NCBI GenBank assembly: GCA_965242865.1
Contig: CBDETK010000013.1
Coordinates: forward strand, 448,001-512,000
DNA length: 64,000 bases
Source: Candidatus Latescibacterota bacterium
GTDB lineage: Bacteria > Latescibacterota > UBA2968 > UBA8231
Reading direction: 5' to 3'
In this document: positions 1 to 64,000 of the stretch, one piece after another
Layout of the letters: each line of letters opens with the position of its first letter
Numbering within the stretch: the stretch's first letter is position 1
Position numbers and translations under genes: made by a program
Notes under the pieces: generated by a model
The model's input: only the letters and a program-made list of their open reading frames with translations
What the model was told of the DNA's origin: nothing
Database searches by the model: none

Positions 1-522
1 AATGGGGCGGGCCGGTTTGGGCACCGGCTCGGTCGCCGGGGCGATTTTCCAGATAAAGACGACCGGGCCTTCTTCCGCAAAGTGCCGGTCGAGCTGGGCG
101 TCGAAGGCGGCGGCGGTGTCGATGGTATAGACGCGCTGGAGGCCGGCCCCGCGGCAGATTTGCTCGTAGTCGATAAAGGCCGCGCCGGGCACGGGCTGGC
201 TGCCGGTTACTTCGTACGTGCCGTTTTCCGTGATGACGAGGGTTAGATTCGGGGCCGGGCACTGGGCCAAGGTGACGAGGACGCCCAGCGACATGAGCGT
301 GCTGCCGTCGCCGTTGAGGCACAAGACCCGGCGGTCGGGCTGGGCAAGGGCCACGCCCAGCGCAAAATCGGCCGCGTGGCCCATGGCGCTTTCGACGTGG
401 GCAAAGTCGAGCGGGCCGTCGGAGTGCGCGGCCCAAGGCATGGCCACGCTCATGGTGGTGACCACGACTTCGTCCGTGCGCTGGGCGGCCAGTTTTTTGA
501 GGCAGGTGTATTTGTCGAGCAT
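1..522 (-). CDS. Thiamine-diphosphate-binding decarboxylase beta subunit (sulfopyruvate/phosphonopyruvate decarboxylase ComE-like), runs off window start
   Basis: Manual translation from ATG at 522: MLDKYTCLKKLAAQRTDEVVVTTM...SAMGHAADFALGVALAQPDRRVLCLNGDGSTLMSLG...ENGTY, containing the GDG-x(24-27)-N TPP motif; directly downstream of the alpha-type gene. Confidence 0.8.
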   Translation of the reverse strand, partial: MLDKYTCLKKLAAQRTDEVVVTTMSVAMPWAAHSDGPLDFAHVESAMGHAADFALGVALAQPDRRVLCLNGDGSTLMSLGVLVTLAQCPAPNLTLVITENGTYEVTGSQPVPGAAFIDYEQICRGAGLQRVYTIDTAAAFDAQLDRHFAEEGPVVFIWKIAPATEPVPKPARPI

Positions 523-523
523 C

Positions 524-1018
524 TCACGCAGTCTCCGCGACCAGCAACACAGCGGTGGGCAACGAGGTTGCTTGGGCTTGGGCAAAAGCGGCGTCGAGCT
601 GGCCGCTATCGCCATCCGTGTGCATGGCGGTGTAGGGGATGTTCCAAGCCTTGAGGGTCGGCTCGAAAAAGGTGGCGGCCGTATCGACCCGGGGTGCTCC
701 CGGGGCCATGGTCGCATAGCCGCGATAGCCGACGAGCATGACCAGGGGAATGCCCATGTTGTAGGCCGTGCCGCGGAAGGCGTCGCCGGCCTCCAAAAAG
801 CCCGTGTTCTGGATCAGCACCAGCGGATGGGCGCCGCCCAAATACAGGCCGGAGGCCAAGCCGAATGCTTCGCCCTCGCGGCTGGTGAAGATCACTTCGA
901 TGGTGTCGTGGTCCCACAGGCGCTCGTACAGGGCGCACGAGCCATTGTCGGGGACGCCGAGCACGTGCGTGACGCCGTGCCGGTCGAGGGCGGCGATGAT
1001 GTGGGCAGCACTGAGCAC
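524..1018 (-). CDS. TPP enzyme N-terminal (pyrimidine-binding) subunit, ComD-like decarboxylase alpha subunit
   Basis: GVTHVLGVPD...SREGEAFGLASGLYLGG..PLVLIQNTG motif; likely GTG start at 1018 within ORF 524..1303. Confidence 0.8.
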   Translation of the reverse strand: MLSAAHIIAALDRHGVTHVLGVPDNGSCALYERLWDHDTIEVIFTSREGEAFGLASGLYLGGAHPLVLIQNTGFLEAGDAFRGTAYNMGIPLVMLVGYRGYATMAPGAPRVDTAATFFEPTLKAWNIPYTAMHTDGDSGQLDAAFAQAQATSLPTAVLLVAETA

Positions 1019-1022
1019 GGGC

Positions 1023-2219
1023 TTACTCGGCGAAGATCGCACGGGAGGAGATGCCGCTCTGATGGCCTTCCCGCTGGATGCCGCCGATAAACTGGGCGGT
1101 GCGGCCGGCCGGGGCGGTGCCGGCGTAGTACGCGCTGAAGGACTCGTTGAAGGCGGCCAGCGCGGCGCGATTTTGCGCGGAGTCGGCCCCGGCGACGATG
1201 TACGCGTTGTTGAAGACGCCGTCCTCTTTGAGACCGGCACCGCCGGCTTCCCGGATGCGGGCATCGAGCGTGCCGAGCTGCTCGCCGGCCTCGCGACCGC
1301 CAACGGCCGAGAGGTGGACTTCGCGCACGCCGTGGTGGCGCAAGCCCGCCCAAGTGGAGAAGCCGTCCTCGAGCTGGCCGGAGCGCACGATCTCGACTTC
1401 GCCCGACACCACGCGCGGCTGCGGCTCGATGATCCCGTCGAGATTGGGTATCCGCGACACCGGGTAAATCAAGCCGGCCGGGCGGTCGTCGCCGTAGTAC
1501 TCGGCAAAGACTTGGCGGGTGGTCTCGACGCGCTCCCACGTTTGGTCTGGAGCGTCATCTACGGCCACGAGGATCTCCATAAACACGGTCTGCTTTTTGA
1601 AGTCAATGCCTTGTTCGGCAAAGGGCTTGGCGTATTGCTCGTCGAGGATGAAGCGCATTTCTTCGGCCAAGTCGGAGCCGAGCGTGGTGATCGTTTCGCC
1701 GCCGCGCTGGTGCAGGACCGACGCGCCCGAAGGCTGGTGATCGACCCACGTGCCGTAGTCGATGGTGCCGTTGCGGACCGCGACGGTCTCGCCCGCGCAG
1801 GCCTTGATTTGGACCTCGAAGAGCGCGGCCGGATCCGGGAAGCCTTCGGGGTGGGTGAAGCGGGCCATGCGGTTGGAGCGCAGGGGGCCGCCGGTGACAG
1901 CCGCGAGCATGGCCCCGTAGCAGGCGTTGAAGTCGTTTTTGCGCTGGTCGCAGGCGTCGCGGTCGGCCGAAGGGGTGGTCCACAAGACGTCGGTCTTGTA
2001 CACGTCAGACCAGTGGACGCCGCAAATTTTGAGCCCTTGGTTGAGGTTTTCGATGGTGCCGAACCACTCCGAGCCGACGTCGTTGGCGTATTGGGTGCCG
2101 ACGTTGCCCGAAGGCTCAACGAGGCGCACGACGTGGCCGTTGTCGTCGGTGATGAGTACTTCTGTGGGGTTGGAAAAGATGGCGATGGGGTTGTGGCGGA
2201 CGATGTTGACTTGGGCCAT
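1023..2219 (-). CDS. Protein with three tandem divergent RidA/YjgF-like domains
   Basis: ATG 2219 with GAGGAG RBS; three segments resemble the Rid C-terminal pattern (ENLNQGLKICGVHWSDVYKT...FNACY; FAEYYGDDRPAG; FNESFSAYYAGTAPAGRTA). Confidence 0.6.
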   Translation of the reverse strand: MAQVNIVRHNPIAIFSNPTEVLITDDNGHVVRLVEPSGNVGTQYANDVGSEWFGTIENLNQGLKICGVHWSDVYKTDVLWTTPSADRDACDQRKNDFNACYGAMLAAVTGGPLRSNRMARFTHPEGFPDPAALFEVQIKACAGETVAVRNGTIDYGTWVDHQPSGASVLHQRGGETITTLGSDLAEEMRFILDEQYAKPFAEQGIDFKKQTVFMEILVAVDDAPDQTWERVETTRQVFAEYYGDDRPAGLIYPVSRIPNLDGIIEPQPRVVSGEVEIVRSGQLEDGFSTWAGLRHHGVREVHLSAVGGREAGEQLGTLDARIREAGGAGLKEDGVFNNAYIVAGADSAQNRAALAAFNESFSAYYAGTAPAGRTAQFIGGIQREGHQSGISSRAIFAE

Positions 2220-2313
2220 GAGCTCCTCGGTCGATTTTGTGGTTGTGAAGGGTTGCCGCGAATTATAGTGCAGAAAATACGCGGTTGGCCGACGATAGAC
2301 AAGGGAGGAGCGA

Positions 2314-2994
2314 ATGCCTACCTGCGCGGTACTCTTTGCCAAAAAACCAGCCCCCGGAGCGGTCAAAACCCGGCTCCACAGCCATCTGAGCGCCTCCCAA
2401 GCCGCCCGCCTGTACGAGGCCCTGCTGCTCGATTGCGCCACGGCGCTCGCTGCGACCGAGGCCGACGCCAAGGTCGTGGCCTTTGCCCCGGCCCATGCCG
2501 AAAACGCCCTGCGCACCCTGCTGGCCCGGATTGGCCGCTTCGAGTACGTGCCGCAGATGGAAGCCGACCTAGGGCAGCGGATGGAGGCCCTGATGCAGTG
2601 GGCCTTTGCACAGGGGGCCGAGCGAGTGGTGCTCATCGGCTCAGACAGCCCTTCGCTGCCGGCCGCGTACATCGACGAGGGGCTGGCGCTCTTGCGCGAG
2701 CGGGAAGTGGTCTTAGGCCCGAGCACGGACGGCGGCTACTACTTGGTGGGCCGGCAAAGGGGGGATAGCCGGATATTCCAAGACGTGGCTTGGAGCACCG
2801 GGATGGTGCTGGAGCAAACCCTAGCGCGCTTGGGGACCCAGACCCTCGGCCTGCTGCCGCCTTGGTACGACGTGGATACGCCGGCTGAGGCCGGGTTCCT
2901 AAAGGTCCATCTCGAAGCGTTGGCGCGGGCGGGCCAACCCCAAGGGCGGCACAGCTTGGCCGTGCTGCGCGACCTCGCGCTGCCGCGCCCCTAG
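2314..2994 (+). CDS. DUF2064/TIGR04282-type glycosyltransferase-like (CofC-like) protein
   Basis: FAKKPAPGAVKTRL, DLGQRM, IGSDSPSL, LGPSTDGGYYLVG, WYDVDT motifs; GGAGG RBS. Confidence 0.85.
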   Translation: MPTCAVLFAKKPAPGAVKTRLHSHLSASQAARLYEALLLDCATALAATEADAKVVAFAPAHAENALRTLLARIGRFEYVPQMEADLGQRMEALMQWAFAQGAERVVLIGSDSPSLPAAYIDEGLALLREREVVLGPSTDGGYYLVGRQRGDSRIFQDVAWSTGMVLEQTLARLGTQTLGLLPPWYDVDTPAEAGFLKVHLEALARAGQPQGRHSLAVLRDLALPRP

Positions 2995-3503
2995 TCGGCG
3001 GCGCGGCGGAACAAGGCTTCCCAGCGGTCGAGTTCGCCCGGGTCGAGGGACGGGTGGGCTTCCGTGCCGTCGCAAGTGGACGCCGGGGTGTGCGGTGCTT
3101 GCACGGGTGCGGTGAGTTCGTCGAGAAAATCCTCCGAGCAGGTCGCGCGGATCCGGTGGCGTGCGGCACTGCGCTGCACGGCGCGGTCCGAGCTGATGAC
3201 CCGCAGCCACTTGGCGCCGTGTTTTTTTGCCACAGCTTGCGCGATCAGGTCGTCGGCCTGCTGAGGGTAGCGCGAAAATTCTATGGTGAGATATGGGCTG
3301 CTCGCGTCGACCGCCCGGGGCGCGGCGCGGGTGCCGTCGTAGTACAGGGTAATGTCCTTGCCGGCGCGGCGGCCGTAGGCGGCGAGGTCCTGCTGCAAGC
3401 GACAACGCGCCTGTTTTAGCTCGTCGCCGCGGCCTTGGAACAGCCCGCTCGATTTGATGAGGTTGTAGCCGTCGATGAGCAGATGCTCTCTTTGGGGGTC
3501 CAT
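2991..3503 (-). CDS. NYN/YacP-like PIN-fold domain protein
   Basis: LLIDGYNL, YYDG, ADDLI, VISSDR acidic PIN-type motifs. Confidence 0.8.
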   Translation of the reverse strand: MDPQREHLLIDGYNLIKSSGLFQGRGDELKQARCRLQQDLAAYGRRAGKDITLYYDGTRAAPRAVDASSPYLTIEFSRYPQQADDLIAQAVAKKHGAKWLRVISSDRAVQRSAARHRIRATCSEDFLDELTAPVQAPHTPASTCDGTEAHPSLDPGELDRWEALFRRAAD

Positions 3504-3513
3504 GGCGCTGTTC

Positions 3514-5361
3514 TCAGGTGAGTTGGATACCTTGGGCGTTTAGCTGATAGGAGACCACGCTGCTTTTGGCAAAGGCCGCGCGTTGGCGCAACTTGTCGAG
3601 CCGCACGCGCAACGCGGCCGCTTGCCCCTCGGCCGCGATGAGGAGCGCAAAGCCACCGCCGCCGGCTCCGGTGATGAGCCCGCCCTCGGTCAGGTCGGTG
3701 ATCTGTGGGTTTTCAAACAGGTGTTGCAAGTCGTGGTTGGTGGCTTGGGGGTCGAGGATACAGCGCAACTGCCAGTAGCGGTCGGCCAGCCGCCCCAAAT
3801 CGGCGTATTCGCCCGCACCCAGCGCGGCCACCATGTCGTCGTGAATGGCCAGTGACTCGCGGATGGCCGCATAGCGCTGGCGATCCCGCGACAGATAGAC
3901 ATCGAGAACGACGTTGAGGCCGCGGGTAGCCGAGCGCGAGACCCCGGTGTCGAAGAGCACGACCCGCTCGGCGAACAAGCGCTCATCGACCTCGGTGAGG
4001 AATGTGCGCTCGGGCGCGGGCAGGCCATCGGTCGGGGGTGCGTAGAAGTTCTTGATGGCCGAAGGGCCGCCGCTGGCGCCGCGCGCATCCTGCCAACCGC
4101 TGTTGAGGCCGAGGCTTTGTTCGAGCAGGAGGCTTTGGTCGTAGAGGTTGGGGTACTCGCACACCGGCGCGGCATAGGGGTGGCCGGAGAGGTGGTAGAG
4201 CATTTTGAGGATGGCCGCGGACAAAATGCCGCTGGTTCCTAGCCCCGACCCTTGGGGCACCTTGCTACGGGTGGTGATTGCCAAACCGCCACCGCCGGTA
4301 AAGGCGGCGATGTCTTGGATGACGTCCGGGGAGTTGGGCCGGACGATGCCGGCGTGGACCAGCCCTTGCTTGACCAAGCGCAGGGCTTCGTCGCCGCTGC
4401 GGCGGTAGGCAAAAAACAGCTCGCTGACGGTCGCGGCCGAGCTGTGCTTGTTGGCCTCAAAGTCGGCCTTGAAGTCCCGAGAGCGGGAGCGGAGGATGAG
4501 CTGGGGTTCGGCCAGCCGCCGAGCGATAACCTCCAACGGCGGTTGGGCGCGCTCTTGCTCGCCCTGTTGCAGGTTGACGGCGATGTTGAGCGTCTTGCCG
4601 CCCTGTTCCTTGCTGCGTAGGTAATTGTCCGAGGCATTGGCACTGGAGATGCCCAAGCGCAGGGGGGCTTGGATGCAAAAGGTTTGCTCGTAGGCCGCTT
4701 CGAGCATCCGCGGCCTAGCGGTGCGGCCCCGGTCGTCAAGGGCGGCCAAGCTGCGCTGGAGGTCCAGGCTCTGCAGCGGGTTGATCCGCGCCTCGTAGGC
4801 CGCGGCGAGCGCGTCGAGGTCCTTGGCTTCTTTGAGCTGGACGAGGGCTGGGCTGTCGAGGCAGCAGGGCGGCAGCGTACGCCGCCAGAGCCGCGACTCA
4901 GCCGCGAGCAGCCGGTAGATGTCGGCCATGATGCGCGCGACGCGTATGCCGCGCATGCCGCGGACCGCTGCATCGCATTCTTCGAGGTACGCGTTGAGGC
5001 GTTTGAGCACCTGCAACAGGGCCTTGGCGGATTGCGACGGCCGCAGCCGCAGCAGTTCGCGGTGATCGAGATCGACCAAACCATCGACTAAATCGACCAG
5101 TAGCTGGGGCAGCTCTTTTTCGACCGCGTCGCCGAAGAGTGCGTCCCACTCGCGGGGCGTGGTGGCCGCTAGGAGCGCGTCAATGGCGGCCGGCGTCTCT
5201 AGGCTGGACAAAAGCGCTCGGTTGAAGAGCAGGGCGCGGAGGAAGCGGTGCTTTTCTGCGGGTTTGCCGCCAGCCCGCGCCCCAGCGAGGATGGGGTCGA
5301 TGAGCGATTGGACTTCGCGCAAATCAGCGGCTTGTTCGAGACGTGCGAGGAATGCTTGCAT
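3514..5361 (-). CDS. GHMP-family sugar kinase (fucokinase/HddA-like) with unknown N-terminal helical region
   Basis: VPQGSGLGTSG ATP motif, GWQD, TGAGGGG; likely ATG 5361. Confidence 0.75.
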   Translation of the reverse strand: MQAFLARLEQAADLREVQSLIDPILAGARAGGKPAEKHRFLRALLFNRALLSSLETPAAIDALLAATTPREWDALFGDAVEKELPQLLVDLVDGLVDLDHRELLRLRPSQSAKALLQVLKRLNAYLEECDAAVRGMRGIRVARIMADIYRLLAAESRLWRRTLPPCCLDSPALVQLKEAKDLDALAAAYEARINPLQSLDLQRSLAALDDRGRTARPRMLEAAYEQTFCIQAPLRLGISSANASDNYLRSKEQGGKTLNIAVNLQQGEQERAQPPLEVIARRLAEPQLILRSRSRDFKADFEANKHSSAATVSELFFAYRRSGDEALRLVKQGLVHAGIVRPNSPDVIQDIAAFTGGGGLAITTRSKVPQGSGLGTSGILSAAILKMLYHLSGHPYAAPVCEYPNLYDQSLLLEQSLGLNSGWQDARGASGGPSAIKNFYAPPTDGLPAPERTFLTEVDERLFAERVVLFDTGVSRSATRGLNVVLDVYLSRDRQRYAAIRESLAIHDDMVAALGAGEYADLGRLADRYWQLRCILDPQATNHDLQHLFENPQITDLTEGGLITGAGGGGFALLIAAEGQAAALRVRLDKLRQRAAFAKSSVVSYQLNAQGIQLT

Positions 5362-5417
5362 GCGGCTCAGGGGGCGAGGGTGGGCTGAAAATTTACGCAA
5401 AAAACGCCCAGCGCGCA

Positions 5418-6011
5418 TTAGCGGGGAGCGGCTGCGGGCATTCGCTCGCCGGCTTCTACGGCAAAGTCGAGGTGGTTTTGTCGCGGGGGCAGCGGGCAAA
5501 TATAGGTGGGATTGTACGCGCAGTATGGATTGTACGCGTTGTTGAAATCAACGACATACATGCCATCGTCCGCCCGCGTCAGGTGCGCGTAGCGCCCGCC
5601 CTCATACGTGGTATGCCCGTTGGTTAGGTCCTTGAAGAAGACTTCCGCTTCGCCGGTTTGCAGGCTGCGGTACACCTCCAGCCAAAAATTTCTCTCGCCT
5701 AAGGCCGCCACAAAGCGCCCCAATCGCTCAAACTCGGTGGTCGTGCCGTCGGTATTGGGGATTTCGACGATGCGCTGGCGGCCGTACACGTGCAGCTCGC
5801 CCCTCAGGCGATAGCGCAGGTCAATGGGATAGTACGCGAGCGGCTCAAAGCGGGCGCGCTGGGCGGGCAGCAGCGGCGAATCCTCGCTTTTGAGCAGGCT
5901 ATCTTTGGCGGCGCGGAGTGCTTTGATCTGGGCGCGGATGGCGTCGTCGGCCGAGGCCGGGCCAAGGGACAGGCATAGCAAGCCGGCGATAATGAACAGG
6001 CTCACAGGCAT
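5418..6011 (-). CDS. DUF1684 family exported protein
   Basis: Signal peptide; FKDLTNGHTTYEGGRY and DFNNAYNPYCAYNPTYICPLPPRQNHL motifs. Confidence 0.9.
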   Translation of the reverse strand: MPVSLFIIAGLLCLSLGPASADDAIRAQIKALRAAKDSLLKSEDSPLLPAQRARFEPLAYYPIDLRYRLRGELHVYGRQRIVEIPNTDGTTTEFERLGRFVAALGERNFWLEVYRSLQTGEAEVFFKDLTNGHTTYEGGRYAHLTRADDGMYVVDFNNAYNPYCAYNPTYICPLPPRQNHLDFAVEAGERMPAAAPR

Positions 6012-6100
6012 GACAGTATTTTAGCGTCAACCTGCCGCCGCATCAATTGTCCCGCTTCTCTGGCCGCCCTACATTTTCGCGCCCAACCGGAGGAAAATCC

Positions 6101-6976
6101 ATGTGTTTGCAGGACCGCGGAGGGAGTTCGGGCATTTTTGCCGCGGATGACGCGGGTTGGTCCATCGTCGCAGCGAGTCGCGTCCGGGGAAGGTCGCGGT
6201 TGACGTCCTGCTTGGCCGTCGCGCCGCTGAAGATCCTCAGCCCCCAAGCCGAGGCCGATTACAGCACGGCCGTGCTTTCGAGCTATGGCGGCGGCTTGGT
6301 GGCCGGCGACTGCGTCCGGCTGCGCGTGCATTGCGGCCGAGCGGCCAAGCTCTTTTTGGGCACCCAGGCCTTTACCAAAGTGTACAAGGCCGCCGACGGG
6401 CAGGTTGCGCGGCAGGAGCTGGCCGGGCGCGTTGAAGCCGGTGCTTGCGTAGTATCGCTGCCCGACCCGGTGGTGCCCTATGCCGACAGCGCCTTTGTGC
6501 AGGAGCAGGTCTGGCATCTGGACGCAAAAGCCTCGCTAATTTTGCTCGATGGCGGCACGGCCGGCCGCGGCGCACGCGGCGAGCGGTTCCACTACCGCTC
6601 TTATACCTCTAATATATCCATCTACTTGGAAAGCGAACTCGTGTTGGCTGAACGCTTGCGTTGGCAGCCCCAGCGGCAGCGCCCCGACCGCGTTGGAGCT
6701 TTTGGCCCATACACTGCATTCGCCAACGCCTTTATCGTCGGCGCTCCAGCGCGTGCTGCTGTCGAGGAAGTGCTGCGCCGGATCCTCGCGCCGCTGCTCG
6801 CCGATCAGCGGAGTGGGGCCACGTTGGTTTCGCTCGCCGAACCTCGTCCCGGCGTGCTCGCGCTCCGCGCCTTGGGGCGTACCTATGGCGATCTAGAGGA
6901 GGTCTTGCACGCGCTCGCCACGGCCGTAGCGCTCCCCCAAGTCCTAGGCGAAAATCCACTGCGCCGAAAGCATTGA
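6101..6976 (+). CDS. ureD: Urease accessory protein UreD
   Basis: YGGGLVAGD, LGTQAFTKVYK, PDPVVPYADS motifs; GGAGG RBS before ATG 6101; next to the urease cluster. Confidence 0.85.
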   Translation: MCLQDRGGSSGIFAADDAGWSIVAASRVRGRSRLTSCLAVAPLKILSPQAEADYSTAVLSSYGGGLVAGDCVRLRVHCGRAAKLFLGTQAFTKVYKAADGQVARQELAGRVEAGACVVSLPDPVVPYADSAFVQEQVWHLDAKASLILLDGGTAGRGARGERFHYRSYTSNISIYLESELVLAERLRWQPQRQRPDRVGAFGPYTAFANAFIVGAPARAAVEEVLRRILAPLLADQRSGATLVSLAEPRPGVLALRALGRTYGDLEEVLHALATAVALPQVLGENPLRRKH

Positions 6977-7290
6977 TCGCTTGGGCCGCAACCCCGCGAA
7001 ACACCACATTTTTGTCTTTTTTGAGTACTCTCCCTAGCCGCAGAGTGCGGCGGATGGTGGATTCGTTCCACCGCGAGGCCGCTAAAAACGACATATATGT
7101 CTCTTGTAAATTCGCAAAGCAACATTCTTGTCGTCATTCAACGGAAAAACCAAGCGGTCAAATCGCCAAAAATGCCATTTACGTAAAAAAATAAACAAAA
7201 TTACAAATCGCGTATCTCTTTGTTACATAAAGACATAACACCAAAAATGTTCCCTACCCGTTCCGCACTGGGCGACTGCAGCGGCCGTGC

Positions 7291-7306
7291 TGGTATCCTT
7301 TTTGCA
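7291..7306 (+). promoter_or_regulatory. Putative sigma54 (-24/-12) promoter of urtA
   Basis: TGGTATCCTTTTTGCA with exact GG-N10-GC spacing about 55 bp before urtA, after an AT-rich tract. Confidence 0.65.
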
Positions 7307-7359
7307 ATAAGGGTGCAGACGTTCAAACCCTTTAACACCATAACTTTCGGAGGGATTCA

Positions 7360-8622
7360 ATGGCAAGACTAAGTACGTTCTGGATTGCATTTGTCGCCTT
7401 GGGGCTAACGTGCTCAAGTGCGCGGGCGCAGGAGACGGTCAAAATAGGCGTCCTGCATTCGCTCAGCGGCACAATGGCTATCTCGGAGGTGTCGCTGCGC
7501 GATGCCGTGCTGATGGCGGTCGAGGAAATCAATTCCAACGGCGGCGTGCTGGGCCGCAACATGGAGCCGGTGGTCGTCGATCCGGCGTCCGACTGGGATT
7601 TGTTCGCTGAAAAGTCCAAGGAACTGTTGCTGGAGCACGAGGTGGCGTCCGTGTTTGGCTGCTGGACCTCGGTGTCGCGCAAGTCGGTGTTGCCGGTCTT
7701 TGAAGAAAACAACGGGCTGCTGTTCTATCCGGTTCAGTACGAGGGCGAAGAGTGCTCGCGCAACATCATCTATACCGGGGCCACGCCCAACCAGCAGTTG
7801 ATTCCAGCGGCTCAGTATCTGATGAGCGAGGAAGGCGGCGGGTACGAGAAATTCTACCTGCTCGGCACGGATTACGTGTTCCCGCGCACGGCCAACAAAA
7901 TCCTGCGGGCCTACCTGCTCGACCAAGGAGTGCCCGAAGCGAACATCATGGAGGAGTACACGCCCTTCCACCATCAGGATTACCAGACCATCGTGCAGAA
8001 GATCAAGAGTTTCGCCGCCGATGGTACGGCCGCGGTCTTGAGCACGATCAACGGCGATTCCAACGTGCCCTTTTACAAGGAATTCGCCAATCAGGGGCTG
8101 ACCTCGGCGATGTGCCCGATCATGGCCTTTTCAGTGGCCGAAGACGAACTGCGGGCCATGGACACCGAGTTTCTGGTCGGCCACTTGGCGGCTTGGAACT
8201 ACTTCCAATCGGTCGCTACCCAAGAAAACCGGGCTTTCGTCAAGCGCTTCAAGCAGTACTGCGAGGCCAACGACTTGCCCGGCGGCCTAATGCGCGTCAC
8301 CGACGATCCGATTCTCTGGGCCTATACTGGGGTCTATCTGTGGAAAGGTGCGGTCGAAAAAGCCGGTTCCTTTGACGTGGAAAAGGTGCGGCCGGCGCTC
8401 TATGGGCTGACGTTTGCTTCGCCGGGCGGCCCAGTGATGATGGACGAGCGCAATCACCATCTGCACAAGCCCGTCTATATCGGCGAGATCAAAAAGAACG
8501 GCCAGTTCAAGATCGTCTATGAATCGGATGGCCTCGTGGCCCCGGATCCGTGGGACGATATCACCAGTGCGGACAAGGACTGCGACCACGTCAATCACTT
8601 GGGTACTTATACCCTAGAGTAA
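7360..8622 (+). CDS. urtA: Urea ABC transporter substrate-binding protein
   Basis: KIGVLHSLSGTMAISE, FGCWTSVSRKSVLPVFE, YPVQYEGEE, LLGTDYVFPRTAN. Confidence 0.95.
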   Translation: MARLSTFWIAFVALGLTCSSARAQETVKIGVLHSLSGTMAISEVSLRDAVLMAVEEINSNGGVLGRNMEPVVVDPASDWDLFAEKSKELLLEHEVASVFGCWTSVSRKSVLPVFEENNGLLFYPVQYEGEECSRNIIYTGATPNQQLIPAAQYLMSEEGGGYEKFYLLGTDYVFPRTANKILRAYLLDQGVPEANIMEEYTPFHHQDYQTIVQKIKSFAADGTAAVLSTINGDSNVPFYKEFANQGLTSAMCPIMAFSVAEDELRAMDTEFLVGHLAAWNYFQSVATQENRAFVKRFKQYCEANDLPGGLMRVTDDPILWAYTGVYLWKGAVEKAGSFDVEKVRPALYGLTFASPGGPVMMDERNHHLHKPVYIGEIKKNGQFKIVYESDGLVAPDPWDDITSADKDCDHVNHLGTYTLE

Positions 8623-8653
8623 TACTTTACCTAGCGCAGAAGGAAACAAACCG

Positions 8654-9604
8654 ATGAACGAGAAAGTAAAAGTTGCAGCACTCGCACTGGCGATTTTTGC
8701 CGCCCAGCCGGCCGCCGCCGAGGTCAAATTCTCTGGGTTTGTCGATATGAGCGTGTTCAGCGACGATGGCAACGCGAGCATGTCGCTGGACCAGTTCGAG
8801 TTGGACGTCTCGACAGACCTCGGGGGCGGGGTCTCCATGCGGGCCGATGTCAATGCCCTGGGGCCTACCGCTCCGGTCGAGCTAGAGCAGGCCTTCATCA
8901 CGTACAACCCTGGCGCGGGCTTGGCCCTAACGGTGGGCAAGTTTCTTAGCTGCACCGGCTTTGAAGCGGCCGAACCCACGGGGTTATATCAGTATTCGCA
9001 TTCTGCCACCTTGGTGTACGGCGGCTATCAGAATGGGATCGCGGCCTCCTACGGCTCGGATACGTTCGGCCTGTATGGGGCGGTTATTGCCAGCGTCTGG
9101 GACGGCGCGAAAACGGGTTTCTCTGGCGATGATTTCGGCATAGAGGTCCAAGCAACGCTCACTCCCATCAGCGGCTTGACCGCCAAAGCCGCGCTCGCAT
9201 GGGAGGACGGTTTTGAGCACGCGACCCAGACCGCGCCCTTTGACCGGGCACTGCTCAACATCTGGGCGGCCTACGAGACCGGCCCGCTGACCTTGGCCGT
9301 TGAACTGAACGGACTGGGCAACTGGGAAGGCGGTGCTATGCTTTACGAATCCGGTGCGGGGCTGCTGGCGATGGCCAATTATGGGATCAGCGACAAAGTG
9401 GGCGTGACTGGCCGAATTTCCGGGATGGCCTTGACGGATGCCGTCGTCGAAGACGCGGGCGATTACGAGGTCAGCGAATTCACCATCGCCCCGAGCTACG
9501 CGGTCTCGGACAACTGGAGCCTTATCGGCGAGGTAAAGATGCTCACCGTGGGCGACGCCGACGCCGTAGCGCAGCTCGCGCTGGAGTCGCTGCTGACGTT
9601 TTAG
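8654..9604 (+). CDS. Outer-membrane beta-barrel porin within the urt operon
   Basis: Signal peptide, alternating beta-strand pattern, LEQAFITY/VGKF motif, C-terminal Phe. Confidence 0.75.
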   Translation: MNEKVKVAALALAIFAAQPAAAEVKFSGFVDMSVFSDDGNASMSLDQFELDVSTDLGGGVSMRADVNALGPTAPVELEQAFITYNPGAGLALTVGKFLSCTGFEAAEPTGLYQYSHSATLVYGGYQNGIAASYGSDTFGLYGAVIASVWDGAKTGFSGDDFGIEVQATLTPISGLTAKAALAWEDGFEHATQTAPFDRALLNIWAAYETGPLTLAVELNGLGNWEGGAMLYESGAGLLAMANYGISDKVGVTGRISGMALTDAVVEDAGDYEVSEFTIAPSYAVSDNWSLIGEVKMLTVGDADAVAQLALESLLTF

Positions 9605-9610
9605 GTAAGT

Positions 9611-9675
9611 GGAGCGGAGACGGCCATTGGTACGGTACAAGGTAAAATACAAGGTGATTGGGCTGTCTCCGCTCC
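9611..9675 (+). terminator. Long stem-loop between porin and urtB (attenuator or mRNA stabiliser)
   Basis: GGAGCGGAGACGGCC (9611-9625) pairs with GGCTGTCTCCGCTCC (9661-9675), followed by GTTTT. Confidence 0.55.
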
Positions 9676-9732
9676 GTTTTATGGGGCGGAGCGATCTGCC
9701 CTCGATCCCGGACGCCGTGGGAACGGCAGAAA

Positions 9733-11430
9733 ATGCGTTCGCAAAGTAGGGGGCGGAGTTCAATTTTGTCGCTGGGAGTTCTAAAAATACTGGCGGTGTG
9801 GGTCTTAGCCGTGAGCGCGGCGGCGGCCAACCCGTGGGACGAAGCGCAGTTTGCGCGGCTGGCCAGCGGCGAGGACGCCGCGATCCAACAGGCCGTAACC
9901 GCCTTGGTCGCCCGCTACGACCCAGCCCATTACGCCTTGATGCAGGGGCTGTTCAGCGGGGCGGTCTATCGCTGGAACGAGCGCTTGGTGCTCATCGGCG
10001 ACGAGGAAATGGACGAGTACGGCGAGGCGATGGTCCCGCTCTTTACAGCGCATCCCGAGCGCGTGCCCATCCTCGACGAAGCGGGCAACCCGCTCAAGGT
10101 CTCGCTCTACGACCTAGAGGAGGTCGCAACCAATCGGCAGCTCCGGGCGCAGATTCAGCCCTATTTACTGCGGCTGGAACTGGTCCACCCGGCGGACGAC
10201 AAACGGCGGATCGCGGCTGAAAATATCGGCAACAAGGGAAGCACCGCCGACATCCCAGCGTTGCGCCGCTCCATCGAGGCCGAGACCGATGGGTCGATCC
10301 AGCGGTTGAAGCGCGTGTCGCTGGCTAAGCTGCAATTGGCGGACGCCCGGGCCGAGGTGCGCTTGCAGGCGGTGGCGGCACTGGGCGGCCTGCGTAGTCC
10401 GCTGGCCATACCCGTGCTAGAGCGACTCTTGAGTACCGGCGAGTCCGGGTCCTTGGCCGAGCCGGACGCTCAGGTGCGAGAACGAGCGGCCGCGGCTCTG
10501 ACCAACTTGCGGCGTTTTAGCTCCTTCATGCAGGCGGTGCAGACGATTTTTATCGGTCTGAGCTTGGGGTCCATTCTGGTGTTGATGTCGCTGGGGTTGG
10601 CGATTATCTACGGGCAGATGGGGGTGATTAACATGGCGCACGGCGAGTTTATGATGATCGGTGCCTATACAACCTTCGTGGTGCAGAACCTGTGTGCGGG
10701 CGTCCTGCCGGCGGAGCACGGCGATCTCTTTTTCGCGCTCTCCTTTCCGCTGGCCTTCCTCGTCGCTGGCGGCGTCGGGTTCCTACTAGAGGCGTCGATT
10801 ATATGCCGGCTCTACAGCCGACCTCTCGAAAGCCTGCTGGCCACTTGGGGCATCAGTCTGGTGCTGATTCAGGCGGCGCGCAGCGTCTTTGGCGATCTGA
10901 CCGCGGTGAAGTTGCCGCAGCTTTTGAGCGGCGGCTGGGAACTGGCGCCCCAAGTGGTGTTGCCCTACAACCGCATGTTCATCATGGTGCTGGCCGCGGC
11001 CATCGTCGGGATGCTGTTGGCGCTTTTTTTTCGCACGCGCTTTGGCCTCAAGCTGCGGGCCACGACCCAAAATCGAGCGATGAGTGCCTGCGTCGGGGTG
11101 CCAGTGCGGCGCATTGACGCCATGGCCTTTGCCTTGGGCACCGGGATTGCCGGGGTCGCCGGTTGGGCCATGACCCTGATTGGCAACGTCGTCCCCAACA
11201 TGGGCCAGACTTACATCGTCGATTCGTTCCTCGTGGTCGTCACCGGCGGGGTCGGCAAGCTGCTAGGCACGATCAGCGCCGGGCTGGGGATCGGCATTTT
11301 CAACAAGATGCTCGAGCCGCTCTTTGAAGCGGTGTACGGCAAGGTCATCCTGTTGGGCTTGATCATCGTCTTTTTGCAAGCGCGTCCGACCGGCCTCTTC
11401 CCGGCCAAAGGACGGAGCGCGGAACTATGA
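9733..11430 (+). CDS. urtB: Urea ABC transporter permease with N-terminal periplasmic HEAT-like region
   Basis: GLSLGSILVLMSLGLAIIYGQMGVINMAHGEFMMIGAY; RPLESLLATWG; start uncertain. Confidence 0.92.
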   Translation: MRSQSRGRSSILSLGVLKILAVWVLAVSAAAANPWDEAQFARLASGEDAAIQQAVTALVARYDPAHYALMQGLFSGAVYRWNERLVLIGDEEMDEYGEAMVPLFTAHPERVPILDEAGNPLKVSLYDLEEVATNRQLRAQIQPYLLRLELVHPADDKRRIAAENIGNKGSTADIPALRRSIEAETDGSIQRLKRVSLAKLQLADARAEVRLQAVAALGGLRSPLAIPVLERLLSTGESGSLAEPDAQVRERAAAALTNLRRFSSFMQAVQTIFIGLSLGSILVLMSLGLAIIYGQMGVINMAHGEFMMIGAYTTFVVQNLCAGVLPAEHGDLFFALSFPLAFLVAGGVGFLLEASIICRLYSRPLESLLATWGISLVLIQAARSVFGDLTAVKLPQLLSGGWELAPQVVLPYNRMFIMVLAAAIVGMLLALFFRTRFGLKLRATTQNRAMSACVGVPVRRIDAMAFALGTGIAGVAGWAMTLIGNVVPNMGQTYIVDSFLVVVTGGVGKLLGTISAGLGIGIFNKMLEPLFEAVYGKVILLGLIIVFLQARPTGLFPAKGRSAEL

Positions 11431-12485
11431 GCGCGTCTAGGCACCACATCGTCGTCGGTTCGCTGTTCGCCTTCTTTGGGCTGCTAGTCCCCTTGCTCAA
11501 CTATCTGGGCCTAGTGGCCGATACCACCCTGAACCTGTGGGGACGCTATTTTTGCTTTGCCATCGTCGCTTTGGGGATGGACCTGATTTGGGGGTTTACC
11601 GGCATTCTGTCGCTGTGTCAGGCGTTTTTCTTTTGTCTGGGCGGCTACGCCATAGGCATGCACATGCTGCTCAAGACCGGGACGAAGGGCGTGTACGGCA
11701 GTGCCTTGCCCGACTTCATGGTCTGGAACCGGGTCGAGGAGCTGCCGCTTTTTTGGCAGCCGTTCCACAGCCTGCCCCTGACCTTGCTCCTCGGGCTGCT
11801 GGTGCCGGGAGTGGCCGCGCTGGTCTTTGGTTTTCTCGCCTTCCGCAGCCGCATCAAGGGCGTGTACTTGGCCATTATCACCCAAGCGCTGGCGCTGGCG
11901 CTGTGGCTGCTCTTTTTGCGCAACGAGACCCTGTTGGGGGGGACCAACGGGCTGACGGATTTCAAGACCCTGCTGGGGTTTGAATTGGCCGAGCCAGCGA
12001 CCAAGCGCGGGCTTTACGTGGGGGCGTGTGCCGCGCTGGTGGGGGCGTATTATCTCTGCCGCTATATCGTCGGGTCCAAATTGGGCAAACTGCTGGTGGC
12101 CATCCGCGACAGCGAACACCGCCTGCGCTTTATCGGCTACCCTATCACCCGCTACAAGCTCTTCGTCTTTGTCGTCGCCAGCGCCTTGGCCGGCTTGGGA
12201 GGGATGCTCTACGTGCCGCAGACCGGCATCATCACGCCGGGGCGCATGGACGTGCAGGCTTCGATTGAGATCGTGGTGTGGACCGCGGTCGGCGGCCGGG
12301 GGACGTTGGTCGGCGCGATCGTCGGGGCCGTGCTGGTCAACTTGCTCTATAGCTTCCTCACCGGCGCGTTCCCCGGCACTTGGCTCTACTTCCTCGGTGC
12401 GCTCTTCGTCGGGGTGGTGCTGTTCTTTCCCGAGGGCATCGCCGGCCTAGTCGGGCGGTTGCGCCGGCGGCTGACGCCGGCCTAA
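11427..12485 (+). CDS. urtC: Urea ABC transporter permease
   Basis: DLIWGFTGILSLCQ, LPDFMVW, RSRIKGVY, GGTNGLTDF. Confidence 0.93.
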   Translation: MSASRHHIVVGSLFAFFGLLVPLLNYLGLVADTTLNLWGRYFCFAIVALGMDLIWGFTGILSLCQAFFFCLGGYAIGMHMLLKTGTKGVYGSALPDFMVWNRVEELPLFWQPFHSLPLTLLLGLLVPGVAALVFGFLAFRSRIKGVYLAIITQALALALWLLFLRNETLLGGTNGLTDFKTLLGFELAEPATKRGLYVGACAALVGAYYLCRYIVGSKLGKLLVAIRDSEHRLRFIGYPITRYKLFVFVVASALAGLGGMLYVPQTGIITPGRMDVQASIEIVVWTAVGGRGTLVGAIVGAVLVNLLYSFLTGAFPGTWLYFLGALFVGVVLFFPEGIAGLVGRLRRRLTPA

Positions 12486-12494
12486 CGAGGGGCG

Positions 12495-13259
12495 ATGGAC
12501 AATCTATACGTACAGCAGTTGAGCGTGTCGTTTGACGGCTTCAAGGCACTGGACATCGACATTTTTGAGGTGGCCCAAAACGAGTTGCGGGTGGTCATCG
12601 GCCCCAACGGCGCGGGCAAGACGACCCTGCTCGACGTGCTCTGCGGCCGGGCGCGGCCCGACGCGGGTCACGCTTACTTTAAGGACAAGGACCTGACGAA
12701 GCTGAGCGAGGATGAGATCGTCGAGCTCGGAGTGGGGCGCAAGTTCCAAGCACCGACGGTTTTTACTTCCCTGACCGTGGCCGACAACCTGATGCTCGCG
12801 GTAAAGGCCAACCGCGGCGTCTTTGCCTCGCTGTTCCACCGGCTCAAAGCAACCGAGGGCCGCCGGATTGCGGAAGTGGCCGAGCGCACTGGGCTGGCGG
12901 ACGCGCTCGACGAGGTGGCCGGGGCGCTGTCGCACGGTCAGAAGCAGTGGTTGGAGATCGCCATGGTCATCTTGCAGGACCCCACGCTCTTTTTGGTCGA
13001 TGAGCCAGCGGCCGGCATGACCGACGAGGAGACGTTCCGCACCGGGGAGATCCTCCAAGGGCTGGCCGAAGATCACGCCCTGATCGTCATTGAGCACGAC
13101 ATGGAATTCGTGCGGCAAATCGCCCGCAAAGTCACGGTGCTGCACGAGGGCAAAATCCTAGTTGAAGGGCCGATGGAAGCGGTGCAGAACGACCCGCGCG
13201 TCATTGAGTGCTATTTGGGAACGGCCATGGACCGGGAGGAACCGAGTGCAGCCCGTTGA
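12495..13259 (+). CDS. urtD: Urea ABC transporter ATP-binding protein
   Basis: GPNGAGKT, GRKFQ, LSHGQKQWLEI, DEPAAG. Confidence 0.93.
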   Translation: MDNLYVQQLSVSFDGFKALDIDIFEVAQNELRVVIGPNGAGKTTLLDVLCGRARPDAGHAYFKDKDLTKLSEDEIVELGVGRKFQAPTVFTSLTVADNLMLAVKANRGVFASLFHRLKATEGRRIAEVAERTGLADALDEVAGALSHGQKQWLEIAMVILQDPTLFLVDEPAAGMTDEETFRTGEILQGLAEDHALIVIEHDMEFVRQIARKVTVLHEGKILVEGPMEAVQNDPRVIECYLGTAMDREEPSAAR

Positions 13260-13956
13260 GACCACGCTGGCGGTGGAGGAGTTGGAGGTCCACTACGGGG
13301 GCAGCCGCATCTTGCGGGACATGAGCTTGCAGGTTCCCAGCGGCTCAATTGTGGCGGTGATGGGGCGCAACGGCGTCGGCAAAACCACGCTGCTCAAGGC
13401 GATCATGGGGTTGTTGACGCCGAGCAAGGGCCGGGTGTTTTTTGCCGGCGAGGATGTCACCGCGCTGACGGCTGACAAGCGCACCCGGCGGGGGTTGGGG
13501 TACGTGCCGCAGGGCCGCGAGATTTTTCCGCAGCTCACGGTGCGAGAAAACTTGGCGATCGGCTTGCAGGCGTGCGGGGGCCGGGGCGAGGTGCCCGAGG
13601 AAGTGTTCGCGCTGTTTCCGGTGTTGGCGGACATGCAGGAGCGGATGGGCGGCAATTTGAGCGGGGGACAGCAACAGCAATTGGCCATTGCCCGGGCGCT
13701 GGTCGGCCAACCCAAGGTCCTGATGCTGGACGAGCCGACCGAGGGGATTCAGCCGTCGATCATCTTGGAAATAGAAAAGGTGTTGCTCCAGCTCAAGGAG
13801 CGCGGCGAGTTCGCCATCGTCCTAGTTGAGCAGTACTTCGACTTCGCCCGGCAGATCGCCGATCACTTCTTTCTGATGGACCGCGGCCGCATCCTGTTGC
13901 AGGGAACCGCCGCCGAGCTGTCCGATGAAAGCATCAAAACCCATCTGACGTTTTGA
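13246..13956 (+). CDS. urtE: Urea ABC transporter ATP-binding protein
   Basis: [46 protein letters not shown]. Confidence 0.93.
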
Positions 13957-13967
13957 GGGAGGGCTTC

Positions 13968-14723
13968 ATGCGGCTTTCGCCGAGGGAAATCGACAAGCTG
14001 GTGTTGCACAACGCCGGGTTTGTGGCGCAGAAGCGCTATGCTCGGGGCCTGCGGCTGAACTACCCGGAGGCGACCGCGCTGCTCGCAGCGCAGTTGCTCG
14101 AATTTATCCGCGATGGCGAGCGAGTCGCCCTCTTGATGGACAAGGGCAAGCAATTGCTCGGAATCGAAGAGGTGTTGCCGGGGGTGCCGGAGCTGGTCCA
14201 CGAGGTACAAGTCGAGGGCACGTTTCCCGACGGCACCAAGCTGGTGACGGTCCATCAGCCGATCTGCCGCGCCCGGGGCAGTGCCGAGTTGGCGCTTTAT
14301 GGATCGGGGTTGGTGCGCGTGGGCGAGCCGTGGTCGCCAGACAATGCGTCCCATGCCGCGCCTGGGGAAACACTCGTAGCGGGCGAGGAGCTCGCGCTCA
14401 ACGCTGGCCGCGCAAAAGTGGAGCTCGAAGTGGCGAATATGGGCGACCGGCCGGTGCAGGTGGGGTCGCACTTTCCCTTTTTTGAGGCCAACGCTGAATT
14501 GCGCTTTGACCGCGCCCGGGCTTATGGCTTTCGCCTCGACATTCCCTCGGGCACGGCGGTGCGGTTTGAGCCGGGCGAGACCAAGACGGTGACGCTAATT
14601 GCCATCGCTGGCCAGCGCGTCGTCCACGGCGGCAGTGGTTTGATCGACGGGGCCTTGAGCGACCCCAACAAGGCCGCGGCCCTCAACCGCGCAAAAGAGC
14701 GCGGCTTTTTAGGAGTGGAGTAG
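13968..14723 (+). CDS. ureAB: Fused urease gamma/beta subunit
   Basis: [11 protein letters not shown]...[14 protein letters not shown] (gamma) fused to [12 protein letters not shown]...[15 protein letters not shown] (beta). Confidence 0.95.
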
Positions 14724-14725
14724 CC

Positions 14726-16429
14726 ATGCACCTTGATCGACGCGCTTATGCGGATATGTACGGCCCCACCACCGGCGACCGGGTGCGGCTGGGCGACACA
14801 GACTTGGTCGTCGAGGTGGAAAAGGATCACACCGTGTACGGGGAGGAGTGCAAGTTTGGCGGCGGCAAGGTGCTGCGCGACGGCATGGGCCAGCAGAGCG
14901 GCGCGAGCCAACAAGAGGCCCTCGACTTGGTAATCACCAACGCGCTGGTGCTCGACTACACGGGTATTTACAAGGCCGATATCGGCGTCAAGGCCGGGCG
15001 CATCGCCGGGATTGGCAAGGCGGGCAACCCAGACATTATGCCGGGGGTGGCCGAGCGGATGATCGTCGGCGCGACCACCGAAGTGGTAGCCGGGGAAAAG
15101 CTGATTTTGACGGCCGGCGCACTGGACGTACACGTGCATTTTATTTGCCCGCAGCAAGTTGAAGAGGCCATTGCCTCGGGCGTCACCACCCTGCTCGGCG
15201 GCGGCACCGGCCCGGCGACCGGCACGAAGGCCACCACTTGTACCCCGGGGGCCTTTTACATCCGCACGATGCTGCAAGCAGCCGATGCGTGGCCGCTCAA
15301 CGTTGGCTTTTTGGGCAAGGGCAATTCGTCGGCGCGCCTCGGATTGGCGGCGCAAGTTGAGGCCGGAGCGTGCGGTCTCAAGCTGCACGAGGACTGGGGC
15401 ACGACGCCGGCGACCATTGATGCGTGTCTGGCGGTTGCCGACGAATTCGACGTGCAGGTTTGCATCCACACCGACACGCTCAACGAGTCCGGCTTTGTCG
15501 AGGCGTCGCTGGCGGCTTTCAAAGGCCGGACGATTCACACCTACCACACCGAGGGCGCGGGCGGCGGACACGCGCCCGATATTCTGCGGCTTTGCGGCGA
15601 GGCCAATGTGCTGCCCTCTTCGACCAACCCGACGCGGCCCTTTACGGTCAACACCATCGACGAACATTTAGACATGCTGATGGTCTGCCACCACCTCGAC
15701 AAGAACATTCCCGAGGACGTGGCCTTTGCCGAGAGCCGGATCCGCCAAGAGACCATTGCGGCCGAAGACATTTTACACGACTTGGGCGCGCTGTCGATTA
15801 TCGCCTCGGACAGCCAAGCGATGGGCCGCGTGGGAGAGGTGGTGTGCCGGACTTGGCAGACGGCGCACAAGATGCGCCAGCAGCGGGGCCTGCTGCCCGA
15901 AGACGCGGGCGGCGCCGACAACTATCGCGCCCGGCGCTACATCGCCAAATACACCATCAATCCGGCCATTGCCCACGGCCTCTCGGCCCACATCGGCTCG
16001 GTGGAGACGGGCAAGTGGGCCGATTTGGCGTTGTGGCAGCCGGCTTTTTTCGGCGTCAAGCCCGAGCTCGTGCTCAAAGGCGGGGTCATTGCCTACGCCC
16101 AGATGGGCGACGCCAATGCGTCCATCCCCACGCCGCAGCCCGTGTATCCGCGCCCCATGTTCGGGGCTTACGGCAATGCGGTGGGGCCGACCTCGCTCGC
16201 TTTTGTATCGCCGGCGTCGCGCGAGCGGGTGGGCGAGTACGGGTTGGCCAAAGCGGTCGTGCCGGTCGAGCATTGCCGCGCCATTGGCAAGGCCGACATG
16301 CAGCTCAACGACGCGGTGCCCAATATCGAGGTCGATCCAGAGACCTATAAGGTGAACGTCGATGGCAGGGAAATTACCTGCGCGCCGGCAGAAAAACTGC
16401 CGCTGGCGCAGCTGTATCACCTGTTCTAA
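14726..16429 (+). CDS. ureC: Urease alpha (catalytic) subunit
   Basis: [65 protein letters not shown]. Confidence 0.98.
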
Positions 16430-17082
16430 TGGATCGCCTCTATCCGTTGCTGCACCTCGCCGACAGCGCGCTGCCGGCCGGTGGCTACGCCTTTTCCAAT
16501 GGCTTGGAAGGGGCCTATCAGTTGGGCTTGTTGGCTGCGTCTGGAGCCTTGGAGGAGTTCGTGCATTCGGCGCTGATGGCCGCGGCTTACGGCGAGATTC
16601 CCTTCATCCATTCCTGTTACGTCGAAGCCGACGAAGCGGCTGTGGCAAAGATGGCCCAGTTCTACGACGCGCTGCTCGCGGCGCCGGCCATGCGCCGGGC
16701 GAGTTTGCTCTTGGGCAAGAACTGGTTGCGGCTGATGGCTGGTTTGTACCCAGCGGCTAAATTCGCAACCTTGCGGCGGGCACACGCGCACTACACGGTG
16801 GTGTTTGGGCTGGCGTTAAAAGCGGCGGGCTTTGCCCAAGCCGCTGCCCAGCAGCTTTACATGTTTCAGGTGCTCAGGGATCAGATGAGTGCTGCGGTGC
16901 GTCTCGGAATCGTCGGGCCGCTGGAGGCCACGCGGCAGCAGTTGGGTTTGTACGCGCATTGCGAGGGCTTGCTGGCGGAAGTGGCCGGCCGCCCCTACGC
17001 CCAAGCGACGCGCAGCACGCCGCAGCTAGACATCGCCCAGAGCGTCCACGACGACCTCTACTCGCGCCTTTTCCAAAGTTGA
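16429..17082 (+). CDS. ureF: Urease accessory protein UreF
   Basis: [26 protein letters not shown]-terminal SRLFQS. Confidence 0.93.
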
Positions 17083-17093
17083 TACAGGGAGAT

Positions 17094-17792
<699 letters not shown>

Positions 17793-17805
17793 TTGCTTCG
17801 GTCGC

Positions 17806-18111
17806 TCACGTGCCGAGGGCACGCACAACCGCTTCCGGCTCGCGGTCGATAACAGTCAGCAGAACGCGGGCCGCGCGGTCGGGAACGCGACGGCCTTGTT
17901 CCCAATCCTGCACTGCGCGTACGTCGAGACCGAACCGCTCGGCGAATTTCTGGCGACTCAGCTTCATGCCTTGGCGAAGCGCACGAATCCGCTCTGAGGT
18001 CGGATCATCCACGATTCGGCAGGGAAGATCGATCTCACCGCGCACATGGGCGCATACCTCTCCCAGTGCCGTCTCGATTTCTCGACCGAATGGGGTTCGT
18101 TCCGTTGTCAT
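17806..18111 (-). CDS. XRE/HTH protein, HigA-like type II antitoxin
   Basis: IRALRQGMKLSRQKFAERFGLDVRAVQDWEQGRRVP...LLTVIDREPEAV. Confidence 0.8.
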   Translation of the reverse strand: MTTERTPFGREIETALGEVCAHVRGEIDLPCRIVDDPTSERIRALRQGMKLSRQKFAERFGLDVRAVQDWEQGRRVPDRAARVLLTVIDREPEAVVRALGT

Positions 18112-18158
18112 TTGGTTTTCTCCTTTTCCTTGATCGCAGCCACTAGCCTTGTCAGTAC
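18108..18158 (-). pseudogene. C-terminal remnant of a RelE/HigB-like toxin
   Basis: Reads VLTRLVAAIKEKEKTK* with TGA overlapping the antitoxin ATG (ATGA); begins right after the purH-like stop. Confidence 0.45.
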
Positions 18159-18159
18159 C

Positions 18160-19335
18160 TTAATGATGGAAAAGCCGCACCCCCGAATGAATCATGAGCA
18201 TTCCATATTCGTCTGCCGTCTCAATGACCTGATCGTCCCGCGTTGACCCGCCGGCTTGCACTAGATATTCCACGCCTGAACGCTGCGCCCGGTCGATGTT
18301 GTCGCGGAAGGGGAAAAAGGCGTCTGAGCTCAGGGCCACGCCTCGGAGCCGGTCCAACCACGCCCGCTTCTCTTCGGGGCTGAGCCGTTCTGGAACCGCG
18401 CGGAAATTGGCTTCCCAAGCCCGGAGTTCGGCGGGGGTGGCGTCGTCTTGCAGGTAGAGGTCGATGGCGTTGATTTTTTCCGGGCGCTTGAGGCCCTGGG
18501 CAAATTTCATGCCCAACACTTTGGGATGCAGGCGCAGATACCAATTGTCGGCCTTGGCGCAGGCCAAGCGCACGCAGTGGATGCGCGACTGCTGGCCGGC
18601 CCCGATGCCGATGACTTGGCCATCGCGGGCCAGACACACCGAGTTGGACTGGGTGTACTTGAGGGCAATGGTCGCCACCGTCAAGTCGCGCCGCGCACTA
18701 GCCGGCAAGCCTTGGCGAGCCGTGACGATGGGGCGGAAAAAGGCGGCGTCGGGAATAAAGTCGTTGCGTTGCTGCGCGAGTTGGACGCCGAATAGCTGGC
18801 GTTGCTCGGTCGCAGCGGGCGCGTAGTCTGGGTCGATTTGCAGGATGCGGTACTGACCGCCCTTTTTCTTTTTTAAGATCGCCAGAGCCTCTCGCTCGTA
18901 GCCCGGGGCGATGATCCCGTCGGAAACCTCGGCGCGGATGAGCTCGGCCGTAGGGACATCGACCACGTCGCTCAGGGCGATCCAGTCGCCAAAGGAGGCG
19001 AGGCGGTCGGCCCCGCGCGCCCGGGCGTATGCGGTAGCCAGCGGGCTGAGGGCGCGGTTGGCGACGAAGTAGGACGCGCTCAGGGCCTCGTCGAGCGGTG
19101 CGGCAATGGCCGCGCCGGCCGGAGAGACGTGTTTGAACGAGGCCGCGGCCGGCCGGCCGAGGACGCGCTTGAGGTCGCGGACGAGCGGCCAAGCGTTGAG
19201 CGAGTCTAGGAGATTGATGTAGCTGGGGGCGGCGTTGAGCGGCTCAATGGGCAGGGCGTGCCCATCGGCCATAAAGCAGCGGGCCGCTGCTTGGTGCGGG
19301 TTGCAGCCGTAGCGCATGTCGATTGCGGCGGGCAT
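18160..19335 (-). CDS. purH: AICAR transformylase (PurH C-terminal domain only)
   Basis: RYGCNPHQ, SFKHVSPAG, KYTQSNSVC, GAGQQSRIHC, SSDAFFPFRDN; no N-terminal IMP cyclohydrolase domain. Confidence 0.9.
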   Translation of the reverse strand: MPAAIDMRYGCNPHQAAARCFMADGHALPIEPLNAAPSYINLLDSLNAWPLVRDLKRVLGRPAAASFKHVSPAGAAIAAPLDEALSASYFVANRALSPLATAYARARGADRLASFGDWIALSDVVDVPTAELIRAEVSDGIIAPGYEREALAILKKKKGGQYRILQIDPDYAPAATEQRQLFGVQLAQQRNDFIPDAAFFRPIVTARQGLPASARRDLTVATIALKYTQSNSVCLARDGQVIGIGAGQQSRIHCVRLACAKADNWYLRLHPKVLGMKFAQGLKRPEKINAIDLYLQDDATPAELRAWEANFRAVPERLSPEEKRAWLDRLRGVALSSDAFFPFRDNIDRAQRSGVEYLVQAGGSTRDDQVIETADEYGMLMIHSGVRLFHH

Positions 19336-19458
19336 ATTTTTTCCTCGGTGAGACCAATTTGACAAACGTTGGGGTGGCGTATTATGTTCGGCAATCGCGG
19401 CCAAAAGACAATCGCCAATCCACTCCCTTTTGACAAGCTAAGACGAGGTAAAGCGGCC

Positions 19459-20493
19459 ATGTTCAACGGTTGTAGTACAGCCTTAGTGACGCCCATGAAC
19501 GCCGACGGCAGCATTGACTACGGCGGCTTGGACCAACTCGTGGAATTCCAAATTGCCAACAACATCCAAGCCGTGCTCGCGGTCGGCACGACCGGCGAAA
19601 GCCCGACCCTGTTGTGGGAAGAGCACAACGAAGTCATCGACCGCACGGTCGCGCTGGCCAAGGGCCGCACCTTGGCCATTGCCGGCACGGGCAGCAACTC
19701 CACCAAGGAGACCATGGCTGGCAGCGAACACGCCGCCCATATAGGCGCGGACGCCGTGCTTTTAGTCGATCCCTATTACAACGGCCCGAGCTCCTTGGAG
19801 ATTCGGCGCGAATACGTCGAGCCGGTGGCCCGCGCTTTTCCCGAGCTGCAGATCATCCCTTACGTCATCCCCGGGCGCACCGGCTGCATGATGCAGGCCG
19901 AAGATTTGGCCATCCTCGCCCACCAGTACCCCAACGTGGCCCAAGTCAAAGAGGCGACCGGCGACTTGGACAACATGGCCAAGACGCGCCGGCTCTGCGG
20001 CGACGATTTTACCATCCTGTCGGGCGACGACGACAAGACCGTGGCGATGATGAAGAGCGAGGATATTCGAGCTGCGGGCGTGATCTCGGTGATGTCCAAC
20101 GTCATTCCGGGCCCCATCCAGCGGCTCACCGAGCTGCTCAACGCCGGGCGCGAGGACGAGGCCGATCGGTTGGCTGCAAAGCTGGCCCCGCTTTTTGGCA
20201 TCGTCGGCGTCACCACCACGGAGCAGAGTGCGTACGGCCCGGTTGAGTGCAAGGCGCGCAACCCCGTGCCGGTTAAGACGCTGATGAACATCCTCGGCAT
20301 GCCGGCCGGGCCGGTGCGGCCGCCGCTGGGCAAGATGACGGCCGCAGGCGCGCAAACGGTGCTGGCAGCCGCGCGCCAAGTACACGCAAACGACCCAACG
20401 GCTTTTGCGCCGATTGCCGAGTTCTTCGGCGTGGATGTGGAAGCGCGTCTGCACGACGGCTCGTTGGCCGAGCACGTGTATCCATCGTATTAA
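19459..20493 (+). CDS. dapA: 4-hydroxy-tetrahydrodipicolinate synthase
   Basis: TALVTP, GTTGESPTL, GTGSNST, YVIPGRTG, VKEATG, LSGDD; followed by dapB. Confidence 0.92.
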   Translation: MFNGCSTALVTPMNADGSIDYGGLDQLVEFQIANNIQAVLAVGTTGESPTLLWEEHNEVIDRTVALAKGRTLAIAGTGSNSTKETMAGSEHAAHIGADAVLLVDPYYNGPSSLEIRREYVEPVARAFPELQIIPYVIPGRTGCMMQAEDLAILAHQYPNVAQVKEATGDLDNMAKTRRLCGDDFTILSGDDDKTVAMMKSEDIRAAGVISVMSNVIPGPIQRLTELLNAGREDEADRLAAKLAPLFGIVGVTTTEQSAYGPVECKARNPVPVKTLMNILGMPAGPVRPPLGKMTAAGAQTVLAAARQVHANDPTAFAPIAEFFGVDVEARLHDGSLAEHVYPSY

Positions 20494-20507
20494 CTGAGGC
20501 TAGCGCA

Positions 20508-21311
20508 ATGACTAAAATCGTACTCTGCGGGGTGGCCGGGCGCATGGGCCAGCGGCTGGCTCACTTGACTTTGGCCGCGCCCGATTTGGAGCTATGCGGC
20601 GGCAAGGAGCACCCAACTCACGAGGCGGTGGGGCGCGACATCGGCGAAGTGGTCGGCACCCGGCACCTCGACCTAATCATCAGCGACACGCTGGCCGGCA
20701 TCGTCGAACCCGACCGAGTCGTCATCAACTTTACGACTCCGGAGGCGACCCTTGAAGACGCAGCCCTCTGCGCGGTGCGCGGGGTGCCCATGGTAGTCGG
20801 GACCACGGGGTTTAACCCAGAGCAGCTCGCGGAATTCAAGCGGACGGTAGCCGACATTACCTGCGTGTTTGCGTCGAATTTTAGCACCGCCATGAACGTG
20901 CTCTTCAAGCTGGTTGAAGAGGCCGCCCGGATCTTGGGCGACGACTACGATGTGGAAGTCATCGAAGCGCATCACCGGCACAAGGTCGATGCGCCCTCTG
21001 GGTCGGCCCTGACGCTGGCCGAGCGGGCCGCGGCCGGGTTGGGCCGCACCTTACGCGAGGTGGCTGTCCACGGGCGGTCAGGCGTGATCGGCGAGCGTTC
21101 CCGCCAAGAGATTGGCCTACACGCGATTCGCGCCGGCGACTTGGCGGGCGAGCACTCGGTGCTCTACGCGGCCCTGGGCGAATGCTTGGAGCTGCGGCAC
21201 CGCGCCACAAATCGCGATTGCTTTGCCTTGGGCGCGTTGCGTGCCGCTCGTTTTGCCGCGCAGGCTGCGCCCGGGATGTACTCGATGGGAGATGTGTTGG
21301 GGCTGGGTTGA
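20508..21311 (+). CDS. dapB: 4-hydroxy-tetrahydrodipicolinate reductase
   Basis: GVAGRMG, VGTTG, EAHHRHKVDAPSG. Confidence 0.95.
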   Translation: MTKIVLCGVAGRMGQRLAHLTLAAPDLELCGGKEHPTHEAVGRDIGEVVGTRHLDLIISDTLAGIVEPDRVVINFTTPEATLEDAALCAVRGVPMVVGTTGFNPEQLAEFKRTVADITCVFASNFSTAMNVLFKLVEEAARILGDDYDVEVIEAHHRHKVDAPSGSALTLAERAAAGLGRTLREVAVHGRSGVIGERSRQEIGLHAIRAGDLAGEHSVLYAALGECLELRHRATNRDCFALGALRAARFAAQAAPGMYSMGDVLGLG

Positions 21312-21315
21312 GTGC

Positions 21316-22083
21316 TCAGCGCTTGGGGCGGAGGAGGTGCTGAGGCCCCGGCCACAAGGTCTGAATTTTGTCGCGCAACCGCGCGGCTTCCTCAAAGTTT
21401 TCCGCCTCCACGGCCACCTGTAAGTCGCGCTCTAATTGTTCGCGCTGGGACAGCGGCCGCTCCTGCTCTAATTCCTCGTACCATTCGCGCAAAAAGGAAA
21501 TCTCGGGCAAATCCTCGTCTGGCTCGGATTCCCATTCTTCGACAAAGCCCTCGATGTGGGCAATGCCTTCCTCCACGGCGTGCAGGGCCGCTCGATAGTC
21601 GTCGTTTTGCAGGGCTATCATGGCCTGCGCCCGGGTCTGCATCATAACCGCGTGTGGATAGTACTGCTCAAAGTACCAGCGGATCTCGTCGTTGGGCGCG
21701 TGCAGATCGACCAATTCAAAAATCTGTAGGGTGTGCTCGGTATCGGCGATGACCCCTTCGTAGTCTTCGAGGTTGAACAGACTTAGATAGCGGTGATAGT
21801 ACTGCCAAGCCTCTTGGAAGAGTGCTTCGCACTCGCCCTCCTTTAGCACGAAGCCTTCTGGGGTGCCGCGCGATTCGACGAGTTCTTGGTAGTAGTCGAG
21901 CAGCGAGGGGCAACCGTGCGGTTGTTGGCCGTCGGGACGGCCATCCAATTCGAGCTGAAGAAGCCCCATGTCAATGCGGATTTGAAGTTTTTCCTCGCCC
22001 TTGCGGGTGCGGATGCGCCGGGCGAGGAATTCGTCGGGCTTGAACTCCCAACCATTGAGCAAGTCGCCAATATCGTAATTCAT
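21316..22083 (-). CDS. UvrB/UvrC-motif-containing protein
   Basis: LQIRIDMGLLQLELDGRPDG, QYYHRY; C-terminal AVEAENFEEAARLRDKI UVR motif. Confidence 0.85.
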   Translation of the reverse strand: MNYDIGDLLNGWEFKPDEFLARRIRTRKGEEKLQIRIDMGLLQLELDGRPDGQQPHGCPSLLDYYQELVESRGTPEGFVLKEGECEALFQEAWQYYHRYLSLFNLEDYEGVIADTEHTLQIFELVDLHAPNDEIRWYFEQYYPHAVMMQTRAQAMIALQNDDYRAALHAVEEGIAHIEGFVEEWESEPDEDLPEISFLREWYEELEQERPLSQREQLERDLQVAVEAENFEEAARLRDKIQTLWPGPQHLLRPKR

Positions 22084-22456
22084 GGGCGCGCTCTCTGCGA
22101 AAATAGGATGAAGAAACCAGCCCCAAGGAGGTGGGGGAACGCAGGGGACAATATACGGCAGAACTTAGCACTGCGCCACTAGCACCACCCATTATAAACG
22201 CATAATATACAGAAAGGGAAAGATAGCGGCCAGTAAACTAACTTAAATATAATATAAATAATAGGTTAGAAAAATTTATCTCGACGCAGACAGCCGTCTA
22301 AACTACCTTAAAACCGCCGCTAATTTCCAACTCATTCCACCCGGGAGGACCGATGGCCCAGCACGAGCACAATGCGCTGCAAGTGCAGGACGACAGCGGC
22401 ATCGCTTGACAAGGCATCCCTTTGCAATCAACGTACTCTAGCAAAGGAGGCATACT

Positions 22457-23272
22457 ATGCGCGAAATTGAAAACCTGCACTACGGCACTGGGCAGATCGC
22501 ACAGGAGGTGCGCTGCGTCCCGGCGCGTTCCGCAGCCGACGAACAAGCGGACCCAATGTATATCGACATCAAGACGGACCAGCAGTATTGGCGTCGCCGG
22601 GAAGTTTGCTTGCCGAGCGCGTGGCAGCGCGGTAAAGAGGCCGAACCTTTCCTCAAGGGCGAGTGGATCACTGTCGATGCCAGCGACCAAGTGCGGCGCA
22701 TCACTCGCGATCCGCATGACAACATTAGTGTATTTCCGGTTGTCGAAGCGGCGGGGCCACGTACTCAAAAGCTGGGCGTGGCTATGGGCCTGTATGAAGC
22801 CGAGACCGACAACTACTGCGGTGTACCATCCCTTGACGACCCGCTGACGATAGCCAGCGATGGCGGTACACCCAATCGAGGCCGTCTGCGCGTGGCCACG
22901 GCCGGCGAGCCGGTCGTCGCCATGGTCGCGAAGTCCCCAGCACCGGGCGTCAACGATCTGGTCTTTCGCACGGTAATTACGATCTACGTAACCGAGCAAA
23001 TCGATGGATATACTTGCCGACTTGATCCCAGAAGCAAGATCGCCGTAACGGCTCAGGCGTCTCGACCGCTAGCCCGAAGCGTTTTTATTTCTCACGACAC
23101 GTACCATGTTGCCAAGCCGGATTTTGAGTATCTCTACGGATCAATGTGGCCTCATATTGCAGGGATGCTAACGGACATTCCGGCAGAAAAACTGCGCGAT
23201 CTGGTCAAGGTATTTTTTGTCGATCCAAAGACTAAAAAAACGCTGCTTGACCTCTCGGAATACCATGTCTAA
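22457..23272 (+). CDS. Hypothetical protein
   Basis: 271-aa ORF with strong AAGGAGG RBS; overlaps the next gene; no family recognised. Confidence 0.6.
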   Translation: MREIENLHYGTGQIAQEVRCVPARSAADEQADPMYIDIKTDQQYWRRREVCLPSAWQRGKEAEPFLKGEWITVDASDQVRRITRDPHDNISVFPVVEAAGPRTQKLGVAMGLYEAETDNYCGVPSLDDPLTIASDGGTPNRGRLRVATAGEPVVAMVAKSPAPGVNDLVFRTVITIYVTEQIDGYTCRLDPRSKIAVTAQASRPLARSVFISHDTYHVAKPDFEYLYGSMWPHIAGMLTDIPAEKLRDLVKVFFVDPKTKKTLLDLSEYHV

Positions 23273-23741
23273 ACGGAGTAATCTGTACACAGGTAGAGCA
23301 GGTCATCTGGCGGTTATGGCGGAACTGCTGCTTCGAGGGTGGAACACCGCCATTCCAGAAGTCGATGTGGGCGACGATATTTTCGTCGTCCACGATAGCC
23401 AAAGGGACTTGCGCCGCGTACAGGTAAAGACAGCTTTGGCAAGACCGTTGCAGGTCGGGCACAGCGCACAGTTTAATCTCTCGCTCTCGCAGCTCCAAAC
23501 GTCAATGACTCCAGAAGTAACGTATATTTTTGCGGTCCGACTGTGCGATCGGTGGGACTCTTTTGTCGTGATTGACCGGGAAATTTTGGATGAGGAACAT
23601 AGCTCGTATCGCCTAGGAAGCGGGAGCACCGATAGACTCGTATTGCGGTTGCGCTTCAAGGGAACCAGCGTGACCTGTAAACGACGGGACTTGTCGCAAT
23701 ACCGCAATAACTGGACGGCCTTTCCCGTTATTGAGCACTAA
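23265..23741 (+). CDS. Small PD-(D/E)XK nuclease-like protein
   Basis: GRAGHLAVMAELLLRGW...PEVDVGDDIFV...RVQVKT restriction-endonuclease-fold motif; lower GC than flanks. Confidence 0.7.
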   Translation: MSKRSNLYTGRAGHLAVMAELLLRGWNTAIPEVDVGDDIFVVHDSQRDLRRVQVKTALARPLQVGHSAQFNLSLSQLQTSMTPEVTYIFAVRLCDRWDSFVVIDREILDEEHSSYRLGSGSTDRLVLRLRFKGTSVTCKRRDLSQYRNNWTAFPVIEH

Positions 23742-23773
23742 CCGCACCTAACCTTTTTTGGAGAATTTTATTT

Positions 23774-24694
23774 ATGGCTCATCACGAATTCGCCCCCACC
23801 CACTACCACACGACCATCGGCTGGCACGAGCCAGTGCTGGCCATCGCCCCCGGCGACGCGGTCTCTACCACCACCGTTGACGCCCGCGGCCAAGACCAGC
23901 ACGGCGAGCGGGTCACCGAGCGCGGCAACCCCATGACCGGCCCGTTCTACATAGAAGGAGCTGAGCCGGGCGATACGCTGGTCGTTCACTTCGACCGGCT
24001 CTATCCCAACCGCGACTGGGGCTGGACCGCCCACGGCATCGCGCCCAATGTGCTAGACCCGGGTTTTGCCACCGGCATTGAGCGCGACGACCAACCGCTC
24101 CGCTGGCCGATTGATCTGGCCGCGGGCACGGCCACCCAGCCGGAGGTCCTGCCGGGCTTGGAGTTGCCCCTCAGCCCGATGCTGGGCTGTTTCGGAGTGG
24201 CCCCGCCGCGCGGCCAAGCCATTTCCACGGCCACCTCCTCGACCCACGGCGGCAACATGGACTACCGCGGCTTTGTCGCGGGCGCGACCGTGTATTTGCC
24301 GGTTGCGGCCCCGGGGGCCCTCTTCCACCTAGGCGATGGGCACGCTGTCCAAGGCGACGGCGAGATCGTGGGCACGGGCGTGGAAATCTCCTTTGACGCG
24401 ACGTTTACGGTCGATCTGATCAAAGGCAAGCCCATCGGCTGGCCCCGCGCTGAAAACCCCACCCACCTGCTCGCGGTCGGCAATGCGCGGCCCTTGGACC
24501 AATGCGTCCAGCACGCCACCAGCGAGCTGGTCACTTGGCTCACCCAAGACTACGCGCTCACCGCGTTGAGTGCCCACGCGCTGTTGGGGCAGTGCGTGGA
24601 ATACGATCTGGGGAATGTGTACGACCCGGCGTACACCATGGTTTGCAAGGTCGCCAAGTCGCGGCTGGCGGCTTTGGACGCCGAGCGGTTATAA
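23774..24694 (+). CDS. Acetamidase/formamidase family protein
   Basis: NPMTGPFYIEGAEPGDTL, HGGNMD, GDGHAVQGDGEIVGTGVE. Confidence 0.92.
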   Translation: MAHHEFAPTHYHTTIGWHEPVLAIAPGDAVSTTTVDARGQDQHGERVTERGNPMTGPFYIEGAEPGDTLVVHFDRLYPNRDWGWTAHGIAPNVLDPGFATGIERDDQPLRWPIDLAAGTATQPEVLPGLELPLSPMLGCFGVAPPRGQAISTATSSTHGGNMDYRGFVAGATVYLPVAAPGALFHLGDGHAVQGDGEIVGTGVEISFDATFTVDLIKGKPIGWPRAENPTHLLAVGNARPLDQCVQHATSELVTWLTQDYALTALSAHALLGQCVEYDLGNVYDPAYTMVCKVAKSRLAALDAERL

Positions 24695-26185
24695 GTCGGC
24701 GATGGAGTCGAGGCCCTCGGGCTGGGGCAAGACGTAGCGGACGGGCTGGACGCCGCCGTCGCGGCGGCGCACCTGTTCGACCCGCTTGCACTTGATGACC
24801 GAGTGCTCGATCAGCAGGTCGTCGTCGATTTGGCAGCCGTAGAGGTAGCTGGTGCCCTTGATGGTCACGCGCTCGCCCACGCGCATGGGGTGCTCGTCGC
24901 TGCCGGTTAGGAGCACGCCCGACTCAATGCGGCTGCGCGCTCCAATCCGCAGGTTTCCCTTGATGATATTGCGGCTGAGTATTTCGACTCGCTCGCCCAG
25001 CGCGAGGGTTTGCGCCGGGTACGCACTCAGCTCGACGCCAACGCCAATTTGCACCCCCTCGCCGAGCACCACGTGGCCGCTCAGGTGGCTGCGGTCCCCA
25101 ATGGAGACTCGGCGGTTGAGCTGGACTTGGGGGCCGATGTACGTGCCCTTGCCGACGACGATGTCCAAGGGGCCGCGCTCCGCATCCATGCTGAGGATCT
25201 GGTCGATGACCTCGTCGGCGATGAAGAAGTCCTCCTCGTCGGCGATGGTGATGGTGTCTTTGAGCTTGTCGTAGGCCCAGCGGCGGGCGATGGCCTCCAT
25301 CTGCCGCCAGACGCTTTTGACGTTGAAGGCGAGGAGCGCCTCTTCGCTGTCGGCCGGAGCGGCCCGCACCACGAGCTGGTGCCGATTGAAAATTTGCACC
25401 AAGTCGGTCAGCAGCAACTCGCCTTGGGCATTGTCGGTGTTGAGGTGCGGGATGTACGTCCGCAGGGCGCTTTCTCTGAAGGCGACGCCGCCGGTGTTGA
25501 TCTCGCGCGTTTCCAACAACGCTTGGCGGGTGAAGGGGTACGTGCGGCCATTGTACAGGGCTTCGTAGGGCGTTGCCGCATCGAGGCTGAGGATGTCCTT
25601 GTGCTCGCGGATTTCAATGACTTTGTCGCGGTCGTCCCCCGCGGGCTGCCCGTCGGCGTCGGTGGCTGGTACGCGCACGATGCGGCCATAGAAGTTGGTG
25701 TCGGGGGGGCCGCTGTACAGGCTGGTGAGCACCATCATGTCGCAGTCGGCGTTTTCAAAGTGGGCGCGGAAGCGGGCCACGACTTGCCCGGTCAACAAGC
25801 CCATGTCCCCTAAAAAGATGTACACGTCGCGGTCGGTCGCGGCGGCCGGAAAGGCTTGGAGGCCGACGCGCACGGCGTCGCCGGTGCCGGCCGGCCGGCC
25901 GAGGACCGGGTTTTCTTGGTACGCGAAAAGACGCCCCGGCTGGGGGCCGGCCGCGCGGGCCACGTCCTCGCCCTTGATGCCCACGACCATGACCTGATTG
26001 GGGCTGTCAAGGCCCTGTTGCACGGCGCGGGCCACGCGCACGGCCGTTGGCTGGCCCCAAATTTCGTGCAGCATCTTGGAGGTCTCCGAGCGGATGCGCT
26101 TGCCGTGGCCAGCCGCCAAAATCAGGCCGATGCGGCGGCTGTCGTCCAAAATTGGCGAATTAAGCGCTGCGAGCAGGTCGTGCAT
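24689..26185 (-). CDS. GlmU-like nucleotidyltransferase with left-handed beta-helix C-terminus
   Basis: ILAAGHGKRIRSETSKMLH, GTGDAV, YGRIVR, EINTG, NAQGELLLTD and hexapeptide repeats; ATG 26185. Confidence 0.8.
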   Translation of the reverse strand: MHDLLAALNSPILDDSRRIGLILAAGHGKRIRSETSKMLHEIWGQPTAVRVARAVQQGLDSPNQVMVVGIKGEDVARAAGPQPGRLFAYQENPVLGRPAGTGDAVRVGLQAFPAAATDRDVYIFLGDMGLLTGQVVARFRAHFENADCDMMVLTSLYSGPPDTNFYGRIVRVPATDADGQPAGDDRDKVIEIREHKDILSLDAATPYEALYNGRTYPFTRQALLETREINTGGVAFRESALRTYIPHLNTDNAQGELLLTDLVQIFNRHQLVVRAAPADSEEALLAFNVKSVWRQMEAIARRWAYDKLKDTITIADEEDFFIADEVIDQILSMDAERGPLDIVVGKGTYIGPQVQLNRRVSIGDRSHLSGHVVLGEGVQIGVGVELSAYPAQTLALGERVEILSRNIIKGNLRIGARSRIESGVLLTGSDEHPMRVGERVTIKGTSYLYGCQIDDDLLIEHSVIKCKRVEQVRRRDGGVQPVRYVLPQPEGLDSIADL

Positions 26186-26202
26186 TGCGTTCCTTTCCGG
26201 GT

Positions 26203-28299
26203 TCACGCGCCCCCTCCCTCTACGATGTCGATGGCCTCGCCGAGGGCTGCGCGCATGAGTACCTCCTGCATACTGTGGCTGGGGCCGCCGGCTTCGGGCT
26301 GGCGGCGGCTGTACGTGCCATCTGGGCGCATCTGCCGAGATTTGGCGCGGTCGGCCAGCGCCAGCGCCAGCAACTCTCGATAGATGCGCCGCTTCAGGCC
26401 CGGGTCCAAGATGGGGAAGACGACTTCGACCCGGCCGCGCAGGTTGCGATTCATCCAGTCCGCGCTGCCGAGCCAAACTTCCTCGTCGCCGCCGTTGGCA
26501 AAGTAAAAGACCCGGCTGTGCTCCAAGAAGCGGCCAATGATGCTGTACACGCGGATGTTGTCGCTGATGCCGTCGAGGCCGGCGCGCAAGCAGCAGATCC
26601 CGCGCACGATTAGATCGATTTCCACGCCGGCTTGCGAGGCCGCGTACAAGGCGTTGATGATGGCCGGATCGATGAGGCCGTTCATCTTGGCGATGATCGC
26701 GGCCGGCCGATTGGCGCGGGCGTGTTGGCTCTCGCGCTCGATGCGGTCGAGCATGCCCTGCATCAGGCCGGAGGGGGCCACTAGCAGCTTTTTGAATTGG
26801 CTGGCGCGGTTGTGGGCGGTGAGCAGGTTGAAGACCTCGGCCACTTCGGCCGTGATCGTCGGCTCGGCCGTAATCAGCCCCAGATCCGTGTAGAGCCGAG
26901 CGGTGATGTGGTTGTAATTGCCGGTCCCCAAGTGGGCGTAGCGGCGCAGGCGGTCTTGGTCGCGGCGCACCAGCATGGACAGCTTGCAATGGGTCTTCAG
27001 GCCCATGATCCCATAGACCACGTGGATGCCGCTGTCTTCGAGCCGCTTGGCCCACTCGATGTTGGCCTCTTCGTCGCCGCGGGCCTTGAGCTCGACGAGC
27101 ACAGTAACCTCCTTGCGGCGCTCGGCCGCGTCAATGAGGGCCTGTCCCACCTCTGAATCGTCGCCCGTGCGGTAGATGGTCTGTTTGATCGCCAGCACTT
27201 TGGGATCGCTGGCCGCCATGCGGATGAAATCGGTTACGGTGGAAAACGACTCGTAGGGATGGTGCAAGAGGACGTCGCCGGCGCGAATGGCCGCGAAGAA
27301 CGCCTCCGGCTCTTGGGGTACGTCGCGCTTGACTGGCGAGAAGGGGGCGTCCTTGAGCAGGGGGCGCGGGACGAGCCCGTACAGGGTCATGACCCGGTGG
27401 AGATTGACCGGCCCGGCCGCCCTGAACACCAAGCTGTCGTCGAGGTCAAACTCCTGCTGCAAAAGCGCGACCAGCCGGTCGGGTGCCCCAGCGGTGATTT
27501 CCAGCCGCACGGCGTCGGCCTGCCGCTGCTTGGTCACTTGCTCGGCGATTTCTTCGAGCAGGTTGTCGGCGTCTTCTTCGTTGACGTACAGCTCGCTGTT
27601 GCGGGTGATGCGGAACGGGGCCGAGCCGAGGACCTCGTAGCCGCGGAACAAGGCCCGGACTTGCAGGTCCATGATCCCGGCCAAGGTCACGAAGTGGAGG
27701 TCCGGGCCTTGGCCGGGCAGGCGCAGGATGCGCGGCAACACGCGCGGCACCGTGGCCACGCCCATCACGGACTGGCCCTGTCCTTCGAGCAAAGCCCCGA
27801 TGCACAGGGCCTTGTTGAGCACCCGGGGGAAGGGATGGGCCGGATCGACGACGATGGGCGTGAGGATCGGTTCGAGCTCTTCTTCCCAGTATTGATGCAC
27901 AAAGTCGAGGTGCTCGCCTTGGAGTTGGCGCGCTTCCCACAGGTAGATGCCCTCGGCCGCCAGCGCTGGAATGAGGTCCTCGTTCCAGCAGCGATACTGC
28001 TCGGCGACCTGCTCGTGGGCTTGTTGGGCGATGCGCTCTAGCTGCTCGGCCGGGGTCAGCCCGTCGGGGCGGCTGGGGTTGGCTCCGGACTCGTGCAATT
28101 GCAGCAAGCCAGCGACCCGGATTTCGTAGAACTCGTCGAGGTTGCTGGCGACGATGGCCATGAACTTGACGCGCTCCAACAAGGGGTTGCGCTCGTCTTG
28201 GGCTTCTTCGAGCACCCGGGCGTTAAAGTCGAGCCAAGAGAGCTCGCGGTTGATGTAAAGCGCGGGCGCGCCTGCTGGGTCTTTGTCTTTAGCCGACAT
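26203..28299 (-). CDS. ppk1: Polyphosphate kinase 1
   Basis: YINRELSWLDFNARVL, SNLDEFYEIRVA, LLHHPYESF, KQTIYRT, HLGTGNYN, GRFLEHSR, SADWMNRNL. Confidence 0.97.
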   Translation of the reverse strand: MSAKDKDPAGAPALYINRELSWLDFNARVLEEAQDERNPLLERVKFMAIVASNLDEFYEIRVAGLLQLHESGANPSRPDGLTPAEQLERIAQQAHEQVAEQYRCWNEDLIPALAAEGIYLWEARQLQGEHLDFVHQYWEEELEPILTPIVVDPAHPFPRVLNKALCIGALLEGQGQSVMGVATVPRVLPRILRLPGQGPDLHFVTLAGIMDLQVRALFRGYEVLGSAPFRITRNSELYVNEEDADNLLEEIAEQVTKQRQADAVRLEITAGAPDRLVALLQQEFDLDDSLVFRAAGPVNLHRVMTLYGLVPRPLLKDAPFSPVKRDVPQEPEAFFAAIRAGDVLLHHPYESFSTVTDFIRMAASDPKVLAIKQTIYRTGDDSEVGQALIDAAERRKEVTVLVELKARGDEEANIEWAKRLEDSGIHVVYGIMGLKTHCKLSMLVRRDQDRLRRYAHLGTGNYNHITARLYTDLGLITAEPTITAEVAEVFNLLTAHNRASQFKKLLVAPSGLMQGMLDRIERESQHARANRPAAIIAKMNGLIDPAIINALYAASQAGVEIDLIVRGICCLRAGLDGISDNIRVYSIIGRFLEHSRVFYFANGGDEEVWLGSADWMNRNLRGRVEVVFPILDPGLKRRIYRELLALALADRAKSRQMRPDGTYSRRQPEAGGPSHSMQEVLMRAALGEAIDIVEGGGA

Positions 28300-28306
28300 G
28301 AGGCCC

Positions 28307-29110
28307 CTAGTCGAGCGCGGCAATGGTTGCGCGCACAAATTCCACCGACGTTTTGAGCGCGGCCCGGCGCTCGCCTTCAATGCCGCACTCGTAGGCCAGA
28401 TAGCCGCTAAAGCCGATGTCCTTGAGGGCCTGCAAGCCGGCGCGCCAATCGATGTCGCCAGTGCCCGGCTGTAGGCGCGTGTTGTCGGCCAGATGAACGT
28501 GGGCGACGTGGGGGCCGGCTTGGCGGAAGGCGGCCGGCGTGTCGGTCTCTTCGATGTGCATGTGGAAGAAGTCGCTGAGCAGGGCCACGCCCGGGGGGCG
28601 GCCGGCGCGCTCGATGATTTCAACGCCATCGGCTTGGCGGCGCAAGAGGTGTTGCTCGTAGCGGTTGAGGGGTTCGAGCAGGAGCAAAGTGCCTTGGCTG
28701 GCGGCCCAAGCGGCCAGCTCTTTGACCTGCTCGACGAGCAGGGCCTTTTCTAGCGCAATGGCGTCTTGCAGCGGCGACAGGTCTGGGATGCGCGGCGGCC
28801 CAAAGATGGGCGGGACGATCTGGCCGACGGCTTGGAAGTGCCCGCAGGCGGCGAGTTGGCGGCGCGTCTCAGCGAGGCTGTTGGCGCGCTTGCGCGGGTC
28901 TGGGTCGAGCCAGTCAAAGGTCTCTTGGCCGCATACCGAAGCGATTTTGATCGAGCGGCCAGCGAGGGCCTGTTCGTATTTTTCGACGTGGTCGTACAGG
29001 CGCGAGCCGCCGCTGACCTCTAGGCCCTCGACGGCGAGCGATTCAGCGAAGTCGAGCTTTTCAGCGAGGCTTTCGCCGGGCAGCAACCCTTCCTGTAAGG
29101 CAATTTTCAT
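28307..29110 (-). CDS. Sugar phosphate isomerase/epimerase (xylose-isomerase-like TIM barrel)
   Basis: LEPLNRYE, DFFHMHIEE, HVHLADNTRLQPGTG, YEC. Confidence 0.9.
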   Translation of the reverse strand: MKIALQEGLLPGESLAEKLDFAESLAVEGLEVSGGSRLYDHVEKYEQALAGRSIKIASVCGQETFDWLDPDPRKRANSLAETRRQLAACGHFQAVGQIVPPIFGPPRIPDLSPLQDAIALEKALLVEQVKELAAWAASQGTLLLLEPLNRYEQHLLRRQADGVEIIERAGRPPGVALLSDFFHMHIEETDTPAAFRQAGPHVAHVHLADNTRLQPGTGDIDWRAGLQALKDIGFSGYLAYECGIEGERRAALKTSVEFVRATIAALD

Positions 29111-29195
29111 GGCGTCCTTTCTCGCGGCTTGACGTTAGGGGCGTTTTTGGGGTTTATAGCGGGCCAAAATATACACTGCCAACGGAGGATATGCC

Positions 29196-30158
29196 ATGCC
29201 AGAACGCGTCCAGATCGTAGTGCCCGGCGACCAGCCAACCCAGATCGCTGGTTCGCCGCATTTGCAGCGGCTCGCGCCCTACGGGGATGTCACCCTGTTT
29301 GAGGATACGCCGCAAAGCGCGGGCGAGAAGATCGCCCGGGCCGAGGGGGCGCAAATCATCATCAACACGCGCGGAGTCGTCACTTGGCGCGAGGAAATGC
29401 GCCGCTTGCCCGCGCTCAAAATGATTGCCACCTGCTCCATCGGCACGGACATGATCGACTTGGCGATTGCCAAGGAGTGCGGAATCGTGGTGTCGAACCA
29501 GCCCGGCCGCACCGCGCCCGTGGTGGCCGAGCATGTCTTAGGGCTGATGTTTGCCCTGTCCAAGCGCGCTTACTTTCAGACGGCCGAGCTCAAGGCGGGG
29601 CGCTGGACGCGCAAGATGAACACCATGCTGCAGGGCAAGGTGCTGGGCGTGGTGGGCACGGGGCCGATTGGCGCGGAGCTGGCGCGGTTGGGGCGGGCGA
29701 TTGGCATGGAGGTCATCGCGTGGACCTTCCATCCGTCGCCGCAACGCGCAGCCGAGTACGGGGTGCGCTTCGTCGAATTTGACGAGTTGTTGCAGACTGC
29801 GGACGTGGTCAGCCTGCACGTGCGGTTGACCGAGGATACCCGGCACTTGCTCGGGGCGCGCGAGTTTGGCCTGATGAAAAAGGGGGCGCTGTTGCTGAAC
29901 GGCGCGCGCGGCGACGTGCTAGACATTCACGCCTTGCGCGCGGCCCTGTTGTCCGGGCATTTGGGCGGCGCCGGGTTAGACGTATTTTCACAGGAGCCGC
30001 TGCCGAGCGACGACCCCATCCTCGATTGCGAGCAGGTAGTCCTAACGCCCCATGCCGCGGATCAGACGCCCGAGGGGGTGGATTTGTTGAACGAGGGCGC
30101 GGTGGATAATGTGATTGCGTTTTTGCAGGGGCGGCCGCAAAACAACGTGGCCGCGTGA
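29196..30158 (+). CDS. D-isomer-specific 2-hydroxyacid dehydrogenase
   Basis: GVVGTGPIG, DVVSLH, NGARG, LDVFSQEP, LTPH. Confidence 0.92.
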   Translation: MPERVQIVVPGDQPTQIAGSPHLQRLAPYGDVTLFEDTPQSAGEKIARAEGAQIIINTRGVVTWREEMRRLPALKMIATCSIGTDMIDLAIAKECGIVVSNQPGRTAPVVAEHVLGLMFALSKRAYFQTAELKAGRWTRKMNTMLQGKVLGVVGTGPIGAELARLGRAIGMEVIAWTFHPSPQRAAEYGVRFVEFDELLQTADVVSLHVRLTEDTRHLLGAREFGLMKKGALLLNGARGDVLDIHALRAALLSGHLGGAGLDVFSQEPLPSDDPILDCEQVVLTPHAADQTPEGVDLLNEGAVDNVIAFLQGRPQNNVAA

Positions 30159-30207
30159 GGCCGACGAGCAGGGGAGTTCGAGATACGACGCACCAAACAG
30201 GAGAGCT

Positions 30208-30915
30208 ATGGACGACAAAAAGCTAGCAAAAGAAAAAAAGGAATTTGCCACGGTCCTACGGCGCGAGCCGTCCTCGGAGGGGGTAGATGATAAGGGGCGG
30301 ACGGATCTGCACCATGCAGCGGCATTGAACCTGCCCGCCCTTTCCACTTTTCTGCTGCACGGCGGGGCCGAGGTCAACGCCAAGGACGAGGAAGGGATGA
30401 TGCCGCTGCACAGTGCGTCCATGCGGAATGCGATTGAGGTCGCGAGGATTTTGCTACCCAGCGGGGCCGAGGTCAACGCCAAGGACAAGGACGGCCTGAC
30501 GCCGCTGCACGTTGCAACCGCGCGGAACGCGCTGGTGGTGGCGGAGTTTCTGCTGGCCAATGGCGCGGATATCAACGCCAAAAACTACTACAATGGCCTG
30601 ACGCCGCTCCACCTTGCGACCGCGCGGAATGAGGTTGGAGTGGCGGAGTTTCTGCTGCACAACGGCGCGGACGCCAACGCCAAAAACTACCACGACGACC
30701 TGACGCCGCTGCACATTGCAACGATGCGGAACATTTTTCGCATCGCCGAGATTTTGCTGGACAACGGCGCGGATGTCAACGCCAAGACGAGTGACGGCTG
30801 GACGCCGTTGTTTCTCGCCACGCACAAAAGAGATAAGGTCGGTCTGGTGCTTCGTTTCTTTGGGATGGAGAGGGGGATCGTTCGTTTGTTGCGCTGGCAC
30901 GGGGGCGAGGAATAA
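30208..30915 (+). CDS. Ankyrin repeat protein (about 6 repeats, no N-terminal anchor)
   Basis: Repeated TPLH...LL.NGAD.NAK units. Confidence 0.9.
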   Translation: MDDKKLAKEKKEFATVLRREPSSEGVDDKGRTDLHHAAALNLPALSTFLLHGGAEVNAKDEEGMMPLHSASMRNAIEVARILLPSGAEVNAKDKDGLTPLHVATARNALVVAEFLLANGADINAKNYYNGLTPLHLATARNEVGVAEFLLHNGADANAKNYHDDLTPLHIATMRNIFRIAEILLDNGADVNAKTSDGWTPLFLATHKRDKVGLVLRFFGMERGIVRLLRWHGGEE

Positions 30916-31054
30916 AGCAGCTAGGAAAACGCTCAGGACGCGACGCCTATGGAGTGCGTATTTTTTAAGGCGGTGGGGAGGCAGCCGAGAATAGGACGCC
31001 GCCGCGGGGCGATCAGAAAAAGCCTGCCAATCAACCACATGCAAAAGAAAACCA

Positions 31055-31984
31055 ATGAAAAGCTCAGAGCAGCCTAAGCAGTCCCGATTCAAGCGGCTTG
31101 CCGTAGCCTTGGGCGCGGTGGCTCTTTTGATGTGGGGCATCATGTATGTTGGATCCCTGCTCACATCGGGCGAGGGGGGCAACGCCCAAGACACCGAGGG
31201 CTGGACGCCGCTGCACGAAGCGGCGGCGGCGTATGATGAGTCGCTGGCGAAGGTGTTGCTGGACCAAGGCGCGGACGTACACGCCCAAGACAGCTATGGC
31301 CAGACGCCCCTGCACGAAGCGGCACATAAGAATGCGGCGGCGGTGGCGAAGGTGCTGCTAGAAAACGGCGCGGAGATAAACGCCCAAGACCACGAGGGCC
31401 GGACGCCCCTGCACAGAGTGACGGCGTACATGGATGCCGCGGAGACAGCGGAGGTGTTGATAGAAAACGGCGCAGACGTACACGCCAAAAACAACTATGG
31501 CCGGACGCCGATGCACGAAGCGGCGTGGGGTAAAGCGTCGGCGACGGCAAAGATGTTGCTGGAAAACGGTGCCGACGCAGACGTCAAAAGCAACAAGGGC
31601 CGGACGCCCCTGTGCGATACGGCGACGAGGAATGATACGACGATGGCGAGGATGTTGCTGGCCCAAGGCGCGGACGTAAACGCCCAAGACCTCAAGGGCT
31701 GGACACCCCTACACTGGGCGGCACCCGAGGATGCGGCAGCGGTAGCGAAGATATTGCTGGAAAACGGCGCAGACGCAGACGTCAGAACCAAAAGCGACCT
31801 CGGCTGGACGCCCCTGCACTACGCGGCGATGGAGGATGCGGCGGCGATGGCGACGGTGTTGCTGGAAAACGGCGCGGACGTAAATGCCCAAGACCTCAAG
31901 GGCTGGACGCCCCTGCACTGGGCAGAGTTTAAGAACGCCGCGGCGACAGCCGAGGTGTTGCGCCGCTATGGTGGGCGAAAGTGA
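31055..31984 (+). CDS. Membrane-anchored ankyrin repeat protein (8 repeats)
   Basis: RFKRLAVALGAVALLMWGIMYVGS TM segment followed by 33-aa TPLH repeats. Confidence 0.92.
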   Translation: MKSSEQPKQSRFKRLAVALGAVALLMWGIMYVGSLLTSGEGGNAQDTEGWTPLHEAAAAYDESLAKVLLDQGADVHAQDSYGQTPLHEAAHKNAAAVAKVLLENGAEINAQDHEGRTPLHRVTAYMDAAETAEVLIENGADVHAKNNYGRTPMHEAAWGKASATAKMLLENGADADVKSNKGRTPLCDTATRNDTTMARMLLAQGADVNAQDLKGWTPLHWAAPEDAAAVAKILLENGADADVRTKSDLGWTPLHYAAMEDAAAMATVLLENGADVNAQDLKGWTPLHWAEFKNAAATAEVLRRYGGRK

Positions 31985-33297
31985 AAGAATCGGAGCGGCC
32001 AAAGCAGACCCGATTCAAGCGGCTTGCCGTAGCCTTGGGCGCGGTGGCTCTTTTGATGTGGGGCATCATGTATGTTGGATCCCTGCTCACATCGGGCGAG
32101 GGGGGCAACGCCCAAGACACCGAGGGCTGGACGCCGCTGCACGAAGCGGCGTGGGTGGATACCTCGGCACCGGCGATGGTACTGCTGGAAAACAGCACCA
32201 ACGTAAATGCCCAAGGCACTGAGGGCTGGACGCCGCTGCACGAAGCGGCGGCAGCGGATGCTGTGGCGACAGCGACGGTGCTGCTGGAAAACGGTGCCGA
32301 CGTAAACGCCCAAAACCTCAAAGACCGGACGCCGCTGCACGAAGCGGCGGCAGCGGATGCTGTGGCGACAGCGACGGTGCTGCTAGACAACGGAGCCGAC
32401 GTAAACGCCCAAGACTACACGGACCATACGCCGCTGCACGGAGCGGCGCGGACGGATGCTGTGGCGACGGCGACGGTGCTGCTGGAAAACGGTGCCGACG
32501 TAAACGCCCAAAACCTCAAAGACCGGACGCCGCTGCACCTAGCGGCGATAAAGGATGCTGTGGCGATGGCGGCGGTGCTGCTGGAAAACGGCGCCAACGT
32601 AAATGCCCAAGACCTCAAAGACCGGACGCCGCTGCACCTAGCGGCGATAAAGGATGCTGTGGCGATGGCGGCGGTGCTGCTGGAAAACGGCGCCAACGTC
32701 AACGCCCAAGCCAATAGGGACCAGACGCCGCTACACGAAGCGGCGCGGATGGATGCGGCGGCGGCGGCGGTGCTGCTGTTGGACAACGGTGCCGACGTAA
32801 ATGCCCAAGACCACACGGACCAGACGCCGCTGCACGAAGCGGCACCAGCGGATGCTGTGGAGGCAACGGCGGTGCTGTTGGACAACGGTGCCGACGTAAA
32901 TGCCCAAGACCACACGGACCGGACGCCCCTGTACCACGCGGCGGCAGCGGATGCTGTGGCGGCGGCGGCGGTGCTGCTGGAAAACGGTGCCAACGTCAAC
33001 GCCAAAAACATCAGGGGCCGGACGCCGCTACACGAAGCGGCGCGGACGGATGCTGTGGCGGCGGCGGCGGTGCTGCTGGACAATGATGCCAACGTAAACG
33101 CCCAAGCCAATAGGGACTGGACGCCGCTACACGAAGCGGCGGCAGCGGATGCTGTGGCGGCGGCGATGGTGCTGCTGGAAAACGGTGCCAACGTCAACGC
33201 CCAAGACACCGAGGGCTGGACGCCCCTGCACTGGGCGGAGTTTAAGAATGCGGCGGCGACAGCAGAGGTGTTGCGCCGCTACGGGGGGCGAAAGTGA
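31981..33297 (+). CDS. Membrane-anchored ankyrin repeat protein (12 repeats)
   Basis: Same N-terminal TM as the previous gene; GTGA overlap; 12 TPL motifs. Confidence 0.92.
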   Translation: MKESERPKQTRFKRLAVALGAVALLMWGIMYVGSLLTSGEGGNAQDTEGWTPLHEAAWVDTSAPAMVLLENSTNVNAQGTEGWTPLHEAAAADAVATATVLLENGADVNAQNLKDRTPLHEAAAADAVATATVLLDNGADVNAQDYTDHTPLHGAARTDAVATATVLLENGADVNAQNLKDRTPLHLAAIKDAVAMAAVLLENGANVNAQDLKDRTPLHLAAIKDAVAMAAVLLENGANVNAQANRDQTPLHEAARMDAAAAAVLLLDNGADVNAQDHTDQTPLHEAAPADAVEATAVLLDNGADVNAQDHTDRTPLYHAAAADAVAAAAVLLENGANVNAKNIRGRTPLHEAARTDAVAAAAVLLDNDANVNAQANRDWTPLHEAAAADAVAAAMVLLENGANVNAQDTEGWTPLHWAEFKNAAATAEVLRRYGGRK

Positions 33298-34343
33298 AAG
33301 GAAAACCAATGAAAAGCGTGGAGCAGGATGCGCCACCACAGGAGCAGCCAAAGCAGAGCCAATTTAAGCGGCTTGCCGTAGCCTTGGGCGTGGTTGCTCT
33401 CTTGGTGGGGGGCATCATGTATGTTGGATCCCTTGTAAAAGCCGAAAACACCGAGGGCTGGACGCCCCTGCACTGGGCGGCAGCGACGGATGCGACGACG
33501 GATGCGACGGTGACGGCGGCGGTGCTGCTGGAAAACGGCGCCAACGTCAACGCCAAAAACACCGAGGGCTGGACGCCCCTGCACTGGGCGGCGACGACGG
33601 ATGCTGTGGCGGCGGCGGCGGTGCTGCTGGAAAACGGCGCTGACGTCAACGCCGAAAACACCGAGGGCTGGACGCCCCTGCACTGGGCGGCGGCGGCGGA
33701 TGCGGTGGCAATGGCGGCGGTGCTGCTGGAAAACGGCGCTGACGTAAACGCCAAAAACAACAGGGACCGGACGCCCCTGCACGAAGCGGCGTGGGTGGAT
33801 ACCTCGGCGACAGCGGCGGTGCTGCTGGAAAACGGCGCTGACGTAAACGCCAAAAACATCAGGGGCCGGACGCCGCTACACATGACGGCCCGAAGGGATG
33901 GGGCGGTGACGGCGGTGGTGTTGCTGGAAAACGGCGCCAACGTCAATGCCCAAGACCACACGGACCGGACGCCCCTGCACGAAGCGGCGGTAGCGGATGG
34001 GGCGGCGACAGCGGCGGTGTTGCTGGAAAACGGCGCCAACGTCAACGCCCAAGACCACACGGACCGGACGCCCCTGCACGAAGCGGCGGTAGCGGATGGG
34101 GCGGCGACAGCGGCGGTGTTGCTGGAAAACGGCGCCAACGTCAATGCCCAAGACCACACGGACCGGACGCCCCTGCACGAAGCGGCGGTAGCGGATGGGG
34201 CGGCGACAGCGGCGGTGTTGCTGGAAAACGGCGCCAACGTCAACGCCCAAGACGTCGAGGGCTGGACACCGCTGACCTGGGCGGAGTTTAAGAACGCCGC
34301 GGCGACAGCGGAAGTATTGCGCCGCTACGGGGGGCGAAAGTGA
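33294..34343 (+). CDS. Membrane-anchored ankyrin repeat protein (9 repeats)
   Basis: N-terminal TM, 9 TPL motifs; start GTG 33294 or ATG 33309. Confidence 0.92.
   Translation: MKGKPMKSVEQDAPPQEQPKQSQFKRLAVALGVVALLVGGIMYVGSLVKAENTEGWTPLHWAAATDATTDATVTAAVLLENGANVNAKNTEGWTPLHWAATTDAVAAAAVLLENGADVNAENTEGWTPLHWAAAADAVAMAAVLLENGADVNAKNNRDRTPLHEAAWVDTSATAAVLLENGADVNAKNIRGRTPLHMTARRDGAVTAVVLLENGANVNAQDHTDRTPLHEAAVADGAATAAVLLENGANVNAQDHTDRTPLHEAAVADGAATAAVLLENGANVNAQDHTDRTPLHEAAVADGAATAAVLLENGANVNAQDVEGWTPLTWAEFKNAAATAEVLRRYGGRK
33918..34253 (+). repeat. Near-perfect 99-bp tandem repeat (3+ copies) encoding identical ankyrin repeats
   Basis: VLLENGANVNAQDHTDRTPLHEAAVADGAATAA three times, with near-identical DNA. 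Confidence 0.9.
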
Positions 34344-35188
34344 AAGGAAAACCAATGGAAAGCGTGGAGCAGAATGCGCCACCACAGGAGCAGCCAAAGC
34401 AGAGCCAATTTAAGCGGCTTACCGTAGCCTTAGGCGTGGTTGCTCTCTTGGTGGTGGGCATCGTATATGTTGGATCCCTTGTAAAAGCCCAAGACACCGA
34501 AAACACCGAGACCTGGACGCCCCTGCACTGGGCGGCGCATCAGGATTCTTCTGCAAAGGCGATGGTGCTGCTGGACAGCAGTGCGGACGTCAACGCTCAA
34601 GACCACGAGGACCGGACGCCCCTGCACTACGCAGCGACAGCGGATGCCGTTGCGATGGCCAAGGTGCTGATAGAAAACGGCGCCAACGTAAACGCCAAAA
34701 ACAACTATGATCGGACGCCCCTGCACGAAGCGATATATAAGAATGCCGTTGCGACGGCCAAGGTGCTGATAGAAAACGGCGCCAACGTAAATGTCAAAAG
34801 CGATGTGGACCGGACCCCCCTGCACGAAGCGGCGTGGGTGAATGCCGCAGTGCTGGCGACGGTGCTGCTGGAAAACGGAGCGGAGGTAAATGCCAAAGAT
34901 ATAGAGGGCCAGACGCCCCTGCATTGGGCGGCAATGACGGATGCTACGGCGACAGCGGAGGTGTTGCTAGAGAACGGGGCGGACATAAGCCCCAAAGATA
35001 TAGAGGGGTGGACGCCCCTGCATCGGGCGGCGACGAAGGATGCCTCGGCACTGGCGACGGTACTGCTGGAAAACGGGGCGGAGGTAAACCCTAAAGACAA
35101 CGAGGGGTGGACGCCGCTGACGTGGGCGGAGTTTAAGAGTGCCACGGCGACAGTGGAGGTGTTGAGCCGGTATGGGGGGCAAAAGTAA
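34340..35188 (+). CDS. Membrane-anchored ankyrin repeat protein (7 repeats)
   Basis: N-terminal TM, 7 TPL motifs; start GTG 34340 or ATG 34355. Confidence 0.92.
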   Translation: MKGKPMESVEQNAPPQEQPKQSQFKRLTVALGVVALLVVGIVYVGSLVKAQDTENTETWTPLHWAAHQDSSAKAMVLLDSSADVNAQDHEDRTPLHYAATADAVAMAKVLIENGANVNAKNNYDRTPLHEAIYKNAVATAKVLIENGANVNVKSDVDRTPLHEAAWVNAAVLATVLLENGAEVNAKDIEGQTPLHWAAMTDATATAEVLLENGADISPKDIEGWTPLHRAATKDASALATVLLENGAEVNPKDNEGWTPLTWAEFKSATATVEVLSRYGGQK

Positions 35189-35281
35189 GGGGACGCAGCA
35201 TTGCCGACCATGGCTTGCCCACCGCGGGTTGGCGGCGTAAATGGGCGGAGACCGCGTCGCCCAGCCGAATAGGAGAGGTTT

Positions 35282-35974
35282 ATGAGTGAGGACCAGCAGC
35301 ATCGTTTGGCTCTGCCGCAGGGGACGCGCATTCGGGACTTTGAGTTTCACCGCATCCTCGGCCACGGCGGCTTTGGCATGACCTATTTGGGCTGGAATCT
35401 GGCCTTGGATATTCCGGTGGCGATCAAGGAGTATCTGCCGGGCGACTTGGCTACCCGCGAACAAGACCTGTCCGTCGTCCCGCAGTCGTCGCAGGCCGCG
35501 TCGGACTTTCAATGGGGCTTGGAGCGGTTTCTGGACGAAGCCCGCACACTGGCGCGGTTCCAACATCCCAACATCGTCCGCGTCCATCACTTCTTTGAAG
35601 CGCATAGCACGGCCTATATCGCCATGGATTATGTCGAGGGCGAGACCTTGTCGGCGCATATCGAGCGCAAGGGGTCGCTGAGCGAAACGGAAATCAAAGG
35701 GATTCTGTATCCGCTGCTGAGTGCCTTGGAGGTGGTGCATGGGGCGGATTTTTTGCACCGGGACATCAAGCCGGGGAACATCGTCCTGCGGGATTCGGAT
35801 GGTTCGCCGGTGTTGCTGGACTTTGGGGCGGCGCGGCAGGCGATTGGGGCGAAGAGCCGGTCGGTTACGTCGATTGTGACGCCGGGGTATGCGCCGATTG
35901 AACAGTATTCGAGCCGGGGGCGTCTTGTAGGTATAGGTATGGGGACCATGAGTTTGGGCCTTCTTGCCTGTTGA
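35282..35974 (+). pseudogene. Hanks-type Ser/Thr protein kinase truncated after subdomain VIII
   Basis: LGHGGFGMTY, VAIKE, HRDIKPGN, DFG, GYAPIEQY present; subdomain IX (DxxxxG) and later missing, similarity ends near 35920. Confidence 0.8.
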
Positions 35975-36003
35975 CCGCCAGCCAGAACGTACCCGGAGAA
36001 ATT

Positions 36004-37629
36004 ATGAACAAACAACACCTGTTTTTCGTCGCGTATCTCACAATAGCTTGGCTCCTTTGCACAAGCTCGGTATCGGCGCAAATAGATGTGGATGTCGTCT
36101 CCGAAAGCGTCGTGCGGGTGCGCGCATACCACGATCACAAAGTTGCGGTTGAAGGAAGCGGTTTCGTCGTCGATGAACAGGGATACGTGCTGACGAATGC
36201 CCATCTCATCGCAAAAGCCGAAGGCTTGACCGTATTGTCCCTGAAAACCGGGGCCGAGCTCGTGGCACAACAGGTGTTTGCCAGCCGCGCCATGAATTTG
36301 GCCCTGTTGCACGTACAGGGCTTGAACCTGCCGCCCCTCCGCTTGTCCGGGCAGGGAGCCGCCGTAGGCCGCGCCGTGCAAACGCTGCAATTCGACGCGG
36401 CCGGAAAGATTCGGCTTGCTCGCGGGACGATTGGTGCCTACCAAGACCTCCGCGGCAAAAAAGCAAGCCATCCGGTAGCCCACCTGCTACAACACAACGC
36501 TCTGATAACGGCCCAAGCCTTCGGCATGCCCCTGCTCAACGAATGCGGCGACGTCGTCGCCATCAACCTGCCCGACCCGAGCCGCGGCTCGTGGCCGTTT
36601 CGCAAGGCAAAATCGCACGGAGCCATTTTTGCCCTGCGTAGCGGCGACATAATAGCCGCGCTCAAAGACCGAGAAATCGCCCATACCGTAGTGGAAGCCG
36701 AATGCCTGAGTGCGGTTGAGCGCGCTGAACGCGACAGAAAAGCGACCGCCGACAGCCTCCAAGCGGCCAAGGCGAAAGCTGACTCGGCCAGCCAAGCCGC
36801 AGAAAAGGCGCAAGCCCAGGCCGATGCCGCCAGCCAAGCCGCAAAAAAGGCCAAGGCCAAAGAGAAGGTCGCGCAGCGGGCCAAAGCGCGCGCCGATTCC
36901 GCAGAAAAAGCAGTGGCCGACAGCCTCCAAGCGGCTAGGGCAACCGCCGACAGCCTCAAGAGGGCGCAAGCACGCGCCGATTCCGCGAGTAAGGCAGCAG
37001 CCGACAGCCTCAAGATCGCGAAGGCCAAAGCTGATTCCGCGAGCAAGGCGACCGCCGACAGCCTCAAGGCCGCCCAAGCCCACGCCGACAGCCTCCAAGC
37101 GGTGGAAGCAAAGGCCGCGCAACAGTTGCAGTGGGGCCTTGCTGCGGGCGCGGGGCTGGTGCTGCTCGCCCTGCTCGGTTGGTGGCTTTCCGCGCGGCGC
37201 AAACAGGAGCAATTACAGCAAGCCGAGTCCCGCTTGAGCGAAGCCGAACATTCGGCTGAAGCCGCGCACCAAGCCGCGGCCAATGCCCCGCAACCCGCGC
37301 CTTTTAGATGTCTGTTGGAAGGCCAAGACCCCACGGGCCGGCCATTCGCCTTGACCCTATCGGCCTTGGCCTTGAGCGAGCGGGCCGGGGTGACGCTCGG
37401 AAGAAGCCCGGCCAACGCCGAATTTATCATTGACCACGAAGAGGTTTCCCGCGAACACGTCCGGCTGAGGTGTGCCGACGGCGAACTCTACGCCGAAGAT
37501 TTGAATGCCCTGAATGGCACCAAGGTAAACGGACGCCTGCTCAACCCCCGCCAACAGGTCCTGCTGCAAAACAACGATCGCCTCGAAGTCGGCCCCATCG
37601 TTTTTGTCGTGCGCTTGGTGCAGGAGTGA
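36004..37629 (+). CDS. Signal peptide - inactive trypsin-like domain - Ala-rich coiled coil - TM - FHA protein
   Basis: GSGFVV..G.VLTNAH retained but NLALL (Asp lost) and AQAFGMPLLN (Ser lost); TM WGLAAGAGLVLLALLGWW; FHA LGRS...VSREH...DLNALNGT. Confidence 0.8.
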   Translation: MNKQHLFFVAYLTIAWLLCTSSVSAQIDVDVVSESVVRVRAYHDHKVAVEGSGFVVDEQGYVLTNAHLIAKAEGLTVLSLKTGAELVAQQVFASRAMNLALLHVQGLNLPPLRLSGQGAAVGRAVQTLQFDAAGKIRLARGTIGAYQDLRGKKASHPVAHLLQHNALITAQAFGMPLLNECGDVVAINLPDPSRGSWPFRKAKSHGAIFALRSGDIIAALKDREIAHTVVEAECLSAVERAERDRKATADSLQAAKAKADSASQAAEKAQAQADAASQAAKKAKAKEKVAQRAKARADSAEKAVADSLQAARATADSLKRAQARADSASKAAADSLKIAKAKADSASKATADSLKAAQAHADSLQAVEAKAAQQLQWGLAAGAGLVLLALLGWWLSARRKQEQLQQAESRLSEAEHSAEAAHQAAANAPQPAPFRCLLEGQDPTGRPFALTLSALALSERAGVTLGRSPANAEFIIDHEEVSREHVRLRCADGELYAEDLNALNGTKVNGRLLNPRQQVLLQNNDRLEVGPIVFVVRLVQE

Positions 37630-37632
37630 ACA

Positions 37633-38937
37633 TTGCACCGCTTCAGACGCTGGGGTCTAGTCTTTTTTCTGCTCGTACTACTGCCGCGCTGCGCCGTGGC
37701 CGCGCCCGACTTTGACGCGCTCGAAAAGAGCGTGGTACGCCTCGTCCGGCAGACCGACCAAGGGCTTAGTGCTGGCACGGGATTTGCCATAAACGACCAA
37801 GGCCATATTGCGACCAACGTCCACGTCATCGCCGATGCCCACGCAATCCAAGCCATCCCGACCAACGCCAACGCCCTGCACGACGTGGAAGTAATCGCCA
37901 CGTCCCCAGAACTCGACCTCGCAATCGCCTATATCCCCGACCTAACCCTGCCGCCGCTCACGCTGTCGCTCGCCTCCGCCACAAAAGGGCAGAAGGTATG
38001 GGCCATAGGCTACCCCGGTGGGGCGGACCGCAACAAACTGGCGCACGACCCGACCGTGCAAGACGGCGTCATTGGGCGGATTTTTTCGGGCGCGTGGCAC
38101 ACCCAACAACTCAGAATTATCCAGCACAACGCGCCGACCAACCCGGGCAACAGCGGCGGCCCCCTATTGGACGATTGCAGCCGGGCCATCGGCGTCAATA
38201 CGCAGGCGTCGCTCGTGGTCATTAGCAGCCCGTCGAGCGGGCCGACGCGCGTGCCCCATGCCGCGGGCATTTACTGGTCCTCGCACATCGAGGAGTTGAC
38301 AACCCTGTTGGACGACCACGGCATTGCCTTCCAAGCGGACAGCGACGATTGTGTGGCGGCTGGGGGCACGGGGGGTGCGGGCAGTTCGGGCGCGGCGGAA
38401 AAGGCGCGGCGAGAAGCGGAAAAAGCGCGGCGCGAGGCCGAAGAAGCGAGCGATCGGTTTCTCGTCTGGCTGCTGTTGTTGAGTGGGGTCGCCTTGGTCG
38501 CCTTGGTCGTGGCCTTAAAGAAGCCGCGCCAGTTCGCCCAGCAGACCTTGGAGAAGCCGCGCCAGTTCGCCCAACACATCAGTCGGCGCGTGACCCGAAG
38601 GGAAGGGGCGGTTCGCGGCATCGCGCTGGCTGGTTTTGACGGGCGCGGCCACCGCGTCTGCATTGAGTTGTCGCCCGCCCAATTTGCCGGTCAACGCTTG
38701 GGGCTTTCGCTCGGCCGGCATCCCGAGTTGGTCGATGAAGTCGTAGCGGATGAAAACGTATCCCGACGGCACCTGCGAATCGCAGCTACGGGCGATCAAT
38801 TTTACGTCGAAGATTTGAACTCCAGCAACGGGACGTTTCTGAACGAGCAACGCCTAGTGCCCTTTAAGCCGGCGCGGTTGAATTACGGGGCCACCGTCGC
38901 GTTGGGCAATTTGGTCCTCATGGCGTCCAAACTTTAG
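37633..38937 (+). CDS. Signal peptide - trypsin-like serine protease - TM - FHA protein
   Basis: TNVHV, DLAI, NPGNSGGPLL intact triad; TM FLVWLLLLSGVALVALVVAL; FHA LGRH...VSRRH...DLNSSNGT. Confidence 0.88.
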   Translation: MHRFRRWGLVFFLLVLLPRCAVAAPDFDALEKSVVRLVRQTDQGLSAGTGFAINDQGHIATNVHVIADAHAIQAIPTNANALHDVEVIATSPELDLAIAYIPDLTLPPLTLSLASATKGQKVWAIGYPGGADRNKLAHDPTVQDGVIGRIFSGAWHTQQLRIIQHNAPTNPGNSGGPLLDDCSRAIGVNTQASLVVISSPSSGPTRVPHAAGIYWSSHIEELTTLLDDHGIAFQADSDDCVAAGGTGGAGSSGAAEKARREAEKARREAEEASDRFLVWLLLLSGVALVALVVALKKPRQFAQQTLEKPRQFAQHISRRVTRREGAVRGIALAGFDGRGHRVCIELSPAQFAGQRLGLSLGRHPELVDEVVADENVSRRHLRIAATGDQFYVEDLNSSNGTFLNEQRLVPFKPARLNYGATVALGNLVLMASKL

Positions 38938-38948
38938 GGGTATTGGGC

Positions 38949-39836
38949 GTGAAAAAGCGCAGCCGCGAGCTCAACATCTTTAGCATGTCCGCGCTCGACC
39001 TGTTCGCCTCGGCTCTCGGTGCCTTCATCCTCATTACCATCGTGCTGCTGCCCTTTTTTCCGAATCTAAATCTGTCGGGGCATGAAAAGGCCGAGTTGGA
39101 GCAGGCCAAGGCCGAGTTGGAGCAGGCCAAGGCCGAGCTAGAAAAAGAAAAAGCCAAGCAGGCCAAGCTGGCGAGAGAGAAGGCCAGATTAGAGCGCGAG
39201 AAAGCCGAGCTGGAGCGGGCCAAGGCCAAAGCCCCGAAAACAAAAAGTCAGCTCGAAAAACGGGTGGAGGCTTTGCAACAGGAGATCGACGACACCACCG
39301 TTTTATTGGGCATTAAGACCAAGGCGAAAAAGTTCGCGTTTGTCATAGACATGTCGGGCAGCATTTACCAGCCATCGCACAACGATTATCGCCCGTTCAT
39401 AACATTATCCATCCAAGACATGCTCGCGGCCTTTACGTCGGAAATAGAGGTCTGTCTCATTGGTTTTCAAGGCTCGAATACGTTGCACTATTGGCCGCAA
39501 AGCAGAGGGTACTTTCAGGTAAAAAAGAATACGCGCAATCGCGTGGTCAAACAGGTGGAACGCTGGATGAGCTTGGTGAATGGCGGCACGCCCACGCGCA
39601 CCGCTTTGCTGGCGGCGATTGCATTGCACCCCGAAGAGATCATCCTATTGAGCGATGGCGCTCCCTCAGAGGATTGGAGCATGGTCGTGCGGGCTGTGAC
39701 GGCAGAAAACAGGCGGCGCATACCCATCCACGCCGTAGCCGTTGGTCATTACACGGCAGACCGGAACTTTATTGATTTTTTAGTGCAGCTAACCAAGCGG
39801 AACAAGGGGTATGTCGTGGGAGCTAAACCGGGTTGA
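38949..39836 (+). CDS. Membrane-anchored coiled-coil VWA-domain protein
   Basis: N-terminal TM (SALDLFASALGAFILITIVLL), AELEQAK heptads (21-bp repeat), MIDAS DMSGS...GGT...LLSDG. Confidence 0.85.
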   Translation: MKKRSRELNIFSMSALDLFASALGAFILITIVLLPFFPNLNLSGHEKAELEQAKAELEQAKAELEKEKAKQAKLAREKARLEREKAELERAKAKAPKTKSQLEKRVEALQQEIDDTTVLLGIKTKAKKFAFVIDMSGSIYQPSHNDYRPFITLSIQDMLAAFTSEIEVCLIGFQGSNTLHYWPQSRGYFQVKKNTRNRVVKQVERWMSLVNGGTPTRTALLAAIALHPEEIILLSDGAPSEDWSMVVRAVTAENRRRIPIHAVAVGHYTADRNFIDFLVQLTKRNKGYVVGAKPG

Positions 39837-39849
39837 TATAGCAATCTTT

Positions 39850-40598
39850 CCGCACGGTGCCCCGTCCGCCCCGGATCGAGCGATACCCCTGCTGTCGTCC
39901 ACTGTCGTTCGCCCAAGGGGCGAGGCCGACCCGCGCGGTCACCTTTTTGCCGCTCCACTGGCCTAATTCCGGCAGATACCCCACCAGCGTCGCCGCGGTC
40001 CGCTCGCCGACGCCCGGTACACTCTGGTATAGGGCCGCCGACGCGGCCAGCGAGCCGTTGTTTTTCAACGCCGCCCGGTGGGCTTCCTCCACCTGTGCAA
40101 TCTCTTCGTCGAGCCACTGGAGATGTCGCTCAATGGAGGTGCGGGCCTCTTCGGTCGGCCCTTTGTCCAGCCGCTGGTGCTCCTGCACCCGCTGTTGAAC
40201 CAACGGCTTACGCCGGCGCAGCAGGTCTTGGAGTTCCTCCCGATCGGCTTCCTTGGCCAACGGGCGCGGCATCGGGAAGACCGCCCCATACCGCGCCAGC
40301 ATATCCGGGCGTCCAAAGCGTCGGTCTTGGCCTGGTGACCGGCTGCCCGCACGAAGCGGCGCACGCGATTGGGGTGTGCTACGTGGACCGCCACCCCCAT
40401 GCGCTGCAACCACCGCACCGCCGCCCGCTCATAGCCCCCCGTCGGTTCGCACACCACCTCGGTCGCCCCCTGACGGGTCAACCATGCCCCCAAAACCGCA
40501 AAGCCCGTGGGGGTGTTCTCGAACCGACGCACCGGACCCGCCGACACCGACACGTCCAAACTCCTCTTGCCTACATCCATACCGGCAATGACTTTCAT
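39850..40598 (-). pseudogene. IS110 recombinase, frameshifted and C-terminally truncated
   Basis: GMDVGK, VCEPTG, KTDALDA (DEDD) in one frame; SVPGVG, NDSG..G..SIRGGR in another; extra AT near 40303 (CGG-AT-ATG-CTG). Confidence 0.88.
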
Positions 40599-40624
40599 AC
40601 GAATAGCCTCCTGGTTATAATGAT

Positions 40625-40810
40625 GCTGTCCTCCACACTTGTAATGCGGGCCTTGGGCCCCTGTATCCGTTCGGAGCGACAACAGGATGGCCGGGTGAGG
40701 GGTGTCGTACTCCCGCACGGTGCCGCTGTCCACACGGACCGCGCACCCAATGACGCACGACGCGCCCCTCACCCGGCCCCTCAGAGTGGCCAAGCGGAAA
40801 CCCGGCCGCA
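40625..40810 (-). ncRNA. Putative IS110 bridge RNA
   Basis: 5' hairpin (40788-40807), a large loop closed by a 14-bp perfect stem (40689-40702/40765-40778), and a second loop CTCC...GGAG (40631-40676) with an inner GGGCC hairpin and TACAAG. Confidence 0.7.
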
Positions 40811-40817
40811 ACATACA

Positions 40818-40880
40818 AATGACCCTTAGAGTAGTCAGGCAAGACGAGACAAAAGCAACATGAGTGTTAAGAACGCTTCT
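40818..40880 (+). repeat. Duplicated intergenic segment (copy at 48081-48143)
   Basis: AATGACC.TAGAG..GTCAGGCAAGACGAG.CAAAAGCAA.ATGAGTGTTAAGAACGCTTCT at both sites. Confidence 0.85.
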
Positions 40881-40963
40881 TATGGTTTTGCCAAAGGTTC
40901 AGTGCCATTCTCGCGCTGTCCCTTGGCGTTTACTTTTTCCATTCCCTGAGGAGGTTACTAATC

Positions 40964-43060
40964 GTGTTGAAACTCGCCGTTGTTGCCGGCTTTATGGTAT
41001 GGAGTAGCCCGGCGGCGATCCGGTGGGACTTCGACGGAGAGACGACGCAAGGATGGGCGGCTAAAAAGAGCATCTCATCCGGTGGCCGGCACGTCTTTCA
41101 CCTATTGGCCAGTGAGGTCAAAGACAGCGTGTGGGTGATCGAGCCCTTTCGCTCGGATGACCACAATCCGAGTGTCGAAGTGATTTCTCCGACGATAGAC
41201 TACGATTCGCGTCTTTTCGACCGGGTGCGAGTGCGATTTCGGATCGCACATCATCGCCCTGCGTTGGGTTCCTTAGCCCTGCGCTGGACGAATCAACACA
41301 ACCGTACTTCTCCGGGTAGGGATCCTGAGCCATCGAAAGGTCGGTTTGGGATTCTCGTACAAGGCGACTTCGTTTATACGACCGAGTGGCAAGAAGTAGA
41401 AATTGACCTTGCCAGTCATCGCAAGGCTCTGTGGGATGGTATGTTACGGGATATTCGGCTGAGTTTTTCCTTGGATCGAGGTGAAACAGGAGTGCCCCGG
41501 CCGGCCGAGGAAAAAGTTGGCCGCTTGGCGATTGATTGGATTGAGTTGACCGGCGTGGAAGAGATCGTACAGGGGGAACTACCGCCGCCTCAAGCCGAGT
41601 ATTTTCGCTTTGAAGGAGGTCAGTACTTTGCTCAGCCAGTCTTTCTTCCTATTGTGCTAGGTTTAGGGGGGTTCTTCGTCTTCGATAGGGCTAGCGTTTT
41701 AACGGACTTGGATAGCGATGGCGACTTAGACCTTTTTTCTGCTTGGGAGGATACCCCACCGAGGAAGTGGCCTATCTCCGGTTGGGTTATGGCCCACAAC
41801 GACGGTAAGGGGTCCCTTGAGCCTGTACTCACAGCGGAGACGCCGGTCTCACCAAGGGTACACGCCGGCGATTTGACCGGCGATGGCCAAGACGAGATTG
41901 TGCTGGCTGGTTGGCCTGACATAGCAGTTGTGTCTATGGGATCAGACCTCGAGACCGAGGAGCTCGTGCAGATAAGCGATCGCTTATTTAAGGGCCTAGC
42001 GGATTGGGATGGTGACGGCGATGTCGAACTCTTTTCCACAGCACTCGAATACGATTCAAACGGATATCCAGCAGACGGAGAGGCCCATTTTGAAGTATGG
42101 GATGTAGCAAACGGGGTGTGGTCGGCTGCGCAATTGGCAAAACCTGAAAACGGCCCCCTCTACCTCTATCAGATCGGCGACCTTACCGGCAATGGGATGC
42201 TGGAGGGTCTATGGATGTCGGGCTTCGGCGACGCATCCACTTGGCAGGTGACTCGCTTGGGCGAAGTGCTCGTGGCGGGCGAACCATTGGCCTTTGAGTC
42301 GGGTGGTTGGCCTCTTTTTTTACAAGGGAACGATGTGGATGACGATGGGCAGGTAGAGTTGCTGACGGCCCTGCGCTACGACGGTGCTGAACAACGCAAG
42401 GGACTGGTTGTACAGAGCAGCCGCCCCGGCGGTGTTGTAGAGACGGAGGTGTTGTATGATGAGCGGCTGTTTTTGCGCTCGCCGGTGGTGGTGGGCGACT
42501 TAAATGCCGATGGGGTTGAGGACTGGGCGTTTGTCGGCGGCGATCGTGCGTCGGGCTTTGGGGTGTTCGTCGAATGGGGCGGAGGCGTGACCCCAACAGA
42601 AGACGTGGAAACGCATCGCTTAGAGGGCGATGGGGTACAGGTACTGCCGGGCGATATCGATGGCGACGGCGATGTCGATTTGGTGGTGTTGGATCCGGTC
42701 TTGGGCGGTGTGCATCTGCTCAAGAGTTCGCTGAGCGATCCGCTAACAGCGGTGCTAACGCCGACGGCAGCGCGACCGGCGCAATATCGGCTGGGCGACA
42801 GCTATCCCAACCCGTTCAATCCGGCGGTGGTGTTGCCGCTTGATTTGGCAACGGACGCGGCGAGCGTGTCGCTGACCGTGTACGACGTGTTGGGTCGTCG
42901 GGTGCGGCAGGTGTGGGACGGGCCGCTGGGGGCGGGGAGCCATCGGTTTACTTGGGATGGCCGCGACGAGGCGGGTAAGGCCGTGGCCGCGGGCGTGTAT
43001 ATCTATCGCGTCGAGATGGACGGGCGAGTCGAAGCGAAAAAGACGACGAAGCTGCCTTAG
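40964..43060 (+). CDS. Secreted FG-GAP/VCBS-repeat protein with C-terminal FlgD-Ig/T9SS-type domain (paralogue 1)
   Basis: Signal peptide; repeated DLDSDGDLDL/GDLTGDGQDEI/DIDGDGDVDL motifs; C-terminal SYPNPFNP...YDVLGRRVR...WDGRDEAG...GVYIYR. Confidence 0.85.
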   Translation: MLKLAVVAGFMVWSSPAAIRWDFDGETTQGWAAKKSISSGGRHVFHLLASEVKDSVWVIEPFRSDDHNPSVEVISPTIDYDSRLFDRVRVRFRIAHHRPALGSLALRWTNQHNRTSPGRDPEPSKGRFGILVQGDFVYTTEWQEVEIDLASHRKALWDGMLRDIRLSFSLDRGETGVPRPAEEKVGRLAIDWIELTGVEEIVQGELPPPQAEYFRFEGGQYFAQPVFLPIVLGLGGFFVFDRASVLTDLDSDGDLDLFSAWEDTPPRKWPISGWVMAHNDGKGSLEPVLTAETPVSPRVHAGDLTGDGQDEIVLAGWPDIAVVSMGSDLETEELVQISDRLFKGLADWDGDGDVELFSTALEYDSNGYPADGEAHFEVWDVANGVWSAAQLAKPENGPLYLYQIGDLTGNGMLEGLWMSGFGDASTWQVTRLGEVLVAGEPLAFESGGWPLFLQGNDVDDDGQVELLTALRYDGAEQRKGLVVQSSRPGGVVETEVLYDERLFLRSPVVVGDLNADGVEDWAFVGGDRASGFGVFVEWGGGVTPTEDVETHRLEGDGVQVLPGDIDGDGDVDLVVLDPVLGGVHLLKSSLSDPLTAVLTPTAARPAQYRLGDSYPNPFNPAVVLPLDLATDAASVSLTVYDVLGRRVRQVWDGPLGAGSHRFTWDGRDEAGKAVAAGVYIYRVEMDGRVEAKKTTKLP

Positions 43061-43179
43061 ACCGCTTGTCGATGTTGTTGTTCGGGTCGCCGCTACGGGA
43101 CCGCCGAGAGGATATAGCAGTCCTAAATGACTCGAAAACATGGAATGTTGATCGGCACCGTCTTTTCTACCTATGAAAA

Positions 43180-43206
43180 GTCATTCCCGCAACAGCGGGA
43201 ATCCAG
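43180..43206. repeat. REP-like palindrome
   Basis: GTCATTCCCGC-AACA-GCGGGAATCCAG hairpin in an intergenic region. Confidence 0.7.
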
Positions 43207-43243
43207 TCTTGAATGATGTAAGATTGCGATAGGAGGTGCTGTC

Positions 43244-45424
43244 GTGTTGCTCATTTTCTTATGTGCAGGGATGGTGCTGTTGAGTAGCCCGGCGATGGCG
43301 ATCCGGTGGAATTTTGACGACGGGACGACCCAAGGATGGGGTGCCAAGAAACCTGGTAGTGCCGGGGGGGATCATCAATTTTACCCGTTGTCTGGGACGG
43401 TCGAAGCGGGGGTATGGCGGATTAGTGCCTTTCGCACCGATGGCCTCAGCGGATCCGGGGCCACCTTGATTTCTCCGACGATAGGCCATGATTCGCACCT
43501 TTTTGACCGAGTGCGAGTGCGGTTCCGCACAGTCCATCCCAGTCCGACGACCGGAGCCCTAATCCTCCTATGGACCAATGAGCATAACCTCATGTTTCCG
43601 GGAAATGACCCCTTACTAGGAAGGGGGCGATTTTCTCTTTCCGCAAACGGGACCTACGGCGAGTTGTTATACACGACCGAATGGCAGGAGTTCGAGTTTT
43701 CGTTGACCGACATGGAGGAGAACTCCTTTGGGTACTATCCCTTATGGGCGGGGCTGTTAGATGATATTCGACTGGATTTTGTCGTGGAGTTTATGATGGG
43801 ATCGCAGCCGGATCGCCCCGCTTCGACGAAGGTGTCGGCGTTGGAAGTGGATTGGATTGAGTTGACCGGGGTGGAAGAGGTGTTACAGGGCGAATTGCCT
43901 CGGCCGCCGGTGTTCGATATAGGCGTTGGAGGGCCGAAGGTTTTCGCGCCGCCGGTGTTCTACCCGATTGCGCCGGGCTTAGGCTTATTTCGTCTTTTAG
44001 GCGACGCCCAACAAGGGGTCTTGGCCGACTTGGATGGGGATGGTGACCTCGATTTGTGCTCCTTCTTCTGGTTGCTAGAGGAGCGCCTCGGCGGCTGGGT
44101 CATAGCGCGCAACGACGGGATGGGGGCGTTTGAAACCGTCCGCGTCGAGCCGGTGGACGACTTCGCGTATTATCCGAGGCTGTCTGTCGGCGATGTGACC
44201 GGCGATGGTCGCGCCGAACTGGTGCGGAGTCTCGAACGGTCGGACCTCGGGGTTTGGTCGGTCGGCTCGGAGTTCCAGTTGGAGCTCCTCGTGCAGAAGC
44301 CCAATCGTCGGTTGGTGGATTTAGCCGATTGGGATGGCGATGGGATGCTGGAAGTGTTTGCCCAACCTGTGGACGAGGACGAATCGTTTTTGGAAGGGTG
44401 GGACCTCGTAAACGGCGAGTGGACGTTCTCCGAGTGGCCGGTGCCCGCCTCGGCCTCCGGGCTGTCGTGGGCGCATCAGATCGGCGACTTTACCGGCGAT
44501 GGGACGCTGGAAGTGCTGTGGGGACCGCCCGCTTTTTGGGAGCCGGAGCTGTTTGAACAAGCCATCTCGTTGCGCGTGGCAGGCTTCGGGGCTGATCCGA
44601 CACAGGGGGTGCTGTTTGAAAGGGTCATGCCGCTTTCTCTCCTCGCGGGTCGAGCCGGCGATTTCGACAGCGATGGGCAGGTGGACTTGCTGGCCGGCTT
44701 CCGCGAGGACTTCCAAGAGCAGCGCAAGGGCTTGGCCGTGTGGAGCAGCCGTCCCGATGGCTTAACGCAAGAGGTGCTCTATGATGAGTATCTGTTCCTG
44801 CGCTCGTCGGTGGTGGTGCGCGATCTGAATGCCGATGGCTTGGACGATTGGGTGTTCGTCGGCGGGGACTATGCGTTGGGTTTTGGCGTGTTCGTCGCAT
44901 GGGGTGGCGGCTTGCATCCGAATAGAGCGGTGGAATGGCATCGCTTGGCTGGCGATGGGGTCGAGGGGGCTGTGCCGACGGGACTGGAGGGAAATGGCGT
45001 GGCAGTGCTGCCCGGGGACGTGGACAGCGATGGCGATGTGGATTTGGTGGTGTTGGATCATGCCTTAGGGGGCGTCCATGTGCTCAAGAATCCGCTGGGC
45101 GGGCAGATGACCGCGGTGTTGACGCCGGCGGCAGCGCGCCCGGCGCAACATCGGCTGGGCGACAGCTATCCCAATCCGTTCAATCCGGCGGTGGTGCTGC
45201 CGCTCGATTTGGCCGAGGACGCAGTGGAGGTATCGCTACGGGTACATGACGTGTTGGGTCGTCGGGTGCGTCAGGTGTGGGACGGGCCGCTGCGGGCGGG
45301 GAGCCATCGGTTTACTTGGGATGGCCGCGACGAGGCAGGTAAAGATGTGGCCGCGGGCGTGTATATCTATCGGGTCGAGATGGACAGACAGGTGGAAGCA
45401 AAAAAGACGACCAAGCTGCCGTGA
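43244..45424 (+). CDS. Secreted FG-GAP/FlgD-domain protein (paralogue 2)
   Basis: Same architecture as paralogue 1; AGGAGG RBS and GTG start. Confidence 0.85.
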   Translation: MLLIFLCAGMVLLSSPAMAIRWNFDDGTTQGWGAKKPGSAGGDHQFYPLSGTVEAGVWRISAFRTDGLSGSGATLISPTIGHDSHLFDRVRVRFRTVHPSPTTGALILLWTNEHNLMFPGNDPLLGRGRFSLSANGTYGELLYTTEWQEFEFSLTDMEENSFGYYPLWAGLLDDIRLDFVVEFMMGSQPDRPASTKVSALEVDWIELTGVEEVLQGELPRPPVFDIGVGGPKVFAPPVFYPIAPGLGLFRLLGDAQQGVLADLDGDGDLDLCSFFWLLEERLGGWVIARNDGMGAFETVRVEPVDDFAYYPRLSVGDVTGDGRAELVRSLERSDLGVWSVGSEFQLELLVQKPNRRLVDLADWDGDGMLEVFAQPVDEDESFLEGWDLVNGEWTFSEWPVPASASGLSWAHQIGDFTGDGTLEVLWGPPAFWEPELFEQAISLRVAGFGADPTQGVLFERVMPLSLLAGRAGDFDSDGQVDLLAGFREDFQEQRKGLAVWSSRPDGLTQEVLYDEYLFLRSSVVVRDLNADGLDDWVFVGGDYALGFGVFVAWGGGLHPNRAVEWHRLAGDGVEGAVPTGLEGNGVAVLPGDVDSDGDVDLVVLDHALGGVHVLKNPLGGQMTAVLTPAAARPAQHRLGDSYPNPFNPAVVLPLDLAEDAVEVSLRVHDVLGRRVRQVWDGPLRAGSHRFTWDGRDEAGKDVAAGVYIYRVEMDRQVEAKKTTKLP

Positions 45425-45447
45425 GATTTGAACGAGGATGAGACGGC

Positions 45448-45550
45448 ATGAGACCGCCTAAGCATCCATTCATGGAAAGTTCCGTTGCGAAAGAATAGAA
45501 CCCTGCAAAGCTGCTTGGCGGTGTCGCTGGCCTTGCATCTGCTGGTGATT
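45448..45550 (+). pseudogene. 5' remnant of the DUF4159 gene at 48197
   Basis: TGGAAAGTTCCG.TGCGAAA.AATAGAAC..TGCAAAGCTGCTTGGCGGTGTCGCTGGCCTTGCATCTGCTGGTGAT is shared with about 48209-48285. Confidence 0.8.
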
Positions 45551-45579
45551 ATCTTGACGGCGCAACCCGGAAAGTCGCG

Positions 45580-45642
45580 TAATCCACGGAAAATCGTGTA
45601 AAATCCACGGAAAATCGTGTAAAATCCACGGAAAATCGTGTA
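45580..45642 (+). repeat. Three tandem 21-bp direct repeats
   Basis: (A)AATCCACGGAAAATCGTGTA x3, with no spacers. Confidence 0.9.
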
Positions 45643-45760
45643 AAGCCTTGCGCCACGGGCTGAGGCTGCCGCTCGTAAGAAGCCTTGTTCATTATTTTAA
45701 GTCTCATATTTTCAACCCTTTAGGTCAATCCTAGAAAATTTTTTGTGCATGTCCTGCTTT

Positions 45761-45777
45761 TTGGCACGCAATTTGCT
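45761..45777 (+). promoter_or_regulatory. Putative sigma54 promoter
   Basis: TTGGCACGCAATTTGCT, a near-consensus TGGCACG-N4-TTGC about 33 bp before the GTG at 45810. Confidence 0.75.
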
Positions 45778-45809
45778 TATATAATCCGTAGAAGCAAGGA
45801 GGTGCTGGC

Positions 45810-48002
45810 GTGTTGCTCGTTTCTATTTGTACATGGATGGTGCTGTTGAGTAGCCCGGCCGCGGCGATCCGGTGGGATTTTGACGATGGGACGACGCAAG
45901 GATGGGGGGCCAAGAAACCTATTAGTGCCGGGGGGAATCACCTGTTTTTTTCGTTATCTGGGGCGGTCGAAGCAGGCGTGTGGCGGATTAATGCCTTTCG
46001 CACCGATGGCCTCAGCGGCTCTGGGGTGACCTTGATTTCTCCGACGATAGGCCATGACTCGCACCTTTTCGACCGAGTGCGAGTGCGATTCCGCACAGTC
46101 CATCCTAGTCCGACAACAGGAGCTTTACTTCTCCTATGGACCAATGAGCACAACCTCATGTTTCCGGGGAGTGACCCTCTACCGAAAAGGAGTCGGTTTT
46201 CTCTTAGTGCAAACGGGAACTACGGCGAATTGCTATATACGACCGAATGGCAAGAGTTCGAGTTTTCGTTGATCGACATGGAGGAGAGTTCCTTCGGGTA
46301 TCAGCGTTTATGGGAGGGACTGTTAGATGACATTCGGCTGATGTTTGTTGTGGAGTTTATGATGGGGTCGCTGCCGGACCGGCCGGCTTCGACGAAGGTG
46401 TCGGCCTTAGAAGTGGATTGGATTGAGTTGACCGGCGTTGAAGAGGTGTTACAGGGCGAATTGCCTCGGCCGCCGGTATTCGATCTGGGCGTTGAAGGGC
46501 CGAAAGTTTTCGCGCCGCCGGTGTTCTATCCGATTGTGCGGGACTTAGGTCCCTTTCGGCTCTTTGGCGCCGCCCAAGAAGAGGTTTTGACCGACTTAGA
46601 TGGCGATGGCGCCCTCGACCTGTTCGCCTTCTGGGGAGGGATCGAGGGCGGCTGGGTCATGGCGCGCAACAACGGACAGGGGGCGTTTGAAACCATACGC
46701 ATCGAGCCGTTGGACCAGCTAATGTATGATCGACGAGTGCGCGTTGGCGATGTGACCGGCGATGGCCAAGACGAAATCGTGCTGGGTTTCCAACGGGGGG
46801 AAATATGGGACCTCGGCGTTTGGGCGGTCTCAGCGGAGTTCCAGATCGAACCTCTCGTGCAGAAGCCCAATCGTCGGTTGGTTGACTTAGCCGATTGGGA
46901 TGGCGATGGGCAGGCGGAAGTGTTTGCCCAACCTGTGGACGGGAACGACTCGTTTTTGGAGGGGTGGGACTGGGAAAATGGCGAGTGGACGTTTGCTGAG
47001 TGGCCGGTGCCCGCCCCGGCCTCCGGGCTGTCGTGGGCGCATCAAATCGGCGACTTTACCGGCGATGGGACGCTGGAAGTGCTGTGGGGACCGGCCGCTG
47101 TGGAGTGGCCGGAACTGTTTGAACAAGCCATCTCGTTTCGCGCCGCTGTCTTAGGATCCGATCCGACACAGGGGGTGCTGTTTGAAAAGGTCATGCCGCT
47201 TTCTCTCCTCGCCGGGCGAGCCAGCGATTTCGACAGCGATGGACAAGTGGACTTGCTGGCCGGCTTCCGCGAGGACTTCCTAGAGCAGCGCAAGGGCCTA
47301 GCCGTGTGGAGTAGCCATCCCGATGGCTTAAAGCAAGAGGTGATCTACGATGAGAATCTGTTCCTGCTTTCGCCGGTGGTGGTGCGCGACCTGAATGCCG
47401 ACGGGTTGGACGATTGGGCGTTTATCGGCGGGGATTATGCGTTGGGTTTTGGCGTATTCGTCGTCTGGGGCGGCGGCTTGCATCCGCGTCCAGCGGTGGA
47501 ATGGCATCGCTTGAGCGGGGCGGGCGTGGAGCGTTTGGAAGCCGGGGATGTGCCGTCGGGCTTGGAAGGGAATGGCGTGGCAGTGCTGCCCGGCGATGTC
47601 GATGGCGACGGCGATGTCGATTTGGTGGTGTTGGATCGGGCTTTAGAGGGCGTCCATGTGCTCAAGAATCCGCTGGGCGGGCCGATGACCGCAGTGTTGA
47701 CGCCAGCGGCAGCGCGGTCAGCGCAGTATCGGCTGGGCGACAGCTATCCCAATCCGTTCAATCCGGCGGTGGTGTTGCCGCTCGATTTGGCGACGGACGC
47801 GAAGAGCATGTCGCTGGCGGTACATGACGTGTTGGGTCGTCGGGTGCGGCAGGTGTGGCAGGGGCCGCTGGGGGCAGGCAGCCATCGGTTGGTATGGGAT
47901 GGGCGCGACGAGGCAGGTAGGGCCGTGGCCGCGGGCGTGTATATCTATCGGGTCGAGATGGACGGACGGGTGGAAGCGAAAAAGACGACCAAGCTGCCGT
48001 GA
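45810..48002 (+). CDS. Secreted FG-GAP/FlgD-domain protein (paralogue 3)
   Basis: Closely similar to paralogue 2 over long stretches; same C-terminal domain. Confidence 0.85.
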   Translation: MLLVSICTWMVLLSSPAAAIRWDFDDGTTQGWGAKKPISAGGNHLFFSLSGAVEAGVWRINAFRTDGLSGSGVTLISPTIGHDSHLFDRVRVRFRTVHPSPTTGALLLLWTNEHNLMFPGSDPLPKRSRFSLSANGNYGELLYTTEWQEFEFSLIDMEESSFGYQRLWEGLLDDIRLMFVVEFMMGSLPDRPASTKVSALEVDWIELTGVEEVLQGELPRPPVFDLGVEGPKVFAPPVFYPIVRDLGPFRLFGAAQEEVLTDLDGDGALDLFAFWGGIEGGWVMARNNGQGAFETIRIEPLDQLMYDRRVRVGDVTGDGQDEIVLGFQRGEIWDLGVWAVSAEFQIEPLVQKPNRRLVDLADWDGDGQAEVFAQPVDGNDSFLEGWDWENGEWTFAEWPVPAPASGLSWAHQIGDFTGDGTLEVLWGPAAVEWPELFEQAISFRAAVLGSDPTQGVLFEKVMPLSLLAGRASDFDSDGQVDLLAGFREDFLEQRKGLAVWSSHPDGLKQEVIYDENLFLLSPVVVRDLNADGLDDWAFIGGDYALGFGVFVVWGGGLHPRPAVEWHRLSGAGVERLEAGDVPSGLEGNGVAVLPGDVDGDGDVDLVVLDRALEGVHVLKNPLGGPMTAVLTPAAARSAQYRLGDSYPNPFNPAVVLPLDLATDAKSMSLAVHDVLGRRVRQVWQGPLGAGSHRLVWDGRDEAGRAVAAGVYIYRVEMDGRVEAKKTTKLP

Positions 48003-48032
48003 GTTGAGCTAGTGATTCGGCTTGGTCCTTTG

Positions 48033-48086
48033 CTGGATTCCCGCCCCGTGTCGGAGCACGGGGTGACGTTCTTTTGCAGGAATGAC
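48033..48086. repeat. REP-like element (inverted orientation, with internal hairpin)
   Basis: CTGGATTCCCGC-CCCGTGTCGGAGCACGGGG...GCAGGAATGAC. Confidence 0.65.
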
Positions 48087-48196
48087 CGCTAGAGGCGTCA
48101 GGCAAGACGAGCCAAAAGCAATATGAGTGTTAAGAACGCTTCTAAGCATTTACTGGATTTACTCCGGTTTAATCCGTTGCGAAGGGATGGGAGCCG

Positions 48197-49537
48197 ATGA
48201 GACGGCCGTGGAAAGTTCCGCTGCGAAAAAATAGAACGTTGCAAAGCTGCTTGGCGGTGTCGCTGGCCTTGCATCTGCTGGTGATCTTCGGCATCACGCA
48301 CCGCGAGCAAATCAGCCAATTCCCCGTCCTGCAGCCGATCATGGTGGAGTTTATCAAGCGTCCACCGCCGCAGCGGACGCTGACCCGTCGGCAACGCCCC
48401 CGGCAGCGTCCGTTGGTGCGCCGCCCCGCCCTGCAAGCAGCTCCGGTCGCCGCGGTGCGGCCAGCCCCCTCGGCCATGCGCCCCCTGCCGATGTTCAAGT
48501 CGTCGTCGCTCCGGTTGCCGATGGCGTCGCTGCCCGACCGGCTGGTGCTGCCGGTGCCGGACTTCCCGGCTCGGCACATTGGTCCGCAATTGCGGGCGGG
48601 GGCGTTAGAAGGGACGCGGCAGGGGGCCGACGAGATCGACTTGGGCATAGAGCTGATGGACGTGCAGGCCATGGACACCGGCCGGCACCGGGCGATGGTC
48701 GTAGTGGATCCCAACGATCGGCGCGAGCTCAAGGGATTCCTCTATATGTCCGGCGTCTATAGCCCTTCCATTGATCGGGCGGAGTACAGCCAACAGGCCG
48801 AAAGCATGAAGGTGCGCTGGTATCACCAGATGCCGCGCCAGATGGTCGAGCGGCGGATGCTGCAAGGGTTGGCCGATAAGATGGTCGCAAATACGCAGGT
48901 CCACGTCGAAGTGCGCGACGCGGTCTCGCTGGAGGATCCGAAGCTCTTGGAAGTCCCCTTCGTGTTGATGACGGTCGATACGCCCTTTGAGTTTACGGAC
49001 AGCGAGGCGGCCAACCTCGGGGCGTATTTGACCGCTGGCGGCTTCCTGTTTGTGGACATTGTCAGCCTGTTGTGGGATACGTATCGCGACGACGAATTAG
49101 ACATTCCGGCGGTGCGCTCCCTCATTCGCGCTGGCTTCCAAGCGGTGGGCTATCGAGAGTGGAAGGACTGGCAGTTTGCCCGGCTGGAGATAGGCCATCC
49201 GCTCTATCACTGCTTCTACGATGTACAGAGCCTGCCGCGGGGGATGCGCGACCTGCACTTTATCGCCGGCGAATACCCGCCGCGCACCCCGGATTATTTG
49301 GAGGGCATCATGGTAGGGGAGCAGTTGGTGGGCGTGTATTCGATGCGCAACTACGCTGATTTTTGGGCCGGTATCGGGCGGGAGCTGGTGGATTGGTCTT
49401 TGACTAATGGCGTGGTCAACCACGCGGGTATGGCCAGCGCCGAGGAGCCGTTGGTCTATAATTTGGGAGTAAATCTCGTCGTGTACGCCCTGACCCGCGA
49501 AGGGTCCTTAGCACGGCAACTAGTCCAAGTAGAGTAA
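48197..49537 (+). CDS. DUF4159-like protein with TonB-like N-terminal anchor and Pro-rich linker
   Basis: TM with SLALH (S-x3-H), Pro/Arg-rich stretch, then PFVLMT...FEFTDSEAANLGAYLTAGGFLFVD...HPLYHCFYD...LGVNLVVYALT. Confidence 0.75.
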   Translation: MRRPWKVPLRKNRTLQSCLAVSLALHLLVIFGITHREQISQFPVLQPIMVEFIKRPPPQRTLTRRQRPRQRPLVRRPALQAAPVAAVRPAPSAMRPLPMFKSSSLRLPMASLPDRLVLPVPDFPARHIGPQLRAGALEGTRQGADEIDLGIELMDVQAMDTGRHRAMVVVDPNDRRELKGFLYMSGVYSPSIDRAEYSQQAESMKVRWYHQMPRQMVERRMLQGLADKMVANTQVHVEVRDAVSLEDPKLLEVPFVLMTVDTPFEFTDSEAANLGAYLTAGGFLFVDIVSLLWDTYRDDELDIPAVRSLIRAGFQAVGYREWKDWQFARLEIGHPLYHCFYDVQSLPRGMRDLHFIAGEYPPRTPDYLEGIMVGEQLVGVYSMRNYADFWAGIGRELVDWSLTNGVVNHAGMASAEEPLVYNLGVNLVVYALTREGSLARQLVQVE

Positions 49538-49555
49538 ATCGAGAGGAGGATTACC

Positions 49556-49849
49556 ATGATACGCATTGACACCTTAGAACGCTGCGGCACAACCCTGACC
49601 ATCGAGCTCTCGGGGTATATCAACAGGAGGGAGTTCGAGATCCTGCGCGACTGCCTGAAAGAGTACGCCGAGGAGGGGATAACCGAGGTTTGCATCGTGG
49701 CGAAAGAAGTGCGGAACTTCAACACAACGCTCGAGCGAGACGTAATCGCTTTGAAGCAACTGGGCCTGAAGCTGCGCTTCCAGCAAACGAGTGTTTTCCT
49801 AAGACACGTGTTAGACATTTGGGGTTTGGGGGACTGGCTAGATGATTAA
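49556..49849 (+). CDS. Small STAS-like domain protein
   Basis: 97 aa, GAGGAGG RBS; LTIELSGYI...SVFLRHVLDIWGL resembles anti-anti-sigma STAS termini. Confidence 0.55.
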   Translation: MIRIDTLERCGTTLTIELSGYINRREFEILRDCLKEYAEEGITEVCIVAKEVRNFNTTLERDVIALKQLGLKLRFQQTSVFLRHVLDIWGLGDWLDD

Positions 49850-51497
49850 CGCAATGCGGTATGGGATCGGCTTGGCCCTGCTCGGCTGCGCTCCGGCGCT
49901 GGCCGGCGAGTGGGTGCAGGTCGGGGCCGACAGCTTTGCCGGCGGCCTCTTTGCCGGCACGGAAATCAACCGCGCCGGGCAGGTGTCGCTGGCCTCCTTC
50001 CGCGGGGTCAATCTCGCCTTGGACGCGACCGCTTCCTCCGGGCCGAACACCTTGAGCGGCCGGCGCAGCGTCACCGACGGCAATGCCGACACCGAGTGGC
50101 GCTTTGACAACGAGGTCGAAGTGCTGGGCAAGTGGATTCAGATCGACTTGGGCGGCGACCGCGGCGTGAGCCAAGTGCGCCTGCTGCCGGGCAAGACCGT
50201 GGCCCAACGCCCCTTGTTTTTCGTCAAGGGCTACCGCCTCGAAGTGGCGCAGGAGGCCACGCCCGACGATTGGGTGTTGGTGGCGCAACAAGCGGAAAAC
50301 ATCCGCCCGACGGTCGATACATCCGCGGACTCAACGTGGATTGAGACCGGCACCGGCGGGGTGCCCCTGCCGGTGTTGGGCCGGTTTGTGCGCCTGCGCC
50401 TGACGCGAGAGGACCCGCCCAACTGGGTCTCCATCGGGGAGGTCGAAGTGTTCGGCGAGGGCTTTGGGGCCGAGGGGACGTTTGAGTCGGCCGTGTTTGA
50501 CGCCGGGCAGCCGGTCAACTTGGGGCGCGTGTGGTTTGCCGGGCAGACGCCGCCGGGCACGGTCTTGCGGGTGCAGTTCCGCACCTCGGCCGACGGGGAG
50601 ATGTGGCCCGAGTGGCACCGAGTGCCGGCGTGGGACTTGGCGGCAGTCGGCGCGGGCGTGGCCTTGGCCGAGCCGGAGCCAGCGCGGTTTTTGCAGTACC
50701 GGGCGGCCATGGAAACGCGCGACCCGTTGCGCACCCCGGGGCTGACCCAGGTGGCGGTGGCCTTTGGCGAGCAGCTTTTTGCGCAGGCGGTGGCCGGGGC
50801 GATTGCGCCGCAGCGGCCGGTCTTGGGCGCGGAGACGGTGTTCACCTACGCGCTCGACGTGGAAATCGGCCCGGACGATCTCGGGTTTGACCGAGTGCAT
50901 ATCGGCCTGCCGGGCGCGGTGCAGCAGGTGCGGTTCGACGGAGCGGTGCTGCCGGAGGACGGGTATGAGGCCGGGTGGGACGACGAGGGGCTTTGGCTGG
51001 CGTTGGCGGCCGAGCACCGCGTAGAGCGGTCCGGGCGGCTCGAAGTGGAGTTTGCGTCCGTGCTGTTGCGGCCCACGCTGGCGGTGCGCGCGGCCGTTGC
51101 CTTGGGCGATAGCACCAATCGGCAGAACGCGGGGCCGGCCGGGGAAGACGCTTGGACCTTGGTGGGAGAAGGAGTGGTAGGCCGCGCCCTGCCGCGCACC
51201 GGCGTGTCCGTGCAGCCCAATCCCTTTAACGCGGCCTCCGGGCCGACCCAAATCCAGATCGACTTGGCCAAGGTGCAGCACCCGCAGGCGTTGACAGTGG
51301 CCCTGTACGACTTGGCGGGCCGGCGGGTGCAGGTGCTGTGGGACGATCGGCCGGCTGCGGCCGGTCGCAAACGCTTGGCGTGGGATGGCCGCGACCGGAG
51401 CGGTCGGCTGGTCGCGCCCGGGCATTATCTGCTGCGCATCGAAATTGATGCGGACCGCGCCGATGTGTGGACCGGGCTGGTCGGGGTGGTGTACTAA
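49842..51497 (+). CDS. Exported discoidin/F5-8-like plus FlgD-Ig domain protein
   Basis: Signal peptide; NLALDATASS...TDGNADTEW...WIQIDLG...GRFVRL...IGEVEVFG; C-terminal QPNPFN...YDLAGRRV...WDGRDRSG...PGHY. Confidence 0.75.
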   Translation: MINAMRYGIGLALLGCAPALAGEWVQVGADSFAGGLFAGTEINRAGQVSLASFRGVNLALDATASSGPNTLSGRRSVTDGNADTEWRFDNEVEVLGKWIQIDLGGDRGVSQVRLLPGKTVAQRPLFFVKGYRLEVAQEATPDDWVLVAQQAENIRPTVDTSADSTWIETGTGGVPLPVLGRFVRLRLTREDPPNWVSIGEVEVFGEGFGAEGTFESAVFDAGQPVNLGRVWFAGQTPPGTVLRVQFRTSADGEMWPEWHRVPAWDLAAVGAGVALAEPEPARFLQYRAAMETRDPLRTPGLTQVAVAFGEQLFAQAVAGAIAPQRPVLGAETVFTYALDVEIGPDDLGFDRVHIGLPGAVQQVRFDGAVLPEDGYEAGWDDEGLWLALAAEHRVERSGRLEVEFASVLLRPTLAVRAAVALGDSTNRQNAGPAGEDAWTLVGEGVVGRALPRTGVSVQPNPFNAASGPTQIQIDLAKVQHPQALTVALYDLAGRRVQVLWDDRPAAAGRKRLAWDGRDRSGRLVAPGHYLLRIEIDADRADVWTGLVGVVY

Positions 51498-54145
51498 TGA
51501 AACGGAAGAAGAAGGAGAGCCTTATGAGCGGTCGACGATGGATGTTCGCGAGTGCCTTGCTGGTTGCCGGGGGGCCGCTGGCGGCAGACCTGCCGGACGC
51601 AGCCCCACCGCGCCACTTTCTGCGGCGGCCGCCCCTGAGCGCGTACACCAATTACGGCGAAGACCTCTACCGGCCCTATCGCCGCGAGATTCGCTTGGCC
51701 CCGCGCTACGACTTCCTCGGCCGCTTCCTCGCCGAAGGCTTCCTCGTCTATGAGTTGGACGAGCAGCGGCCCGGGGGCAGCCGCATCCTCAAGGACCGGC
51801 TCTACCGCTCGCTCAACAACCTGATCATCGCCCACGACAGCTACGGCCCGTGGCATTGGTCTTTGACTGTGGGCGACGAGGTGCGCACCGAGTTTACGCC
51901 GTTGACGTTTCGGCAGGCCGGCTTTAATGGCTTGCGCTGGGACGTGGTCTTTCCGGGCAACAAAATCACCTTGCTGACCACGCGCGGCTTTGACTCGTCG
52001 TTGTTCCCCACGCTCAACAGCTTTTCCGACCCGGTCGCCCAAGGGCGGGGGTCGCTGATCGACTACTTGGAGCGAATCGAGGAAAACCCGGTGTACAATC
52101 TCGCCGGGCACTGGCAGACCCGCATCGGCGATGTGCTGCGCTTTGGCGCGACCGTTGTCAACCAACACCAAGCCAATACGGCCCGGGGCAGCGCCGGCGG
52201 CTTTTTGCGCGGCGGCATTCCCTATCCGGCCATGCAGGCGCCGAGCGAGATTACCGTGCGCGTCCGCGACGACTCGCCGCAAAGCGACGAGGCCGGGGCC
52301 GTTGTGTACGACATCGTCGTCGAGTTGGAAGGGGAAGGGCCGGAGGGAGCGGCCACGATCAGCAGCGACTTGGCCGACGACCGCTTCGACCCGGTGCTGC
52401 AACCGGAGGTGCTGGGCGGGCGGCGCGGCGATGGCTTTCGCGAGGTGCGCGGCGAGGAGGTGGTGGAATACCTGTTTGTGGTGCCGGAAAACTTCGCGCC
52501 GCGCCGGGCGCGGGTGCGGGCGGTGGTGGCCAACGACTACCGCATTGAGGTGGCGCAGCAGCACCCCTTTTTCGACGCGCTGCGCAATCAGTTCACCCCG
52601 CGCAACACGTCCTTTGAGACGCGGGTGCGAGCGACCGGGGAGGTGCGCGATTTTTCCAACCGCCGGGCCGTGGAGTTTGAGCACGGCTTTTCCACCGGGC
52701 AGACGATTTTTGGCTTTGACGTGGAGGGGACGTTTGTGGGGCTGAAGGTGCGCGGCGAATACCAGCGCAACGTGCTCTACCGCAGCTTCCCGGTGCTGCG
52801 CGGCCGGCACGGCCGCCAACAGGCGACCGGGTGGTACTTCAACGCGCTCAAGGATGTCGGTCGCTTGGAGTTGGGCGGGGAAATTTTCCACATCGGGCCG
52901 CGCTACGGCGGCGGGTACGACAGTCGGCGCGGCGGGGTGCGGCTCTACACGGACTTGGGCGGAGAAAGCCAAGACCAACAGGTGCTGTCCGAGTTCCCCT
53001 TGGTCGACGACAACGACGACAACGACCGCTACGCGGACGACAATTTGCGCGATTACCCCAACGGCTCCGAGACCGAGTCCGGCGTCTTCCCGGGGCTGGA
53101 CGAGGACAACGACAACATCCCGGACGACGACAAAAACGCCAATGGCGTCCCGGACTTTGAGGAGCCGTTTTTGCTCTACTACTCGGACCCGCAGGAGTTT
53201 GTCTATGGCATTGACTTGAACAACAACGGCGTCATTGACGAGCGCGAAAACGACAACAAGCCCGACTACCCCTACGACCGCGACCGGCGCGGCCTGCACG
53301 GCTTTGTGGCCTTGCCGCGCTGGAGCGGCCTGTCGGCCGGGGTTGGGTACTATCGCCAAGACGAGATCGCCGGGCCGGGTCGGGCGGTGTCGCGCTACGG
53401 CCGGGTGTCCTATCGCTTTGACGTGCCGCGGTGGGGGCAAGTCCAGCTCGACCACGACAGCAAGCGGGTCGAAGACACCGTGCCGGACTCGGTGTACGTC
53501 TTTCGGGCTGGCGAGAACAACAACCCGGATCAGCCGCCCACGCCCGACGCCTTGCTGATGGCCGACTCCTGGGTGCATACCTCGTTTGTCGGCACCCGGT
53601 TTGCGCGGCTGGACCGGCTCCACCTTGAAAACAACGCGCAGTGGATCTTGAACCGGCAGTTGGCGGCTTCGGCCCGTCGGCAGACCTTCACGATGGTCAA
53701 CAAGGCCGATTACACCTACGAATTAGCCCGCTTGCGCGTCCACCTCATGATCAAGCACCTGTACAAGCACGTCACCGCCAGCGACCGGCGGCGGGCGGTG
53801 GAGTCGTGGAACCAGCTCGCGCCCATCGTGCGCGCGGATTGGCGGCTCACCGAGAATACCTTGGTGCAATTCGGCCAGCAGGGGCTGGGGGTGCCGTTCA
53901 CGCGCACGTTGTTGCCGGCGCTGGCCTTTCGCTTCTTTGACCGCGTCGATCGCGAGCGCGAGCTGCGCTCGGCCAGTTCGGTGCTGATGTTTACGGTGCG
54001 GGGCACGTACATCGGCTACACCATGGTTGCCAACACCGGAATCGAGCTGCGCCACGAGGAATTTGCCGACCCGGCCGTGGCGCGGACGCGCGACGGTGGG
54101 GTGTCGCGGTTTTTCATCTCAGTTATCGCAGGATACGAACGCTAA
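51497..54145 (+). CDS. Large putative outer-membrane protein with Asp/Asn-rich Ca-binding-like insert
   Basis: Signal peptide (alternative ATG 51524), amphipathic beta strands, DDNDDNDRYADD...DEDNDNIPDDDKNANGVPD...DLNNNGVID, C-terminal FFISVIAGY. Confidence 0.65.
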   Translation: MKRKKKESLMSGRRWMFASALLVAGGPLAADLPDAAPPRHFLRRPPLSAYTNYGEDLYRPYRREIRLAPRYDFLGRFLAEGFLVYELDEQRPGGSRILKDRLYRSLNNLIIAHDSYGPWHWSLTVGDEVRTEFTPLTFRQAGFNGLRWDVVFPGNKITLLTTRGFDSSLFPTLNSFSDPVAQGRGSLIDYLERIEENPVYNLAGHWQTRIGDVLRFGATVVNQHQANTARGSAGGFLRGGIPYPAMQAPSEITVRVRDDSPQSDEAGAVVYDIVVELEGEGPEGAATISSDLADDRFDPVLQPEVLGGRRGDGFREVRGEEVVEYLFVVPENFAPRRARVRAVVANDYRIEVAQQHPFFDALRNQFTPRNTSFETRVRATGEVRDFSNRRAVEFEHGFSTGQTIFGFDVEGTFVGLKVRGEYQRNVLYRSFPVLRGRHGRQQATGWYFNALKDVGRLELGGEIFHIGPRYGGGYDSRRGGVRLYTDLGGESQDQQVLSEFPLVDDNDDNDRYADDNLRDYPNGSETESGVFPGLDEDNDNIPDDDKNANGVPDFEEPFLLYYSDPQEFVYGIDLNNNGVIDERENDNKPDYPYDRDRRGLHGFVALPRWSGLSAGVGYYRQDEIAGPGRAVSRYGRVSYRFDVPRWGQVQLDHDSKRVEDTVPDSVYVFRAGENNNPDQPPTPDALLMADSWVHTSFVGTRFARLDRLHLENNAQWILNRQLAASARRQTFTMVNKADYTYELARLRVHLMIKHLYKHVTASDRRRAVESWNQLAPIVRADWRLTENTLVQFGQQGLGVPFTRTLLPALAFRFFDRVDRERELRSASSVLMFTVRGTYIGYTMVANTGIELRHEEFADPAVARTRDGGVSRFFISVIAGYER

Positions 54146-57100
54146 TGACTATTTGGCTTCCCTTGATGCTGGCCGGCTTGGTGACCGGCAGCCAGTTTGT
54201 GACCAATCCCGAGGATTTGGGCAAGCGCTTTGCGCGGGCGCAAAAGCTCTTGGCGACCGGCGACTTTGCTGGGGCGCAGCGGGTGTACGAGGGCGTGTTG
54301 GCCGTGCAGGATGGGCCGCTGATGCGCGCCTCACACGTGCGCGTAGTCGTGGATGAGTACGCGGTGGGCGTCCAAGCGGCCGCGCGCTACCAGTTGGCCA
54401 ACATGGCCCGCAAGCAGGCGCAGTTGTGGCGGCAGGAGGCTGCGTTGGCCGATTCGGCCACGGCCGATTCGCTGGCCGGGCGCGCGACGGCGTCCCTGCG
54501 GAAAGCGGCCGAGCGCTTTGCTGCGTTGCGCGACGAGCCCGGGTTTGAGCTGCGCGCGACGGCCGCGTACCTCGTGGTTGAGTGCTTTTTTGAGGCCGCG
54601 GGCTACGCAGAGGCGGCCGCGGCCGGGCAGGTGTTGTTGCGCCTGTTCCCCGAGGGGCGTTATGCCGAGCGGACGCGCTATACCCTCGGCTGGGCGTGGT
54701 TTTACCAGCAGGAATACGCCGCGGCCGTGGCGGCCTTTGCCGAGTACGTGCAGCGCGCACCGGCCGGCATTCGGGCCGACCGGGCGCAGTTGCAACTGGG
54801 GCTGGCGCTGGAGGAGTTGGGCCGCTATGCCGAGGCGCTCGCGGCGTTTGAGCCGCTGGCCCAGGCCTACGACCCGGCCGGCATGGGCGACGCAGAGAAG
54901 CGAGCCGTGGCCTTGGCCGGGTTGCGCGAAGGGCAGTCGCGGCGCGCGCTGGCGGCCAAGGCGTGGATCAAGTGCGGCGACATGCTCAAGGAGTTGGGCC
55001 GCTATGCTGAGTCGCTGGCCGCGTACAAGAAGGTCAGCCGCGACTTTCCGCAGGAGCCCCAGCTCGCCGAGCAGGCTTGGGTGCGGCAGGCCCTGTTGGC
55101 CCAGACCGCGCACGGGGTGGACGCCAGCTTGGACGTGTACCGCTATGCGGCCGAGCAGGCCGAGCGGCCGGCCTTTCGGGCGCGGATGCAGGCCGGGCTG
55201 ATGAGCCTGCTCTTTGACGAGGGCCGCTACCGGGAAGCGCTGGCGGCCCACCGGCTCTACCTAACTGCGTATCAGGCGTTTACCGACGAGGCCGGGGTGT
55301 CGATCGACGAGGCCGTGTTCCGCCAAGCCGAGTGTCTGCGGCTGCTGGGGGAAGAGAGCGCGGTCGCCGATAGCACCCAAGGGTGGTTTGCCGAGGCGCT
55401 GACCTTGTACGGGGAGGTGGGGTCGTACTTGGCGGCCGAGGCTTGGTTTTGGCAGGGCACCATTCATCAGGCCCTAAGCGACTCGGCCGCGGCCTTGGCC
55501 CAGTTTGAGCGAGTCGTGGGCGGGCCGGCCGGGCCGGAGTTGGCCTGTCGCGCCCTGTTGCAAATCGCCGGCCTGCGCCACGAGCAAAGCGACGCGCTCT
55601 ACGAACAGATTTTGGCCCAATGCGCCGACGAGGACGTGCGCGGGTTGGCCGCTCTGATGCTGGGCCGCCGCTATCGGCAGGCCGGGCGCGGCGAGCCAGC
55701 GCGCCGGATGCTGGAGTCCATCGGCCCGACCCAGCCCCAGTATCTCCACGCCCAGATGGAGTTGGCCCAGCTTTACGCCGCGGAGGGGGCGGACGACGAG
55801 GCCATCGCCCTAATTGCGCGGCAGGTGGAGCAGACGCCCAATGCCCAACTCACCGCGCAGTTGGGGCTGCTGCACCAAGGGCGCGGCGAGCACGAACAGG
55901 CCCTGCCCCTGTTGCGCCAAGCCCTGTCGCAGTTGGCCGGGAGCGAGGCGACCACGGCGCGGGTGGGCTTGGGCTGGAGCCTGTACAAGACCGAGCAGTA
56001 CGAAGCGGCGTGGGCGGCGTGGGCGGCCGCGTTGCAGGCCGGGGATTTGGCCGGCGACCCGCGGCGCGCCCTGTTGCAGGCGATGAGCGCGTGTGCCCAG
56101 ACCTTGGAGGACAGCGAGCGCATGGAAGCGGTCTATCGCGCCATGCTGACCAACGAAGCCACGCGCATTGAGGGCTCGTTGGGCTTGGCGCAGTGGTATC
56201 TAGCGCAGGATGAGGCCGCGCAGGCCGTGGCCCAAGTGCGTCCCCTGCTGGAGCGCGCGAACCGCGCGTGGCTCCTGCTGGGCCGGGCGTTGGTGGCCCA
56301 AGACAGCTTGGCCGCGGCGCGGGCGGTTTTGGCCGAGGGGTTGGCGCGGGCCGAGGGGCCAGCCACGGCGGCCGAATTCCACTTTGAGCTGGGCAATGCG
56401 GCCTTGGGCGAGCGCGATTACGCGGCGGCCGCGCAGGCGTTTGGCGCGGTCTTGCCGGCGACGCCGCGCCGGTCCATGCAGGCCGCGGCCCTGTTCTACT
56501 TGGGGCACAGCCGGCAAGCGGGCGGCGATCAGGCCGGGGCGCGGGCGGCCTTTGAAAAGCTGGTCGCCACCTATCCCGAGCAACCGCAGGCGTCCGAGGC
56601 CGAATTGCTGCTCGGGGAGCTCCACTACGAGGCCAAGGAATACGAGCAAGCGCTGGCGGCCTACCAGCGCGTGTTCGACGCGTACCCGGACAGCAAGGAT
56701 GCGCCCGAAGCCCTGTACGGCGCGGCGTGGTGCCAGTTGGAGCTGGAGCGGGTCGAGCCGATGCGCGACCTCTTTTTGCGCTTGGCGCGCGATTTTCCCC
56801 AGCACGAACGCGCCCATCAGGGGCTCATGCACATCGGCGATTACTACTACAACGGCCACCAGTTCCTCAAAGCGTCGCGGCTCTACGCGCAGGTGGTGGA
56901 TCGGTTCCCGGAGACGGCCGAGGCCTTGCAAGCGCGTCAGTTGCTGGCGTACCTGTCAGACGCGGAGGCCGACTCGCTCTACAGCAAGGGCATGGTGCTC
57001 TACGAGGAGGGCGAGTTTGCGCGGGCCATCGCGGTGTTAGAAGCGGTGATCGCCCAGTACCCCAACACCCCCAGCGAGGCCGCGGCCCGGTGCAACATCG

Positions 57101-57267
57101 GGGTTTCTTATTTCCAGCTAGCAGACTGGCGTCGGGCCGCACAAGCGTATGACGAGGCCATTGCGGCCTTAGAGGGGAGAGAGGAAGAATGGCGGGCTTT
57201 GGATTTTGCGCGCGGCAATCGAGAGCTGATTGGCCGCACGTACTTGGGCGAGGTGGCAACGGAATGA
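54145..57267 (+). CDS. Large exported TPR protein (BamD/CpoB-like repeats)
   Basis: Many A..Y.LG....Y..A...F......YP motifs over 1040 aa; TAATG coupling to the upstream gene. Confidence 0.85.
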   Translation: MTIWLPLMLAGLVTGSQFVTNPEDLGKRFARAQKLLATGDFAGAQRVYEGVLAVQDGPLMRASHVRVVVDEYAVGVQAAARYQLANMARKQAQLWRQEAALADSATADSLAGRATASLRKAAERFAALRDEPGFELRATAAYLVVECFFEAAGYAEAAAAGQVLLRLFPEGRYAERTRYTLGWAWFYQQEYAAAVAAFAEYVQRAPAGIRADRAQLQLGLALEELGRYAEALAAFEPLAQAYDPAGMGDAEKRAVALAGLREGQSRRALAAKAWIKCGDMLKELGRYAESLAAYKKVSRDFPQEPQLAEQAWVRQALLAQTAHGVDASLDVYRYAAEQAERPAFRARMQAGLMSLLFDEGRYREALAAHRLYLTAYQAFTDEAGVSIDEAVFRQAECLRLLGEESAVADSTQGWFAEALTLYGEVGSYLAAEAWFWQGTIHQALSDSAAALAQFERVVGGPAGPELACRALLQIAGLRHEQSDALYEQILAQCADEDVRGLAALMLGRRYRQAGRGEPARRMLESIGPTQPQYLHAQMELAQLYAAEGADDEAIALIARQVEQTPNAQLTAQLGLLHQGRGEHEQALPLLRQALSQLAGSEATTARVGLGWSLYKTEQYEAAWAAWAAALQAGDLAGDPRRALLQAMSACAQTLEDSERMEAVYRAMLTNEATRIEGSLGLAQWYLAQDEAAQAVAQVRPLLERANRAWLLLGRALVAQDSLAAARAVLAEGLARAEGPATAAEFHFELGNAALGERDYAAAAQAFGAVLPATPRRSMQAAALFYLGHSRQAGGDQAGARAAFEKLVATYPEQPQASEAELLLGELHYEAKEYEQALAAYQRVFDAYPDSKDAPEALYGAAWCQLELERVEPMRDLFLRLARDFPQHERAHQGLMHIGDYYYNGHQFLKASRLYAQVVDRFPETAEALQARQLLAYLSDAEADSLYSKGMVLYEEGEFARAIAVLEAVIAQYPNTPSEAAARCNIGVSYFQLADWRRAAQAYDEAIAALEGREEEWRALDFARGNRELIGRTYLGEVATE

Positions 57268-58001
57268 AAACTTGGGGATGGGGGACGCTCGCGCTGCTGG
57301 TGGCGGTCGGCTGCATTCGCTTTCCGCCCAACTTGCGCTACGCCGTCGGCGTCGCGCCGCAAGACGCCCTGTTGCAGGACGCCGCTTATTACTTCGACCC
57401 GGAAGACAGCACCACGGTGTTTGCCGACGAGGGCTTTCGCCTCAAGCTGCGCCACCTCGGCGATCCAGCCCTAAATCGGGAGTACGCCCGCTTTACCTTC
57501 CGCGAGCCAAACCTGAATCCCTTTACCTACGGCACGGACCGCGACTTGGACCGGGGGTACGCGCCGCCGCGCTTTACCGTGTTTGAGATGACGGTGGTCA
57601 ACCAAACCTATCCCAAGGTGCGGGTCGATCCGGCGAAGATGGTGTTGCACACCGACCGGGGCGGCGAGTACCGCTACTGGGATGTGCTCAAGCGCGACGC
57701 GGACAACAGTTTTGAGCACTACTACATGGAGCGGCGCGGCAAGGGCGGCAACGAAGATTACTACTATCAGGAGCGCATGGGCTTGGTGCGGCAGGCGTTG
57801 TTTCGGCGGCATACGTTTGTGTTTAAGGGGGATACGTATAGCGGCAAAGTGGTCTTTGCGCCCCTGCACGAACAGGTGCGAGCGGTCACGGTTGAGATCG
57901 AGGACATCGTCTTGCGGGTCGATCCGTTCGACCGCCCCAAGCAGGTGACCAAGGCCGCGTTTGCGTTTGCGGTGACGCACGAGATCGCCCCCCAGCCGTG
58001 A
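57264..58001 (+). CDS. Putative lipoprotein of unknown function
   Basis: MKTWGWGTLALLVAVG-C lipobox-like signal; ATGA overlap. Confidence 0.7.
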   Translation: MKTWGWGTLALLVAVGCIRFPPNLRYAVGVAPQDALLQDAAYYFDPEDSTTVFADEGFRLKLRHLGDPALNREYARFTFREPNLNPFTYGTDRDLDRGYAPPRFTVFEMTVVNQTYPKVRVDPAKMVLHTDRGGEYRYWDVLKRDADNSFEHYYMERRGKGGNEDYYYQERMGLVRQALFRRHTFVFKGDTYSGKVVFAPLHEQVRAVTVEIEDIVLRVDPFDRPKQVTKAAFAFAVTHEIAPQP

Positions 58002-58879
58002 TCCTCGCTCTCCCCACCGACAAGCTGACGCCGCGCACGGCCGACGAGCTCCTCGCGGGGTTTCTCGACTACGCGCACGGGGCCGTGCCCGGGCAGCCCC
58101 TAGAGGTCGATTTGCGCTCCTTGCACTTTATCGACCCCTACGGCTTGGTGGCCTTGTGCTTGATGGCGCGCTACGGAGACGCGCTCTCGTCGCGGGTGGT
58201 CTTTCACCTGCCCCACGCCTTTGCCCTGCGCACCTACTTGGGCCGGGTGCGGTTTGCCGCGGCCGTGGACGGGGCTGAGTTGGCCGGCCCGACGCTCATC
58301 GTGGATCAGGAGCGAGAAAAGGAAGCAAGCGAGGCCCTGTTGGAAATCACGCGGATCGAGGAGCGGGCGGACATCGAGACCGTGTTGGGCAAAATCGGCC
58401 AGCGCGTCGAGGCGATTCTGGCCGAGGAATTGCGCTACACCGAAGTAGAAATCAACCAGTTCAAAAACGTCGTCGCCGAGCTGTGCCACAACATTCTCGA
58501 CCACAGCGAGAACTGGGGCTACCTAACGGCCCAGCGCTACTTGGATTCGCGGGTGGGCAAAAAGTACGTGGTCATTGGGGTGGGGGACTTGGGGATCGGG
58601 ATCAAAAAGAGCTTGTCCGTGCGCTACGACGCGGCCAATTGGTCGCACGGCACGGCCATCGTCAACTCCCTAAAGAAGCACTTTTCCTGCGACCCAACGC
58701 GCGGCCTCGGGCTGTACATCGTCAATCAGATTTGCAGCCGCTACAACGGCTCCCTGCACATCCGCTCCGGCGATACGCGCGTGTACATTCGCGGTCGGGG
58801 GCACTGGGAACACACCTCCGTCCACTTCCCGGGCACCCAAATCTCCATCGCGCTCTACGAGCGGGAAGGCCGGTCCTAG
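57998..58879 (+). CDS. STAS-like plus GHKL/HATPase domain protein (anti-sigma-kinase-like)
   Basis: VDLRSLHFIDPYGL (STAS-like); ELCHNILDHS, DLGIGI, RGLGL, GT boxes. Confidence 0.8.
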   Translation: MILALPTDKLTPRTADELLAGFLDYAHGAVPGQPLEVDLRSLHFIDPYGLVALCLMARYGDALSSRVVFHLPHAFALRTYLGRVRFAAAVDGAELAGPTLIVDQEREKEASEALLEITRIEERADIETVLGKIGQRVEAILAEELRYTEVEINQFKNVVAELCHNILDHSENWGYLTAQRYLDSRVGKKYVVIGVGDLGIGIKKSLSVRYDAANWSHGTAIVNSLKKHFSCDPTRGLGLYIVNQICSRYNGSLHIRSGDTRVYIRGRGHWEHTSVHFPGTQISIALYEREGRS

Positions 58880-58882
58880 CCG

Positions 58883-59017
58883 GTGTTTGGCGAGCGTCAC
58901 ACCCCGCCTAAGCCGCCGCGCTACGAGCCTTGGCTGCTGCTGGCCCTCGCGGTGCTCATCGCCGGCGTGGCCGTGGTTGTGTACGTGGCCGCGAGCGCGT
59001 TGTTTGCCGGCCCCTAG
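58883..59017 (+). CDS. Small single-pass membrane protein (44 aa)
   Basis: Manual translation MFGERHTPPKPPRYEPWLLLALAVLIAGVAVVVYVAASALFAGP*; GC-rich third positions; below the ORF-track cutoff. Confidence 0.55.
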   Translation: MFGERHTPPKPPRYEPWLLLALAVLIAGVAVVVYVAASALFAGP

Positions 59018-59074
59018 CCCCAGCATATTGGGATTCGTCCCATTCCGCATCGCTCATTTGGTGGTAGAAATTGC

Positions 59075-59103
59075 TTGACAGCCGAGAAATATCCGCGTAA
59101 GTT
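59075..59103 (+). promoter_or_regulatory. Putative sigma70 promoter
   Basis: TTGACA-17 bp-TAAGTT upstream of 59158. Confidence 0.65.
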
Positions 59104-59157
59104 TCTTTAATTGGATACAGTTAAGCTATTTTTTTAACGACGAGAGAGGCGCGGCTC

Positions 59158-59748
59158 ATGGATTCAGCCGTTGAAGAGCGCGTACCACAACAGGCCATAC
59201 ACCAAGCCCCCGCATACCTTTTCGCCGGCGAACAGGGCATTCTCAGCGGGCGGCCTCGGGGGGCCGATTTGCTCAAAGACCTGATGCAGCACCTGCTCCG
59301 CGGCCCGGCCGACGCAGCCACGCCGCTCGACTTTTCCCGGGTTTCATTCATAGATGTCTCGTGCGCCGACGAAATGCTCAACAAGCTGCTGTTGCGCCTA
59401 GCCAGCGGGGAGATTGGGCGGCGCTACGTCTATATCGCCGACGCCAACATCTCGGTGCGCGAGACCATCGCGGCCGTGTTGCAGCTCCGCGACTTGGCCG
59501 CGCTGTACAAAGATGGCGGGCGCGTCGAGGTGCTCGGGGTGCTCAAGACGCCGATGCGCGAGGTGCTCGACGTGCTGCTGGTGCGCAAGTGCGCGACCTC
59601 GGCTGCGATCTCGGCCGCGCTCGGCAAAAACATCAACATCGTCTGCAACCGCCTCAACGCCCTGCAACGCCTCGGGCTGGTGTGCCGCCTGCGCGATGGG
59701 TCGGTCGCCGGAGGGGGGCGGCAATTCTACTATGTCTCGATTGTCTAA
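59158..59748 (+). CDS. STAS-like (DUF4325-like) plus winged-HTH protein
   Basis: LSGRPRG, LDFSRVSFIDVSCADE; C-terminal TSAAISAALGKNINIVCNRLNALQRLGLV...GGRQFYY. Confidence 0.7.
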   Translation: MDSAVEERVPQQAIHQAPAYLFAGEQGILSGRPRGADLLKDLMQHLLRGPADAATPLDFSRVSFIDVSCADEMLNKLLLRLASGEIGRRYVYIADANISVRETIAAVLQLRDLAALYKDGGRVEVLGVLKTPMREVLDVLLVRKCATSAAISAALGKNINIVCNRLNALQRLGLVCRLRDGSVAGGGRQFYYVSIV

Positions 59749-60400
59749 CTGCGCCCTCGGCGCGGTTTTGGTCGCGGCCTTGGCTTTGGGGGGGGTGGCG
59801 GCCAAGCTGCGCCGCGCCTCCACCTTTGAGGTCGAAGCGAGCGTGGAAAATTTTCGCGCCGCGCCCAACGGCACCAAGCTGGGGACGCTGCTGGCCGGCA
59901 CCCAGATCGAATCCATCGGCGAGGAGGGCCGCTGGGTGCGCTTCCGCGTCGAAGGCTGGGTGTGGGGGCCTTCGTTGGCTGGCTATGCCTCCGAAGAGGA
60001 GCGCGCTGAGCCAGAGGAAGAGCCGGTCCCGCCGCTGCAAGACGAGCGTCCCCGCATCCGGGAGTTGGTCAACGACTATGGGGTGTTCTACGGGGTGGGG
60101 CTAGACGAGGATTTGGGCCGGTTGTGGCTGCGCTTCCGCGTCCGCGATCTGGAGCGCGCAGCGTGGGAGCGGCGCGCCTTTGCCGTGCAGCGCGGCGTCG
60201 CCGACCTGTTGCAGGGCCGCGTTGAGTTCGAGGAAATCCGCATCGAGACCAACCGGCCCGACGGCAGCGGCGAGGTGGGCCGGTACGTGGCCGCGACCGC
60301 GGCAGCCGACTTGGCCCGTGCCGGGAGCGATTGGGCCGCTTGGCGCGACCGCACGCGCTTTTCAACGGACGGGGGCGAAACGTGGGAAGAGGCCGAATAA
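59732..60400 (+). CDS. Exported protein with bacterial SH3-like domain
   Basis: Signal peptide; ENFRAAPNGTKLGTL..G...GRWVRFRVEGWVWGPSL. Confidence 0.65.
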   Translation: MSRLSNCALGAVLVAALALGGVAAKLRRASTFEVEASVENFRAAPNGTKLGTLLAGTQIESIGEEGRWVRFRVEGWVWGPSLAGYASEEERAEPEEEPVPPLQDERPRIRELVNDYGVFYGVGLDEDLGRLWLRFRVRDLERAAWERRAFAVQRGVADLLQGRVEFEEIRIETNRPDGSGEVGRYVAATAAADLARAGSDWAAWRDRTRFSTDGGETWEEAE

Positions 60401-60451
60401 ATGCGCGCCTCTCGCCGCGGCCGCTCCCGGGCGGTGCGCAAGGCTAGTGCC

Positions 60452-61687
60452 ATGTTGGATCTGTACTCGGTAAAGACCCAAATCGACGGCATGGTGGCGG
60501 ACGAGCGCCGCGTCCAAGCGGACTTTCGCGCCAAGCTCGAATTGGCGTTGGCCCAATACCGGCGCTGGCGGCCCGAGTGGGAACGCTTGGCCCGCAAAAT
60601 CGACGACAGCCGCACCTCTTGGCTGTTGCCCGGGTTGAGCGAGGGCCTAGGCGGCGGCATCGACCCGCCGGCCCGCCCGCGCACCATCAGCATCGCGGCC
60701 ACGGACGGCTCGCAAATTTTCCCGGACCGCCACGAGATTTCGGCCTGCTTCCTGATCAATATCGGCTACATCTTGCTGCACTACGGCACCGGCGAGAAGC
60801 CCCTGATGAGCAGCAAGCCGCGGCTCTACTACCGAGCGGAGGAAATCTACGAGGAGTGGGGCGGAGCGCGGGTTTTTGTCAATCGCGAGCTCGTGGGCTT
60901 TAAGCGCGGCCTCATGGAGTTCACCGAGTTGGCCGAGTTGGCGTTGGCCGCCCACGCCGAGGGGCACCGGACGCTCGCGCTTTCCGACGGCACCCTGATT
61001 TTGTGGAACTTGGAGGGCAAGCCGCAGGACTTCCGCGCCGCCCACCTAGAGGCCACGTTGGCGGCCATGGACGAGTTGCGGGCGGCGCGGGTGCCGGTGG
61101 TGGGGTACATCAGCCAGCCGGGGAGCCAAGAATTGATCAACGCCCTCAAGCTGGGCCTGTGCCCGCTCGCCGCGGCCAACTGCGACCGCTGCCCCTACCA
61201 AGAAAAAAACCAACTCCACCTGAGCCGCGACGAGATCGACGCCCTGCAGGGGGATTTGTGGCAGGGCCACGGCTTGCCCTGCAGCCCCCTCGAAGGGCTG
61301 AACGACGCGGTCTTGGTGCGGCGGGTGCTCCGCGCTGGGCAGCGCACCCCGCTCTACCGCAGCGCGTCCAAAATCCTCGCCGAGTACGGGCCGCATCGCA
61401 TCTACTACTTTTACCTGCACGTCGGGGCCGAGATCGGCCGGGTCGAAGTCCCGGAATGGGTGGCGACCGACCGCACGTTGCTCGATTTGGTCCACGCCTG
61501 CTTGTGCGACCAAGCCGAAAAGGGCCAAGGCTATCCGGTCGCCTTGGCCGAGGCGCACGAGCGCGCGGTGGTGCGCAGCGCGGACCGCGAGGCGTTCTAC
61601 CGCTTTTTGCGCGACACCTTTGTCAAAAACGACCTGCAAACCCGCTTGTCAACCAAGAGCTTTAAGAAGCGCTACACCGGCATTTAG
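60452..61687 (+). CDS. nurA: NurA-family nuclease
   Basis: ATDGSQIFPDRHE, LSDGTLI, RVEVPEW, GYPVALAEAHERAVV. Confidence 0.88.
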   Translation: MLDLYSVKTQIDGMVADERRVQADFRAKLELALAQYRRWRPEWERLARKIDDSRTSWLLPGLSEGLGGGIDPPARPRTISIAATDGSQIFPDRHEISACFLINIGYILLHYGTGEKPLMSSKPRLYYRAEEIYEEWGGARVFVNRELVGFKRGLMEFTELAELALAAHAEGHRTLALSDGTLILWNLEGKPQDFRAAHLEATLAAMDELRAARVPVVGYISQPGSQELINALKLGLCPLAAANCDRCPYQEKNQLHLSRDEIDALQGDLWQGHGLPCSPLEGLNDAVLVRRVLRAGQRTPLYRSASKILAEYGPHRIYYFYLHVGAEIGRVEVPEWVATDRTLLDLVHACLCDQAEKGQGYPVALAEAHERAVVRSADREAFYRFLRDTFVKNDLQTRLSTKSFKKRYTGI

Positions 61688-61698
61688 GGGAGGTCCCT

Positions 61699-62355
61699 GT
61701 GGAAACCACTAAGGAGCGCGCGCCCGGCCCGCTGAGCCGCTTTTTGCCCGAGTCCCTGCCTCTGCCCGGCGAGGCCGGGGCCGAGCGGACCCACGTGGGC
61801 GAAGTGGTCGAGAGCAGCACCACCGAGTTGATCGCCCAAGCGTGCGAGCTGCACGGCGCGCCTTCGTTTGGGCAGTTCGTCCGCGTGGAGGCCGAGCAGC
61901 CGGTGGTCGGCATTGTGTTCAATGTCTTTACGCACTCCATCGAGCCAAACCGCCGGCCCACGGCCTACGGCAAGACCGAGGAGGAGCTGCGCCTAGAGCA
62001 GCCGCAAATTTTCGAGTTGTTGCGCACCGAGTTCCAAGCGCTCGTCATCGGCTACCTAAACGGCGATGCGTCCGTGCAGGTCTTGCCGCCGCAGCCGGCG
62101 CGCATCCACAGCTTTGTGTCCTTGTGTTCCGACGAGCAAGTGCGGTCCTTCACCCGCACCGACGACTATCTACGCAGCATCCTCAACACGTCCAAAATCC
62201 CCACTGACGAGCTGGTAATCGCCGTGTTGCGCCACACCGTGCGCGCCCACGCCCACGCGCCGTCCTATCTGGTGCAGGTGGGCAAGGAGCTGTCGCGCCT
62301 GCTCAGCGACGACTACGATCGGCTCAGCTCGATTATCCGACGAGTAGTCAACTGA
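61699..62355 (+). CDS. HAS-barrel domain protein
   Basis: VGEVVESSTTELIAQ...PSFGQFV...PPQPARIH; lies between nurA and herA. Confidence 0.8.
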   Translation: METTKERAPGPLSRFLPESLPLPGEAGAERTHVGEVVESSTTELIAQACELHGAPSFGQFVRVEAEQPVVGIVFNVFTHSIEPNRRPTAYGKTEEELRLEQPQIFELLRTEFQALVIGYLNGDASVQVLPPQPARIHSFVSLCSDEQVRSFTRTDDYLRSILNTSKIPTDELVIAVLRHTVRAHAHAPSYLVQVGKELSRLLSDDYDRLSSIIRRVVN

Positions 62356-62357
62356 CC

Positions 62358-64000
62358 ATGGCAAACTACGCGGCCGGTCGCGGCCAGCAGATCGGGGTGA
62401 TCACCAAAGGCTCGCTGGTCGAGGGGCTGGAGATGAAGCTCGACCCCGAGCAAAACGTCGAGGACATGAAGGCCGGCAAATTCGTGGTCATCGAGGGCGA
62501 CAAAAACGACTTCTTCTCCATGGTCACCGACATGCGCCTCGACGCCAACAACCCAGAAATCCTCCTGCATCCCCCGAGCCAAGAAGACGCGCTCCTGCGC
62601 CAAGTGCTCGCCGGCACCAGCACGTACAACATCGTCTCGCTGCGGCCCATGCTGATGATGCCCCAAGACGCAACGGCCGAAGAAGGCCCGCGCCCGGTCA
62701 AGGCCATTCCGAGCCACTTCTCCGAGGTGCAAGAGGCCATGGCCGACGACGTGGCCAAGATCTTTGGCAGCGAGGGCGACGCCGAGGGCCGCTACTTCAG
62801 CATTGGCCACCCGCTCGACATGGACACGCAGGTCTGCCTCGACATGATCCGCTTTGCCGAGCGTTCCAACGGCATCTTCGGCAAGACCGGCACGGGCAAG
62901 TCCTTCCTGACGCGGCTGGCGTTGTGCGGGCTGATTCACTACGACAAGGCCGTCAACCTAATTTTCGACATGCACAACGAGTACGGGTTCAAGGCCATGA
63001 AGGAAAACGGCTCGACCACGACCTTCGTCAAGGGCCTCAAGCAGCTCTTCGGGGAGCGGGTGGCGATTTTTTCCCTGGACCCGCAATCGACCCGCGCCCG
63101 CGGCGTCCAGCCCGACCACGAGGTCTATATCTCCTACGACCAGATCACGGTTGAAGACATTGCCCCGCTGCAAGACGAACTCAAGCTCAACCCCACGGCC
63201 GTGGAGTCGGCTTACTTGGTATACGCGATTTACAAGGAGCGTTGGCTGAGCACGCTCTTAAAGTTGGAAGGCCCGGACGTGGAAGAGTTTGCCCGCGAGA
63301 TCGGCGCCCACGCCGGGTCGTTGGTGGCGCTGCATCGCAAGCTCAAGCGGCTGGAAAACTTTCCCTTTATGGTCTCCAAGCTAACGGACGGCGACGTGGT
63401 GGACCGCATCATGGAATACCTCGACAAGGGCATCAACGTGGTGCTGGAGTTCGGGCAGCAGACGAGTATGCTGTGCTATTTGCTGGTGGCCAACATCATT
63501 GCGCGGCGCATCCACGAGATGTACGTCAAAAAAAGCGAGCGGTTCTACGCCACCCAGCGGCCCGAAGACCAGCCGCGGCAGCTGATGATCACCATTGAGG
63601 AGGCGCACAAATTCCTCAACCCCCTGGCGGCCAAGCAGACCATCTTCGGCACCATTGCCCGCGAGATGCGCAAGTACTATGTCTCGCTGCTAGTCGTCGA
63701 CCAGCGGCCGTCGAGCATTGACGACGAGGTACTCTCCCAGATCGGCACGCGCATCACCGCCCTGCTCAACGACGAAAAGGACATTCAGGCCGTGCTCACC
63801 GGCGTCAGCGGCACCGAAGGGCTACGCAGCGTGTTGGCCAGCCTCGACTCCAAGCAGCAGGCCCTGATCATCGGCCACGCCGTGCCGATGCCGGTGGTGA
63901 TCAAGACCCGCGACTACGACGCCCAGTTCTACAGCGCGATGGGCTGCTTGGACGATTTGCCGGTTGAGGAGCGGCGGCAAAAGGTGGAGCGGGACGTGGC
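62358..64000 (+). CDS. herA: HerA/FtsK-like ATPase (DUF87), runs off window end
   Basis: Manual translation from ATG 62358: GIFGKTGTGKS Walker A, IFDMHNEYG, ITIEEAHKFL Walker B, AREMRKY, VDQRPS. Confidence 0.88.
   Translation, partial: MANYAAGRGQQIGVITKGSLVEGLEMKLDPEQNVEDMKAGKFVVIEGDKNDFFSMVTDMRLDANNPEILLHPPSQEDALLRQVLAGTSTYNIVSLRPMLMMPQDATAEEGPRPVKAIPSHFSEVQEAMADDVAKIFGSEGDAEGRYFSIGHPLDMDTQVCLDMIRFAERSNGIFGKTGTGKSFLTRLALCGLIHYDKAVNLIFDMHNEYGFKAMKENGSTTTFVKGLKQLFGERVAIFSLDPQSTRARGVQPDHEVYISYDQITVEDIAPLQDELKLNPTAVESAYLVYAIYKERWLSTLLKLEGPDVEEFAREIGAHAGSLVALHRKLKRLENFPFMVSKLTDGDVVDRIMEYLDKGINVVLEFGQQTSMLCYLLVANIIARRIHEMYVKKSERFYATQRPEDQPRQLMITIEEAHKFLNPLAAKQTIFGTIAREMRKYYVSLLVVDQRPSSIDDEVLSQIGTRITALLNDEKDIQAVLTGVSGTEGLRSVLASLDSKQQALIIGHAVPMPVVIKTRDYDAQFYSAMGCLDDLPVEERRQKVERDV

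Follow-up and report, generated by a model that had tools for sequence, protein, structure and literature searches.

The stretch under study, on the minus strand of the window (the whole 64,000 nucleotides of DNA that were analysed), is very probably the left end of a dead IS110-group (IS621-like) insertion sequence copy. Its bridge RNA looks intact, with loops that read a REP element and the ends of the insertion sequence, and it comes from a clade in which the target core is TT and the element core CT. The window finding is in itself ordinary: a REP that lies upstream of a gene contains a dead insertion sequence. For the element family as a whole the case is made, at the level of sequence, by homology, predicted fold, covariation of guides with flanks, and junction pattern.

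The window copy and its intact relatives

The decayed insertion sequence spans window positions 39847-40817 (minus strand) and retains a left end and a broken recombinase gene, the right end being absent. The left end, which is the bridge RNA gene, is 219 nt long, beginning with TGTATG and ending one base ahead of the recombinase ATG (40599..40817, minus strand), and was recognized by homology to the left ends of intact relatives; this homology and the conserved fold described below bear out the preliminary description of an IS110 left end carrying a bridge RNA. Adjoining it at 40818..40823 (minus strand) is the left half of the interrupted REP target, made up of the last bases of the left target arm, GTCA, and the target core, TT. 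The left junction, with the element starting at 40817, reads GGTCATT|TGTATG, as had been proposed for this flank. The left end of the element is found at eight places in its own genome, preceded by GTCATT at all eight, and has no DNA match among the 40 other family genomes searched. We found no clean empty site: the orthologous locus in genome G022 lacks the whole REP-bearing module (∼190 nt), not the element alone.

The N-terminal, RuvC-like (DEDD) part of the recombinase gene (40303..40598, minus strand; Pfam PF01548, E = 1.9e-13) extends up to a frame-shifting 2-nt insertion, AT at 40303-40304, that was recognized by comparison with four relatives. The remainder, with the Tnp domain, continues in the shifted frame (39847..40302, minus strand; Pfam PF02371, E = 2.2e-07), and both Pfam halves are thus present in the gene's two frames. 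Identity to intact relatives is 71-76% (residues 1-156 of 159), and the resemblance stops past ...RGGRGTVRK, near 39847, with ∼60 codons and the entire right end lost. There is no intact recombinase in the assembly, which is 93.6% complete; its only two PF01548 matches are two broken copies. Because of the frameshift, the lost 3' end and right end, and the absence of an intact recombinase from the assembly, we consider the window copy a relic, in agreement with the earlier view that it is inactive.

It is very unlikely that the copy still acts in trans, its bridge RNA being made and serving a recombinase encoded elsewhere. Such a role would fit the retention in the window RNA gene of all 56 invariant columns of the family alignment, and the swapped guide-flank pairs of genome G008 (see below) are those expected from co-resident copies acting in trans; however, the recombinase would have to be found in an assembly in which both PF01548 matches are broken and no IS110-type recombinase is intact, the window copy lacks the right end that supplies the −35 box, and a simple promoter scan found no minus-strand site upstream of the RNA, its single match lying on the plus strand.

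Intact relatives, each ∼1.2 kb long, were found in other Latescibacterota and in Chloroflexota, Binatia, and metagenomes. One of them (L011) has both PF01548 (E = 1.2e-21) and PF02371 (E = 1.1e-15), and an intact relative gives full-length matches to solved bridge recombinases, ISCro4 (9t56, E = 5e-40, query residues 52-352) and IS621 (8wt6, E = 2e-35). In the alignment to ISCro4, the motifs GIDV, ES/ATxxY, and KTDAxDA and the serine in ..DSG.. / ..ESG.. line up. A tblastn search of plasmids returned best matches only 41% identical, to entries called 'IS110 family transposase', with no named close relative, and a blastn search of complete E. coli genomes with the whole element of a relative returned no match. 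The left end of the family is ∼216-225 nt, as compared to a right end of ∼25-45 nt past the stop codon in intact relatives. A non-coding left end much longer than the right is reported as typical of the IS110 group, the reverse holding for the IS1111 group (Durrant 2024).

Fold and guides of the bridge RNA

A 232-nt stretch covering the RNA has a predicted fold of −112.3 kcal/mol (z = −3.59), as good a value being reached in 0 of 200 shuffles. The layout had been described as a 5' hairpin followed by a closed first loop, and it is recovered here, all on the minus strand. The 5' hairpin, GGCCGGGT/GCTTGGCC, lies at 40788..40807 in the minimum-energy fold and departs from the 5' stem (helix 1) of the family consensus. 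It is followed by the target-binding loop module at 40689..40778 (helices 2-5), comprising an outer stem, an internal loop, and an inner stem, and closed by GGCCGGGTGAGGGG (40765-40778) paired with CCCCTCACCCGGCC (40689-40702). The donor-binding loop module at 40628..40680 (helices 6-7) has the stem GTCGCTCC/GGAGGAC, an internal loop, and the inner stem GGGC/GCCC. Our fold alignment holds 22 left ends, from three phyla and metagenomes; its consensus has seven helices with 38 pairs, 18 of which show compensatory changes on both sides. In the alignment the share of paired cells is 95.0%, as compared to 84.4% after shuffling (the observed value being reached by 0 of 500 shuffles) and 46-52% when partners are slid. 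Helices 6 and 7 of the donor loop barely vary, and they are therefore supported mainly by conservation. Rfam 15 has no matching family; five hits, to microRNA, lncRNA, and snoRNA models, fell far below gathering scores and were taken as chance.

The two sides of the target loop carry guides where the preliminary description had placed them on the minus strand, GCGTCATT at 40749-40756 and GCGGGAG at 40710-40716. With geometry after Durrant 2024, the left target guide is TGCGTCATT (40749..40757, minus strand). Because its sense is that of the left target arm plus core, it would pair with the bottom strand. In the right target guide, GTGCGGGAG (40710..40718, minus strand), GCGGG pairs with CCCGC and the final AG reads the CT core. 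The next two positions, TA (40708..40709, minus strand), were assigned by position alone as the handshake guide of the target loop, a concept from Hiraizumi 2024, and are complementary to positions 6-7 (TA) of the element right end.

These guides had been taken to read a REP, and the sequence in question, GTCATTCCCGC at 43180-43190 on the plus strand, is indeed repeated: it has 89 copies in the 6.0-Mb assembly against 4.2 expected, and ranks 451st among 2.95 million distinct 11-mers. Its partner GCGGGAATCCAG has 125 copies against 1.3 expected, giving the REP form GTCATTCCCGC-N4-GCGGGAATCCAG, and in the 40 REP contexts listed the copies are repeat-flanked. The intact REP of this kind at 43180..43206 (plus strand), GTCATTCCCGC-AACA-GCGGGAATCCAG, is an unoccupied target site that sits between two genes. 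The target is thus a REP as usually described, a short imperfect palindrome that is highly repeated and lies outside genes, the location being judged at the 43180 copy.

We looked for insertions at unrelated sites and for a lack of covariation between guides and targets; instead, other copies occupy the same target sequence, and among relatives each half of the insertion site, left and right, is matched by one side of the target loop and covaries with it, with exceptions. In 10 guide classes, 42 of the 50 non-core positions of the left target guide equal the class's own left flank, whereas the mean against the flanks of other classes is 2.48 of 5; the observed value was reached by 0 of 20000 shuffles. 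For the right target guide, all five positions are paired in 8 of the 10 tabulated rows: GCGGG with flank CCCGC (Latescibacterota, Binatia), GCCGG with CCGGC (Chloroflexota), ACGAC with GTCGT (L098), and CGAAC with GTTCG (L119/L108). Since copies from one genome and from related genomes are not fully independent, these counts overstate the number of events. Chance as the origin of the loop matches is ruled out by the fold shuffles and the guide-flank permutation given above. Exceptions are found in genome G008, where the left target guide fits its own left flank in two of four copies (L020 and L145) and is mutually swapped between L013 and L022; in L140, where the right flank is CTATG.. against the guide-predicted ATACG; in L098, with UU in the guide and CT in the flank; and in the Binatia copies, where the last position of the left target guide is A and that of the flank T.

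The loop-flank matches could in principle be by-products, the protein alone picking the REP and the left end carrying a copied piece of target. The guide-coding DNA is identical to the left arm of the target, which has led to deletions joining it to the right arm, in L005 (from the window's genome) and in one remnant upstream of L033; the two unfitted guides in G008 would also agree with this account. We nevertheless give it hardly any credence, given that both sides of the loop shift with both flanks in independent lineages (recombinases 59-83% identical, with the same donor ends), that the match sits in internal loops whose flanking stems show compensatory changes, and that the same guide logic is reported to be experimentally shown for IS621 and ISPpu10.

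Our preferred reading, in which the loops act as guides, extends to the donor loop, where the left and right donor guides are ACGGATACA (40662..40670) and CATTACAAG (40638..40646), both on the minus strand. The former matches right-end remnants, ...ACGGATA-CT, found elsewhere in the genome. The latter contains the TACAAG that had already been noticed in the second loop as complementary to the element's own end; it is complementary to CT + TGTA, and reads the donor core together with the first left-end bases. The preliminary description also ascribes a TACAAG donor guide to IS621; the string TGTAT is absent from the text of Durrant 2024. Across lineages, either TACAAG or GCAAG is complementary to CT and the first left-end bases. 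In most lineages the left donor guide is identical to the right end over positions 1-8, and there is covariation at position 3 (A/A, G/G): ACAGAUAC corresponds to the right end ACAGATA-CT, and ACGGAUAC to ACGGATA-CT in L098, L119, and L140. Of the three right-end remnants in the genome of the window, two fit its ACGGAUAC. The left donor guide is never complementary at its last base and is mismatched at its third base in L031 and in the G008 copies, and L114 has an odd right end.

Joining of the ends appears to create a promoter: TTGACx from the right end, a 17-nt spacer, and TATGTT (left-end bases 3-8) span the joined ends in 24 of 26 parsed insertions, and this putative promoter has consensus geometry. 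Separately, the 33-nt pieces L006-L008 were considered as true two-ended mini-elements and rejected, their right boundary ..TTGGCCA-CT being unlike the family right end ..ACAGATA-CT; we leave them as deletion products or unexplained.

Core dinucleotides of target and element

Among 26 full-length insertions parsed, the left/right cores are TT/CT in 21, CT/CT in three (sister lineages from metagenomes), AT/CT in one, and CT/CA in one, while the reverse arrangement, CT on the left and TT on the right, occurs in none. Over all loci, TT is present in 37 of 42 distinct left junctions, in the same hexamer GTCATT, and of 34 right-end contexts caught by regex, 29 have GATA-CT-CCCGC as their right junction and the remaining five include no TT right junction of the family. 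That the lost partner was T follows from the untouched right arm of the REP, which reads ...GGAAT. In two Chloroflexota genomes, CGTCACTCCGGC (24 and 70 copies) and CGTCATTCCGGC (26 and 68 copies) are equally common (94 vs 94); TT is nonetheless on the left in 10 of 10 insertions there, though CT-type sites are as frequent. TT is confined to the target, and the right end together with the right target and right donor guides (...AG) keeps CT; the cores therefore differ in their first base, which is T in the target but C in the donor. Where the preliminary description proposed a TT core in place of CT, this applies to the target core, the element core being CT. The REP-targeting clade does not have the same CT core in target and donor, at both boundaries.

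We tentatively suggest, with slightly less than even chances in our estimation, that the rule of equal cores in target and donor fails in nature in this clade, that an unequal core is preferred rather than merely tolerated, and that the junctions look like top-strand copies. The junction pairs are TT-left/CT-right and never reversed, so natural copies look like products of the exchanged top strand. The pattern is the outcome expected from the top-strand (copy-out, single-strand transfer) models now argued for IS110 elements, unlike random segregation of a mismatched Holliday-junction product. In word searches of the literature, no description of naturally unequal target and donor cores came up; such elements may already figure in Durrant 2024 (Extended Data Fig. 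10c, supplementary tables).

A less likely account, yet one with appreciable weight, is that the crossover involves a single base, the T shared at the second core position. The first 'core' base would then belong to the arms (T in the target, C in the right end), both strands would swap with no mismatch, and the junction pattern would consequently be uninformative on which strand is copied. Indeed, GTCAT[T]CCCGC and GATAC[T]TGTATG have only the second T in common, the bottom-strand guides differ at the first position (U vs C) as arm positions do, and in G008 the junction shifts by one base with the guide register, GUGGAU corresponding to GTGGAT|TGTATG and GUGGUU to GTGGATT|TGTATG. Against this, both top-strand guides keep AG, reading a two-base CT core, in 22 of 22 left ends; moreover, in IS621 the top strand is reported to be cleaved just past CT and the bottom strand at another place, with mismatches that may be repaired (Hiraizumi 2024), and the bottom-strand cut of the present family cannot be placed by sequence alone.

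We see next to no chance that the core was re-specified from CT to TT in target and element alike, as an earlier version had it: the predominance of TT at left junctions and the UU that ends the left target guide in most copies would suit it, but the right junction is CT in 24 of 24 rows with a TT or AT target, a family right junction with TT is absent from the 34 right-end contexts (the single TT row, L121, being a chance locus), the AG that ends the right target and right donor guides in all 22 left ends stands in columns with little or no variation, and C occupies the first core position of the left donor guide.

Proposed working and comparison with known systems

We propose that in live relatives an element of ∼1.2 kb would leave as a circle, by analogy with IS621, and that its joined right and left ends would rebuild the promoter (TTGACx, 17-nt spacer, TATGTT) driving the bridge RNA. 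The first internal loop would read the genomic REP, its 5' side ..CGUCAUU having the sense of the left arm plus core and its 3' side GCGGG-AG being complementary to the core and the right arm CCCGC. The second loop would read the element's own joined ends, using ACGGAUAC for the right end and UACAAG for CT + TGTA. The DEDD/serine recombinase would then, as in IS621, swap strands just past the second core base. The core difference would be encoded by the bottom-strand guides, with U in the left target guide and C in the left donor guide, whereas both top-strand guides keep a G able to wobble with T before exchange and to pair with C after it. Each insertion of the REP-targeting clade would end up with TT at its left boundary and CT at its right one. 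IS621 is thus the model for the transcript, the circle, and the chemistry, as well as for the copying of the top strand into final junctions.

Bridge recombinases are being developed as programmable genome-rearrangement tools, and current design rules are described as fixing the core, equal in both sites. From a natural family over three phyla in which TT targets recombine with CT donors, one can see in which guide positions the asymmetry resides. Its intact natural enzymes (e.g. loci L011 and L016) could be used to test whether unequal cores widen site choice or bias insertion over excision. The one-base marker also offers a way to ask which strand the final product is copied from, a matter on which recent preprints and structural papers differ.

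The system is of a known, IS621-like kind, and represents a new family with an unequal core. From published accounts of IS621 of Escherichia coli (Durrant 2024, Hiraizumi 2024 and 2026), the two share a two-domain DEDD/serine recombinase, a long left end and a short right end, an RNA composed of a 5' hairpin, a target loop, and a donor loop, handshake positions past AG that fit positions 6-7 of the other partner, a promoter rebuilt over the joined ends, and REP elements as the natural target. They differ in that the protein match is only distant (E = 2e-35) and complete E. coli genomes show no DNA resemblance, that the right target guide pairs 5-7 right-arm bases in our family as compared to 2 in IS621 (Durrant 2024), and that IS621 is reported to have CT at both boundaries (Hiraizumi 2026), whereas in the REP-targeting clade the left boundary has TT and the right one CT.

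The best solved match is ISCro4 / IS622 of Citrobacter rodentium, with which the family has the guide and handshake scheme in common (Perry 2025). The design rules given for ISCro4 ask for matching cores in both sites (Perry 2025), in contrast to the naturally unequal cores found here. Preprints on CazIS110-1 of Caloranaerobacter azorensis and on an IS621 'half-match' (2025-2026) describe excision and insertion mainly via the top strand, and the TT-left/CT-right pattern is what a product copied from that strand would look like. Those are bench results with equal cores, whereas ours is a natural junction pattern alone, to which the single-base crossover is an alternative. ISPpu10 of Pseudomonas putida (2026 preprint) resembles our family in targeting one conserved REP family and, as described, in its CT donor core and a bridge RNA following IS621 logic; G.T wobble is reported to be tolerated at some of its guide positions. 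It differs in its host phylum and its REP, and the work on it stresses the target stem-loop as a second requirement.

Structure of the window copy and its relatives

In and around the decayed IS110-group element (39847-40817, minus strand), every string on which the preliminary description built its case can be read directly from the window sequence: on the minus strand, GCGTCATT (40749-40756) and GCGGGAG (40710-40716) as the two sides of the target loop, the closing stem GGCCGGGTGAGGGG/CCCCTCACCCGGCC (40765-40778 and 40689-40702), and TACAAG in the second loop (within 40638-40646); on the plus strand, the REP arm GTCATTCCCGC (43180-43190), which is an unoccupied target site. The left junction reads ...GGGTCATT|TGTATGTTGC... 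on the minus strand. The recombinase gene begins at an ATG (40598) directly downstream of the RNA stretch; codons 1-98 give a PF01548 match and a later stretch, in a different frame, a PF02371 match, the break being a 2-nt insertion at 40303-40304 in alignment with four relatives. Similarity to relatives stops after ...RGGRGTVRK, near 39847, where a convergent gene has its stop codon (39834-39836) 11 nt away. The recombinase gene thus lacks about 60 codons and the element its entire right end; the copy is an orphan and a relic.

A recombinase protein search of 61 related genomes gave matches in seven, including the window's own genome, and a one-genome-per-species scan gave 26 loci, a few of them fragments, with 77-100% identity to the query in Latescibacterota, 62-63% in two Chloroflexota genomes and 59-60% in one Binatia genome. 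On plasmids, the closest relatives reach 41% identity. An intact relative encodes 313 aa with both PF01548 and PF02371, and matches solved bridge recombinases over its length (ISCro4, E = 5e-40; IS621, E = 2e-35). Two copies within a single genome have exactly 1208 bp in common. Intact relatives have the junctions ..GTCATT|TGTATG... on the left and ..AACACAGATA-CT|CC(C/G)GC-loop-GC(G/C)GGAATCCAG on the right. Across their joined ends, 24 of the 26 parsed copies carry TTGACx (right end) and TATGTT (left-end bases 3-8), 17 nt apart, a putative split promoter arranged as reported for IS621 (Durrant 2024). With its right end gone, the window copy has no -35 part, and a promoter scan found no promoter-like site upstream of its RNA on the minus strand. 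The original observation is confirmed. The window feature is what remains of one member of a new family that spans phyla and belongs to a known type of system; the earlier interpretation identified the kind correctly and erred in a single detail, the core.

A second IS110-group family occurs in the same genus (L014, L015 and L019, in genomes G002, G013 and G014), with a protein 42% identical and CT at both junctions (..GGGGCAACC-CT|TGTATG.. and ..CAGTTG-CT|TGGGGGCGCCC), in a different GC-rich palindromic repeat.

Bridge RNA fold and guides

A 232-nt stretch of the window folds at -112.3 kcal/mol (z = -3.59; none of 200 shuffles folds as well) into a 5' hairpin and, after it, two stem-internal-loop modules; it matches no family in an Rfam search. 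For comparison we aligned 22 non-identical left ends: four from the window's genome, six from other Latescibacterota, two from Chloroflexota, one from Binatia and nine from metagenomes. The metagenome loci (57) were retrieved with a pattern from the conserved donor-loop stem; 20 were true left ends by eye and the rest were judged chance matches. The RNAalifold consensus has 38 pairs in seven helices: a 5' hairpin, outer, middle and inner stems round one internal loop, and outer and inner stems round a second, the same three-part layout as in IS621 (Durrant 2024). Both sides have changed in 18 of the 38 pairs, and 95.0% of cells pair in this structure, compared with 84.4% when shuffled (0 of 500 shuffles attain the observed value) and 46-52% with partners displaced by 1-3 columns. 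The donor-loop stems are nearly invariant and are therefore supported by conservation, not covariation.

Four guides were read from fixed columns of this alignment. The left target guide (nine bases, the last at column 77) agrees with the left flank of the copy that carries it at 4-9 of the 9 positions. The preliminary description had made its reading depend on guide and target covarying among relatives, and they do change together: with one copy per distinct guide 7-mer (10 classes), 42 of 50 non-core positions equal the copy's own flank, as against a mean of 2.48 of 5 for the flanks of other classes, and none of 20000 shuffles reaches 42. Metagenome lineages carry UUCACCACU at flank ..ACACCACT, UGGGACACU at ..TGGGACACT and UAGGCAACU at ..CAGGCAACT. 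Right target guides GCGGG-AG, GCCGG-AG, ACGAC-AG and CGAAC-AG correspond to right flanks CT-CCCGC, CT-CCGGC, CT-GTCGT and CT-GTTCG, respectively; pairing extends over all five arm positions in 8 of 10 tabulated rows, and in L119/L108 as well. The left donor guide (ACAGAUAC or ACGGAUAC) answers to the right end ..ACAGATA-CT or ..ACGGATA-CT, and its last base never pairs; the version in the window copy, ACGGAUAC, fits two of the three right-end remnants present in the same genome. In the right donor guide, ..ACAAG or ..GCAAG is the complement of CT followed by the initial left-end bases. Immediately after each AG come two bases (UA, UG), assigned by position as the handshake bases, which fit top-strand positions 6-7 of the other partner, resembling the IS621 handshake guides (Hiraizumi 2024).

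Several copies depart from this matching. Of four copies in genome G008, two fit (L020, guide GUGGAU at flank GTGGAT; L145, guide GUGGUU at GTGGATT) and two are swapped (L013, GUGGAU at GTCATT; L022, GUCAUU at GTGGAT). The variant flank is the palindrome's other arm, as in unoccupied sites ..GGTGGATTCCCGC.., and the swap could be explained if a copy had used the RNA of a co-resident one in trans, or if copies had recombined with each other. The right flank of L022 has one T fewer than conservative exchange predicts. Elsewhere, the right flank of L140 does not match its guide, L114 has an odd right end, L098 has guide UU against flank CT, and in the Binatia copies the left target guide ends in A.

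The target repeat and element remnants

The repeat targeted in the window's genome is a REP-like family: GTCATTCCCGC occurs 89 times (4.2 expected), ranking 451st of 2.95 million distinct 11-mers, almost always as GTCATTCCCGC-N4-GCGGGAATCCAG or a longer variant that encloses a second hairpin. The CT-core version of the site, GTCACTCCCGC, has 0 copies (6.5 expected). The genome's commonest 11-mers (up to 368 copies) are built on GGCCGCGGCC, a separate abundant repeat unrelated to the REP. The targeted REP family, as GTCAYTCCSGC.., is plentiful in three phyla (162, 296 and 547 matches in G090, G091 (Chloroflexota) and G092 (Binatia)), with all four Y/S combinations present in Chloroflexota; the elements and the repeat they target seem to move between phyla as a pair. 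The REP-containing unit may itself be mobile: G022, a close relative of the genome with locus L011 (positions 920-2248), lacks at the corresponding locus (L158) both the element and the whole ~125-nt REP-bearing module, which at L011 is flanked by the short direct repeat ACTTAGT. In the window, two tandem paralogous genes of ~700 aa each (40964-43060 and 43244-45424, plus strand) share the C-terminal tail ..GDSYPNPFNP.. and each have a REP or REP remnant upstream; the upstream flank adjoining the element also recurs at other REPs of the genome.

The window's genome has eight matches to the element, all preceded by GTCATT. Besides a second decayed copy they include three left-end fragments (208, ~230 and 75 nt) and three pieces of 40 nt. 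PF01548 is matched only twice in the assembly (93.6% complete), in the two broken copies. Remnants of identical structure, at C13:1172881-1172956 (L005) in this genome and at positions ~1160-1260 of a Chloroflexota locus (L033), run from the first left-end base to the guide-coding GTCATT, joined directly to a REP right arm (CCCGC or CCGGC). Guide-coding DNA copies the target's left half, and the deletion restores a complete target site; recombinase action on this internal half-site, or slippage between short repeats, could have produced it. REP scars of 18-36 nt, first left-end bases joined at CT to a REP right arm, lie at C13:5268133, 5334145 and 119345 (L006-L008, sharing an identical 33-nt piece), at C13:3060904 and at L148 in G008; one G008 piece also retains the terminal bases of the genuine right end. 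These may be aberrant excisions or mobilised mini-elements. A unit of 23 nt of diverged left end, ~25 nt and a complete REP, in three copies (C13:1142372, 2640424 and 4129343), looks like a left-end fragment absorbed into a larger repeat.

An unequal core and comparison with known systems

The preliminary description had proposed a TT core instead of CT. This holds for the target side: left junctions have TT in 37 of 42 distinct contexts, the others being three CT (in lineages with other targets) and two AT (in G008). The element side, however, is CT, in 29 of 34 regex-caught right-junction contexts (the other five are four away from the element end and L114) and with C in the donor guide. Among 26 full-length insertions with both junctions parsed, 21 are TT/CT, three CT/CT, one AT/CT and one CT/CA; L011, L016, L043 and L105, left out of this parse, are also TT/CT by eye. 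In the interrupted REP the right arm, left untouched, is ..GGAAT, so the lost partner was ATTCC and the C at the right junction comes from the element. In two Chloroflexota genomes CGTCACTCCGGC (24 and 70 copies) and CGTCATTCCGGC (26 and 68) are equally frequent, and the left side is TT in 10 of 10 insertions, within-genome copies perhaps not being fully independent; three of four insertions in one of these genomes have right arm CCAGC and so lie outside both counted site classes. The guides agree: the left target guide carries U and the left donor guide C at the first core base, and both right guides carry G there in all 22 left ends. This G can form a regular pair with C of the element and a wobble pair with T of the target. 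These sequences argue for a clade-wide unequal core, T in the target and C in the donor. We found no published description of such a core in word searches of article texts.

The invariable TT-left, CT-right pattern fits a product copied from the top strand, and equally a one-base crossover at the second core T, which yields the same pattern; the sequence fits both alike. Excision and insertion via the top strand only have been argued in the half-match and CazIS110 preprints. In Hiraizumi 2024 the top strand is cut just after CT and the bottom strand "between tC9* and tC10*", with mismatched nucleotides possibly excised and repaired. The 11-bp IS621 target given in Durrant 2024 has its sole bottom-strand CC step opposite G5-G6; on our own reading, if that step is the bottom cut, the IS621 heteroduplex would lie at positions 6-9 and natural junctions would already reflect the top strand.

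Published descriptions of IS621, ISPpu10 and ISCro4 give CT on either side of the element, matching cores being a design rule (Hiraizumi 2026; ISPpu10 preprint; Perry 2025 preprint). As reported in Durrant 2024, the core was altered to AT, GT or TT only jointly in target, donor and all guide positions, with lower efficiency that was raised by longer right-guide pairing; in the family described here, right-guide pairing spans 5-7 bp.
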